A stretch of DNA of 64,000 nucleotides from a candidate division WOR-3 bacterium (GTDB lineage Bacteria > Hydrothermota > Tepidihabitantia > Tepidihabitantales > DTDR01). The stretch is from NCBI GenBank assembly GCA_039801885.1, contig JBDRVN010000001.1, forward strand, positions 9,716 through 73,715. Direction: 5' to 3'. Position numbers and translations under genes: made by a program. Below, in pieces: positions 1 to 64,000 of the stretch (position 1 is its first letter; every line of letters starts with the position of its first letter). Below the pieces are notes generated by a model. The model did no database searches. It was not told the DNA's origin and saw only the letters and a program-made list of their open reading frames with translations.

Positions 1-689
1 CATTAAAATGTCTTCTTTGTAATAGTGGCAAAATTCCTTTTAAAAGAAATTTATATTTCTATGAGATTTGCGATCAGATATTAATGATTGAGAAACAATT
101 AAATATCAGACCAACAAACATTGTTTTTATGGGAATTGGCGAACCATTATTAAATTTAGAAGAAGTCTTGAAGGCAATCCAAGTTATTAATTCGTCTATT
201 GGCTTTGGAATAAGTGCCAGAAAAATTACTATTTCTACCGCGGGAATTATTGAAGGTATATATCGTTTATCTGAAATAAAAAATAAAATAAAATTAGCAA
301 TCTCTTTAAATGCCACCAAAGATGAGATTAGAGAGTATTTAATGCCCATAAATAAAAAATATCCCCTTTCCGAAATTTTAAAGGCTTGTGAATACTACTG
401 GCAGAAAAAGAGAGAAAGAATAACCTTTGAATATGTTTTGATAAGAGATATTAATGATAGCGAACAAGATGCCTATAATTTAATAAATATGTTAAGAAAG
501 ATTCCCTGCAAAATCAATCTAATTCCCTTTAATCCCTTTTCAGAGGTTTCTTTTCAGCCACCTTCTTTAAAAACAATAGAAAAATTTATGGAAATATTAG
601 CCGAAGCCAATTATACCGTAACTTTAAGAAAAAGCCGCGGCCAAGAAATCCTTGCTGGTTGTGGCCAACTTGCTTATCAAAATTATTAA
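1..689 (+). CDS. rlmN: Dual-specificity RNA methyltransferase RlmN (5'-truncated by window edge)
   Basis: Frame is open from the window start (LKCLLCNSG, the tail of CxxxCxxC). Motifs NIVFMGIGEPLLN, ISLNA, INLIPFN and RGQEILAGCGQL. Confidence 0.93.
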   Translation, partial: LKCLLCNSGKIPFKRNLYFYEICDQILMIEKQLNIRPTNIVFMGIGEPLLNLEEVLKAIQVINSSIGFGISARKITISTAGIIEGIYRLSEIKNKIKLAISLNATKDEIREYLMPINKKYPLSEILKACEYYWQKKRERITFEYVLIRDINDSEQDAYNLINMLRKIPCKINLIPFNPFSEVSFQPPSLKTIEKFMEILAEANYTVTLRKSRGQEILAGCGQLAYQNY

Positions 690-762
690 AAACTAATTAA
701 ATAATTACATTGAAAAATAATAAAATTTTAATATAATTTTTTTTAATTAAAAGGAGTTATAT

Positions 763-1350
763 ATGGAAAAGGAGATTTTGGAAATTAGATGGCATGGACG
801 AGGTGGACAAGGTGCTAAAACTGCTGCCTTGCTTTTTGGGGAAGCAGCATTAGAAACGGGAAAATATATCCAAGCCTTTCCAGAGTATGGTCCTGAAAGA
901 ATGGGTGCACCGGTAACTGCTTATAACCGAATTTCCTCTTCCGAAATTAGGATTCATTCCGGAATAAAAAATCCTGATATCTTAGTAATATTAGATACAA
1001 CCCTTTTTGATGCTTGTAATGTTTTAGAAGGATTAAAAGAAGATGGAATTATTTTGGTAAATACTAAAGAATCGCCAGAGAAAATTAGAGAAAAATTAGA
1101 TTTAAAAGGAAGTAAAATAAAAATTTACACCGTTGATGCGTCAAAAATTGCTATTGAATGTCTAAGAAGAGACATCCCTAATACACCGATGCTTGGTGCT
1201 TTGGTAAAGATATTGGGCATTCTAGATTTCCAAAGTTTTTTTAATTCAGTCAAAAAAAGATTGCAAGAAAAATTTCGTGGAAAAGAAGCTCTCATTGGGA
1301 AAAATCTGGAAGCAATCAAAAGAGCCTACGAGGAGGTAAAAAGTGACTAA
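763..1350 (+). CDS. porC: Pyruvate/2-oxoacid:ferredoxin oxidoreductase gamma subunit
   Basis: EIRWHGRGGQGAKT and YGPERMGAP motifs; SD AAGGAG upstream. Confidence 0.92.
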   Translation: MEKEILEIRWHGRGGQGAKTAALLFGEAALETGKYIQAFPEYGPERMGAPVTAYNRISSSEIRIHSGIKNPDILVILDTTLFDACNVLEGLKEDGIILVNTKESPEKIREKLDLKGSKIKIYTVDASKIAIECLRRDIPNTPMLGALVKILGILDFQSFFNSVKKRLQEKFRGKEALIGKNLEAIKRAYEEVKSD

Positions 1351-1657
1351 CAAGGAAGATAAAAAAGAGTGTTTAATTGTTAGCTGGAAAGATTTAACCT
1401 GTGGTGCTTTAATTAAAGATTTAAAAAGAATAAAAGAAAACAAAACTGGTGCTTGGCGAAGTCAGAAACCAATTTTTAATAAAGGAAAATGTGTTAATTG
1501 TTATCGCTGCTGGATGTATTGTCCAGAAGCAGCAATTATGTTAGAAAATAATAAGGTAGTAGGTATTAATTATGATTATTGCAAGGGCTGTGGTATCTGT
1601 GCTAATGAATGTCCTAGAAAAATTCAGGCAATTACAATGGAAAGGGAGGTAAAATGA
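1343..1657 (+). CDS. porD: Pyruvate/2-oxoacid:ferredoxin oxidoreductase delta subunit (2x[4Fe-4S])
   Basis: TGAWRSQKP, CVNCYRCWMYCP and YDYCKGCGICANECP motifs; GTG start. Confidence 0.92.
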   Translation: MTNKEDKKECLIVSWKDLTCGALIKDLKRIKENKTGAWRSQKPIFNKGKCVNCYRCWMYCPEAAIMLENNKVVGINYDYCKGCGICANECPRKIQAITMEREVK

Positions 1658-2823
1658 TTTTAGCGAAAACTGGAAATGAAGCAATCGCTTATGCTATGAA
1701 ACAAATAAATCCAGATGTGGTGGCTGCCTACCCAATTACTCCTTCTACCGAAATTGTACAAATTTTTTCTTCCTATGTTGCTGATGGACTTGTTGATACT
1801 GAATTTGTTGCCGTGGAAAGTGAACATTCGGCAATGAGTGCCTGTATTGCTGCTGCTGCTTCTGGTGCCCGGGCAATGACGGCTACTTCCTCGCAAGGAT
1901 TAGCATTAATGCATGAAATGCTTTTTATTGCTTCTGGTTTAAGGTTACCAATTGTCTTATGTTTGGTAAACCGCTCTCTTTCTTCCCCATTAAATATCCA
2001 TTGTGATCATACTGATTCTATTGCTTCTCGTGATTCGGGTTGGATACAGATTTTCTGCGAAGATGCCCAAGAGGCTTATGATACAACAATTTGTGCTGTA
2101 AGGATTGCAGAAAAAACCTTTTTACCGGTGATGGTAACAATTGACGGATTTATTATTTCTCACTGTATGCAAAAAATTGAGGTTCTTTCTGACGAAGCAG
2201 TGAAATCTTTTATTGGCGAATATAAACCGAATTATAATCTTTTAGATGTTGATAATCCTATTACTCTTGGACCAGCTTGTTTGCCCGATTCGTTCTTTGA
2301 ACACAAAAGAGCCCAAGCCGAAGGAATGAACCAAGCATTAACCCATATTGAAGACGTATTTAAAGAGTATAAGGAAAAATTTAATCGGAAATTATCTATT
2401 TTGGAAGAATACCAAACTAATGATGCTGAAGTAGCTATCCTGTGTATGGGTTCTACCGCCGGCACAGCAAAAGTAGCAGTAAACAATTTAAGAAATAGAG
2501 GTTATCAAGTAGGTTTATTTAAATTAAGAGTTTTTCGTCCAATTGTGGCAAAATATCTTCAAAAAGCTTTAAAAAACATTAAAATTTTAGGTATCTTAGA
2601 AAGAATGGAAGGATTGAGTGCCTTTGGTGGTCCTTTATTTAATGAAGTCCGTTCAGTTTTATATGATGAACCAGAAAGATTAATCACTATTTCTTATGTT
2701 TATGGATTAGGCGGAAGAGAAATTACACCGGAAGAGATCGAACAGGTATTTTTAGAATTATTATCTTTAAAAAATAAAAGAAAAAAAGATATTGAAAAAT
2801 TTAGATATATTAATGTGAGGTAG
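1654..2823 (+). CDS. porA: Pyruvate/2-oxoacid:ferredoxin oxidoreductase alpha subunit
   Basis: AAYPITPST, ESEHSAMS, TSSQGL and YGLGGR motifs. Confidence 0.93.
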   Translation: MILAKTGNEAIAYAMKQINPDVVAAYPITPSTEIVQIFSSYVADGLVDTEFVAVESEHSAMSACIAAAASGARAMTATSSQGLALMHEMLFIASGLRLPIVLCLVNRSLSSPLNIHCDHTDSIASRDSGWIQIFCEDAQEAYDTTICAVRIAEKTFLPVMVTIDGFIISHCMQKIEVLSDEAVKSFIGEYKPNYNLLDVDNPITLGPACLPDSFFEHKRAQAEGMNQALTHIEDVFKEYKEKFNRKLSILEEYQTNDAEVAILCMGSTAGTAKVAVNNLRNRGYQVGLFKLRVFRPIVAKYLQKALKNIKILGILERMEGLSAFGGPLFNEVRSVLYDEPERLITISYVYGLGGREITPEEIEQVFLELLSLKNKRKKDIEKFRYINVR

Positions 2824-2824
2824 T

Positions 2825-3754
2825 ATGAAAAGTATAATGGATTTATTAAAAGAAGAAGAACTTTTTAGTTCCGGACACCGAGCTTGTGCCGGATGCGGTG
2901 AAGTTTTAGCAGTAAGACAAGTGTTATTAGCTAGTAAAAAACCGATTGCCTGTGCAATGCCTACTGGTTGTTTAGAAATTGTTTCGACAATTTTCCCTCA
3001 TACAGCCTGGCAAGTTCCTATGTTTCATTCAGCCTTTGAAAATGCTGCAGCAACAATTTCCGGTATGGAGGCTGCTTACCGGATTTTATTAAAAAAAGGA
3101 AAGATAAATAAAAAAATCTATTTTATTGCTTTTGGTGGTGACGGCGGAACCTATGATATTGGTTTTCAAGCTCTATCAGGAGCAATTGAAAGAAGACATA
3201 GTTTCTTATATGTTTGTACTGATAACGAGGCCTATATGAATACCGGAATTCAACGTTCTTCTGCAACTCCCCAATTTGCCCATACTACTACTTCACCAAA
3301 AGGAGAAGTATTACCAGGAAAATTACAACCAAGAAAAGATATAATGGAAATTATTATTGCCCACGAAGTGCCTTATGCTGCCCAAACTACCGTTGCTTTT
3401 TTCCAAGATTTAGTTAAAAAGGTAGAAAAAGCTCAGTCTTACGACGGTCCAACTTTTATTAATATCTTGGTTCCTTGTCCTCTGGGCTGGGCACATTCGC
3501 CGTCATTAACAATTGAAGTCTCCCGTTTAGCTGTAGAAACAAATTTCTGGCCCCTTTATGAATACGAAAAGGGAGTTTATCGTCTAACCTATCAACCCTC
3601 CCAAGTTAAACCAATAACCGAATGGTTAAAGCTTCAAGGAAGATTTGCTCATCTTTTTGAAGAGAAAAATAAGCATCTCTTAGAAGAATTTCAAAAATAT
3701 GTAGATGAGAAATATCAAAAACTTCTTAAAAAATGTGAGTTAAGTGAAAAATAG
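2825..3754 (+). CDS. porB: Pyruvate/2-oxoacid:ferredoxin oxidoreductase beta subunit (TPP-binding)
   Basis: GHRACAGC, GGDGGTYDIG and DNEAYMNTGIQRS motifs. Confidence 0.93.
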   Translation: MKSIMDLLKEEELFSSGHRACAGCGEVLAVRQVLLASKKPIACAMPTGCLEIVSTIFPHTAWQVPMFHSAFENAAATISGMEAAYRILLKKGKINKKIYFIAFGGDGGTYDIGFQALSGAIERRHSFLYVCTDNEAYMNTGIQRSSATPQFAHTTTSPKGEVLPGKLQPRKDIMEIIIAHEVPYAAQTTVAFFQDLVKKVEKAQSYDGPTFINILVPCPLGWAHSPSLTIEVSRLAVETNFWPLYEYEKGVYRLTYQPSQVKPITEWLKLQGRFAHLFEEKNKHLLEEFQKYVDEKYQKLLKKCELSEK

Positions 3755-4265
3755 CCTTCTTTTACATACTTGTTGTGCAATCTGCCTCTTAAATCTTTTA
3801 GATTCCTTAAAAGAAAATTTTAAAATTACTATTTTTTATTACAATCCAAATATTCATCCCTTTCAAGAATATGAAAAAAGGCTAAAAGCTGTTGAAAAAA
3901 TATGTCAATTTAAAAATTTGGAATTAATTACTCCTATTTACACACCGATCATTTTTTTAAACAAAACAAAAGAATACCGGAAAGAAAAGGAAGGTGGGAA
4001 AAGATGCGAAATCTGTTTTCAGATAAGATTAGAAAAAACAGCCCAATTTGCTAAAGAAAATAATTTTTATTATTTCTCTACCACTTTAATTAGTAGTCCC
4101 CAAAAAGATAAAAATTTAATAGATAAGATTGGCAATAAAATCGCAAAAGAAAAAAATATTAATTATTTTTCCTTAAAGGAAGTTTCTTTTTTGAAAAAAG
4201 AAGAAATTAAAAAATTAGATATTTATTCTCAAAAATATTGTGGCTGTATCTACTCTTTCTATTAA
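3744..4265 (+). CDS. queH: Epoxyqueuosine reductase QueH (DUF208)
   Basis: LLHTCCAIC, YNPNIHP, RCEICFQIRL and QKYCGCIYS motifs. Confidence 0.9.
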   Translation: MKNSLLLHTCCAICLLNLLDSLKENFKITIFYYNPNIHPFQEYEKRLKAVEKICQFKNLELITPIYTPIIFLNKTKEYRKEKEGGKRCEICFQIRLEKTAQFAKENNFYYFSTTLISSPQKDKNLIDKIGNKIAKEKNINYFSLKEVSFLKKEEIKKLDIYSQKYCGCIYSFY

Positions 4266-4863
4266 AAAATTAATAAATAAAATTAAAAGATGTAAAAAAT
4301 GTTCCCATTTGAAAAATTGTAAATCTATTTTTTCACCGGTAATAAATACTAAGTTATTAATTATTGGACAAGCACCGGGCAAAAAAGAGAGTGAATTAGG
4401 TCTGCCGTTTGTTGGAGCAGCCGGAAAGAAACTTTTTTCTTGGTTTCAAAAGATTGGTATAAAGGAAGAGGAGATAAGGAAAAATTTTTATATCACTCAA
4501 GTAATAAAATGTTATTTAGGAAGTAATCGAATACCCAAGTCAAAGGAACTAAAAAATTGTCTACCCTATCTTCATTCCGAAATAGAACTTTTAAAACCAA
4601 AATTAATCATTCCCATTGGAATTTTGGCAATTAAAGCAATCTTAGGAGAAAAGAAAATTAATGAAGTAATTGGAAAAACTTTTAAATGGAAAGATTCCTT
4701 AGTAATCCCCCTTCCCCATCCGTCAGGTGCCAATGTTTGGTTAAATAAAAAAAAGAATCAGAAAAAATTAAAAAAAGCCTTAAAAAAAATAAAAAACTAT
4801 TTCAAAGCAATAAACATTACTCTTAAGGAATCCCTTTTTGCTGGTAAAAATGTAAGGTGTTGA
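4240..4863 (+). CDS. Uracil-DNA glycosylase superfamily protein (family 4-like)
   Basis: CKKC, IGQAPG, PFVGAAG and LPHPSG motifs. Confidence 0.85.
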   Translation: MAVSTLSIKKLINKIKRCKKCSHLKNCKSIFSPVINTKLLIIGQAPGKKESELGLPFVGAAGKKLFSWFQKIGIKEEEIRKNFYITQVIKCYLGSNRIPKSKELKNCLPYLHSEIELLKPKLIIPIGILAIKAILGEKKINEVIGKTFKWKDSLVIPLPHPSGANVWLNKKKNQKKLKKALKKIKNYFKAINITLKESLFAGKNVRC

Positions 4864-5546
4864 AAGATTTTAATTTTTCTAAAACCGACTTTTTTTAAAA
4901 GTTTAATTAGAGTTTTATATTCGTACCCTCTCTCCTGATGAATTTCTATAAAAAATTCCTTTTTATCTTTCAAATAGCATTTCAAATAAAGGGTAGAAAT
5001 TTTTAACTTTTTATCAAATTTATTTTCCCAAAGGGTTTTTAAACTTTCACTTTCTCTTACAAATTTGTTATTAGCCCAAAACTTTTCCAAAACAAAAATA
5101 GTATTCATATCAAAACTAAAAATTCCTTTTTCTTTTAAAAATTTATAAATTAAAGAAAAACATTTCTCTAAATCATCTTCTTTTAATAGATAATTAATAC
5201 TGTCATAAAAAGATACAGCAGCATCAACTTGGATATCTAAATTAAAATTAGTAATATCACTTTCAACTATTGTGAGATTATTTTTTAAATCCGGATAATT
5301 CTCTATTTTCTTTTTAAAAATATTAAGCATCTCTTCACTCTTATCCACACCGATAACTTGATAACCTTTTTTTAAAAGAATAATTGAAGGAATTCCTGTG
5401 CCACAAGCCAAGTCTAAAATAATCTTTGGTTTAAGATTAAAAAAATTCCAAATATCAATCACATATTCTACCCAAGCATCATAATTTACCAATTTCAACA
5501 TAAACTCATCATAAAATTGAGCAAATTTAGAAAAAGGTTTTTTCAT
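4797..5546 (-). CDS. Class I SAM-dependent methyltransferase
   Basis: ILDLACGTG, GVDKSEEML and DSINYL motifs. Confidence 0.88.
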   Translation of the reverse strand: MKKPFSKFAQFYDEFMLKLVNYDAWVEYVIDIWNFFNLKPKIILDLACGTGIPSIILLKKGYQVIGVDKSEEMLNIFKKKIENYPDLKNNLTIVESDITNFNLDIQVDAAVSFYDSINYLLKEDDLEKCFSLIYKFLKEKGIFSFDMNTIFVLEKFWANNKFVRESESLKTLWENKFDKKLKISTLYLKCYLKDKKEFFIEIHQERGYEYKTLIKLLKKVGFRKIKIFQHLTFLPAKRDSLRVMFIALK

Positions 5547-5810
5547 TAATTATATTCTATAAGAAATAAAAGTAATTTTCAACTGTTGTTGCGATTTTAA
5601 AAAATTATTAACCCAATGACCTCTCTTAATACATTTACTATTTTATCTTGGTATTTTAAAAATTTTGACTATATTATAATACAACTGGTTATTAAATGTT
5701 TTTGATGACATATTTGTTTATTAACGTTGGAAGGAATGTAAATTTTTGCGTGTAGAGTCTTTTGGTTATTCAATAATGAAACGGAAGTGAAAAAAAATAC
5801 ACAGGAAAAG

Positions 5811-5990
5811 AAAAATCCCTGTGGAGGGAATAATACGGGGTATGGCTATATGGTATCAATAATGCCTTTATTAATGGGAATAATACTATGTTTATTAAAG
5901 GTAATAATAATCCCTTTATTAGTGTTAAAAATAATAAGATTATTAATGGCTTTAATAATAAGTCTATGTTTAAGAATTATATACCGCTTA
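5811..5990. repeat. Intergenic element: G-rich head plus degenerate 24-nt tandem repeats, homologous to 57945..58090
   Basis: Units such as aatgcctttattaatgggaataat / actatgtttattaaaggtaataat / aatccctttattagtgttaaaaat. 5940-5963 is identical to 58054-58077 (24 nt). Confidence 0.7.
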
Positions 5991-6220
5991 AATGATTTAT
6001 TAGGGATAGACTGGGAAGCAACACCGTCCAACAAAAAAAATAAATAAAAGGTAAGATTAGAAACTAAAGAAATTCTTTGAATATTAAGCTCAAACCAAGA
6101 GACAACTGATTTATCTGTATGGCATGTAAATAGGAAACGGTTAAATCTATCTTAACCTGTTATTTAATTTTATTGACTTTTTAAAAAAGATTAAGTAAAA
6201 TTAAAAAGATTAATTTTTAA

Positions 6221-6499
6221 ATGACAAAATTTGCTCAAAAAGTTTTAGCAATTGTGAAAAAGATTCCCAAAGGTAAAGTGATGACTTATAAAGAAATTGC
6301 GATAAAATTAGGGGATAAAAATCTTGCACGAGCGATTGGTCAAATATTAAAAAGAAACCCTTATCCAATAGTTATCCCTTGCCATCGAGTAATAAGAAGC
6401 GATGGGAAAATTGGCGGTTATTCTTTAGGAATAGAAAAGAAAAAAGAACTATTAAGAAAAGAAGGAATTTTAATAGTTGGCAATAAAGTAATTAGATGA
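6221..6499 (+). CDS. Methylated-DNA-protein-cysteine methyltransferase (MGMT/Ogt C-terminal domain only)
   Basis: IPKGKVMTY, ARAIG and active-site PCHRV motifs. Confidence 0.9.
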   Translation: MTKFAQKVLAIVKKIPKGKVMTYKEIAIKLGDKNLARAIGQILKRNPYPIVIPCHRVIRSDGKIGGYSLGIEKKKELLRKEGILIVGNKVIR

Positions 6500-7146
6500 G
6501 CAAAATTATTAGATTACAAGTTGGAGAAGTACTTACTAATACTTATATTATAAAATCTAAAGATGAAATTATAATAATTGATCCGGCTTTTGATAGTGAA
6601 AAAATTATAAAAGAGATTAAGAATCTGAAAGGATGTGTTAAATATATTATTAACACCCACGGACATATTGACCATATCAGCAGTAATAATGATTTATTAA
6701 AAGAATTCAATTGCCAGTTATTAATTCATGAATTGGATAGCAAATTATTAACTTCACCCGGCAGAAATCTATCTCTTCTTTTTGGTTATTCCTATGTCTC
6801 TCGTAATGCTGATCTATTACTAAGAGATGGTGATATAGTAAAAATTGGTGATTTAGAATTAAAAGTAATCCATACACCAGGACATACTGAAGGAAGTATT
6901 TCTTTATATGGCAATGGATTTATTTTTACCGGCGATACCCTTTTTTATGATTCTATTGGTCGCACTGATTTTCCTGGTGGCAATGAAAGAAAACTTTTTG
7001 AATCATTGAAAAAATTAACTAAGATAATAAAAGATGAACAAATAGTCTATCCGGGTCACGGAGAATTTGGTAATTTTTATAAAATTAAAAAAATTAACCC
7101 TTTTTTAAAATTATTTGAGGAGGAAGTATGGCAAAAATCAGAGTAG
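6496..7146 (+). CDS. MBL-fold metallo-hydrolase (glyoxalase II-like)
   Basis: THGHIDH, HTPGHT, TGDTLF and YPGHG motifs. Confidence 0.9.
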
Positions 7147-8216
7147 CAATTATTGGTGTTGGTAATTGTGCTTCTAGTTTAGTTCAAGGAGTATATTATT
7201 ACAAAAATGCTAAAGAGGGAGATTTCATACCGGGAATAATGCATGTGAATCTTGGTGGTTATCATATTTCTGATATTGAATTTACTGTCGGAATTGATAT
7301 TGACAAAAGGAAAGTAGGAAAGGATTTAGCCCAAGCGATTTTTACCTATCCTAATAATACTTATAAATTTTGCGATGTTCCAAAGTTAAATGTAAAAGTA
7401 GTCCGCGGAATGACCCATGATGGTTTAGGATATTATCTTTCTCAAATTATTGAGAAAGCACCCGGACCAACTGCTGATATTGTCGGAATTTTAAAAGAAA
7501 CCAAAACTGATGTCGTAGTGAATTTTCTACCGGTAGGAAGTGAAGAGGCAACAAAATGGTATGTGGAACAGACATTAAAAGCAAAGTGTGCTTTTGTCAA
7601 CTGTATTCCGGTATTTATTGCTTCGGAAAAATATTGGCAAAATCGTTTTAAGGAAGCAAAATTACCAGTTATCGGTGACGATATTAAATCCCAAGTAGGA
7701 GCCACTATTGTCCATCGAGTCTTATCCAACCTTTTTATTGAAAGAGGAGTGAAAATTGAAAGAACAAGTCAATTAAATGTTGGTGGTAACACTGATTTTC
7801 TAAATATGTTAGAACGTTCCCGGTTGCAGTCTAAAAAAATTTCTAAAACCAGAGCAGTAACTTCTTTAATACCCTATGATATTGGTGAAGAAAATATTTA
7901 TATCGGACCTTCTGATTATGTTGCTTGGTTAAAAGATAGAAAATGGGCTTATATTCGAATTGAAGGAAGAACTTTTGGTGATGTTCCTTTAAACTTAGAA
8001 TTAAAATTAGAAGTCTGGGATTCGCCAAATTCTGCTGGAGTAGTAATTGATGCTATTCGGTGCGCAAAATTAGCATTAGATAATAATCTGAGCGGCGCGA
8101 TCGTTGAGCCTTCTTGTTACTTTATGAAAACACCACCAAAACAGATACCCGACCATATTGCCCGCGAAAAATTAGAACAATTTATTAAAAAATACGGCTT
8201 AAAATCTAAAAAATAA
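7128..8216 (+). CDS. ino1: Myo-inositol-1-phosphate synthase
   Basis: [34 protein letters not shown] and DSPNSAG motifs. Confidence 0.93.
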
Positions 8217-8218
8217 AA

Positions 8219-8851
8219 TTGCCCGGCATTTTAATAACTTTTGAAGGAATTGAAAGATGTGGTAAGACAACACAGGCAAAATTACTTTATGAATATCTAA
8301 AGCAAAAAGGGATTCCGTGTATATTAGTTCATGAACCGGGAGGAACAAAGATTGGCGAAGAAATCAGAAAAATTCTTCTTGATAAAAAAAACATTAAAAT
8401 GAGCCCAAAAACTGAATTTTTTTTATACCTGGCTGCTCGGGCTCAATTATTAGCAGAAATTATTTTTCCTTCCCTTCAAGAAGGGAAAGTAGTAATTTGC
8501 GATCGGTTTAGCGATTCCACATTAGCCTATCAAGGCGGTGGTCGGAATTTAAGCTTAGAAAAAATAAGTCAGATTAACAGATATGCTACTGATAAATTAA
8601 AACCAAATCTTACTATTCTTATTGATATACCTGTTTCAATAAGTCAAGAGAGAATTAAAAAAGAAGAAAAAGACCGCTTAGAAAAAGAAGATGAAGAATT
8701 TCATAAAAGAGTAAGGAATACCTATCTTTTTTTAGCCAAACGAGCACCCAAAAGGATAAAAATTTTTGAAGGAGATAAGAGTATTGAAGATTTGCATTTG
8801 GAAATCAGAACAAAAGTAATTCAATTTTTAGCAAAAGAAGGAGTAATATGA
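8219..8851 (+). CDS. tmk: Thymidylate kinase
   Basis: FEGIERCGKTTQ, EPGGT and DRFSDSTLAYQG motifs; TTG start. Confidence 0.93.
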   Translation: MPGILITFEGIERCGKTTQAKLLYEYLKQKGIPCILVHEPGGTKIGEEIRKILLDKKNIKMSPKTEFFLYLAARAQLLAEIIFPSLQEGKVVICDRFSDSTLAYQGGGRNLSLEKISQINRYATDKLKPNLTILIDIPVSISQERIKKEEKDRLEKEDEEFHKRVRNTYLFLAKRAPKRIKIFEGDKSIEDLHLEIRTKVIQFLAKEGVI

Positions 8852-10377
8852 ATAAAAATAAAAAAATTATTATTGTTTTAATTATTTTTATTATTGCTTT
8901 AATATTTTCTTATTTAGGAACAAATCTTTGGGCGCAAAGGCAAAATGTTTTTCAATCTCTTCAAACCTTTTCTAAAATTCTTGATATTATCATTAGAGAT
9001 TATGTAGAAGAAACAGATACGGAAGATTTGATAAAATCAGCAATTGATGGAATGTTAAATTCTTTAGACCCTTATACTCAATATTTAACCGAAGAAGAAT
9101 ATAAAGATTTAAGAATTAAAACCGAAGCTCAATTTGGGGGAATCGGAATTCAAATTGGTATGCAAGAAAATCAATTAACCGTAATTTCACCTATCGAAGG
9201 AACTCCGGCTTATCGGGCGGGAATAATTGCTGGAGATAAAATAATTAAAATTGACGATGTTTCAACCGAAGGAATCTCCTTAGAAGAAGCGGTTAAAAAA
9301 TTAAGAGGTGAGCCAGGAACAAAAGTAAAAGTAACGATAAAACGAGAAGGGGTAGAGGAAGAATTTAATTTTATTTTAATAAGAGAAATTATTAAGATTC
9401 ACGCAATCCCTTATGCCGGCAAAATTGATGAAGAGATCGGCTATATCCGTTTAGCTGATTTTTCAAACTTAGCAGAGGAAGAATTAAAAAATACTTTGGA
9501 CTCTCTTTTTGGTAAAGAAAAAATAAAAAAATTGATTTTTGATTTAAGATCAAACTCCGGTGGTCTATTGCAAGAAGGCGTTAATGTAGCAAGTTCTTTC
9601 TTAGAAAAAAATAATCTTGTGGTAAAAGTAAAAGGGAGAAATCCGGAAACGGAAAGAGATTTTTATGTATGGGAAGAATCTAAATATAAAAATTATCCAA
9701 TGGTTGTCCTTGTTGACCGAGGAAGTGCCTCGGCTACTGAAATTGTTACCGGTGCTTTACAAGATTACGAAAGAGCATTGATAATTGGCGAAACTACTTT
9801 TGGTAAAGGGTCTGTTCAGAATATTCGTCCCTTAGATAATAACACTGCTCTTAAAATTACTACTGCTTATTGGTATACCCCCAGTGGTCGTTGTATTCAT
9901 AAAAGAATAAAAAAAGATTCCTTAAAAGAAATTAAAAAGACTTATCGTACGCTTGGTAAAATGAAACGAGAAATTTATGGCGGCGGCGGAATTGCTCCAG
10001 ATATTTATTTGCCTTACCAAACTCTTTCTAAATTAATGACCAAACTACGTCAAGAAAATGTTTTCTTCAAATTTGCTGTAAAGTATTATTCCGAACATAA
10101 AGAATTAAAATTGCCGATTATTGTTACCAAAGATTTAATCGAAAAAGAATTTATACCTTATTTAAAAGAAAAGAAAATTGAATTTAATGAAGAAGAAATA
10201 TGGAAAAACGAAGAAGAAATAAAAAGAGATTTATCAATTGAGCTTGCTGAGAAGATCGGTGGACTTAGAGCAAGATATGAAACCATTCTTAAATTTGACC
10301 CTCACATAAAGAAAGCTATTGAATTATTAAAGAAAACCTCCTCTCAGGAAGAACTTTTTAAAATTAGTTTAAGATAA
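8848..10377 (+). CDS. ctpA: Carboxyl-terminal processing protease (S41A, PDZ)
   Basis: N-terminal TM, LDPYT, FGGIGI (PDZ), DLRSNSGG, SASATE and TFGKGSVQ. Confidence 0.92.
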   Translation: MNKNKKIIIVLIIFIIALIFSYLGTNLWAQRQNVFQSLQTFSKILDIIIRDYVEETDTEDLIKSAIDGMLNSLDPYTQYLTEEEYKDLRIKTEAQFGGIGIQIGMQENQLTVISPIEGTPAYRAGIIAGDKIIKIDDVSTEGISLEEAVKKLRGEPGTKVKVTIKREGVEEEFNFILIREIIKIHAIPYAGKIDEEIGYIRLADFSNLAEEELKNTLDSLFGKEKIKKLIFDLRSNSGGLLQEGVNVASSFLEKNNLVVKVKGRNPETERDFYVWEESKYKNYPMVVLVDRGSASATEIVTGALQDYERALIIGETTFGKGSVQNIRPLDNNTALKITTAYWYTPSGRCIHKRIKKDSLKEIKKTYRTLGKMKREIYGGGGIAPDIYLPYQTLSKLMTKLRQENVFFKFAVKYYSEHKELKLPIIVTKDLIEKEFIPYLKEKKIEFNEEEIWKNEEEIKRDLSIELAEKIGGLRARYETILKFDPHIKKAIELLKKTSSQEELFKISLR

Positions 10378-11739
10378 ATAATTTTTCTTCACATAATCTA
10401 TAGCATCTTCTTTTTTTTTAATTTTTCCTTCTAAATATAAATCTTCTATTTCTTGAAGAATTTTTTTAAAAATTGGACCCGGCTTTAATCCTAAATCAAT
10501 CAGGTCGTATCCACTGATTAATCTTATTTTCTTTTTCTCTTCTTCCTCTTTTCTTTTTAATTTAATCATTCTTTTTATTGCCTTTTCTAAATGTTTAGTA
10601 TAGCCAGCAGTAGCATAACCGTCAGCATAAGTAAGAATCATTAGTCCAAAGGCATAATTTCCTAAATCACGAAAAAATCTTCTTATTGCCCGGTCGGTTA
10701 AAACGGGTGCTGAAGATAAAAGATGAAGACGCATATGATAAAATATCAATTTAGTAATATGTTGAATATCATCATTAGATAGTTTTAAATCTTTTAAAAC
10801 CTTCTTCATAATTTTTGAGCCAACTGTTTCGTGTCCATAAAAATGGACTTCTCCATTTTCACTATTTTTTATTGTCAGTGGTTTAGCAACATCATGAAAT
10901 AATCCCGCCAATTTTAAGACTTCTTTACTATGAGATATTGAAAAATATTCTTTCCATTCTTTTTGGAACTGACCAAAAAACTCCTGATTAGCAATAATCT
11001 CTTCAATTTTTTTGTAGGTTTTTAAAGAATGGTTTACTAAATATTTTTCTTCAAAAAAAGGATAATTTAAAGGGAAAATTTGCGCTAAAAGTTTTATCTC
11101 ATAAAGTTTTTTAATATAAGGATAACTTTTATCGGTTGCTAAAATTCGAAAAAATTCGTAACTTATTCTTTCCTTTGCCACATTGCTCAACGAGATTTTT
11201 TTACCAATTTCAAAAATCTTTTTGTCAATCTTAAAACTTAATTCACAGGCAAATCTCATTGCTCTTAATATCCTTAACGGATCCTGATAAAGTACCAAAT
11301 TATTAGTTAAACGAATCTTTTTATTTTTCAAATCTTTTATTCCATTAAAAGGGTCAATTAACTTCTTTTCTTTAAAAGAAAAGGCAATAGCATTTATCGT
11401 AAAATCTCTTTCCGAAAGGTCATCGATAATTGTTTTTTTATTAAGACCTTTAAAATCAAAAATGGTTTTATAAGCCACGACTCTTGCCTCATCATCTGCT
11501 TCCGATAAAATAATAAGTTTACCTTTTATTTTCTCTCCGAAAATTTTTGCTCCCTTTATTCCACTATCGTTCACTATAAAATCAAAATCAACAGGTTCTT
11601 TATCTAAAATAATATCTCGGATAGTTCCGCCTACTAAATAAAAATCACTTTTTTTATAAATTTGGGAAAGAATTTCTACCCCTTTATTCAAAATTGGCTG
11701 TTTTTTTATATAATCAATTATTTTTCTAAGTTCTTCCAT
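10369..11739 (-). CDS. Class II tRNA nucleotidyltransferase with HD domain (possibly CC-adding type)
   Basis: VGGTIRD, DFDF, RDFTINA, DPLRILRA, LFHDVAKP and GHE motifs; short loop before motif D. Confidence 0.85.
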   Translation of the reverse strand: MEELRKIIDYIKKQPILNKGVEILSQIYKKSDFYLVGGTIRDIILDKEPVDFDFIVNDSGIKGAKIFGEKIKGKLIILSEADDEARVVAYKTIFDFKGLNKKTIIDDLSERDFTINAIAFSFKEKKLIDPFNGIKDLKNKKIRLTNNLVLYQDPLRILRAMRFACELSFKIDKKIFEIGKKISLSNVAKERISYEFFRILATDKSYPYIKKLYEIKLLAQIFPLNYPFFEEKYLVNHSLKTYKKIEEIIANQEFFGQFQKEWKEYFSISHSKEVLKLAGLFHDVAKPLTIKNSENGEVHFYGHETVGSKIMKKVLKDLKLSNDDIQHITKLIFYHMRLHLLSSAPVLTDRAIRRFFRDLGNYAFGLMILTYADGYATAGYTKHLEKAIKRMIKLKRKEEEEKKKIRLISGYDLIDLGLKPGPIFKKILQEIEDLYLEGKIKKKEDAIDYVKKNYLS

Positions 11740-13033
11740 ACCAATAAATCAAAGAAGGCAATTTAGGTCCTTCTTCTTTTATTAAAATTACCTCTTTTAA
11801 TCTTCTTTTTACTTCTTTTAATTTTTCTTTATCATTGGCGTGAATTTCTAATATAGGCTCTCCTCTTTCTACTTTTTCTCCAAGTTTTTTAGCAAAAATA
11901 AAACCAACAGAATAATCAATTTCATCTTCAATTTTTGTTCGTCCACCACCTAAAAAATTACAAAGAAATCCTATTTTTTTAGTATCAATATAAAAAATAT
12001 AACCTTTTTGCGGAGCAAGATAATATTCTTGGTATTTTGCTTTTGGTAATAAATTATAATTCTCAATTATCGCTTCTTCTCCACCTTGATTTTTTATCAT
12101 CTCTTGAAATTTTCTCAAAGGCTTTCCTTCTTTAATTAATTTATTTAGTAGCTCTTCTAATCTCTCTTCACTTTTAATAAGTTTGGTTCTTAGAAGAAAT
12201 TCTTTTGCGAAAGTAAATACAATCTCTTTCAAATCTACCAGTTGGTCGCCCTTTAAAAATTCAATTGCTTCTATCACCTCTAAACTATTTCCTATTGCTT
12301 TACCTAATGGCTGGTTCATATCAGTGATAAAAACACTTATTTTCTTTTTTATTAATCTTCCAATCTTTATTATCGTTTCGGCTAACTTTTTAGCTTCAGC
12401 AAATTTTTCTAAAAAGGCACCATTTCCGGTTTTTATGTCCAATAATAAAAAATTTATTCCTTCTGCCAATTTTTTACTCATAATACTCGCAGTAATAAGA
12501 GGGATTGATTCAATAGTAGATGTCGCATCACGGAGAGAGTATAAATATTTATCCGCGGAAACGAGATCTTCCGTTTGTTTGGCAATAAAAAATCCGATAT
12601 TTTCGATTGCCTCTTTGCATTCCTCATAAGTAAGTTTTGTTTTAAAATTTGGTATAGAAGATAGCTTATCAATCGTGCCACCGGTATGGCCTAAGGATTT
12701 ACCAGCAATCATTGGGATTTTAAATCCTAAAGCAGCCAAAATCGGAGTTAAAATCAAAGAAACTTTATCACCCACTCCGCCGGTAGAATGTTTATCAACT
12801 ACATATTTTTCTTTAAATTTAAAAATTTTGCCGGATTTCATCATTGCTAAAGTTAAATTAGTGATTTCTTTAAAATTCAAGCCTTGAAAATAAATTGCCA
12901 TTAAGAAAGCAGAAGCTTGGTAATCAGGAATTTTTTTATTTATTAAATTTTTAATAAAAAATTCAATTTCTTTCTTAGTCAACTCTAATCCATCTCTTTT
13001 TTTTCTAATTAAAGAAAGAAAATTAATTTCCAT
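11726..13033 (-). CDS. pdp: Pyrimidine-nucleoside (thymidine) phosphorylase
   Basis: KKRDG, DKHSTGGVGDK, LGHTGGTIDKL and SIMSKKLAEG motifs. Confidence 0.92.
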   Translation of the reverse strand: MEINFLSLIRKKRDGLELTKKEIEFFIKNLINKKIPDYQASAFLMAIYFQGLNFKEITNLTLAMMKSGKIFKFKEKYVVDKHSTGGVGDKVSLILTPILAALGFKIPMIAGKSLGHTGGTIDKLSSIPNFKTKLTYEECKEAIENIGFFIAKQTEDLVSADKYLYSLRDATSTIESIPLITASIMSKKLAEGINFLLLDIKTGNGAFLEKFAEAKKLAETIIKIGRLIKKKISVFITDMNQPLGKAIGNSLEVIEAIEFLKGDQLVDLKEIVFTFAKEFLLRTKLIKSEERLEELLNKLIKEGKPLRKFQEMIKNQGGEEAIIENYNLLPKAKYQEYYLAPQKGYIFYIDTKKIGFLCNFLGGGRTKIEDEIDYSVGFIFAKKLGEKVERGEPILEIHANDKEKLKEVKRRLKEVILIKEEGPKLPSLIYWYGRT

Positions 13034-13107
13034 TTTATATTATAATTTAAGACTTGTGTTTTTTCAAATTTTGACATTTAGCAAATTTTTATTATGATTA
13101 ATAAATA

Positions 13108-13563
13108 ATGATAAGGAATAAAATAACTAAGAAGCGATTAGATAAAGGACCGATAGCAATTATTGAATGTCCCGAAAAAATACCGTGCAATCCCTGTGTA
13201 AACTCTTGTCCGAAAGGAGCAATTGTTATTGAAGATTCTTTAATTGAAATTCCCAAAATTGATTACGAAAAATGTGTTGGCTGTTTTTTATGCATTCCTA
13301 AATGCCCAGGGTTAGCAATCTTTGGAGTTCACTATAATTACACAAAGAAGGAAAGTTTACTTTTTCTACCTTATGAATTTTTACCAAGACCTAAAAAAGG
13401 AGATATTCTGTGGGGACTTGATCGTAATGGCAAAAAGGTTTGTAAGGTAACTGTTGAGAAAGTTATTGAAAATCCTAATTTTAATCGCTGTGCTATCATC
13501 CAAATCAGAGTAAAAAAGAAATATTTCGATAAAATTCAGATGATTAGTTATGAAAAAAAATAA
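13108..13563 (+). CDS. 4Fe-4S dicluster ferredoxin-domain protein (sarcosine oxidase/proline dehydrogenase-type accessory subunit)
   Basis: ECPEKIPCNPCVNSCP and CVGCFLCIPKCPGLAI motifs. Confidence 0.8.
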   Translation: MIRNKITKKRLDKGPIAIIECPEKIPCNPCVNSCPKGAIVIEDSLIEIPKIDYEKCVGCFLCIPKCPGLAIFGVHYNYTKKESLLFLPYEFLPRPKKGDILWGLDRNGKKVCKVTVEKVIENPNFNRCAIIQIRVKKKYFDKIQMISYEKK

Positions 13564-13819
13564 TTTTATTATTTGTCGGTGTGAAGATATCACTTATAAA
13601 GAAATTGAAGATTTAATTAAAAAAGGTTTTACTTTGGAAGAGATTAAAAAATTGACACGGTGTGGAATGGGGTATTGCCAAGGAAGAACTTGTTTTAACA
13701 TTCTTATTCGTTTATTAAATCTCTGCGAACAAAATCTTATTCCTAAAAAAAGGCCGCCTTTAAAACCTATCGCTATTAAAGAGATTATAAAATATTTTGA
13801 AAATGAAAAACAGCTTTGA
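13550..13819 (+). CDS. BFD-like [2Fe-2S] protein
   Basis: ICRCEDIT, TRCGMGYCQGRTC and RPP motifs. Confidence 0.85.
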   Translation: MKKNNFIICRCEDITYKEIEDLIKKGFTLEEIKKLTRCGMGYCQGRTCFNILIRLLNLCEQNLIPKKRPPLKPIAIKEIIKYFENEKQL

Positions 13820-14936
13820 TGCAGTAATTATTGGTGCTGGAGTAATTGGTGCGGCTACCGCATATTATTTGACTGAATTAGGATTAAAAGTGGCAATTAT
13901 TGAAAAAGATTATCCCACCGCCGGTTCTACAAGTAGATGCATCGGCGGTGTTCGCCAACAATTTGCTCACCCACCAACAATCCAGTTAATGATTCAATCA
14001 GTAAAGTTATTAACCGAATATCAGAATGATTTAAAATGGAATATCGAATGGTATCAAGGCGGATATCTTTTTTTAGCTCATTCGGAAGAAAAAAAAGAAA
14101 GTTACCTAAAAGCAATAGCTATTCAAAAAGAATTTAATTTACCAGTAAGTTTTTTATCTCCCGAAGAATGTCAAAAAATTGTTCCGGAATTAAATTTAGA
14201 AGGACTTTTAGGCGGTGTTTTTTGCCCAACGGATGGCCAAGTTAATCCTTTTAAATTAACTTTTAATTATTTAAATGAGATAAAAAAGAAGAAAGGCAAA
14301 CTTTATAATTTTCAAAAAGTTATCAAAATTGAAATCAAAAATTCAAAAGTAATTGGGTTAAAAACCAATAAAAATGAATATTTTTCTTCACCAATAATTA
14401 TCAACTGTGCTGGACCTTTTGCTAAAGAAGTTGGGAAATTAGTAAATTTAGATATTCCAATAGAACCAGAAAGACACGAAGCAATTGTGACAGAAAAAAT
14501 TGATAAATCTTTTCCCTGTATGATTGTTGATTATCGAGAAGACGGTTGCTATTTTGTTCAAAAACATACTACAGGAAATATTGTTGGTTGTTATACACCA
14601 ATACCTAATATCCCAGGTTATTCTTTAGATTCTTCTTTTGAATTTTTTATTGAAATGTCAAGAAGAATGGTAAGAATAATCCCTAAATTAAAAGAAATAA
14701 GAATTTTACGCCAATGGGCAGGAAGCTATGAAATGACTCCGGATGGTAATCCAATTGTTGGTGAAACCCCGATTGAAGGATTTTATCTAAATTGTGGAAT
14801 GTGTGGGCACGGTTTGATGTTTGCTCCAGCGATTGGTAAAGCTTTGGCTTATTATATTGTAAAAAAAGAATTTATATTGCCTTTAAAGGATTTTTCTCTT
14901 TTTCGAGATTTTTCTAAAAAAGAAGTAATGAAATAA
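13803..14936 (+). CDS. FAD-dependent amino-acid oxidoreductase, DAO family (sarcosine oxidase beta / proline dehydrogenase-like)
   Basis: IIGAGVIG, GSTSRCIGGVRQQF, RQWAGSYEMTPDGNPIVG and GHGLMFAP motifs. Confidence 0.88.
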   Translation: MKNSFDAVIIGAGVIGAATAYYLTELGLKVAIIEKDYPTAGSTSRCIGGVRQQFAHPPTIQLMIQSVKLLTEYQNDLKWNIEWYQGGYLFLAHSEEKKESYLKAIAIQKEFNLPVSFLSPEECQKIVPELNLEGLLGGVFCPTDGQVNPFKLTFNYLNEIKKKKGKLYNFQKVIKIEIKNSKVIGLKTNKNEYFSSPIIINCAGPFAKEVGKLVNLDIPIEPERHEAIVTEKIDKSFPCMIVDYREDGCYFVQKHTTGNIVGCYTPIPNIPGYSLDSSFEFFIEMSRRMVRIIPKLKEIRILRQWAGSYEMTPDGNPIVGETPIEGFYLNCGMCGHGLMFAPAIGKALAYYIVKKEFILPLKDFSLFRDFSKKEVMK

Positions 14937-14939
14937 ATA

Positions 14940-14968
14940 TTGATTTTTATGAAAAAAATATTTATAAT
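14940..14968 (+). promoter_or_regulatory. Sigma70-type promoter upstream of the GYD / candidate selenoprotein / TPR operon
   Basis: TTGATT-N17-TATAAT, followed by SD AAGGAGG before ATG 14988. Confidence 0.65.
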
Positions 14969-14987
14969 AACTAATTAAGGAGGAAAA

Positions 14988-15275
14988 ATGGCTTATTATA
15001 TTTTATTAACAAAATTGACTGATGAAGGAAGAAAAACTTTGAAAGATTATCCACAGAGACTAAAGGAAGTAAACGAAGAAGTAGAAGAGATGGGAGCAAA
15101 GATTATTGCCCAGTACGCGATTCTTGGCGATTATGATTTTATTAATATTTTAGAAGCACCGGATAATGAAACGATTGCTAAAATCTCCACCGAACTTGGT
15201 TCAAGAGGAACAATTCAAATAACTACTTATGGCGCAATTCCCATCGATGATTTTTTAAAAGCAATTAAAAAATAG
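14988..15275 (+). CDS. GYD domain protein
   Basis: MAYYILLTKLTDEG...LGDYDF...EAPD pattern. Confidence 0.85.
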   Translation: MAYYILLTKLTDEGRKTLKDYPQRLKEVNEEVEEMGAKIIAQYAILGDYDFINILEAPDNETIAKISTELGSRGTIQITTYGAIPIDDFLKAIKK

Positions 15276-15283
15276 GAGATTTT

Positions 15284-17524
15284 ATGATTTATTTTTTATT
15301 AATCAGTTTTATATTTAATCAGCAATTAATTTTAAACGGTAATTTTGAGGATAGTTTAAACTATTGGCAGATTAGTAGAGGAACAGGAACTACTGATTTA
15401 AATGTATCTCCTTATCATCATCCCGACCCAGATAACGAAGTTTATCTCTACAAATATGATGCTGATTATATAAAAATATTTCAAATAATTGAGATCCCTC
15501 ATATTTATTTAAATTTTTCTTTTAGTGGTAAATTATTGGCAACCGAACTTAATCCTTCGGCTCCTTATTTTGCTTTTTCATCAATAATTTTAGAATATCT
15601 GGATGAAAACGAGAATTATCTTGGCCGCACAATGTTTATTTATAAGACTCCGCATTGTTCTTTGACTAATACCTCTAATCAACACCTTATTGAAATTACC
15701 GATACTCTTTGGGACGATTATAATTTAAATATTTTTGAAGAATTTGCCAATTTACCAGCAATAAATCCTTTTGCGGTCAAAAAAATAAAAGTTGTTCTTT
15801 TTGATTCCACAAATGGTTGTTGAGCAGGTCACTGTTGGGCGAAGGTCTTCGCCGACGATATTTCTTTAATTCCAGTTTTTGGCGTTGTTGCTTATCGTTG
15901 GTTAATTGATGATAATCCACCGAGAGGTAACGGTGACGGAATTATTAATCCTGGTGAAGAGATAAATTTGCCTATTTGGGTAAGAAATTATTCTTCAAGA
16001 CAAGTTAATAATATTATTGGTAAACTTAACTTACAATTTCCTGATCCGAATGTTACTTTAATTGATAGTGTAAAGAATTTTGGTAATATTTTACCCCAGG
16101 ATTCAGCATTTACTGGTGAGGAAGGATATCTTTTCCAAGTAGCAAATAATTGTACTAATGGCTATCGAATTAATTTTATTTTAAAATGTGAAGACGAACT
16201 TGATAGTTTTTGGCTTTCTTCTGTTTATTTAAAAGTGGGAACTGCTCTTTTTAGAACCGGAATTGTTTATGCCTTGGATACACCACCGGGAAATAATAAC
16301 CGAAGATTAGACCCGGGTGAAGAATGTGCGATTGCTATTCAGTTAAGAAATATTGGCTACGGAAATGGCTATAATATTTATACAATTCTAAAATCAGCCG
16401 ATACCAGTTTGAGAATAATCGATTCAATTGGTATTTACGGAAATATTCCGGCCGGTGAAAGCAGTATGAATTTATCTAACCTTTATTATGTTTATGCTAG
16501 TCCAAGAATTATTCCTGAAACACCTATACCTTGTACTTTGAAAATTTATGGTGATAATTTTTCTCAAATTCTACCATTTATTATTACGGTTGGTGAATTA
16601 AGACCTTGCGATCCAGTAACCGATGGTTTTTATTGGGTTTATGAAGATATTGATACTTTCTATTCGGAATGTCCAAATTATGAATGGGTTGAAATAAGAG
16701 GTCAAGGCGTGCGTTTAAATTTAGGAGATGATGAAACATCGGTAATTGATTTACCAGGTTACTTTGGGTTAATTAAATATTACGATACCTATTATAATCA
16801 AATATCTATTTGTTCTAATGGTTGGGCAGCAATTGGTTATACTACGAGAGCTGATTATTCCAACACTCCTTTACCTTCCCAAATACCAAATCAACTTGCT
16901 TGTTCTTGGGATGATTATTATCCACCAATCGGTGGCGGTATTTGGTATTATTTTGACTCTTTAAATCATCGGTTAATTATTGAATGGGATTCTGTCCATT
17001 ATTTCTCACCAAGAGACCAGTGGGATAAATTTCAGATTATTATTTATGATACAACTGTAAGAACAATTAATGGTAATAATGTTATCTTTTTCCAATATTA
17101 TTCTAATAATTACTATCTCTCTAATACTGTTGGTTTTCAAAATCTAACAGGGACTTCTTTTATTAACATTCTTTATAACACTCAAATTTCTCGAGGTTTT
17201 GATAGTTTAAGACAAGGAAGAGCAATTAAAATTACTCCTAACCCTCCTCAGGTATCAATTGAAGAATCTTCTAATAAAGAAATAATAAGAAAAACAATTA
17301 TTTCCCAAAAGAAAAAGATAAAATTCTACTCGCAAAAAGATAAAGAATATACTATTTTTATTTACAATCTTAATGGTCAGTTAATAAAAAAAGAAAATAA
17401 ATATTTTAAAAAAGGTTGGCAAACCTATAATATTGATAAAAAACTACCAAAAGGCATCTATCTTATCTTTTTAAAAACTACTGATGAAAAAATCTCAAAA
17501 TTTAAAATCCTAATGATTGAATAA
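15284..17524 (+). CDS. Candidate secreted selenoprotein, 746 aa if TGA 15821-15823 is read as Sec: signal peptide, CBM-like domain, two (D/N)PGE Ig-like repeats, beta-rich domain, T9SS-like C-terminal domain
   Basis: ORFs 15284..15823 and 15968..17524 share a frame and the 48 codons between them are open. The NGNFE..W domain closes with VFADDISL after the TGA. A SECIS-like hairpin lies at 15834-15856. Confidence 0.75.
15834..15856 (+). promoter_or_regulatory. Putative bacterial SECIS element
   Basis: GTT-G-GGCGAA-[GGTC]-TTCGCC-GAC hairpin starting 10 nt after the in-frame TGA. The G-led apical loop is 20 nt from the UGA, and the GC-rich codons are atypical for this genome. Confidence 0.7.
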
Positions 17525-18831
17525 TGGAAGAAACAAATAAGACAAAAGAATTATTAAAAGCAATAAAAGATGGGAGGATTGATGAAATCCTTGCAAATAT
17601 TAGTTATTCTGACATACCGATTTTAGAAAAAGTTGGTGTTCTTCTCAATATCTATTCCGATCCCAATTATGCCAAAAAGATATTTGAAAGAATTCTTGAT
17701 TTAGACCCAGAAAATCTTTCGGCAAAATATTCATTAGGTTTTGCCTATTTTCGGTTAGAAGATTGGAACAAAGCCCTTTTCTATTTTCAAGAAGTTCTAA
17801 AAAAAGACCCAACCAATAGCCCCTGCTGGCAGGAAGTAGGAATAATTCAAATGAAAATAGGAGAATATGAAAAGGCATTAGAATCTTTTCACAAAGCGAT
17901 TGAATATTCGCCTTTTGATGCCCTTCCTTATTTTCAATTAGCTAAAGTTTCTTCCCAATTACAAAATTATGGAGAGGCTTTAGAATATATTAACAAAGCA
18001 ATTGAATTAAGACCAAAAGATATAAAAATCATTAAAGAAAAAGCGAATATTTTAATTAATTTACAAAAATATGAAGAAGCCCTTGCTCTTTTACAAGAAA
18101 TAATCGAAGAAAACCCTAACGATTTGGATGCACTCTTAAATATCAGTTTTATCTTTTGTCAACTTAAAAAATATGATTTAGCATTAAAGTTTGTTAACCA
18201 AGCAGTAAAATTAGCACCAAACGATTCAAAGGTATTGGTGACAAAGGGATATATTTTAGGTAAATTAGGAAGAATAAAAGAGGAACTAAAATATTATGAA
18301 AGAGCAACAATAATAAATCCCAATGATTGGCAAGCCCATTTTAACCAAGGTGTTTTATATTACGAACTTCAAGAAAAAGAAAAGGCATTAGAATCTTTTG
18401 AAAGGGCATTAAAATTAAACCCCGATTCTTCTGAGGTTCATCATAATATAGGAATTTTATATTTAGAGAAAAAAGAAGGAGAAAAGGCGTACTATCACTT
18501 ATTAAAAGCCGTTCAACTAAATCCAAAGATTGGTAATTATTGGTATTCCTTAGGATTGCTTTATTTAGAAACTGGGGATGCCAAAACTGCTTCCCAATGT
18601 TTTGATGAAGGTTTAAAATATGACCTCAATTCCTATTTATTATTTTCTGGTAAAGCATTAGCATTAAAAGAAATGAATCGCTTAGAAGAAGCATTAAGGT
18701 TTATTAATGAAGCAATTACAATTAATCCTAACTACTTCCAATTGTGGTATGATAAAGGCGAAATCCTTGAAAAAATGGGAAGAAAAGAAGAAGCCCAAGA
18801 ATGTTTTAAAAAAGGAAAGGAATTGGTATAA
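17524..18831 (+). CDS. Tetratricopeptide repeat protein
   Basis: About 11 tandem 34-aa TPR units (e.g. ALESFHKAIEYSP, AHFNQGVLY); start overlaps the upstream stop (TAATG). Confidence 0.9.
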   Translation: MEETNKTKELLKAIKDGRIDEILANISYSDIPILEKVGVLLNIYSDPNYAKKIFERILDLDPENLSAKYSLGFAYFRLEDWNKALFYFQEVLKKDPTNSPCWQEVGIIQMKIGEYEKALESFHKAIEYSPFDALPYFQLAKVSSQLQNYGEALEYINKAIELRPKDIKIIKEKANILINLQKYEEALALLQEIIEENPNDLDALLNISFIFCQLKKYDLALKFVNQAVKLAPNDSKVLVTKGYILGKLGRIKEELKYYERATIINPNDWQAHFNQGVLYYELQEKEKALESFERALKLNPDSSEVHHNIGILYLEKKEGEKAYYHLLKAVQLNPKIGNYWYSLGLLYLETGDAKTASQCFDEGLKYDLNSYLLFSGKALALKEMNRLEEALRFINEAITINPNYFQLWYDKGEILEKMGRKEEAQECFKKGKELV

Positions 18832-18900
18832 TTTATATCTTGACAATAGTTGCTTTTTCAGTGGTATCGAATACAAATTATTTTTAAAGAGATTTGTTAT

Positions 18901-19070
18901 AAAGATAGGAACGTATCCCCTCTGTCTTTTTGTTTGTCTTAGCAAGTGTTTTATCCATAATCTTAATTATTATCTTAGTGTAGAACTTTTTAGATATATT
19001 AATTATATTAATATTGAACTTTTGAAGTTATTTATTAAACAACTTTATAAGTGTCTTATTAGAGAATAAC
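18901..19070. repeat. Intergenic element: aaagatagg(g)aacgt.tcccc head plus ~12-nt periodic tail, related to 39531..39770
   Basis: Head is nearly identical to 39531-39551; units tgtctttttgtt / tgtcttagcaag / tgttttatccat / aatcttaattat / tatcttagtgta. Confidence 0.55.
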
Positions 19071-19119
19071 TTAATTTTACCGATAATAATATTTTTTATA
19101 TTAACTGCCAGGGAAGTTA

Positions 19120-19776
19120 TTATATATCATATATCCCATAATCTATTTTCTTTTTTCTTTTTCTAAAAAATAGACCCATTATTAGACCAATAACAAAACC
19201 TCCAATATGGGCTGACCAAGCAACACCGGAAATTCCCATTGAACTATATAATAATTGTAATAGAATCCATATACCCAGGAAAAGGAAGGCAGGAACCAAA
19301 GCAATTCTTAGAAAGAAACCAATTGGTATTAACGTTAATATCCGAGCATTAGGAAATAAAATTAAATAAGCACCAAGAACACCGGAGATCGCACCAGAAG
19401 CACCAATCATTGGAACTTGGGAATATGGATTTCTTAAAATATGAAGAAAAGAACCTGCTAAACCGCTTAAAAAATACATAACAAAAAACCAAAAATGACC
19501 CAATATATCCTCAACATTATCACCAAATACCCATAAATAAAGCATATTACCAAGAATATGGATAAAATTACCATGTAAAAACATTCCAGTAAATAAAGTA
19601 AGAAGTCTTTCACCGTTAATTATCGAAACTGGAATTATCCCATATTCTAAAATAAAATCTCTTAAATAAGTGCCCAGTGTTAATTCATATAGAAATATTA
19701 AAACATTAATTATTAAAATTAAATAAACAAAAATAGGTCTCTTTAATGAAGGAATATCATCTCTTAATGGTATCAT
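19120..19776 (-). CDS. Rhomboid family intramembrane serine protease
   Basis: MIPLRDD start; MFLHG..HILGNMLYLWVFGDNVED, GASGAISG and AHIGGF motifs. Confidence 0.92.
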   Translation of the reverse strand: MIPLRDDIPSLKRPIFVYLILIINVLIFLYELTLGTYLRDFILEYGIIPVSIINGERLLTLFTGMFLHGNFIHILGNMLYLWVFGDNVEDILGHFWFFVMYFLSGLAGSFLHILRNPYSQVPMIGASGAISGVLGAYLILFPNARILTLIPIGFFLRIALVPAFLFLGIWILLQLLYSSMGISGVAWSAHIGGFVIGLIMGLFFRKRKKKIDYGIYDI

Positions 19777-20245
19777 CTTTTTCAATTAACACAACACAAA
19801 AACAACTTACCACATCTTTAAAGTTAAACCCTTCCCAGGTCTTTGCTTTAATTCCGATATTTTCTTTATTTACATTTAGGATTTTTAAAATATTTTCTTT
19901 CATCTTGGAAATATAGGGCATAATCTTTGGTCTATCAATTATAATAACCGCATCAATATTTCTTATTTTATAACCTTTCTTTTTCACCTTTTTGTAAACT
20001 TCTTTTAAAATAATTGAAGAAGAAAGCCCTTTTATCTTTTCATCGGTATCTGGAAAATAATACCCAATATCGTATTCACCGATTGAACCTAAAAGGGCGT
20101 CACTTAAAGCATGAAAAAGTATATCAGCATCGGAATGGCCGGATAATCCATAAGAAAAAGGAATCTTAACACCACCAATTATTAACTTTCTTTTCTTTCT
20201 TAATGGATGGGAATCAAAACCTAAACCAATTCTTATCTCTTTCAC
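19757..20245 (-). CDS. ispF: 2-C-methyl-D-erythritol 2,4-cyclodiphosphate synthase
   Basis: RIGLGFDSH, GHSDAD, DIGYYFPD and KAKTWEG motifs. Confidence 0.93.
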   Translation of the reverse strand: MKEIRIGLGFDSHPLRKKRKLIIGGVKIPFSYGLSGHSDADILFHALSDALLGSIGEYDIGYYFPDTDEKIKGLSSSIILKEVYKKVKKKGYKIRNIDAVIIIDRPKIMPYISKMKENILKILNVNKENIGIKAKTWEGFNFKDVVSCFCVVLIEKDDTIKR

Positions 20246-21273
20246 ATAATTATCAACTTAAATAGGTCTTCTTTTCCTTTACTTTTTATTCTTAGATAGT
20301 AAATTCCTTTTTGGTATTTTTTATTATCTAAAATGATTTTTTCCTTTATGTTTTTTTTATAAAGAATTTGGCCAACAGTATTAGTTAAAATAACTTCACT
20401 TTCTTGTTCTTTAAGATCAATCATCAAGCAATTTCGCCAAAGAATAGTCCTATTTTTTTCATTGTTTTTTTCAAAAATTCCGGTAAAAATATCTTTCAAA
20501 TAAACATTTGAATTTCTTTTTAGTTCAGCAAGCAAAATCCATATACCGAAGTTAAACCACATTCTTTCAAGAATATTAGTACTATCTTTTACCAGCCAAA
20601 GAGAATCTTTATACCACATAATATCATTAATTCTCATTGTATCTCGCCAAAGAAAATCCATATAAACACCAGCGGTTCTCATTATTGTATAGTTTCTTAT
20701 TTTATAAGCATTAGGAATTAAACCATAAGGAGTTTGGACATTCTCTATATTAATTACCCGAGAAGAATCAGAAATAAAAGTAATCGTATCGTTTGGTATC
20801 CCTTCGCCATCTATATCCAAAATATATCTTCCGCCACTTAAACCCAATCGCCAGAAAAGATTTATTGAAAAAGGTGTTTTATAAAGAGTTTCTTGGATAA
20901 TTGTGTCAAATAAAGCACCTATCAAACATAAATATGGTCCATATTCAAAAAGGGTATCATAATATTCTTGAATTTTTCTTTGAAGAAATTTATTTTGAGA
21001 AAAAATATTAGGAGATAGATATTTAATTTTTAAACTTTCCGGATAAAAAGTTTTCCTAATATAAGCCGTATTTCCTTGCCATAAAGTCTCCTTTACTATT
21101 GATTCACTAATTATCCCATCATAAAAATAAATTTCGGTTGTCTCCGAAGGGAAAAATTGCGTTATTGTTTCACAAATGGAAAAAGTATCTAACGCCCATT
21201 TACCTTGAAAAACACCTAAATAAGAACCTACCGGCCCATTAAAGTTAATTAAAAAAACAATCAAATATACCAT
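20242..21273 (-). CDS. Secreted protein of unknown function with T9SS-like C-terminal domain
   Basis: Short hydrophobic N-terminus; C-terminal NTVGQ...KGIYYLRI...KLII. Confidence 0.75.
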   Translation of the reverse strand: MVYLIVFLINFNGPVGSYLGVFQGKWALDTFSICETITQFFPSETTEIYFYDGIISESIVKETLWQGNTAYIRKTFYPESLKIKYLSPNIFSQNKFLQRKIQEYYDTLFEYGPYLCLIGALFDTIIQETLYKTPFSINLFWRLGLSGGRYILDIDGEGIPNDTITFISDSSRVINIENVQTPYGLIPNAYKIRNYTIMRTAGVYMDFLWRDTMRINDIMWYKDSLWLVKDSTNILERMWFNFGIWILLAELKRNSNVYLKDIFTGIFEKNNEKNRTILWRNCLMIDLKEQESEVILTNTVGQILYKKNIKEKIILDNKKYQKGIYYLRIKSKGKEDLFKLIIM

Positions 21274-21323
21274 CGTTTCCTCCTTGTTTATTTCCTTAAT
21301 TATAAAAATTTATAAATTTTTTG

Positions 21324-22679
21324 TCAATAAACAATAAGTTTGTAAGTCTTTTTGTTCTTTTCTAAAAGGATAAAATAGATACCTGGTGAAATACTTCTTA
21401 TTGCTTCCAACTTTTTGACCTTTGATCTCTTTATTAAATTTCCTGAGACATCATAAATTGATATATTGTCATTAATAGAAATATTGAAAGGAATTCCCGA
21501 TTTCCATATTGAAGGAATAACCGTGCCTTTATTATCAAATTTTTTTATCTTTTCTTCTTCAATTGCTAATATTCTCTCCAATACTTGTTCTGCCCAAAAA
21601 CAACGCAAGGCAAGTTGAGAAGTATCCCGATTTTGAGGACCTTGGCTAGAATCTCCATAAGGTGAACCAATAACAGCAAAATATAAAGTTATCATTGAAT
21701 CGGGTAAAATTTCAAAAGGACCGCAAGAAAATAAACCTCTTTTATCTCCAGGTGTTTCATCAATTGAATCATAAGGTTCATATTCTCCGGTTAAATGATT
21801 ATAACCTAATAATGTCAAATATCTTGCTGGGTCTTCGACCGGATCCTCTTCGATTGTCCATTTCTTAAAAGCAGTAAGATTTAAATTATTTGGTGCTTTT
21901 AATAATCTAATAGCAACTGTTCCTGGTGTTCCTCTTTCCCATACCTCACTCGGTAATTCAATATTATTATAATCGTAGAAAAATCCAACATTTTTTATTC
22001 TAAAAGTATCTGAACCAATTTGGAAAAGTTTATTAAGAATTAAACCCGCCATATCATCATAGTAAATACCAATATCGGCATCAATTATTATTCCCAAATA
22101 AACAGAATTTAATCCAAAACCTGATGAATTTATCAGTTGGTATTTTAAGATAAATATATCCTGAGCAATTGAATCAGAAAAACCATAAACAGTTAAATAA
22201 ACATCAATTCCTAAAGGTCTTCCTGTTGCCTGATGCTGTTGCGGATTGGAATCACAAAAACACATCCATAAATCCATTTGAGAGCGGGGCTCTTGGGGTG
22301 CTAAAGGAAAACGATTTCTTGGTGGTGGCCAATCACCAGGATACTTATAAATCCTATCGGAATCATTTAAAGGCTGTCGCCAATAACGACAAAGAGTCGG
22401 GTACATCTCAGTACTTCCGGAATTGATACAATAACTGAAGGTAACCAATGTTTCATTATTAACCACCGCTCCTATCCAAATTCCTGCTCCATAAATATAA
22501 TAATTTCTTAATGGCTGTGGCCAGGTAGCACCCGCTTCCGGAATACCGCCACTTAAATCAACACCCCAACGACCATCATTAGTAAAAGGACAACGCCAAT
22601 GATTCAAATCAAACCATTCTGTATCATAAATACCAAAGGAAATTATCGGAAATATTAATATTATTAACATTTTTTTCAT
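21324..22679 (-). CDS. Secreted protein of unknown function with T9SS-like C-terminal domain
   Basis: Signal peptide MKKMLIILIFPIISFG; DADIG and GPF motifs; C-terminal IYDVSGNLI...PGIYFI...KLIVY. Confidence 0.78.
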   Translation of the reverse strand: MKKMLIILIFPIISFGIYDTEWFDLNHWRCPFTNDGRWGVDLSGGIPEAGATWPQPLRNYYIYGAGIWIGAVVNNETLVTFSYCINSGSTEMYPTLCRYWRQPLNDSDRIYKYPGDWPPPRNRFPLAPQEPRSQMDLWMCFCDSNPQQHQATGRPLGIDVYLTVYGFSDSIAQDIFILKYQLINSSGFGLNSVYLGIIIDADIGIYYDDMAGLILNKLFQIGSDTFRIKNVGFFYDYNNIELPSEVWERGTPGTVAIRLLKAPNNLNLTAFKKWTIEEDPVEDPARYLTLLGYNHLTGEYEPYDSIDETPGDKRGLFSCGPFEILPDSMITLYFAVIGSPYGDSSQGPQNRDTSQLALRCFWAEQVLERILAIEEEKIKKFDNKGTVIPSIWKSGIPFNISINDNISIYDVSGNLIKRSKVKKLEAIRSISPGIYFILLEKNKKTYKLIVY

Positions 22680-22747
22680 AGCTTCCTCCTTGTAAACACT
22701 AAAAAATTATATACTTGATTTTATAAAAAGTCAAGTTATAATATTTT

Positions 22748-24124
22748 ATGAGTGATTTGATAATTATTGGTGCTGGTCCGGGTGGCTATGTGGCAGCAAT
22801 TCGGGCTTCCCAGCTTAATAAAAAAGTAATTTTGATTGAAGAAAAAGAAGTGGGCGGTGTCTGTTTAAATTCCGGTTGTATTCCAACAAAAAGTTTATTA
22901 CATTTGGTAAAGGTATTAGAAGAAAGTAAAAACCTAAAAAATTACGGTATTGAATTTTCTTTAAATAAAATTGATATCAAAAAAATAAGAGAATTCAAAG
23001 ATAGGGTTATTTTAAGATTAAGGAAAGGAATTGAATTTCTTTTAAATAAATATAATATTGAATTGATAAAAGATAAGGCAGTTTTTGAAAGTGAGAAAGA
23101 AGTGAGATTATTAAAAAGTAATAAAAAAATAAAAGGGGAAAAATTTATTATTGCTACCGGTTCAAAGCCATTTTTTATTAAAAATTTCAAAGAAAACAAC
23201 GAAGTTATTTGGACATCGGAAGAGGCATTAAATTTTGAGAAGATACCGGAAAAATTATTAATAATCGGTGCCGGAGTTATTGGTTTAGAATTGGGAACAA
23301 TTTATTCTTCTTTTGGCTCAAAAGTTATCTTCGTTGAAATCACAAACCAAATTTTGCCGGGCGTTGATTTGGAAATTGCCAATTATTTAAAAAATCTTTT
23401 AGAGAGAAAGGGATTTATCTTTTATTTAAATTCAATCTTAAAAGAGATAGATATAAATAAAAGAAAAGCAAAAATTGAGACAAAAGAGAAAGGCGAAATT
23501 GAGGTTGATTTTGATAATATTTTATTAGCAGTGGGCAGAAAACCAAGGAGTGATGAGTTAAATTTAAATAATCTTCTTTTAGATAATTTTGGTTATATAA
23601 AAACTGATAAAAAAATGATGACAAATATTTCAGAAATTTATGCTGTTGGTGATATTAGAAAACCTCCTTTACTTGCTCATAAAGCAATGTATGAAGGAAA
23701 AAAGGTTATTGAAATAATCTTTCAAGATATTGAAGAAGAAGAAGTCTTTATTCCTAATTGTATTTATACTGAACCGGAAATTGCAACAATTGGTATGAAT
23801 GAAGAAGAAGCAAAAAATAAGGGATTAGAAATTACTATTTCCAAAATTCCTTTATCAGTAATTGGTCGCTCTTTAACGATGGGAAAAAGTGAAGGCTTTG
23901 GAAAGATAATTTATGAAAAAAATAAAAAAGAAATTTTAGGTATTCATCTTATCATGCCTAATGCCTCAGAGATTATTGGTGAAGGAAGTATTTTCTTAAA
24001 TTTGAAATTAAACTTAGAAAAAATAAAAAATGTTATTCATCCCCATCCAACATTATCGGAGATTATCGAAGAGATTTTTTTATCCGTAATAAAAGAAGCA
24101 ATTCACACTTTACCTTATGGATAA
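22748..24124 (+). CDS. lpdA: Dihydrolipoamide dehydrogenase
   Basis: GAGPGGY, GGVCLNSGCIPTK, LAHKA and HPHPTLSE motifs. Confidence 0.93.
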   Translation: MSDLIIIGAGPGGYVAAIRASQLNKKVILIEEKEVGGVCLNSGCIPTKSLLHLVKVLEESKNLKNYGIEFSLNKIDIKKIREFKDRVILRLRKGIEFLLNKYNIELIKDKAVFESEKEVRLLKSNKKIKGEKFIIATGSKPFFIKNFKENNEVIWTSEEALNFEKIPEKLLIIGAGVIGLELGTIYSSFGSKVIFVEITNQILPGVDLEIANYLKNLLERKGFIFYLNSILKEIDINKRKAKIETKEKGEIEVDFDNILLAVGRKPRSDELNLNNLLLDNFGYIKTDKKMMTNISEIYAVGDIRKPPLLAHKAMYEGKKVIEIIFQDIEEEEVFIPNCIYTEPEIATIGMNEEEAKNKGLEITISKIPLSVIGRSLTMGKSEGFGKIIYEKNKKEILGIHLIMPNASEIIGEGSIFLNLKLNLEKIKNVIHPHPTLSEIIEEIFLSVIKEAIHTLPYG

Positions 24125-24995
24125 TTTAATTGAAAAATTTTTGGAATATTTAGAAAAAGAGCGAAACTACTCCCAAGAAACAACCCGAGCGTATAAAAAT
24201 GATTTATTACAGTTTAAAGAATATTTAATAGACCGAGAAAATATTGATAATCTCTTAAAAGTTAATTATGAAATGATTAGAAATTTTATTGGTTATCTTT
24301 TAAAATACGGTTACGATAAGAAAAGTACCTCTCGGAAATTATCGGCAGTTAAATCTTTCTATAAATTTTTAAGGAACAATAAAGTGCTTAAAAAAAATCC
24401 AGCAGCAGGAATTAAATCACCAAGATTGGAAAAAAGATTGCCAACTTTTCTAACGGAAGTTCAAGTAAAAGAAGTTTTAGATTTACAACCACCAACTGAA
24501 ATAAGTTATCGAGATAAAGCAATCTTAGAACTTTTATATGCTTCGGGATTACGGGTTTCGGAATTAGTTAATTTAAAAATAAGTGATGTTGATTTTGAAA
24601 ATAAAGTATTAAAGGCAAAAGGTAAAGGTGGAAAAGAAAGGATAATTCCTTTTGGCAGTTATGCCTTAAAGGCAATAAAAAATTATTTACAAGAAAGAAA
24701 AGATAATTCGCCCTATCTTTTTGTATCAAAATTTAATAAAAAATTGAGTAACCGCCAGATTCAAAAGATTGTAAAGAAATATTTAAGTAAAATTCCTAAT
24801 CCGCCGGCAACCAATCCCCATACTTTCCGACACAGTTTTGCAACTCATCTCCTTGACCGAGGTGCCGATTTAAGGGCTGTTCAAGAACTTTTAGGTCACA
24901 GTAGTTTAGAGACAACCCAAATTTATACCCATTTAACTATTGGCAAATTAAAAGAAATCTATAAAAAAACCCATCCCCGAGCAAAATTAAATTGA
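24117..24995 (+). CDS. xerC: Tyrosine recombinase XerC
   Basis: LYASGLRVSEL, GKGGKER and HTFRHSFATHLL..GADLRAVQELLGHSSL.TTQIYTH..HPRA motifs. Confidence 0.85.
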   Translation: MDNLIEKFLEYLEKERNYSQETTRAYKNDLLQFKEYLIDRENIDNLLKVNYEMIRNFIGYLLKYGYDKKSTSRKLSAVKSFYKFLRNNKVLKKNPAAGIKSPRLEKRLPTFLTEVQVKEVLDLQPPTEISYRDKAILELLYASGLRVSELVNLKISDVDFENKVLKAKGKGGKERIIPFGSYALKAIKNYLQERKDNSPYLFVSKFNKKLSNRQIQKIVKKYLSKIPNPPATNPHTFRHSFATHLLDRGADLRAVQELLGHSSLETTQIYTHLTIGKLKEIYKKTHPRAKLN

Positions 24996-25025
24996 TTTTT
25001 ATTATATTTATGATATAATTCTTTT

Positions 25026-26816
25026 ATGTTTAGCATATCAAAAATTAGAAAAAATATGCGGACAATTATGTTAATTGTTGCTATTGCTTTTGTTGGCGGA
25101 TTTCTTATGTCCGAACTCTGGACAGTATTAAGGGAAGGTCGTTTAGGAGGAAATCCAATAAGAAAAGGAATTTTAGGCTATGTTGGTAAGAAGCCAATAA
25201 AATTAAACGAATATCAAAATATTTTAAATTATTTAACTTACAAATATTTAAGAACTAACCGATTAAAAGATATTTCGGAAGAAGAAAGAATAAGATTACA
25301 AGAAGAAGCTTGGCGCTATTTGGTTGATAATAAAATCTGGCAAGAAATATTTAAAAAGAATGATATTAATGTAACTAATGAAGAACTTTTTGAAATAATG
25401 AAAGCCAACCCACCGGAAGAGTTGAAAAATTCACCTGAATTAAAAGATAGTTTAGGAAATTTTGATTATCAAAAATATTACCAAATTTTAACTAATCCCG
25501 AAAATCAAGCCTACTTTGCGGTCTATGCCCAGGAATTGTTAGAATTTCTACCAAAAGAAAAATTTCGTTTAGATTTACAAGCGGCTGTCCAAATTTCTAA
25601 CAAAGAGGCAGAGTTTTTTACCGAATTACAAAGGACAAGAATTGTTGCTACCCATATTTTCGTTCCCCTTTTGACACCTGATGATACTATGCCAATTTCC
25701 GAAAAAGAATTGAAAACTTATTATGAAAAAAATAAAAAGAAGGATTTTAAAATTCCTAAAACTGCTAACCTTAAATATATTGAAATTCCAATTACCTTAA
25801 CAGGCAATGATAGTAATGAAGCAAAATCAATTATTGATGATGTTTATAACGAATTAAAGAAAGGTGAAGATTTTGGAATTTTAATGCTTGATTTCTCAGA
25901 ATTCTTAGAAGATACTGGTGGTATTTGGTATGAATTTAAAAATTTGGATAGTTCAACCCAAAAGATTTTAAAAATTTTACAACCAAATGGATTTTCTGAA
26001 CCATTTTTAAAAAGCGATACTTGGAAAATTATTCAATTAAGAGAAAAGAGAGGCGACAGTTTAAAACTACGTTCAATTAGTGTCAGAATAAAAATCTCTA
26101 CCGCTACTATTGAAGCGATTTTGGATACTCTTGAAAAATTTCAGGAGGCGGCAAAAGAAGAGAATTTTGATAGTGTTGCCTTTAGATATTTTAATCAATA
26201 TCCGAGACCAATTACTATTACTGAAGGTCGCCAACCATTTTGGTTAAGATTAGCCAGCCCTAACCAAATAGAAGAATTTGCTTTTAATTCTAAAATTGGC
26301 TCTATTTCACCACCTCTCTTAACAAGTACTTCTTATATTATCGCCTATTTAGAAAAAGTAAACAAGGGAGGTTATCAACCTTTTGAAAGAATAAAAACAT
26401 CTTTAACTTACCAGATAAGAAGGGAAAAGGTAAAAGAAAATAAAAGAAAAATTGCTGAAGAGATAAGAACAATGTTATTAAGAAATGAGAATATTGATGT
26501 TATCCAAAATAAATATCCTTTTTGCCAAATTGGTCATAAAGAAGATTTTATGAGCTTTGATTTTTGTTCAAGAAATCGGGGACCAGAATTTGCCGGAGCC
26601 CTTTATTCTTTAAATTCCGGTGAGGTCTCACCAGTAATTGAATTAGATTGGGGATTTTTTGTTATGAAATGTGAGGAAAGAAATCTCTTAGGAGAAATTC
26701 CAATTGATAATTATCGGAATCAAAAAGTAAATCAGTTTATCCAAAGTTTCTGGGAAGAACTTACCAAAGAAGAGAAAATAAAAGATTTTCGCCATCTTTT
26801 ACATACCAAGGAATAA
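25026..26816 (+). CDS. PpiD/SurA-like membrane-anchored periplasmic chaperone / peptidyl-prolyl isomerase
   Basis: N-terminal TM (IMLIVAIAFVGGF), SurA-like helical domain and degenerate rotamase segments (GEVSPVIELDWGFFVMK). Confidence 0.75.
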   Translation: MFSISKIRKNMRTIMLIVAIAFVGGFLMSELWTVLREGRLGGNPIRKGILGYVGKKPIKLNEYQNILNYLTYKYLRTNRLKDISEEERIRLQEEAWRYLVDNKIWQEIFKKNDINVTNEELFEIMKANPPEELKNSPELKDSLGNFDYQKYYQILTNPENQAYFAVYAQELLEFLPKEKFRLDLQAAVQISNKEAEFFTELQRTRIVATHIFVPLLTPDDTMPISEKELKTYYEKNKKKDFKIPKTANLKYIEIPITLTGNDSNEAKSIIDDVYNELKKGEDFGILMLDFSEFLEDTGGIWYEFKNLDSSTQKILKILQPNGFSEPFLKSDTWKIIQLREKRGDSLKLRSISVRIKISTATIEAILDTLEKFQEAAKEENFDSVAFRYFNQYPRPITITEGRQPFWLRLASPNQIEEFAFNSKIGSISPPLLTSTSYIIAYLEKVNKGGYQPFERIKTSLTYQIRREKVKENKRKIAEEIRTMLLRNENIDVIQNKYPFCQIGHKEDFMSFDFCSRNRGPEFAGALYSLNSGEVSPVIELDWGFFVMKCEERNLLGEIPIDNYRNQKVNQFIQSFWEELTKEEKIKDFRHLLHTKE

Positions 26817-26821
26817 AATTT

Positions 26822-26893
26822 GCCGATGTAGCTCAGAGGCAGAGCAACGGTTTCGTAAACCGTAGGTCGGCGGTTCGAATCCGCCCATCGGCT
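26822..26893 (+). tRNA. tRNA-Thr(CGT)
   Basis: GCCGATG/CATCGGC acceptor stem, ACGGT-TTCGTAA-ACCGT anticodon arm, GTTCGAAT T-loop; no CCA. Confidence 0.95.
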
Positions 26894-26957
26894 TATTGTT
26901 GACTTTTTCTAATTTTTTATTTATATTTTTTGTTAATTATAAAAAGGAGGTTAAAAT

Positions 26958-28127
26958 ATGGTCTATTTAGTAATTTTATTACAAATAATTAACTTTAATC
27001 CTAACTTAGATTTAACAATTGCCCGTCACGATACCGGTAATATAATCTTGCAAGTTACTGACCGAGCTCATATCGGTGGCGAAACTACTGGAACAGCAAA
27101 CATTCCTTATGGTTTAAGATATCCAAGAACTGGAACCGACCATTTATTCTTTGGTGGATTTGGAATTACTAATTCCCGAACCTATGTTGCTGATGGACAT
27201 TATGCCCCTAACTATAGTATTGATCGAGATTTTAGAATTCGGGATATAATTCATCGGGTTTCAAGATATGGTCTTCAAGAATATGAAGCCAGTTATATTG
27301 ATTCCGGACATCCAACTCCTAAAAATATAAAGGTAACCCAATATACCCTTGCCTCTCCTGATCCTAATTACGACGATGGTGTAATAATGATTTTCACAAT
27401 AAAAAATGAAGGAGATACCCAAATTGATAGTCTTTATGCGGGAATCATTTTGGATTTAGATATGGCAGGCGGTACCTCTGATTTAGCCTATACTGATACT
27501 ATAAGAAGATGTGTATATCAAAGACGTTCCGCAGCAGAAAATCCGACCGTAGGAATAAAAATTCTTTCACCAGCAACTTGGGCAAACCTTGCGTGCCTTT
27601 ATAATCCCACTTATGTCCATCCTTATTATGGATTACCCGATACTTTTAAATATAAATTTCTAACAGGTATTATAAGACAATATTCCGGTGTAACATCAAG
27701 TGATTGGTCAAGTGTTGCTTCAGTTGGTCCTTTCAGTTTAGAACCACAGCAAGAATATGTTTGTGCCTTTGCTATTTTGGGTGGAGCTTCAATAAACGAT
27801 TTCCTAGCGAATGCTGATAGTATTCAAGCCTTCTATGACCGACTTGTTGGTATAAGTGAAAATAAAAATGAGAAGAAAGTAGTTCTTTTGACAAATCCAA
27901 TAATTTTAAGTTACCAATCTAAACTTCAATTAAAAGTAAATGCTGATGAAGAATTGAAAATAAATCTCTATGACCTTTGTGGAAAATTTGTTGACTGCCT
28001 TGGGAAAATAAATGGGAAAAAAGTTCACACCTTAATTTTGAATAAAGATTATTCCAAAGGAATTTACTTTTTAAGGGTAGAAGGAAAAGAAAATTACCTA
28101 ACTAAAAAATTGATTTATTTAAAATAG
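26958..28127 (+). CDS. Secreted protein of unknown function with T9SS-like C-terminal domain
   Basis: Hydrophobic N-terminus; DLDM and SVGPFSL motifs; C-terminal LYDLCGK..KGIYFLRV..KKLIYLK; SD AGGAGG. Confidence 0.78.
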   Translation: MVYLVILLQIINFNPNLDLTIARHDTGNIILQVTDRAHIGGETTGTANIPYGLRYPRTGTDHLFFGGFGITNSRTYVADGHYAPNYSIDRDFRIRDIIHRVSRYGLQEYEASYIDSGHPTPKNIKVTQYTLASPDPNYDDGVIMIFTIKNEGDTQIDSLYAGIILDLDMAGGTSDLAYTDTIRRCVYQRRSAAENPTVGIKILSPATWANLACLYNPTYVHPYYGLPDTFKYKFLTGIIRQYSGVTSSDWSSVASVGPFSLEPQQEYVCAFAILGGASINDFLANADSIQAFYDRLVGISENKNEKKVVLLTNPIILSYQSKLQLKVNADEELKINLYDLCGKFVDCLGKINGKKVHTLILNKDYSKGIYFLRVEGKENYLTKKLIYLK

Positions 28128-28131
28128 CTTA

Positions 28132-28830
28132 TTAACTTCTTGGACCGAAGATCAAAGTTCCAATTCTAATGAGATTAGCGCCTTCTTCTATGGCAATTTC
28201 AAAATCACTACTCATTCCCATTGAAAGATAAGGTAAAGATATTTTAAATTTATCTTTAACTTTTTCTTTTAATTCATAAAGAAGACGAAAGGATTTACGT
28301 GAATTTTCTTTATCTTCAATCGCACTAACTGGACCTAAAGTCATTAATCCTTTTAATTTTAAGTGGGGTTGATTTAAAACATATTCTACTAAACTATCCA
28401 AATCTTCCGGTAATATGCCAAATTTTGTATCTTCAAAAGATGTATTTACCTGAATGAAAGCAGAAATAACTTTATTTTCTTTTTCACATACTTTTTCTAA
28501 TTCCTCAGCCAGTTCAATTCTATCTAAAGATTGAATACAAGAAAAATATTTTATTGCTTTTTTAACCTTATTAGTTTGTAAATGACCAACAAAATGCCAT
28601 TCGACATTCTTAAATTCATTATTAATTACCGGAATTTTTTTTATTGCCTCTTGAACTCGGTTTTCTCCTATTTTATCTAAACCACAATTTATCGCATCTT
28701 TTATTCTTTCTATATCAATTCCTTTACTAATTGCCACAATTTCTATCTCCTCTTTTTTTCTACCAACTTTATTACAAACCTCTTCAATTCTCTTCAATAG
28801 ATTTTCAATATTTTTCTTTATATCAATCAT
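28132..28830 (-). CDS. yggS: PLP homeostasis protein YggS/PLPBP
   Basis: VAISK, GENRVQE, WHFVGHLQTNK, LSMGMSSDF and RIGTLIFG motifs; start taken at the ATG just after a -10 box. Confidence 0.93.
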   Translation of the reverse strand: MIDIKKNIENLLKRIEEVCNKVGRKKEEIEIVAISKGIDIERIKDAINCGLDKIGENRVQEAIKKIPVINNEFKNVEWHFVGHLQTNKVKKAIKYFSCIQSLDRIELAEELEKVCEKENKVISAFIQVNTSFEDTKFGILPEDLDSLVEYVLNQPHLKLKGLMTLGPVSAIEDKENSRKSFRLLYELKEKVKDKFKISLPYLSMGMSSDFEIAIEEGANLIRIGTLIFGPRS

Positions 28831-28891
28831 AATATAATATAAATAAATCCTCTCTATTTTCAAGATGATAGGGGTAGGGGGTATATATATG

Positions 28892-28916
28892 TAAGTTATT
28901 GATAATTAAAGACTTA
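28892..28916. promoter_or_regulatory. 25-bp inverted-repeat motif TAAGT-N15-ACTTA
   Basis: TAAGTTATTGATAATTAAAGACTTA; same geometry as 39491-39515. Confidence 0.5.
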
Positions 28917-29094
28917 TTATGGTATAGGGTTATCCCTATGACAATATGGGATACATTATAAATTAAGAGCTGGTAAAAATCTAAAAAATAAATTTTCAAT
29001 AAAATATTTTGTTAATTGACTTTTTTATTTTATTTTATTATAATTATTTAGATAATAAATTTAATGATCAAATTATCCCTTAATATTTTTTTGT

Positions 29095-30081
29095 ATGGAA
29101 AAAAGAGAAGAGTATTTAATTAAAATTTCTGTTCCTTTTAAAGGAATTGACCCAATAAAAATTCTTGGTTTCCAAGATGAATATCTTAATTATATCTCCC
29201 GATTTTTTGGTTCCCAAATTATTGCCCGCAAAGACCGGATAAGAATATTAGGACCAAAAGAAGAAGTTTATAAAATTCGTGAACTCTTTTTAAATCTTAT
29301 GAGACATATTAAAAAAAATAATTTTTTAACAAAGGAATTAATTAATGAAGAAATTAAATTGGTAAAAGGTGAAGAGTTTCTTAAAGAAGAGAAAAAGGAA
29401 AAGCCAAAAGAAAAAATGAAGACTGAATATGCTATTGCCACTTCAAAAAAAATCATCTTTCCCCAGACAAAACATCAAGAAGAATATCTAAAAGCCATTG
29501 ATGAATCTGAAATAGTAATTTGTATTGGTCCGGCCGGAACAGGAAAAACTTATTTAGCTGTCGCTAAAGCAGTATCTTATCTTTTAAACGGCAAAGTGGC
29601 AAGAATAATTTTAACGAGGCCCGCCGTAGAAGCCGGTGAACAACTGGGATATTTGCCTGGTGATTTAAAAGAGAAAGTTGCACCTTATTTAAGACCCCTT
29701 TATGATGCCCTTTATGATATGATGCCGATAGAAAAAGTAAAAAGAATGATCGAGGAAGAGATAATTGAAATTGCTCCTTTAGCATATATGCGTGGAAGAA
29801 CCTTATCCGATGCTTTTATTATTTTAGATGAAGGTCAAAATACCACAAAGACCCAAATGAAAATGTTTCTCACTCGTTTAGGTTGGAATTCCAAGGCGGT
29901 AGTAACCGGTGATATTACTCAGATTGATTTAAGTTCTAAACATTCTTCCGGTCTTATTGATTGTGAAAAAAGATTAAAAAATATTAATGGTGTCAGAATT
30001 ATTTATTTTGACAAAGGAGATGTTACCCGACCAGCAATCGTTTCGGAAATCATCAAAGCCTACGAGGAAGAAGAAAGTTAA
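29095..30081 (+). CDS. phoH: PhoH-like ATPase (YbeZ)
   Basis: GPAGTGKT, TRPAVEAGE.LGYLPG, YMRGRTL, DEGQN and GDITQID motifs. Confidence 0.93.
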   Translation: MEKREEYLIKISVPFKGIDPIKILGFQDEYLNYISRFFGSQIIARKDRIRILGPKEEVYKIRELFLNLMRHIKKNNFLTKELINEEIKLVKGEEFLKEEKKEKPKEKMKTEYAIATSKKIIFPQTKHQEEYLKAIDESEIVICIGPAGTGKTYLAVAKAVSYLLNGKVARIILTRPAVEAGEQLGYLPGDLKEKVAPYLRPLYDALYDMMPIEKVKRMIEEEIIEIAPLAYMRGRTLSDAFIILDEGQNTTKTQMKMFLTRLGWNSKAVVTGDITQIDLSSKHSSGLIDCEKRLKNINGVRIIYFDKGDVTRPAIVSEIIKAYEEEES

Positions 30082-30448
30082 GATAAATATCTTTGGTGTT
30101 AAAAATTTAAAATTAAAAAGAGAGGTAGAAGTAATCGTTAATAAGGTTTTAAAAGATGAAGAGATAAAGACTTCCGAATTGAATATCATCGTTTGTGATG
30201 ACCAATTTATCAAAAAGTTAAATAAAAAATTTCTAAAAAGAGATTATCCAACAGATGTTTTATCTTTCAATTTTGATAAAAATTTTCTTGGAGAAATATA
30301 TGTTTCCAAAAATCAAACATTAAAACAGGCAAAAAAGGATAAGGTAAAATACGGGTATCGTTTAAAATATTTAATCCTTCACGGACTCTTTCATCTTTTA
30401 TCTTATTCCCATTCGGAAATAGAAAAATTGATAGCAAAATATTTATAG
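30062..30448 (+). CDS. ybeY: rRNA maturation endoribonuclease YbeY (start codon uncertain)
   Basis: LNKKFLKRDYPTDVLSF, LGEIYVS and HGLFHLLSYSH motifs. No well-placed canonical start; ACG at 30062 is inferred. Confidence 0.85.
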   Translation, partial: TRKKKVKINIFGVKNLKLKREVEVIVNKVLKDEEIKTSELNIIVCDDQFIKKLNKKFLKRDYPTDVLSFNFDKNFLGEIYVSKNQTLKQAKKDKVKYGYRLKYLILHGLFHLLSYSHSEIEKLIAKYL

Positions 30449-31672
30449 ATGGGGTATTTAATTATAATTCTTTTAATCCTATTGTTATTTTCGTCTTTAT
30501 TTTCTGCCTCGGAAACTGCTTATTTTTCTCTTTCTCAAGAAGATTTAAAAAAATTAAATCTTGAAGAACTAAGAAAAAATGAACATTCCTTTCTTTTAAC
30601 AATTTTATTAGCCAACCTATTAGTAAATATTTCTTTCGCTTCCTTAGCAACCCTTTTTAGCCTCAATCTTTTTTTCAATAACTTTGACCACTCTTTACTT
30701 TTAACCTTAACTTCTATAATATCAACCTTTATCATTCTTTTTTTGGGTGAAATTTTACCCAAAATTTATGCTACCAATTTTCCTTTAAAATTCGGCAATT
30801 TTCCTCTTTCCTATTTTAAAAAAATTTCTTCTTTTTTTAACCCCTTTTCTCAATATTTTCAAAAAATATTTATCTTCCGTTTTCTTCCCAAAAGCGAACC
30901 CTTTCCTAATAAAGAGGAATTAAAGACTTTAATCAATTTTGGCATTGAAAATAAAGAACTTACTAAAGAAGAAGGCGAAATTCTTCATAATCTAATCGAA
31001 TTAGAAGAAAGGAGAGTAAACGAAATTATGACACCACGAAATAAGATATTTGCTCTTAACAAAGAATTGTCCATAAAAGAAGCGATAGAAAAAATTAAAG
31101 AAAATCCCAAATCAAGAATTCCTATTTATGAAAATAATATTGATAATATAATTGGTGTTGTGTATTTAAAAGATATCTTAGAGTTATTCCTTTCTGATAA
31201 TTTTAATCCACCAAAAGATTTAAAGTTAGAAAATATCAAAAAACCAATAAGTTTCGTTTCAGAAATCCAAAGATTACCGGTAATTTTTGAAGAATTAAGA
31301 AAAAAAGGCTCTCATATTGCCTTAGTTATCGATGAATTTGGTCAAATTTCTGGGTTAGTAACTTTAGAAGATTTTTTGGAAGCAATCTTTGGAGAAATAA
31401 CCGATGAATATGATTTTAGAGAAGAGTTGCCTTATATAAAAATAAGTGAAAATAGTTATTTACTTAGCGGCGAAATCGATTTAGCCACTATTAACCGATT
31501 AACTAACGATGCATTAAAAGAGATTGATTTTCCTCGACTTTCTCTCTATCTTATTGAAAAATTAGGAAGACTGCCAGAGGTAGGAGATGTAATAAGAGAG
31601 AAAAACCTGTTATTTGAAATAAAAGAAGTTAAAAAAAGAAAAATCGAAAAAGTTTTATTAAGAATTTTGTAA
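30449..31672 (+). CDS. CNNM/HlyC-CorC family protein (DUF21 + 2 CBS + CorC domain)
   Basis: FSASETAYFS, GEILPK, IMTPR, SRIPIY and DEFGQISGLVTLEDFLEAIFGEITDE motifs. Confidence 0.9.
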   Translation: MGYLIIILLILLLFSSLFSASETAYFSLSQEDLKKLNLEELRKNEHSFLLTILLANLLVNISFASLATLFSLNLFFNNFDHSLLLTLTSIISTFIILFLGEILPKIYATNFPLKFGNFPLSYFKKISSFFNPFSQYFQKIFIFRFLPKSEPFPNKEELKTLINFGIENKELTKEEGEILHNLIELEERRVNEIMTPRNKIFALNKELSIKEAIEKIKENPKSRIPIYENNIDNIIGVVYLKDILELFLSDNFNPPKDLKLENIKKPISFVSEIQRLPVIFEELRKKGSHIALVIDEFGQISGLVTLEDFLEAIFGEITDEYDFREELPYIKISENSYLLSGEIDLATINRLTNDALKEIDFPRLSLYLIEKLGRLPEVGDVIREKNLLFEIKEVKKRKIEKVLLRIL

Positions 31673-32592
31673 TGGAATTTTTATTAGCAACAATTTTTAT
31701 ATTATTTCAAGGAATTTTGAGTGGCACAGAAACAGCAGTGATTCGGGCTAATTGGTTAAGATTAAAATTAAAAGCAAAAGAAAAGGGAATAAGCGAAAAG
31801 AAAATAAAGTTCTTAGAAAATAAAGAAGAAAATTTAATTATTACTTTAATTGGCACCAATCTTTTTGTCATTTTTGCTGCCTCTTTTTATTCCAGTTTTT
31901 TTATTCAAAATTTGGGCAAAAATTTTGTTTTTCTTGCTATTATTTTTTCAACAACCCTTTCTTTTTTTATTGGCGAACTCTTACCTAAAATTTTAGCCAG
32001 CAATCATCCGGAAATTTGGCTATTACTCTTTTCTTCTTTTTATCGCTTTTTTTATTATCTCTTCCAAATAATTAGTCATCCTCTTTATTTTTCCTTAAAA
32101 GTTATCTTTTTATCAATAATAAAAAAAAGAAAGAGTCTTCCTCTTCTTAAAAGAGATTTATTAACCTATCTCCAGGAATTTAAAAAAAGTAAGGTTATTG
32201 CTCAGCAGGTATTAGAAGCCAAAAATATAAAAGTTAAAGAGATAATGATACCAATAGAATTAACTGTTGCCATTCCCGTTGATGCTGATATTTCTAAAAT
32301 TTTAGAGGTAATAAGAAAATATCGTTATTCCCGATATCCAATATATCAAGATAGTAAAAATAATGTCATTAAAATAATAACTTTAAAAGATTTATTATTC
32401 TCTCCCCAAATAAAATATCGTTCTCCTTTATTTGTTCAGGAAACTCTCCGGATTACGGAAGTTTTCTCCGAAATGCGAAAAAAAAGAGAACATTTAGCAG
32501 TTGTTGTTGACAAAAATAACAAGACTATTGGAATAGTAACCTTAGAAGATATTATTGAAGAAATGGTGGGTGAGATAAGAAGAGAAGGTTAA
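31672..32592 (+). CDS. CNNM family protein (DUF21 + CBS)
   Basis: SGTETA, GELLPK, YSRYPIY and GIVTLEDIIEEMVGEI motifs. Confidence 0.88.
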   Translation: MEFLLATIFILFQGILSGTETAVIRANWLRLKLKAKEKGISEKKIKFLENKEENLIITLIGTNLFVIFAASFYSSFFIQNLGKNFVFLAIIFSTTLSFFIGELLPKILASNHPEIWLLLFSSFYRFFYYLFQIISHPLYFSLKVIFLSIIKKRKSLPLLKRDLLTYLQEFKKSKVIAQQVLEAKNIKVKEIMIPIELTVAIPVDADISKILEVIRKYRYSRYPIYQDSKNNVIKIITLKDLLFSPQIKYRSPLFVQETLRITEVFSEMRKKREHLAVVVDKNNKTIGIVTLEDIIEEMVGEIRREG

Positions 32593-33308
32593 TGGGTATC
32601 TTAAAAAAAACAAAAGGAATTATTCTTTTAAGAAAAAATTTTCGTTCCACAAGCAAAATTATTGATTTTTATTCCCAAGAATATGGTCGTTTACTTCTAT
32701 TAGCCAAAGGAGTAAGAGAAGGAAAAAATTATTTAAACGGTTCTTTAGAACCTTTAAATTATTGTGAAGTAGTTTTTTATAAAAAAGAAAACCAAACTTT
32801 TTATTTTATTAAAGATGCTGTTCTTTTACATAACTTCCCTCTGATTATTAAAGAATATCAAAAATATTCTCAAATTTTGGAATTAAATAAATTTCTCTCT
32901 TTAATCTTGCCATTAGAAGAAAAAAATGGAGAAATTTTTAAACTCTATTTTCTTACCCTTTTTTTTATTAATTTCATTCCTTATAATAAAATTAAAAACA
33001 TTATTTTATCTTTTTATTTAAAATTCATTACTCTCATCGGTTTCCAACCTTCTTTATTAGAATGTTTAAAATGCGGAAAAAAGATTTTTAAAAAAGAAAA
33101 TATATTTTTTAATACGGAAAAAGGCGGAATATTTTGTAGTGATTGTCAAAAAGAAAATAATAATTCTTTTTTGATTGATAGAAAGATTTTAGAAAATTTA
33201 CAATACCTATCCTTTGCTTCTTACTCTCAATTATTAAATTACCAAATTTCTCCCGAAACCGAAAAAATGATAAAATTTTATCTAAATTATCATTTATTTG
33301 TTCATTGA
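32592..33308 (+). CDS. recO: DNA repair protein RecO
   Basis: N-terminal OB-fold (GIIL...AKGVR) and Zn finger CLKC...GGIFCSDC. Confidence 0.88.
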   Translation: MGILKKTKGIILLRKNFRSTSKIIDFYSQEYGRLLLLAKGVREGKNYLNGSLEPLNYCEVVFYKKENQTFYFIKDAVLLHNFPLIIKEYQKYSQILELNKFLSLILPLEEKNGEIFKLYFLTLFFINFIPYNKIKNIILSFYLKFITLIGFQPSLLECLKCGKKIFKKENIFFNTEKGGIFCSDCQKENNNSFLIDRKILENLQYLSFASYSQLLNYQISPETEKMIKFYLNYHLFVH

Positions 33309-33361
33309 CTTTAAAAAATTTTTCGTTATGATAATAAATCATTTTAAATAAGGAGGAAAGA

Positions 33362-34807
33362 ATGATTTTGAAATTATATAATGGCAAAGAAATACCAATT
33401 GATATGTACAAAACAAGAGTGGTACAAAAGATTCGGCTTCCGGCAATTGAAGAAAGGTTGAAAGCAATTGAAGAAGCCGGTTACAACACTTTCCAATTAA
33501 AAACAAAAGATGTTTTTTTAGATATGTTAACGGATAGTGGTGTTAATGCCATGTCGCAAGAACAATGGGCAGGTTGGATAACTACGGATGACGCTTATGC
33601 TGGTAGTATGACTTTCTATAAATTTGCCGAAATTGTGGAAGAGATTTTAGGATATAAATATGTAATGAATGTTCATCAAGGAAGGGCAGCTGAGCATCTT
33701 TTAGCTAAAGTCTTTATAAAACCGGGAACGATTGTTGCTACAAATTATCATTTTACAACAACGAAAGCCCATATTGAATTGGCCGGTGCTGAGTGTATTG
33801 AAATCTATACTGATGAAGCCTTGAAAACAAAAAGCACTTTTCCTTTCAAAGGGAATATGGACCCAGAGAAATTAAAAGGATTAATCAAAAAATACGGTAG
33901 AGAAAGAATTGCTTATGTGCGAATGGAAGCTACTACTAATTTACTTGGTGGTCAACCTTTTTCAATGGAGAATTTGAGAGAAATAAGGAAGATATGTAAC
34001 GAACATAAGCTATTACTTGTATTAGATGGCAGTTTAGTTGCAGAAAATGCTTATTTAATTAAGAAAAGAGAACCTGGTTACGAAAATAAAACTGTTGCCC
34101 AAATTGTAAAAGAAATCTGCTCAATACCTGATTTATTTTATTTAAGCGGTAGAAAAAACACTTGCGTCCGCGGTGGTTTTATTGCGACTAATAATAAAGA
34201 ATTATTTGAAATGATCCAACCTTGGTTACCGGTATACGAAGGATTTTTTACTTATGGTGGTATGTCAATGAGAGAAATTGGCGCAATGGCTGAAGGTCTA
34301 AAAGAAATGGTTGAAGAAAATGTAGCTGGTTGCGCAATTGAACAAATTAAATACTTTGTTGAAAAATTAGAAGAATTAGGTATTCCCGTGGTTACTCCTT
34401 CTGGCGGGCTTGCCTGCCACTTAGATGCGGAAAAGTTTTTACCCCATATTCCAAAAAATGAATATATTGCTGGCGCACTCACTGCTGCTTTTTATATTGC
34501 TTCGGGAATAAGAGCAATGGAAAGGGGCACTATCTCTATGGATAGAGATAAAGAAGGTAGAGAAGTATATGCTGATTTAGAACTAACAAGAATTGCTTTG
34601 CCGCGTAGAGTATTTAACCTTTCTCATATTGAATATGCAATTGACCGAATACTTTGGCTTTATAAGCATCGAGATTTAATTAAAGGTTTAAAATTTGTAT
34701 ATGAACCACCGGTATTGAGATTCTTCTTAGGGAAATTAGAAGCAATAGATAATTGGGGAAAAGATCTATGCGAAGCTTTCAAGAAAGATTTTGGAAAAGA
34801 ATTATAA
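33362..34807 (+). CDS. tnaA: Tryptophanase / tyrosine phenol-lyase family PLP enzyme
   Basis: GYNTFQL, DMLTDSG, DDAYAG, HQGRAAE, SGRK (PLP Lys), EGFFTYGGM and LRFF motifs. Confidence 0.85.
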   Translation: MILKLYNGKEIPIDMYKTRVVQKIRLPAIEERLKAIEEAGYNTFQLKTKDVFLDMLTDSGVNAMSQEQWAGWITTDDAYAGSMTFYKFAEIVEEILGYKYVMNVHQGRAAEHLLAKVFIKPGTIVATNYHFTTTKAHIELAGAECIEIYTDEALKTKSTFPFKGNMDPEKLKGLIKKYGRERIAYVRMEATTNLLGGQPFSMENLREIRKICNEHKLLLVLDGSLVAENAYLIKKREPGYENKTVAQIVKEICSIPDLFYLSGRKNTCVRGGFIATNNKELFEMIQPWLPVYEGFFTYGGMSMREIGAMAEGLKEMVEENVAGCAIEQIKYFVEKLEELGIPVVTPSGGLACHLDAEKFLPHIPKNEYIAGALTAAFYIASGIRAMERGTISMDRDKEGREVYADLELTRIALPRRVFNLSHIEYAIDRILWLYKHRDLIKGLKFVYEPPVLRFFLGKLEAIDNWGKDLCEAFKKDFGKEL

Positions 34808-34817
34808 ATTAATTAAT

Positions 34818-35633
34818 TTACCAACGACTACCAAAGGAAATAAATTGCCAATTATCGTTTTCTTTTTTGAAAAACATTTCTACCCCTCTAATTCTTAAAT
34901 GAGAATTTTTTTGAGATTCATAAACAATTGGAATAATATCAATATAGCCTTTAGCGAAATTATCAAATATTCGAATAGTGCCAAAATCAATATAATATCT
35001 TAATTTTAAACGATAAGCATATCTTTCTATTTCATCTAAGTTAAGCCATTTTATCCGCATATTATGGAAAGAAATATTATGTTCTAATTCTCTTTCTTTT
35101 TTTAAAATTACTAAATAATTTTCTTTTTTAAATTTTGGAATTATTTCGCTAATTCTATTCTCATAAAAAGCTATTTCAATCATTTTTTTTAAAATCTTTT
35201 TCATCTCTTCTTTATTTTTATTGCCATAATTAAATTTATTATGATCTAATATTTTAGAAATCCAAACCAAATACCAAGTATCATTTAAATTAAGCCAATT
35301 AGTAGCAATATAATAGTAATCTTTACTTTTTTCAAAATAAATATAAGTGGAAATAATTGCTGAATAACGAGTTGGATTTATATATCTTGTCCTTACGGCA
35401 GCAATTTTTCTATCTTTCAACCATTCTTTTAGAGCCTTTGCAAAACTATCGTAACTAATTTCTTTCCGAAAAGTAGGATTAAAAAGTTGATAAATTAATA
35501 AAAAATTAGATTTTTGCAATGCTCGATTAAATTGAGAAGATTTTTCTAAAATTTTTAAAAAATCAAATTTCTTATCATTATTTCCACAGCTAATCAGAAA
35601 ATTTATTAAAAAGGGAATTATTAAAAAATTCAT
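34818..35633 (-). CDS. Hypothetical lipoprotein
   Basis: Lipobox-like LISC after a hydrophobic N-terminus; 271-aa ORF. Confidence 0.65.
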   Translation of the reverse strand: MNFLIIPFLINFLISCGNNDKKFDFLKILEKSSQFNRALQKSNFLLIYQLFNPTFRKEISYDSFAKALKEWLKDRKIAAVRTRYINPTRYSAIISTYIYFEKSKDYYYIATNWLNLNDTWYLVWISKILDHNKFNYGNKNKEEMKKILKKMIEIAFYENRISEIIPKFKKENYLVILKKERELEHNISFHNMRIKWLNLDEIERYAYRLKLRYYIDFGTIRIFDNFAKGYIDIIPIVYESQKNSHLRIRGVEMFFKKENDNWQFISFGSRW

Positions 35634-35640
35634 AGATAAA

Positions 35641-35716
35641 CGGGCCCGACCGGATTTGAACCGGCGCTCTTCGCCGTGACAGGGCGACGTGTTTATCCAG
35701 GCTACACTACGGGCCC
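35641..35716 (-). tRNA. tRNA-Asp(GTC)
   Basis: Reverse complement GGGCCCGTAGTGTAG...TCGCC-CTGTCAC-GGCGA...GTTCAAATCCGGTCGGGCCCG. Confidence 0.95.
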
Positions 35717-35754
35717 TTTTTATATTATAAAAATTTTATTTTTAAAGTCAATCA

Positions 35755-38568
35755 CTAATAAAGAATAATAAATTTTTTAAAATTTCTGTTAAAACCGGTT
35801 TCTAATACAACAAAATATAAACCAGAAGCCACTTCTCTTCCCTCTTTGTCTTTTCCTTCCCAATAAGCGCCGATCTCTTCTAAAAATTCTTTCTTTTCAT
35901 ATCTTCCTGGTGTAGTTAATTTTTTCACATCTAACTCTCTCTCAAAAATCAATTTTCCATTCAAATTATAAATTTTTAAATTTGCCCATTTAGAAGGGTT
36001 TTTTAATCTTAAAGGAAAATAAACTTTTTTATCTTTATCTTTTTTGATAAAAGGCTGAGGATATATATCACCAATTTCATCTTCGTAGTAAGAAATAATT
36101 TTTCCCCGATAAACTTTTAATAAAGAATCAATATTAGGAATTCCATAACCTAAAGTGCAAGAAGGAACGCTTTCACTTGCTGTTTTAAATAATGCTTCTC
36201 TAACTTCTTCTATTTTCCAATCTGGATGCACTTCTAAAATTAGTGCACAAAGTCCAGCAATCAAAGCAGTAGCTGAAGAAGTTCCTATTGAATATTCAAA
36301 GGCACCATCTTCATCAGGTTTAGCCACTACTGCATTATAGGCTAAAGCCACTAAATCAGGTTTTATTCTATCATCCGCTGTGGGACCGGCACCGCTTCCA
36401 CGCCAGCAAGACGAATCGGGCATAACTCCACCAATAGTTAAAACTCCATCAGCATCGCCTGGTGCTACTAAATAAGGTTTAGGCCAAGGATATCTTAAAC
36501 TATCGCTTCCCCGATTTCCCATGGCAGTCACAATTATTAATCCTCTTTGGGCAGCAATGCTTGCCGCTAAAGAAGTTATTGCTGTCTTCCCATCAAATTC
36601 ATTATCTTCATACCAACCTCGGTATCCCAAAGAAGAAGAAATTATTTGGGCAGCATTTTTTTCACACCATTCAAGCCCTTTTATCCAATTATCTTCTTCA
36701 ATAATATATTCATAATATTCACCAGTTTTATATTTATATTCTTCAGTTTTTGCAACTAAGAATTCGACAGCCGGAGCCACACCGACTAAATATCTGGGAG
36801 TATAACCAGCAATTAAAGATGCCATTCGAGTTCCGTGATAAGGCTGCTCTTTAAAATCGTCATCTTCTTCGTAATCGGTATTATCATCACCTTGAGAGTT
36901 GTAAATTAACCAAATATCATTATTAAATTCATAAAGAACTGGGTTAAAATGAAATTCGTTAGTATCGTTAAATAGAATATTTTTACTATTAAAATCTAAA
37001 AAATAAATATTTGAGCCCATCTCATAAGTTAAATAAAATTTATCTTTTATTAAAAAATCAAAATTGCCTAAAAAGGATTTATTTTCTAAAATTATTTCTT
37101 TTTCTTTCCATTTTTCTCCAAAATCAATTGAATAAGAATAAACTAAATTAACTAATGGTGGATTCCCATATTCTTTTACTAAAAGATAAATAGTATCCCT
37201 ATTATTTTTGATTTGAAAATCAGAAACATTAATAAAAGAATTTAGACTATCTAACTGGTAATTTTCTCCGTCATTGGTTTTTAAATAGTAAATCTTACCT
37301 TCTCTTGATAAGCAAAAGATATAATAATTTAAACTATCTTTAAAAAGAATAATAGGCTTTTTTATCTTTTGGTTAAAAGAATAAACTGTTTTCGTCTCTT
37401 GCCAAACAATTTCTGAACCAATAATATTTGCCTTCTTAATCTTTAATATTGAATCTTTATATGTAAATGTAAGATATAATTTATTATCTGAGTATAATAA
37501 ATAAGGTTCTTTACCATTTTCTATTTTAACTGTTCCTTGAAAATTAGTATAATAAAAATAACCGAAATATATCTCCTTATTTTTTTCATAAAGGTCTGAG
37601 CCATCAAAGGCAATAAAAGTCATATTTATTTGATTATTAGTGAGGGAAAAAGTGTGAAAAACCATTGGAGTTAAATAATAAGAGACTGATTTTATTGGTT
37701 GCCAATTATTTCTTTCGTAATAGGTATAAACGAGCGTTCTTTTTGGCATTCCTAAATATTGGGTATCGGTTATAAAAAATAACAAAAGTAATTTTTCACC
37801 ATTAACATTAAAAAGGTAATCTATTTTCGGATTTTCTATCATTCGGAAATTTTTTAAATTTGGGATACTCTCTTTTTGAAAACTATTAGATTTTTTCACA
37901 AGAAAAAAATCACAACCAGCAAGAAAATCGTGCTCTTTTATCACTTTAATACCTTCTACTGCTTTATTAACTGTAGTATCATCTGGACTTTTTCTTTTTC
38001 TTCTTAAACCGGTGTCCAACAATCCAATCCTCACACCCGAACCATAAACTCCTTTCTTATGAACTTTATCTACTCCTAACATAGCAATTTGACAATAAGA
38101 ATAGCCATAAAAAGAAGTATCCTTTTTTTCTTCTTTTGTTATTTTTATAGTTTTAGGAACCTGAAAACTGATTGCTTTTAATGGACGAATATCATAGATA
38201 AAAGGCAGATTTTTTAATAAAGGTAAAATTTCTTTTGGAATTTCGCAACTAACACCGTTTAACCAGTTTGAAACATATCTTATTTTTACTCCCAACTTTC
38301 TTAATTCTTCAATATATTTTTCGTAAACCGGCAGGTCATAAAAATCATATATTTCTCCGATATTTTTTAATCTTCTTTCAATTGTTTTAGGATTAAGTTT
38401 ATAGTCAAATTTTTCTAAAATATTTTTATAATCCTTCTCGGTAGTAAAACCTTTGTCAGTAAAGAGTATCCAATATTTTTCATTATTCTCGCTCATCAAT
38501 CTTTCATAATCAATTTTCAAAGGAAAACGATAAAAATTATAAGAGAATAACAAAAAAATTATTAACAT
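35755..38568 (-). CDS. Secreted S8 (subtilisin-like) serine peptidase with large internal insertion and FlgD/T9SS-like C-terminal domain
   Basis: Triad motifs LLDTG, HGTRMAS and GTSSATA; oxyanion AMGN; KPDLVA; C-terminal WEGKDKEGREVASGLYF. Confidence 0.88.
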   Translation of the reverse strand: MLIIFLLFSYNFYRFPLKIDYERLMSENNEKYWILFTDKGFTTEKDYKNILEKFDYKLNPKTIERRLKNIGEIYDFYDLPVYEKYIEELRKLGVKIRYVSNWLNGVSCEIPKEILPLLKNLPFIYDIRPLKAISFQVPKTIKITKEEKKDTSFYGYSYCQIAMLGVDKVHKKGVYGSGVRIGLLDTGLRRKRKSPDDTTVNKAVEGIKVIKEHDFLAGCDFFLVKKSNSFQKESIPNLKNFRMIENPKIDYLFNVNGEKLLLLFFITDTQYLGMPKRTLVYTYYERNNWQPIKSVSYYLTPMVFHTFSLTNNQINMTFIAFDGSDLYEKNKEIYFGYFYYTNFQGTVKIENGKEPYLLYSDNKLYLTFTYKDSILKIKKANIIGSEIVWQETKTVYSFNQKIKKPIILFKDSLNYYIFCLSREGKIYYLKTNDGENYQLDSLNSFINVSDFQIKNNRDTIYLLVKEYGNPPLVNLVYSYSIDFGEKWKEKEIILENKSFLGNFDFLIKDKFYLTYEMGSNIYFLDFNSKNILFNDTNEFHFNPVLYEFNNDIWLIYNSQGDDNTDYEEDDDFKEQPYHGTRMASLIAGYTPRYLVGVAPAVEFLVAKTEEYKYKTGEYYEYIIEEDNWIKGLEWCEKNAAQIISSSLGYRGWYEDNEFDGKTAITSLAASIAAQRGLIIVTAMGNRGSDSLRYPWPKPYLVAPGDADGVLTIGGVMPDSSCWRGSGAGPTADDRIKPDLVALAYNAVVAKPDEDGAFEYSIGTSSATALIAGLCALILEVHPDWKIEEVREALFKTASESVPSCTLGYGIPNIDSLLKVYRGKIISYYEDEIGDIYPQPFIKKDKDKKVYFPLRLKNPSKWANLKIYNLNGKLIFERELDVKKLTTPGRYEKKEFLEEIGAYWEGKDKEGREVASGLYFVVLETGFNRNFKKFIILY

Positions 38569-38583
38569 TTTATTTCTCCTTGA

Positions 38584-38871
38584 TTAACTTAAATAACCAA
38601 ATCTTTGCAAAAAAGGAAACCAACGAGTAATAAGGAAAATTCCCATAAATATAATTCCTATTACTGCACCAACAATCCCTAAAATAAGATATAGCTTACC
38701 AATTCTTCTAATCTTTTGGCTACCAGCAGAAAGAAAGACAATTCCTAAAACAATTCCCACAATTGGACAAAAGAAAGATAAAAAAGCACCGTAAACAATT
38801 CCTAGCAAAGCAAAGAAATCAATAAAAAAATTTAATTTTTCAAAATTTAACTGGGTATTTTCGTTATTCAT
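38584..38871 (-). CDS. Small membrane protein
   Basis: Two to three hydrophobic helices (FFCPIVGIVLGIVF); SD AGGAGG. Confidence 0.7.
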   Translation of the reverse strand: MNNENTQLNFEKLNFFIDFFALLGIVYGAFLSFFCPIVGIVLGIVFLSAGSQKIRRIGKLYLILGIVGAVIGIIFMGIFLITRWFPFLQRFGYLS

Positions 38872-38893
38872 TTTTTCCTCCTTTACTATTATC

Positions 38894-38966
38894 TACCCCG
38901 CGCAGGAGTCGAACCTGCAGCCCTCGGATTAAGAATCCGATGCTCTGCCAGTTGAGCTAGCGGGGC
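38894..38966 (-). tRNA. tRNA-Lys(CTT)
   Basis: Anticodon arm TCGGA-TTCTTAA-TCCGA; cloverleaf folds. Confidence 0.95.
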
Positions 38967-38977
38967 AAAATTTAAAA

Positions 38978-39051
38978 TGCGCCCGGCGCGACTCGAACGC
39001 GCAGCCTACGGGTTCGAAGCCCGGCGCTCTCTCCAATTGAGCTACGGGCGC
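38978..39051 (-). tRNA. tRNA-Arg(TCG)
   Basis: GCGCCCG acceptor stem; anticodon arm CCGGG-CTTCGAA-CCCGT with one mismatch. Confidence 0.9.
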
Positions 39052-39056
39052 AGATA

Positions 39057-39130
39057 GGTGAGCGACGGGAGTCGAACCCGCAACCCGTGGAGCCACAGTC
39101 CACTGCTCTACCAATTGAGCTACGCTCACC
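39057..39130 (-). tRNA. tRNA-His(GTG) with encoded G-1
   Basis: GGTGAGCG.../CGCTCACC 8-bp acceptor stem; GTGGA-CTGTGGC-TCCAC anticodon arm. Confidence 0.95.
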
Positions 39131-39139
39131 ATAAATTAT

Positions 39140-39213
<74 letters not shown>

Positions 39214-39216
39214 CTA

Positions 39217-39291
39217 TCGGGGAGACTGGATTTGAACCAGCGACCCCCTCGTCCCAAGCGAGGTGCGCTTGCCAGGCTGCGCTACTCCCCG
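39217..39291 (-). tRNA. tRNA-Pro(TGG)
   Basis: CGGGGAG acceptor stem; CTCGC-TTGGG-ACGAG region of the anticodon arm carries TGG. Confidence 0.95.
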
Positions 39292-39490
39292 ATATATATT
39301 ATAAATATAAAGAAAATTATCTTTTAGTCAAGTTGAAAAGTAAATTAATAAAAATATTAAGATAAAGAATGGTTTTAAATTTCAAAAAGAGTAAAAAAGA
39401 GACTAAAAGAAACTTGGCAAATATATTTGACACAATAAAAGATTTAAAAGTTGCATCCGATGCAAAAAATTTTTAAGCAAAATTTTTTTA

Positions 39491-39770
39491 TAAGTCCTTG
39501 TATTTCAAATACTTATCTTAAATTTAGAAGAAAGATAGGGAACGTCTCCCCCTATGGTCTTATCTCCGTCTTATTAGGCATTTTAATCTTCGTTCTAATA
39601 GAAAGATTAATAATAGTTTAAATAGGTGGATTATCGTTAATTCTATTAGCACTATTATTATTAATTCTAACAGGGGTATTTTTAATAATCTATAAAGGTA
39701 TATCTCTAATAAACTCCCGAAGATTATAATTATAGATGTTAATAGGAGTAGATATTCTATCTATAATTTA
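39491..39770. repeat. Intergenic element: TAAGT-N15-ACTTA palindrome, G/C-rich head and ~12-nt periodic tail
   Basis: TAAGTCCTTGTATTTCAAATACTTA, then aaagatagggaacgtctccccc; units tccgtcttatta / ggcattttaatc / ttcgttctaata / gaaagattaata. Confidence 0.55.
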
Positions 39771-39886
39771 TAAAATAGTTATTTAAAATAGACTAATATC
39801 AAAATAAATAAAGAAGATAAAAATTGAATTAAAGTAAAAATTTAGATATAATTTATAATATGCAATTTTTAATTCAAGGAGGAAAA

Positions 39887-50000: not shown

Positions 50001-50320
50001 AGGAATTAGAAAGAAAAGTTACTTCTGATAAATCACTTATCAGTTATTTTTATATTTATCCCAATCCCATTACCATTAATGATCAAAAGGGATATCTAAG
50101 ATTTTATCCCACCCAAGAAATAAAAGAAGCAAAGATTGAAATTTATGATTTTTCTTTCAAAAAAGTATTTGAAGATAAGATAAATAATTTAAAAATCTTA
50201 GATAATGAATATAGAATTGACATCAGAAAATTTAAAACCGGTATTTATCTTTTGAAACTGGAAGTTAATTCTCAAAATAATAAAGAAATAAAATATTATA
50301 AGTTTGGTGTTGTAAAATGA
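47096..50320 (+). CDS. Secreted M6-family (immune inhibitor A-like) metalloprotease with FG-GAP/VCBS-like repeats and T9SS-like C-terminal domain
   Basis: IFHAG, HEFVHLLGGYDLY, WSLMGYG, EYFLIENR and ILIWHIDE motifs; D.N.DG..EII repeats; YPNP..GIYLLK. The 5' end overlaps tRNA-Ser, so the start is uncertain. Confidence 0.88.
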   Translation: MIKNWRGGRVDEGARLEIANPPKSGSGVRIPPSPLFLFIIIFNLLFSEPFVVKRNENLREPNFYNKVIKRFSHYKSRRNKKLYSLPKRLTLNKQNIDTIRVLAIRVEFQEDDDTLTTGNGKMDLMGFLTEQDGLYYDPPHTKKYFENLLLGLRNYFWHNSLGKLHIEFKVMPEGALDAYQLPHSIKYYGDTMWKWPNYDFRGIEMGLCRLMEDAFILADQDTNINFSDYDYFIIFHAGSCAQTDIKENSPFDLWAATINSEALEYYLGKPYIEVDNGNKRIDIACILPEMTRQDTLLPNGKINYGGMMGMLGLFTHEFVHLLGGYDLYDVTGYSMGVGGWSLMGYGGWLGGYDCPPGTIPAYLDPFHKVLFGFFEPKVINLSLDSLFCFTMAMDSLLFSEKDTLPFIYKMTISEDEYFLIENRQTDVRKKDTIVVKRENGVVIGVEDGEYDFFLPGGGILIWHIDEKIIREYGPYNAININPAHKGVDLVEGDGIQDFDKFIYQDYYEMIGSKYDPFFKGGFLDSLTENTNPNSDGYYGKTYYRFRILSEPDTVMYFTFQNRLLRKELTKNFSEPLLSPLAADLNCDGKKEVIIPCSTGVIYAYEPDGNPYLGYEILCQLPSEITADLSIGDITGDSLLEIIIISYDRIVVIDAFGNFLFDLFLNGEIKSEALLYDGNNDNKKEIIVGTEKGYLYIINGEGRIRENFPIRLMGKIKLTPAICDSQIVVLTDDNQLYLLSLNGNIKIGFPISLSNSPFSSPSSPIISDFNNDGKKEILLLIPINLNYKLFIISSDGNIKYSSQEIMEYPSFSSLAIGDVNNDGNYDIIVFSKNKIFAFNYNLTLINNFPIFFDSTYLKEIILNGYLFYEEISFYFYTSPVIGDFDGDEICDIFAGLPNFGFSINKKQKLFTTGGIKTIPFITDLDNDSFVELLITTEDNYLYVYNTFGKENNIFWQTKLATTERDGRVLKELERKVTSDKSLISYFYIYPNPITINDQKGYLRFYPTQEIKEAKIEIYDFSFKKVFEDKINNLKILDNEYRIDIRKFKTGIYLLKLEVNSQNNKEIKYYKFGVVK
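47109..47197 (+). tRNA. tRNA-Ser(CGA)
   Basis: GGAGAGG/CCTCTCC acceptor stem, CGCGA-CTCGAAA-TCGCG anticodon arm, long variable arm CCCAC..GTGGG, G73. Confidence 0.93.
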
Positions 50321-52794
50321 ATTTTTTTTTGACAATCTTAATAATTTTCTATTCTGAGCAATTAATAAACGATTCAATTATTAAAAATGATTTTTTAATT
50401 AATGATGATAATATTGGCGGCGCCACCCAAGAAATTCCTAAAGGTACTTCTTATGGCATAAGAATAGCAATTACTTTTGGAGATTTCCGAGACGGCAATT
50501 GTTCGCCCTATTTTTTAATCCTTGATTTAAATGGCCAAAGGTTAATTGAAGAAAAAAGAGCAAGTGATGATGGTGGATTGAAATGGAAAGGGGAACCAGC
50601 GGTTGCCTTTTTCAATAATCGGATTGTAATTGTTTGGGAAGATAGAAGAAGTTGTAATTCTGATATCTATTATCAAATTTTTGATTCTTTGGGAAACGGA
50701 ATTTTAAGTAACCGAAAAGCAAACGATGATAATACTCAAAATGACCAAAGAGGTGCATCAATAGCCTTTCTGCCTAATGGAAATTTTATAATTGTTTGGG
50801 AAGATTGGCGCAATGATTATGGTGATATTTATGCCCAAATCTTTGATGAAAATGGCAATAAAATTGGCAATAATTTCCGAGTTAATGATGATCCTATTGG
50901 ATTTGCTTGGCAATATTCAGCACATATTGGTGTAAAAAGTAACGGCGAGTTTATTATTGTTTGGGAAGACGGCAGAAACGGCAATTGGGATATTTATGGT
51001 CAGATTTTTGATTCTAACGGTAATCGGATAGGCAATAATTTCAAAATCAACGATGACAATACTTCGGCTTGGCAATTCTCTTCAAGAATTTGTGTCAATA
51101 AAAATAATTATTGGTTAGTAGTTTGGGAAGATGAAAGGAATGGCAATTGGGATATTTACGCACAAATTTTTGATTCTCTAAGTAGAAGAATAGGTAATAA
51201 CTTTATTATTAATGATGACAATACTCTTACTAACCAAAATTTACCAAGTTGTGCAGCCGATACCCTTGGTAATTTTATTATTGCCTTTGCTTGTAATCGG
51301 AACGGTAATTCTGATATTTATAAACAAAGAATTACTCAAGAAGGAATAAAAATTGGTAATAATGAATTGATAAATGATGATGTTTCTAATACTTACCAAA
51401 CTTCCCCTTGGGTTATCTCGCTGGTTAATAACTATCATTTAATTTTGTGGCAGGATAATAGAGAGGGAAATGACGATATTTATGCCCAATTTTATGATGG
51501 AAATAATGTAAAAATTGGTATCAATTTTAAAATTAATAGGGATAATGCTTCTTCCCACCAAAGATGTCCATTTATTTCTGCAAATCAAGAAGTTTTTGGA
51601 ATTTGTTGGGAAGACGAGCGAGAAGAAGATTGTCATATTTATACTACTTTCTTTGATACCTTAGGAAATTTTTTAACCACTAATAGAAAAATCAGCGAAG
51701 TTAGTTATAATTTTTTTTCTTCTTTGGCAATTAATTCTTATAATAAATCTCTTCTCTCTTGGTTAACCGTAAGGGAAGTAAATACTGATGTTTATGGTCA
51801 AATAACCACTACCTTTGGAAACTTAATTGGGAATAATTTTAAAATCAACGATGATACCAATAATAGTTTTCAAGATTGGCCAATTGTCGCTTGTTCTCCA
51901 ATTGGAAAATTTTTAGTAATTTGGACTGATTATCGAGAAGAAAGGGCAACAATCTATGGACAATTTTTTGATTCCTTGGGTAAGAGAATTGGGAATAATT
52001 TCAAAGTAAGTGATAATAATGAGGGAAATGCCTTATACGGATTTTTAACTTTTGCTGATACTATTCCGGTATGTGTCTGGATGGATAATCGTTTAAGTGA
52101 TTATAATATCTATTTAAAAATCGGCAATAACCAAAGTATCTTAGTAAATGATGAAACAAATGATTTTCAAGGTTATCCAACTTGTGCCTTTAAAGATTCA
52201 ATAATTGTTGTTAGTTGGGAAGATGAAAAAAATGGCAATACTGATATTTATTGCCAGATCTTTAAGATTAATGGTGAGCGAATTGGCAGGAATATCTTAG
52301 TAAATGATGATAATACTAAATATGAACAATACTCACCTTCTATTGCCTTTACTAATGATGGTGAGTTTATTATTACTTTTTGTGATTTTAGAAAAGGATA
52401 TGGCGATGTTGATGTTTATGCTCAAAGATTTGATTATTACGGTAATAAAATTAGTAATAACCGATTGGTCCATGAGCCTGATTTGTTTTTTGGAAATAAT
52501 CAATGGACCTTATCCCAAAGTATTTCGGCTGTAAATGGTAATCTCGCTTTCTGTTGGGTCGACAATCGAAGACATAAAGGCTGGGATATTTATTGTAAAA
52601 TTGTAAAGAAAAATTATTTGTTTTTAGAAGAAAATAAAAAAATAAAGATTATTTCTAAATTAGATTTCAAAAAGAAAGAAATTTTTTCAATAATGGGAAG
52701 GGTACATAAAAGAAATTTAAAAACCGGCATCTATTTTGTAAAAAGAGGTAAAGAGTTTAAAAAAGTTATTTATTTGAAAGGAGGAAAAAAATGA
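50317..52794 (+). CDS. Secreted tandem-repeat (~60 aa x ~12) beta-rich protein with short C-terminal sorting-like domain
   Basis: Repeats of WED.RNGNWDIYAQIFDS.GN.IGNNF.INDD; C-terminal KTGIYFVK..KKVIYLK. Confidence 0.82.
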   Translation: MNFFLTILIIFYSEQLINDSIIKNDFLINDDNIGGATQEIPKGTSYGIRIAITFGDFRDGNCSPYFLILDLNGQRLIEEKRASDDGGLKWKGEPAVAFFNNRIVIVWEDRRSCNSDIYYQIFDSLGNGILSNRKANDDNTQNDQRGASIAFLPNGNFIIVWEDWRNDYGDIYAQIFDENGNKIGNNFRVNDDPIGFAWQYSAHIGVKSNGEFIIVWEDGRNGNWDIYGQIFDSNGNRIGNNFKINDDNTSAWQFSSRICVNKNNYWLVVWEDERNGNWDIYAQIFDSLSRRIGNNFIINDDNTLTNQNLPSCAADTLGNFIIAFACNRNGNSDIYKQRITQEGIKIGNNELINDDVSNTYQTSPWVISLVNNYHLILWQDNREGNDDIYAQFYDGNNVKIGINFKINRDNASSHQRCPFISANQEVFGICWEDEREEDCHIYTTFFDTLGNFLTTNRKISEVSYNFFSSLAINSYNKSLLSWLTVREVNTDVYGQITTTFGNLIGNNFKINDDTNNSFQDWPIVACSPIGKFLVIWTDYREERATIYGQFFDSLGKRIGNNFKVSDNNEGNALYGFLTFADTIPVCVWMDNRLSDYNIYLKIGNNQSILVNDETNDFQGYPTCAFKDSIIVVSWEDEKNGNTDIYCQIFKINGERIGRNILVNDDNTKYEQYSPSIAFTNDGEFIITFCDFRKGYGDVDVYAQRFDYYGNKISNNRLVHEPDLFFGNNQWTLSQSISAVNGNLAFCWVDNRRHKGWDIYCKIVKKNYLFLEENKKIKIISKLDFKKKEIFSIMGRVHKRNLKTGIYFVKRGKEFKKVIYLKGGKK

Positions 52795-53384
52795 TTTTTC
52801 TTTTAATTTCTTATCTTTTTAGTTTAAATCCCAAATTTTACGCCTTCTCTTCGTTAGTTGTCCCCGGAACCGGTGAATTACTTTTGAAAGAAAAGAAAGG
52901 CGAATATTTTATCTATTCCGATATTATCTTTATTTCTTTTTATCAGACTTTTAAATTCTTAGCAAAAAGGGATAACCAGAATGCTAAGATTTTTGCCTGC
53001 CAGTATGCAAAAGCAAACTTTTCCCAAAAGGAAAAATATTTTAATCTTTTAGAAATCTATTCTTCTAATGAAGAGTATAATGAAGAGGTTTTAAAGGATG
53101 CTAGAAATCTGTTTCCTGACGACCCGGAAAAACAGAAAGAATATTTAAGAAAAAATGGTTATTTTGATAACGATGCCTGGCGTTGGGAAAATAATTCTTT
53201 AAAGCTTGATTATTTTAGAAAAAGAAGAGAAGTAAGAAATAAAAAAATGGTTTCTTCTTTTTTCCTTTCCGGTTCAATTTTATTGAGAATTGGTTCTTTC
53301 TTAAACTGCTTATTTTTTAGTAAGAACAAAAATCTTTCATTAGAATTTCTTCCTTCAGGTCTTAAAATAAGTTATAATTTTTAA
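52791..53384 (+). CDS. Hypothetical membrane/exported protein
   Basis: SLVVPGTGE motif and hydrophobic segments; SD AGGAGG and ATGA overlap. Confidence 0.7.
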   Translation: MIFLLISYLFSLNPKFYAFSSLVVPGTGELLLKEKKGEYFIYSDIIFISFYQTFKFLAKRDNQNAKIFACQYAKANFSQKEKYFNLLEIYSSNEEYNEEVLKDARNLFPDDPEKQKEYLRKNGYFDNDAWRWENNSLKLDYFRKRREVRNKKMVSSFFLSGSILLRIGSFLNCLFFSKNKNLSLEFLPSGLKISYNF

Positions 53385-53385
53385 T

Positions 53386-54966
53386 ATGGAAACTTTAAAA
53401 ACGGATATTTTAGTGATTGGTAGTGGTATTGCTGGTCTATGGTATGCTTATAAAATTGCTGATTTTGGTAGTGTTTTATTAATTACTAAAAAAGAGAGTA
53501 GTGAAAGTAATACCAATTATGCCCAAGGTGGAATTGCCGCAGCAGTTGGTGAAGATGATTTACCAACTATCCATTATGAAGATACGGTAAAAGCCGGTGA
53601 AGGTTTGGCAAAAGAAAATATTGTCAAAATTGTTTGTGAAGAAGGTCCGAGGCTGGTTTATGAGTTGTATAATTTGGGCGTAGAATTTTTAACTTATTAT
53701 AACTCTTTTGGTAAATTAAGATTTGAATTGGGAAGAGAAGGCGGTCATTCGCGAAGAAGAATTGTCCACGCAAAAGATTATACCGGATACGCAATTGAAA
53801 AAGCATTAATAAATAGAGTGAAAGAAAAAAATGTAAAAATAATTGAAAACTGTTTTCTTATCGATCTTTTGGTAAAAGATAACGCTTGTTTTGGTGTTTA
53901 TGCTTTTGACCAAAAAGAAAAGAAGTTTATAAAGATATTATCCCATCTTACATTATTAGCAACCGGTGGTTTAGGACAAATTTATCTTCACACAACTAAT
54001 CCACCAATTGCTACCGGTGATGGAATTGCTATCGCTTTAGAAAAGGGAGTAAAAATTGCCAATATGGAGTTTATCCAATTTCATCCCACTTCTCTATTCG
54101 GCAGAAAAATAAATGGCCGCTCCTTTTTAATCTCAGAAGCAGTAAGAGGAGAAGGCGGAATTTTAAAAACTTTAGATGGCAAGACTTTTATGGAAAAATA
54201 TCATCCCTTGGCTTGTTTGGCTCCCAGAGATGTTGTTGCCCGGGCAATTGATAACGAATTAAAGAAGAGAAAAGAGGATTATGTTTTATTAGATTTAACA
54301 CATTTAAATCCCGAAAAAATAAAATCCCGTTTTCCAAGAATATACGAAACTTGTTTAAAATTGGGTATTGATATAGCAAAAGAACCGATTCCGGTGGTAC
54401 CAGCTGCTCATTATATCTGCGGCGGAATTTTGATAAATGAATATGGAGAAACTAATATAAAAAATTTACTCTCCGCGGGCGAAGCTGCTTGCTCCGGAAT
54501 GCATGGTGCCAATCGCTTGGCTTCTAATTCTTTATTGGAATCCTTAGTCTTTGCCGAAAGGGCATATTTAAAATCAAAGGAGTTATTAAAGGAAAAACAA
54601 AAAATTAAAGATTTCCAAATAAAAATTGATAAAATTTATGAAGATAAAAAAACTAACGATCTGGTTAAAGAGTTGAAAAAATTAATGTGGGAGAAAGTAG
54701 GTATTGTCCGTAATGATAAAGATTTACAACAAGCAATAGAAGAATTATATCAATTAAAAGAGGAGATTAATAAAATCTTAGAAAAAGGTATGAGTATCTC
54801 CTCTTTGGAAGCAAAGAATATGATTATCTGTGGCTTATTAATCGCCTATTCCGCAAGTTTAAGAAAGGAATCCCGCGGACTCCATTATAATCTTGACCAT
54901 CCAAAAAAAGATGATACCAATTTTAAGAAAGATACAATTTTAACAAAGAATGATATCTTTAGATAA
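53386..54966 (+). CDS. nadB: L-aspartate oxidase
   Basis: GSGIAGL, SNTNYAQGGIA, EGGHSRRRIVH, QFHPT, SEAVRGEG, HGANRLASNSLLE and ESRGLH motifs. Confidence 0.94.
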   Translation: METLKTDILVIGSGIAGLWYAYKIADFGSVLLITKKESSESNTNYAQGGIAAAVGEDDLPTIHYEDTVKAGEGLAKENIVKIVCEEGPRLVYELYNLGVEFLTYYNSFGKLRFELGREGGHSRRRIVHAKDYTGYAIEKALINRVKEKNVKIIENCFLIDLLVKDNACFGVYAFDQKEKKFIKILSHLTLLATGGLGQIYLHTTNPPIATGDGIAIALEKGVKIANMEFIQFHPTSLFGRKINGRSFLISEAVRGEGGILKTLDGKTFMEKYHPLACLAPRDVVARAIDNELKKRKEDYVLLDLTHLNPEKIKSRFPRIYETCLKLGIDIAKEPIPVVPAAHYICGGILINEYGETNIKNLLSAGEAACSGMHGANRLASNSLLESLVFAERAYLKSKELLKEKQKIKDFQIKIDKIYEDKKTNDLVKELKKLMWEKVGIVRNDKDLQQAIEELYQLKEEINKILEKGMSISSLEAKNMIICGLLIAYSASLRKESRGLHYNLDHPKKDDTNFKKDTILTKNDIFR

Positions 54967-55843
54967 TCTAATTGAAAAATTTCATTATTATCTTTTATTA
55001 GAAAGAAAATTAAGTAAAGTTTCTGCGGAATTTTATTTAAGCGACACTAAGGAATTTTTAAACTGGTTAAAAAAAAATTTAGAGGATACTTCGGAAGAAG
55101 AAATAAAAAAATTTATCCGATATTTAGGAGAAAAAAAGAGGAATTCCTCAACAGTTGCTCGGAAAATTTCTTCTTTAAGGTCTTTTTTTTATTTCTTAAA
55201 TAAAGAAGGAGTAATTTCAAAAAATCCGTTAGAAGAAATTGAAGCTCCTAAATTAAAAAGAAAATTGCCAACAGTCCTAACCATTTCAGAAATTGAAAAA
55301 TTGTTTAACACTTTGGAAAATAAAAAGGATTTAGAAGGTATTCGAGCAAAAGCAATGTTGGAATTACTTTATGCTACTGGTATAAGGGTTTCCGAACTTT
55401 TAAATTTGAAAATTAACGATTTAAATTTAGAAGAGGGATTTATAAGAGTGTTTGGAAAAAGAGATAAAGAAAGGATTGTGCCGATGGGCGAACCGGCGAT
55501 CTTAGCAATCAAAGAATACCTCAATTTGGTGCGACCTTCCCTTTTAAATAAAAAAGATATATCAATCCCTTATCTCTTTTTAAACCAAAGGGGAAAGAAG
55601 CTTACCCGTATGGGCTTTTGGAAAATCTTAAAAAAATATGTGAAATTAGCCAGTATTGAGAAAAAAATCACCCCCCATACTTTTCGCCACACCTTTGCTA
55701 CCCATCTTTTAGAAGGCGGAGCAAATTTAAGAGTTGTCCAGGAGTTATTAGGCCATTCCAATATTTCAACTACCCAAATTTATACTAAAATAAATAAAGA
55801 GTATTTAAGACAAATCTATGATGCCTTCCATCCCCGAAGATAA
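54950..55843 (+). CDS. xerD: Tyrosine recombinase XerD
   Basis: LYATGIRVSEL, LTRMGFWK and HTFRHTFATHLLEGGANLRVVQELLGH..ISTTQIYT motifs. Confidence 0.87.
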   Translation: MISLDNLIEKFHYYLLLERKLSKVSAEFYLSDTKEFLNWLKKNLEDTSEEEIKKFIRYLGEKKRNSSTVARKISSLRSFFYFLNKEGVISKNPLEEIEAPKLKRKLPTVLTISEIEKLFNTLENKKDLEGIRAKAMLELLYATGIRVSELLNLKINDLNLEEGFIRVFGKRDKERIVPMGEPAILAIKEYLNLVRPSLLNKKDISIPYLFLNQRGKKLTRMGFWKILKKYVKLASIEKKITPHTFRHTFATHLLEGGANLRVVQELLGHSNISTTQIYTKINKEYLRQIYDAFHPRR

Positions 55844-56945
55844 AAATGGGAAAATCTGCCCCTATTTTAATAAATGTGGTGGTTGCGAGTTTCAAAATTT
55901 ATCTTATGAAGAGCAACTAAATAGAAAAATTAATTTAGTAAAAGAATCTCTAAATATCTCTCATCTCCAAGTATTTCCTTCCAAACCTTTTCACTATCGT
56001 AACCGGATGGATTTTGCCTTTTTTAAAAATGGTATTGGTTTAAGAGAAAAAGGAAAATGGTATAAATTTGTTGATATTGAATATTGTTTAATCGCCAAAG
56101 AGAAGATAAATGTTCTTTTAAAAGAAGTAAGAGAATTTTTTAAAGATATTGATAGTTTTGATATTAGAAAACATACCGGCACCTTTCGTTATGCAGTAAT
56201 TAGAAGCGTTTTAACTTCTAACATTTCAATTATCATTAATCAAGAAAGTGAAAAGAAAGAAGAGGCAATAAATTTAATCAAAAACTTTGCCTTTATTACC
56301 TCTGCCGAAAATCTTTTAGTTTGTGAAATTCCGCCTAATGCCGATGTGAGCATTTCCGAAAACTACCAGGTAATTAAAGGAATTGATTTACTATATACAA
56401 AAATAAAGGAAAAAGAGTTTTATTTCCATTCTCAGGGTTTCTTTCAAATAAATGATAATTTAATTGAAAACCTACATCAATATGTTACACAAATTTTAGA
56501 AAAATATGACACCACTAATGGCGAACTTTTAGATTTTTATGGTGGCGTAGGCGTTTTTGGAATTATTAATAGTGAAAAATTTAAACAAATTATCATTATT
56601 GACAACTATCCCTTGTCATTAAATTTAGTAAAAAGAAATTGTGAAATAAATAAAATTAAAAATATTTCCTTCTTTTTATTAGAAGATAAAAACTTAAAAG
56701 AACTCTCTTTTAAAAATCCCCTATTTGTGATTGCTGATCCACCAAGAGTCGGAATTCATCCCAAAGCAATAAAATATTTAAACAAACAAAAGCCGGAATT
56801 AATAATCTATATTTCTTGCAATCTCAACCAACTGATAAAGGATTTAAAAGAGTTTACCAATTACCAAATAAAATCGGTTGCTTTCTTTGACTTTTTCCCC
56901 CAAACAAGAAATATTGAACTGGTTTGCGAACTTGTCCCTATTTAA
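55818..56945 (+). CDS. RlmD/TrmA family RNA (uracil-5)-methyltransferase
   Basis: CPYFNKCGGC, YRNRMDF, FFQIN, DPPRVG, YISCN and DFFPQT..IE motifs. Confidence 0.88.
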   Translation: MMPSIPEDKNGKICPYFNKCGGCEFQNLSYEEQLNRKINLVKESLNISHLQVFPSKPFHYRNRMDFAFFKNGIGLREKGKWYKFVDIEYCLIAKEKINVLLKEVREFFKDIDSFDIRKHTGTFRYAVIRSVLTSNISIIINQESEKKEEAINLIKNFAFITSAENLLVCEIPPNADVSISENYQVIKGIDLLYTKIKEKEFYFHSQGFFQINDNLIENLHQYVTQILEKYDTTNGELLDFYGGVGVFGIINSEKFKQIIIIDNYPLSLNLVKRNCEINKIKNISFFLLEDKNLKELSFKNPLFVIADPPRVGIHPKAIKYLNKQKPELIIYISCNLNQLIKDLKEFTNYQIKSVAFFDFFPQTRNIELVCELVPI

Positions 56946-56949
56946 ATAT

Positions 56950-57264
56950 TTATAATCGCCATAAGAATTTGATTAACTCCCAGATTAAGAAAAAACCAAG
57001 AAGGATAAAAATCAATGGACCACCTAAGACATAAAAGGCTCTTAAAAAATCTAAGGGTCTTAATATAATTTCCGGTCGGATGATTAAAAGCCAAAAGATT
57101 GAGCCAATAACCACTGGAATCCATAATATTATCAAAAGAAAAATAATTGATTTAGAAAATTCCTTTTTAAAAATAAGCACCAAAGTAGTTGTTAAGACAA
57201 TCAAGCTATATATCCCAAAAACAAAAAGAAAATTTATTAAAAAAGAACCAAGTTTTTCTGCCAC
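56950..57264 (-). CDS. Small membrane protein (~3 TM)
   Basis: Hydrophobic ORF; TTGATA-N16-TATAAT promoter 5 nt before GTG 57264. Confidence 0.6.
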   Translation of the reverse strand: MAEKLGSFLINFLFVFGIYSLIVLTTTLVLIFKKEFSKSIIFLLIILWIPVVIGSIFWLLIIRPEIILRPLDFLRAFYVLGGPLIFILLGFFLIWELIKFLWRL

Positions 57265-57388
57265 CAAAAATTATAAATTAAATTATTTATCTATCAATAT
57301 TAAAAAAATCTCTGGTTTTAGCCTCCTAAAAAATTTTCCTTGACATTTTAAAAATTTTTGCTGGATTTATATAGAAGGTTCTTTAATT

Positions 57389-57704
57389 TTAAAAGAAAAA
57401 TGATCTAAAAAACTTTTCATAGTTTATTTTATCTTTTTTAAAAGAGATAACATTCGTCTGCGAACATTTTGCAAACGATTGAGAAAGTATGTCACATATA
57501 CTTTTCCCCTTTTTTATTTTTTTATCATATATTCTATCCACTTTTTCACCAGATATTTTACCTTCTTCTATTAACCGACGAATATGTTGAGGAATATTCC
57601 TAACCGTTTGGCAAGCTGCGGAACAGAAATAAAACCAAGCTCTTTTATTCTCCCTTAATCTCTTCCTTTTTAGATAATTCATATAATCTTTTGTATATTT
57701 TCAT
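57389..57704 (-). pseudogene. Frameshifted excisionase-like (HTH_17/MerR-type) DNA-binding gene remnant
   Basis: SD GAGGA plus ATG 57704. Joining frames gives FISVPQLAKRLGI/PQHIRRLIEEGKISGEKVDRIY; two frameshifts are needed. Confidence 0.6.
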
Positions 57705-57944
57705 TTTTTATCCTCGGCTACTATAATAAATAAAGGAATAAATATCAAAGAGGGTATTTCAAAATGTCCTAAAAAGTCCCTAAATGTCTCTTTCTTTTCT
57801 TCCGATTTTTCCCTATATTATTAGTAATGATTTTAAAAAAGAGTTTTTTGATGGCAAATGCACCAATTATAATTACTGCTGAGATTAAAACGGTAGATAT
57901 TCTTGATTATAAAAATTTGATAAGGAAATTGGAAGAGAAGCGAA

Positions 57945-58090
57945 AAAAAATTCCTGTTGGGGGGATGATACAGGGTAGGGCTTAGGTATATGGATAATAA
58001 GATTATTATTAATGGGAATAATAATACTTATATTAACGGTAATAATAATACCTTTATTAATGGCTTTAATAATAAGTTTATTTTTTAGAA
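57945..58090. repeat. Intergenic 24-nt periodic element, homologous to 5811..5990
   Basis: Head aaaaaattcctgttggggggatgatacagggtagggc; 18-nt and 24-nt exact matches to the 5.9-kb copy. Confidence 0.7.
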
Positions 58091-58489
58091 TTTGGCAGGA
58101 CTTAAATAACTTGTGGAGGTATTGCTATGCCTATCAGACCATCTGATAGGAAGATAAGAAAATGGAAATCTAAAGCAAATTCCATAACAATTTACCTTTT
58201 TTATATCAAATTACAAGATACTAAATTATCCAGTGATTGCTTTTATGAATTATAACAATATCAATCTAAATGAACTTGCCGGAATATTTAGTAATCTTCT
58301 TAAAGTTATATGGCTCTTAATTGGAGTGATAAAAAGTTATTAAGGCATATTAAATTTCATTGTCGGGCTCAATATAGTTGCTGTTTTGAATTTAATTATA
58401 ATATTGGCTATCGTATTGGCTTTTCCGAGAAGACGGTAAGAAACGCAAAAAAGAAATCATTAAAATATTAGAAAAAATTTATTAGATTA

Positions 58490-58739
58490 GATAGAACCCA
58501 ATTTGATGGTACTCGTGATTTTTCCGAAAGTTTGCAGTAGTAAATATGGGTGGCAAAACAGAAGAAATTGATGTTACTGTTGGTAGTAAATAGGAATAGA
58601 TTAATAAGGAAGGTGAATACATAGTAAAACCAAAATTTGATGAGGTTTCTTCTTTTTCTGAAGGTTTGGCAAAATAAGAATTGGTGACAAATATTTTTAT
58701 ATTAACAAGAAAGGTAAAATTGTTAAAAAAATTGAATGA
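58490..58739 (+). pseudogene. Degraded WG-repeat (KWG-like) protein remnant
   Basis: IEPQFDGTRDFSESL/AVV and INKEGEYIVKPKFDEVSSFSEGLAK/RIGDKYFYINKKGKIV, with frameshifts and stops. Confidence 0.7.
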
Positions 58740-58800
58740 ATAAATTGATTAAAATTATGGATAGATTAAAAAAGAGAATAATTAATAAAAGGCAATTTCC

Positions 58801-58828
58801 TTGACTTATTTTTTCTTTTAGTTATAAT
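58801..58828 (+). promoter_or_regulatory. Sigma70-type promoter, likely giving a leaderless mRNA
   Basis: TTGACT-N16-TATAAT; ATG is 6 nt after the -10 box and there is no SD. Confidence 0.65.
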
Positions 58829-58834
58829 TTTGTT

Positions 58835-64000: not shown

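Follow-up and report, generated by a model that had tools for sequence, protein, structure and literature searches.

The UGA at 15821-15823 of the window (the whole stretch of DNA that was analysed, 64 kb) is very probably a selenocysteine (Sec) codon, in a gene from a large selenoprotein family that is truncated at this UGA in public annotation. The apparent stop almost certainly encodes Sec, so that both reading frames make up one protein of 746 residues. Residue 180 had been proposed as Sec in the original prediction, and the Sec machinery of the genome, the conserved TGA and the covarying hairpin all agree with that assignment. Every feature of a bacterial selenoprotein gene that was tested was found here: an in-frame UGA, the machinery, a covarying stem-loop with a G in its loop, and conservation of the UGA among homologues.

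The features of the gene are listed below.

15274..15278, + strand: Shine-Dalgarno sequence AGGAG, 5 nt before the ATG, read from the sequence
15284..17524, + strand: single selenoprotein gene of 746 codons, Sec at codon 180, stop TAA at 17522-17524, from the translation with TGA as U
15284..15325, + strand: probable signal peptide (MIYFLLISFIF..), boundary approximate and inferred; hydrophobic N-terminus by eye, in homologues too
15326..15871, + strand: predicted Sec-bearing beta-sandwich of CBM-like fold, about residues 15-196, opening with NGNFE and closing with AKVFADDISL (AlphaFold2)
15821..15823, + strand: UGA codon for selenocysteine at residue 180, within the loop preceding the last beta-strand; from the conserved TGA and the Sec machinery
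15838..15853, + strand: candidate SECIS core, 6-bp stem GGCGAA/UUCGCC with loop GGUC at 15844-15847; from covariation
15872..16618, + strand: pair of tandem repeats, each about 122 aa long and starting with ..P(P)xGNxxxxI/L-N/D-P-G-E-E, at residues about 197-321 and 322-445; repeat seen in translation and alignment columns
16619..17278, + strand: conserved domain of about 220 aa (DGFYW..ICSNGW..WDD..) without a named family, in common with secreted peptidase paralogues
17315..17521, + strand: putative T9SS-type C-terminal sorting domain, from near-cut-off profile scores and family-profile matches

One gene divided by an in-frame TGA

The first ORF (15284-15823; 179 aa) terminates in the TGA at 15821-15823, and the second runs from TTG 15968 to 17524 (518 aa) in the identical frame. 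The 48 codons that link them (15824-15967) contain no stop and translate to AGHCWAKVFADDISLIPVFGVVAYRWLIDDNPPRGNGDGIINPGEEIN. The original prediction described two called ORFs in one frame, split only by this TGA, and a stop-free gap that is coding; the translation agrees on both points, and the gap is also conserved in homologues. With TGA translated as U, a 746-aa protein is obtained with the segment C179-U180-A-G-H-C184, in which G precedes C179 (G-C-U-A-G). The TGA was also checked against reads, a check suggested together with the prediction: a contig of run X4, from a separate study, spans 15740-15890 with 0 differences and leaves the TGA unchanged. The 64-kb stretch lies complete in one contig of run X1; runs X2 (most of it), X4 and X16 cover it in part, and the runs containing it are labelled hot-spring metagenomes. 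The RNA evidence consists of one metatranscriptome contig, from a relative, that crosses the TGA site.

Sec machinery and genetic code of the genome

The machinery that had been named for a genome-wide search (selA, selB, selD and tRNA-Sec) is present in all four parts in this genome (completeness 91%), each scoring above its curated cut-off. The tRNA-Sec scores 72.7 bits and is called SeC(tca) by ARAGORN, selA scores 565 bits without internal stop, and selB scores 367 bits over its full length (match 1-580 of 581), also without internal stop. The Sec-type selD (320 bits) itself contains one in-frame TGA. Of the 856 frames open for 250 codons or more, 550 end in TAA, 218 in TGA and 88 in TAG, in line with the earlier statement that there is no global recoding. 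The genome-wide scan for further Sec genes applied a hairpin-score filter, surely misses some and gives no complete selenoproteome.

Conservation of the TGA and distribution of the family

Full-length orthologues with a single TGA were found in three genomes of the genus at 93, 84 and 74% identity, and the 566 codons downstream of the TGA are open in these orthologues, with 74-93% identity. The single TGA is kept in two distant genera as well, at identities of 39 and 37% and GC contents of 68 and 64%. When a family profile was run against 272 genomes of the phylum, 108 were matched. All 150 matches listed, of 284 in total and from 47 genera, have an in-frame TGA (one in 148 and two in 2), and U lies at the same loop, 4–7 residues before A-x-V-x-A-D, in 64 of 64 distinct contexts. 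The comparison of homologues proposed earlier therefore ended with the TGA kept, and with no Trp, Arg or Gly at the site, in the orthologues and in all 150 matches listed.

The distribution of the family follows that of selA, which was found in 101 of 107 family-bearing genomes vs 21 of 165 without the family (cross-tabulated by hand after a tail-only match of genome G003 was dropped, reducing 108 to 107). Six genomes are family-positive and selA-negative; four of them (all except G031 and G060) were checked, and three of the four contain selB and/or tRNA-Sec. In G003 (same genus, 98% complete), selA, selB, tRNA-Sec and the gene are all absent.

In a search of 1.84 billion proteins, 434 cluster representatives were found at E <= 1e-3, and 112 of the best 150 are ORFs that stop exactly at the Sec site. 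The last residue of these 112 truncated entries is Cys (C-U) in 81 and Gly (G-U) in 23. As the context varies across the family (C-U, G-U-G, others), a single chemistry is not obvious. The C-U-x-x-x-C context of the original prediction stands for the window protein but is one of several in the family, in which only Sec itself is universal. Cys homologues are the usual hallmark of a selenoprotein family. Here, 17 homologues cross the site without a TGA; Cys is aligned to U only in P0053, four keep the neighbouring Cys only, and most have neither.

A covarying hairpin downstream of the TGA

The hairpin that had been predicted directly 3' of the TGA is present where it was placed and is kept in homologues with compensatory changes. 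Its stem begins 14 nt past the TGA, with the arms GGCGAA (15838-15843) and TTCGCC (15848-15853) around the loop GGTC (15844-15847); GTT (15834-15836) and GAC (15854-15856) could form a lower helix in which G15837 is bulged. The stem is built from GC-rich codons, described earlier as atypical of this genome (31% GC), and the joint probability of GCG AAG GTC TTC GCC given the peptide AKVFA is indeed 7.5e-5 under its own codon usage. Folded as a single sequence, 15821-15865 has an MFE of -13.8 kcal/mol; at z = -1.53, with equal stability in 18 of 200 shuffles, this is not exceptional. The case for the hairpin comes from the comparison of homologues and not from this single sequence.

Across homologues, the stem positions pair in 99.7% of 366 cells, vs 19-65% of cells at slid-control positions. 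Double changes were detected at four of the six stem pairs (26 cells), a result matched by 0 of 500 shuffles, and at least 2-3 independent changes are needed for each variable stem pair on a FastTree tree. For example, AAG..TTC (K/F) is replaced by GAG..TCC (E/S) in 12 sequences and by AGG..CTC (R/L) in 6, GCA..TTT is a paired change at synonymous third positions in 5 sequences, and the closing pair changes from G-C to U-A, C-G or A-U in one case each. All but one of the 64 homologous sequences have the loop GGTC. The distance from the UGA to the first paired base is 11, 14, 17 or 20 nt (12, 15, 18 or 21 to the GCG codon), and the loop GGUC occupies nt 24-27 counted from the U of the UGA in the window gene, 21-24 in members with a 12-nt spacer, and 21-30 overall. 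The hairpin overlaps the conserved motif A-K-V-F-A-D-D of the last beta-strand, so that its nucleotide conservation is partly at the protein level. The compensatory changes of the hairpin also force amino-acid covariation (K/F, E/S, R/L). In an Rfam scan of 15750-15950 (E <= 10), four chance-level matches and no SECIS family were obtained, and no conserved bulged U was identified in the hairpin.

In the proposed mechanism, the ribosome would reach the UGA, and the 6-bp hairpin with its GGUC loop, 14 nt downstream, would recruit SelB-GTP-Sec-tRNA(Sec) by putative SelB binding. Sec would then be inserted at residue 180 to give one 746-aa precursor into which selenium is presumably incorporated.

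The SECIS loop of E. coli fdhF itself reads GGUC, and the UGA-to-hairpin spacing is said to be fixed in E. coli. The gene resembles SelB/SECIS genes of the fdhF type in its in-frame UGA, in a short stem-loop within about 11-20 nt, in the G-U of the apical loop and in the machinery of its genome. However, its protein is unrelated, the spacing of the new family varies in 3-nt steps, and SelB binding is putative here. According to the review PMC8659212, G23 and U24 in the loop of the fdhF stem-loop, 11 nt from the UGA, are essential.

Domain architecture and export

In an AlphaFold2 model (pLDDT 93.3, pTM 0.88), the Sec domain is predicted to be a CBM-like beta-sandwich jelly-roll whose last loop (C179-U180-AGH-C184) exposes the Sec. 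The fold is like that of CBM16 (2zew), CBM4 (1gui and 3k4z), CBM11 (1v0a), CBM61 (2xom), a porphyran-binding CBM (8xmz) and the C-terminal domain of phage CBA120 tailspike 4 (5w6h), with Z of 15.3-10 and rmsd of 2.3-3.7 Å over 123-146 residues in VIA-align. Foldseek gives E values of 4e-7 to 1e-5 at probability 1.00. Unlike the Sec domain, none of these modules contains Sec; identity to them is 8-20%, and carbohydrate binding by the Sec domain is putative. An NGxFE start and a ..DD..L end are typical of CBM-type modules. The strand of residues 184-195, which follows the UGA, lies within the modelled sandwich, and homologues conserve the pairing of NGxFE with ADD (NGxFE...ADD). The model thus favours two earlier suggestions, that the domain opening with LNGNFE..W closes only past the TGA and that a CBM-like domain carries the Sec. 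Residues 1-196 match no Pfam or NCBIfam family, CBM families included, and the profile reaches a domain of 5x7o only at E 9.5e-4.

The tandem repeats that follow probably serve as Ig-like spacer domains. From residue 200 to 746, the protein aligns with 10-20 paralogues per genome (37-53% identity), two of which bear N-terminal Peptidase_C25 and Peptidase_S8 domains. Many paralogues of 1000-1700 aa contain no TGA, and those of 1200 aa are free of internal stops. Judged from these matches, the repeats and the 220-aa domain would be a stalk that is also placed behind secreted C25 and S8 peptidases in the lineage.

A signal peptide and a T9SS-like tail had been proposed. The former agrees with the hydrophobic N-terminus seen by eye, and for the latter the family profile (A4) finds T9SS C-terminal domains of solved structure (6za2, 5m11, 8glk; E 6e-7 to 6e-5), but the tail of the window protein itself falls below the cut-offs (Por_Secre_tail: E 1.7e-5, 25.5 bits vs 27; TIGR04183: 22.1 bits vs 23). 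The tails of paralogues exceed the T9SS-tail cut-offs. The genome also contains a PorU-like gene (C8:5195-7174; 261 bits, below the cut-off of 420) beside a PorV-like gene on the same contig (C8:8348-9334; 87 bits, below the cut-off of 250), and SprA was detected only as one 26-bit fragment in this 91% complete genome. Taken together, the predicted signal peptide, stalk and T9SS sorting tail make display on the cell surface the most likely fate of the protein.

A neighbouring selenoprotein and possible functions of the Sec loop

At seven loci, a gene for an Omp28-related selenoprotein with a UxxC motif lies 30-226 nt upstream of the new-family gene on the same strand. The genome of the window contains two copies of the Omp28-related gene (L119 and L120). 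Like the new family, the Omp28-related selenoprotein (NF045500) is exported, having a signal peptide and in many cases a T9SS tail, and occurs in the same genomes. However, it has a thioredoxin-like fold with UxxC near the N-terminus, whereas the new family is CBM-like with Sec in the last loop; the two share no sequence similarity, and NF045500 and PF11551 give no match on the window protein. The Omp28-related selenoprotein is a neighbour of the new family and not a homologue. As NF045500 is already curated, exported selenoproteins have precedent; the family is the ‘hypothetical protein GOS_C’ in Table 1 of the review PMC13188914. The other flanking genes are heterogeneous (RtcB, DUF2207, HD, GlmS-like, Asx/Lys-tRNA synthetase, Na/sulfate symporter, DUF6754, TPR) and give no functional lead.

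A vicinal Cys-Sec is found in mammalian thioredoxin reductase (GCUG). The window protein (G-C-U-A-G) and the 81 of 112 truncated entries that end in Cys before Sec are alike in this respect, but the folds and cellular locations of the known vicinal Cys-Sec selenoproteins are unrelated to those of the new family. Because Gly precedes Sec in 23 of the 112 members, the Cys-Sec dyad is not family-defining. Bacterial ‘CU’ families in Table 1 of PMC13188914 are SaoL, SaoC, HgcA and MbdU.

We tentatively suggest that the Sec loop could be a redox-active selenenylsulfide, or a centre that binds soft metals or chalcogens, although this assignment is somewhat more doubtful than not. The loop may cooperate with the exported UxxC selenoprotein of thioredoxin fold (Omp28-related) encoded directly upstream in several relatives. 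In a more speculative and rather unlikely version, the loop would be a selenium ‘hook’ on a lectin-like surface protein, capturing or reducing extracellular substrates by selenenylsulfide exchange and recycled by the Omp28-related partner, so that an extracellular selenium redox relay would stand on a peptidase-type stalk, and this pair, not formate dehydrogenase, would be a main reason why the phylum keeps its Sec machinery. Candidate substrates of such a hook are protein disulfides, polysulfide or elemental sulfur, and soft metals.

Alternative readings of the UGA

The UGA might mainly be a true stop that gives a secreted beta-sandwich of 179 aa; Sec or a near-cognate tRNA would then allow read-through only occasionally or under regulation, and the hairpin would tune termination. 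Sec insertion in bacteria does compete with termination, and the stability of the hairpin is unremarkable in the window sequence. We consider this improbable, because the 179-aa product would be left without the last strand that completes the fold, the stalk and the sorting tail, the presence of the family follows selA, the GGUC loop and its distance fit the SelB-binding type, and all 566 downstream codons remain open at their high identity. It is clearly less probable again that decoding of the UGA follows a route independent of a SECIS, the hairpin being due only to the conserved peptide AKVFADD or to another RNA function. Third positions that could vary synonymously are either invariant or altered together (GCG..TTC to GCA..TTT), the closing pair covaries although its two bases are wobble positions of unrelated codons, the amino-acid pairs are limited to those with complementary codons (K/F, E/S, R/L), and homologues without the TGA show combinations that cannot pair (ADVYADD, AELWADN, ARAIVDD); these observations stand against the position of the hairpin on a conserved beta-strand and the lack of a matching Rfam family.

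Gene callers split the locus, and the truncated majority of the best 150 representatives (112) ends at the site, as expected for a nonsense mutation or pseudogene, or for two genes in which a small N-terminal protein is followed by a TTG-started protein of 518 aa. Such a reading is scarcely tenable given a TGA in the same loop in every one of the 64 contexts and in all 150 matches listed across 47 genera, its reproduction in a separate sequencing run, open and conserved intervening codons (48), and a domain that closes only past the TGA. The least credible of all is an alternative code that makes TGA a sense codon for Trp or Gly throughout the genome. Nothing beyond the open frame itself speaks for it, while TGA terminates 218 of the 856 long frames, selA, selB and many paralogues of 1000-1700 aa are free of TGA, and a dedicated tRNA-Sec and machinery are present.

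Novelty and significance

With the UGA read as Sec, the family is apparently undescribed; it could figure among the unvalidated candidates in a survey of selenoproteins from groundwater MAGs (Deng et al., reference 66 of PMC13188914). Nothing resembling it was found in Pfam, in NCBIfam or in a 2026 inventory covering 119 families of prokaryotic selenoproteins, so the earlier remark that no family of this architecture was recognised holds for these three sources. Our literature searches found no paper on selenoproteins of WOR-3 or selenocysteine in Stahlbacteria, and none joining a carbohydrate-binding module with a selenoprotein. For selenocysteine with type IX secretion nothing relevant was found; judged by its title and the opening of its abstract, the one match concerns hydrothermal-vent isolates.

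According to the 2026 review PMC13188914, a thioredoxin-like fold carrying a redox motif is found in most of the prokaryotic selenoproteins that have been characterised. The new family is unlike these usual selenoproteins, with Sec on an apparently exported, cell-surface beta-sandwich of CBM-like fold. Large as it is, the family is almost invisible because gene callers end the ORF at the UGA, and discovery pipelines built on Cys homologues have few such homologues to use here. The TGA together with the GGUC hairpin would offer a simple annotation rule by which hundreds of truncated genes could be repaired. The family is also a clear example from nature of RNA shaping protein, in which the hairpin limits two beta-strand residues to codon-complementary pairs. 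Finally, the pairing with the Omp28-related selenoprotein gene offers a starting point for tests of extracellular selenium chemistry in uncultivated bacteria.

Read-through frame and conservation of the in-frame TGA

The gene under study (15284-17524) was called as two ORFs, which lie in one frame on either side of a TGA as the original prediction had described, and the 48 codons between them are open.

15284-15823: upstream ORF, 179 aa, ending in TGA 15821-15823; same frame as the downstream ORF
15968-17524: downstream ORF starting at TTG, 518 aa; same frame as the upstream ORF
AGGAG, 5 nt before the ATG at 15284 (read from the sequence)

The read-through product has 746 residues and contains C179-U180-A-G-H-C184. 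Among 61 genomes of the order, three of the genus (93, 84 and 74% identity) have full-length matches that contain a single TGA, as do two other genera (39 and 37% identity), where the loci have 68 and 64% G+C. When 272 genomes of the phylum were searched with a profile built on the first 225 residues, matches came from 108 genomes in 47 of 110 genera. All 150 matches listed carry an in-frame TGA (one in 148, two in 2), and there are 134 further matches. From loci L050-L115 we extracted 68 family ORFs, which represent 64 distinct nucleotide contexts, and in all 64 the U lies 4-7 residues before A-[KERV]-V-[FSL]-A-D-[DN]. Relatives thus keep the TGA in the same loop, and its conservation goes far past anything that a mutation would account for.

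The window's genome (G000) contains a single copy of the new family. Elsewhere the number reaches nine, and some of these copies are tandem: at G206:C5:76700-82866, G016:C6:3790-6464 and G041:C44:2948-5839, two or three paralogues lie in a row, every one of them with an in-frame TGA.

Sec machinery and sequencing reads

In the G000 assembly (1.56 Mb in 70 contigs, 91% complete, 30.9% G+C), all four Sec genes sought were found: tRNA-Sec (72.7 bits; ARAGORN call SeC, anticodon tca), selB (367 bits, full model covered), selA (565 bits) and selD (320 bits, itself containing one in-frame TGA). The genome is thus equipped to make selenoproteins. The selD gene (L121 / L015, G000:C23:738-1787) itself encodes a selenoprotein (..LCPG-U-ASKF..), and its hairpin, GACGC-AGUUG-GCGUC, is unlike the GGUC type. 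A crude, non-exhaustive scan of G000 for Sec candidates returned loci L119 and L120, selD and the window gene.

Across the phylum, selA was found in 122 of 272 genomes. The family was cross-tabulated with selA by hand, and G003, whose sole match (E 2.7e-6) is to the next domain, was dropped; since the genomes share kinship, the table is descriptive and not a statistical test.

Table. New family and selA in genomes of the phylum
Family present (107 genomes): selA found 101, not found 6
Family absent (165 genomes): selA found 21, not found 144

Of the six genomes with the family but no selA match, three have other Sec genes: selB (351 bits) and tRNA-Sec (77.6 bits) in G041, selB (330 bits) in G193 and tRNA-Sec (75 bits) in G205; in G188 neither selB nor tRNA-Sec was found, and G031 and G060 are 76% and 74% complete. 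In G003, a 98% complete genome of the same genus, selA, selB, tRNA-Sec and the Sec-domain gene were not found, which looks like a joint loss of the Sec trait and the gene within one genus. The new family tracks the Sec trait.

The runs containing the stretch are labelled as hot-spring metagenomes. A contig from run X1 extends over the entire 2241 nt and shows 7 differences, and one from X4, another study, covers 15740-15890 with 0 differences, so that the TGA region is reproduced. A metatranscriptome contig from X16, about 92% identical and thus belonging to a relative, reaches from 15781 to 15930 and includes both TGA and hairpin. All such contigs are evidence of presence, not of translation.

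A covarying hairpin 3' of the TGA

The hairpin lies exactly where the original prediction placed it, directly 3' of the TGA.

15838-15843: stem 5' arm, GGCGAA, beginning 14 nt after the TGA
15844-15847: loop, GGTC
15848-15853: stem 3' arm, TTCGCC
GTT with GAC: possible lower helix, one bulged G

Its codons (GCG AAG GTC TTC GCC) are indeed atypical, with a joint probability of 7.5e-5 given AKVFA and the genome's own codon usage. On its own, the window's 45-nt stretch does not fold unusually well (-13.8 kcal/mol, z = -1.53; 18 of 200 shuffles equally stable), and the case for a Sec hairpin rests on the comparison of homologues. In the ungapped 36-nt alignment, the six proposed pairs show standard pairing in 99.7% of 366 cells, with double-sided changes at 4 of 6 pairs (26 cells). 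None of 500 column shuffles reached the observed pairing and double changes, and pairing falls to 19-65% when the 3' arm is slid by 1-3 nt.

Table. Hairpin variants in the 64 distinct contexts
GCGAAGGTCTTCGC[CTG]: n = 39, residues K / F
GCGGAGGTCTCCGCC: n = 12, residues E / S
GCGAGGGTCCTCGC[CTA]: n = 6, residues R / L
GCAAAGGT[CT]TTTGCC: n = 5, two changes, both at synonymous third positions
GCGGAGGTCTTCGCC: n = 1, G-U intermediate
GCGGTGGTCTCCGCC: n = 1, U-U mismatch adjoining the loop

The closing pair, in which the last base of an unrelated codon faces the wobble position of the second Ala codon, changes from G-C to U-A, C-G and A-U in one sequence apiece. A FastTree tree of the domain implies at least 3, 3 and 2 state changes at the variable pairs. 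Of 64 sequences, 63 have the loop GGTC and one has GGTT. The GCG codon lies 12 nt (n = 22), 15 nt (34), 18 nt (7) or 21 nt (1) from the TGA, which puts GGUC at nt 21-30 counted from the U of UGA. In comparison, the review PMC8659212 places the upper stem-loop of E. coli fdhF at nt 15-31, 11 nt from the UGA, with essential G23 and U24 in the loop. Taken together, the aligned homologues show a structured RNA element of the SelB-binding type, correctly spaced from the UGA. The RNA thus limits two positions of the last beta-strand to residue pairs with complementary codons. Lys/Phe, Glu/Ser and Arg/Leu are seen only as such pairs (SECIS stem, window 15839-15853).

Protein domains and probable export

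From the 64-sequence domain alignment, the N-terminal domain was modelled as an all-beta sandwich (pLDDT 93.3, pTM 0.88), with Sec in a loop between strands 167-176 and 184-195; by this model, the domain folds only if translation passes the UGA. Foldseek matched it to CBM16, CBM11, CBM61, F-box sugar-binding and phage tailspike C-terminal domains (E 4e-7 to 1e-5). An independent all-against-representatives structure search gave Z 15.3 (5w6h), 13.6 (8xmz, a porphyran-binding CBM), 13.0 (4d0q) and 12.7 (2zew, CBM16); numerous CBM4, CBM11 and CBM61 modules scored about 10-11. Sequence identity to these structures is only 8-20%, and residues 1-196 are covered by neither a Pfam nor an NCBIfam model, so that the CBM likeness is one of fold class, not of family membership. 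Against solved chains, the domain profile matched one chain at best E 9.5e-4.

Residues 200-746 match 10-20 paralogues per genome. Of two that were scanned, one has Peptidase_C25 with its propeptide and the other Peptidase_S8, both ending in FlgD_ig and Por_Secre_tail, so this region is a stalk-and-anchor module used in this lineage for secreted peptidases. Adjacent Peptidase_S8 and Peptidase_C25 genes in G000:C25 (L116:50-2722 and L116:2735-6424) have about 50% identity to the C-terminal 550 aa, which comprise two repeats, a 220-aa domain (DGFYW..ICSNGW..WDD; no Pfam family) and a putative T9SS tail. Most members are shorter by one repeat than those of the window's genus, with about 430-440 residues beyond the Sec domain. 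As to the T9SS-like tail of the original prediction, the family profile matches solved T9SS C-terminal domains, and the window protein falls just under curated cut-offs.

In G000, a PorU-like gene (C8:5195-7174, 261 bits) adjoins a PorV-like gene (C8:8348-9334, 87 bits), both far below curated cut-offs; they may be a divergent T9SS attachment pair. No clear match to SprA was found in this 91% complete genome. By eye, Gln directly follows the predicted cleavage site of the signal peptide in many members (..G/S/A-Q-E-L-L-x-N-G-D-F-E).

Neighbouring genes and Omp28-related selenoproteins

13797-14936: DAO-type oxidoreductase gene, upstream
14988-15275: GYD-domain gene, upstream
17524-18831: TPR gene, 435 aa, directly downstream

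In G000 and in the three other genomes of the genus with an orthologue, the gene is followed by this TPR gene. At TAATG 17522-17526, the selenoprotein stop TAA overlaps the ATG of the TPR gene.

In seven loci of different genera, an Omp28-family gene with a T9SS tail lies 30-226 nt upstream on the same strand.

L060:2218-3159(-): Omp28-related gene
L063: Omp28-related gene
L072:525-1457(+): Omp28-related gene
L074: Omp28-related gene
L099:345-1274(+): Omp28-related gene
L102:395-1324(+): Omp28-related gene
L106:507-1427(+): Omp28-related gene

These genes have their own in-frame TGA (..VVCEExxxEG-U-xSC..), followed in the six loci with context by the hairpin GCCAGU(G/A)-GKRY-(C/U)ACUGGC, usually GCCAGUG-GGAC-CACUGGC. 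They belong to the curated Omp28-related selenoprotein NF045500, which is GOS_C with UxxC motif in Table 1 of PMC13188914. The two genes thus form a conserved pair for selenoproteins that are probably both exported.

Elsewhere, G000 has two candidate genes for exported Omp28-related, thioredoxin-like selenoproteins, each with an in-frame TGA in a UxxC motif and a hairpin after it: L119:97-1110 (G000:C43:5858-6871; EGUGSC, T9SS tail) and L120:28-750 (G000:C29:19559-20281; AGUPFC, lipoprotein-type signal). Their scores for NF045500 and PF11551 are near or under the cut-offs, and both fall below those of NCBIfam.

Database footprint and novelty

The 64-sequence domain profile was searched against 1.84 billion cluster representatives and matched 434 proteins at E <= 1e-3 (233 at <= 1e-10, 100 at <= 1e-30). 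Among the best 150 of these 434, 112 are called ORFs ending at the Sec site (last residue Cys in 81, Gly in 23), 21 are fragments and 17 cross the site without TGA; public annotation truncates the family at the Sec site. Only P0053 of the 17 has Cys opposite U (..HSC-GDGWAEV versus ..YSGU-GTPVAEV). Proteins P0022, P0038, P0060 and P0078 keep only the preceding Cys, and the others have neither Cys and show other architectures, up to 2727 aa. Sec is thus an innovation of one clade within a wider domain family, where forms with Cys are uncommon.

Table 1 of a May 2026 review (PMC13188914), with 119 prokaryotic selenoprotein families and subfamilies, includes no family with a CBM-like domain, a peptidase-type stalk or the window motif. 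The available parts of the deep-Sep (PMC12013277) and BSepDB (PMC13326102) papers mention nothing similar, and the former states that deep-Sep may miss selenoproteins without Cys homologues. The family is not represented by a model in NCBIfam release 20 or Pfam, and targeted literature searches returned no account of it. Within these sources, as far as they were available, the new family is not in print.

Interpretation

The conserved UGA, the covarying hairpin, the complete Sec machinery, the co-distribution with selA and a domain needing read-through make SelB-dependent Sec insertion at the UGA very probable. They contradict the reading in which the UGA mainly terminates with occasional read-through, which we consider improbable, though the least so of the alternatives. 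A hairpin arising from protein constraint alone is less probable still, as TGA-less homologues show residue combinations that could not pair as RNA, e.g. ADVYADD, AELWADN and ARAIVDD.

A pseudogene or two separate genes would be a very improbable account of a TGA conserved far beyond mutation. Least probable of all, to the point of being negligible, is an alternative genetic code: among 856 open frames of at least 250 codons in G000, 218 end at TGA (TAA 550, TAG 88), and selA, selB and many 1000-1700-aa paralogues have no internal stops, so global recoding is excluded, as had been predicted.

The protein is probably exported and displayed on the cell surface. Because the C-U dyad is frequent and the gene is paired with one for an exported UxxC selenoprotein, we favour, tentatively and at somewhat less than even probability, a Sec loop that may serve as a redox-active selenenylsulfide or as a soft-metal or chalcogen site.
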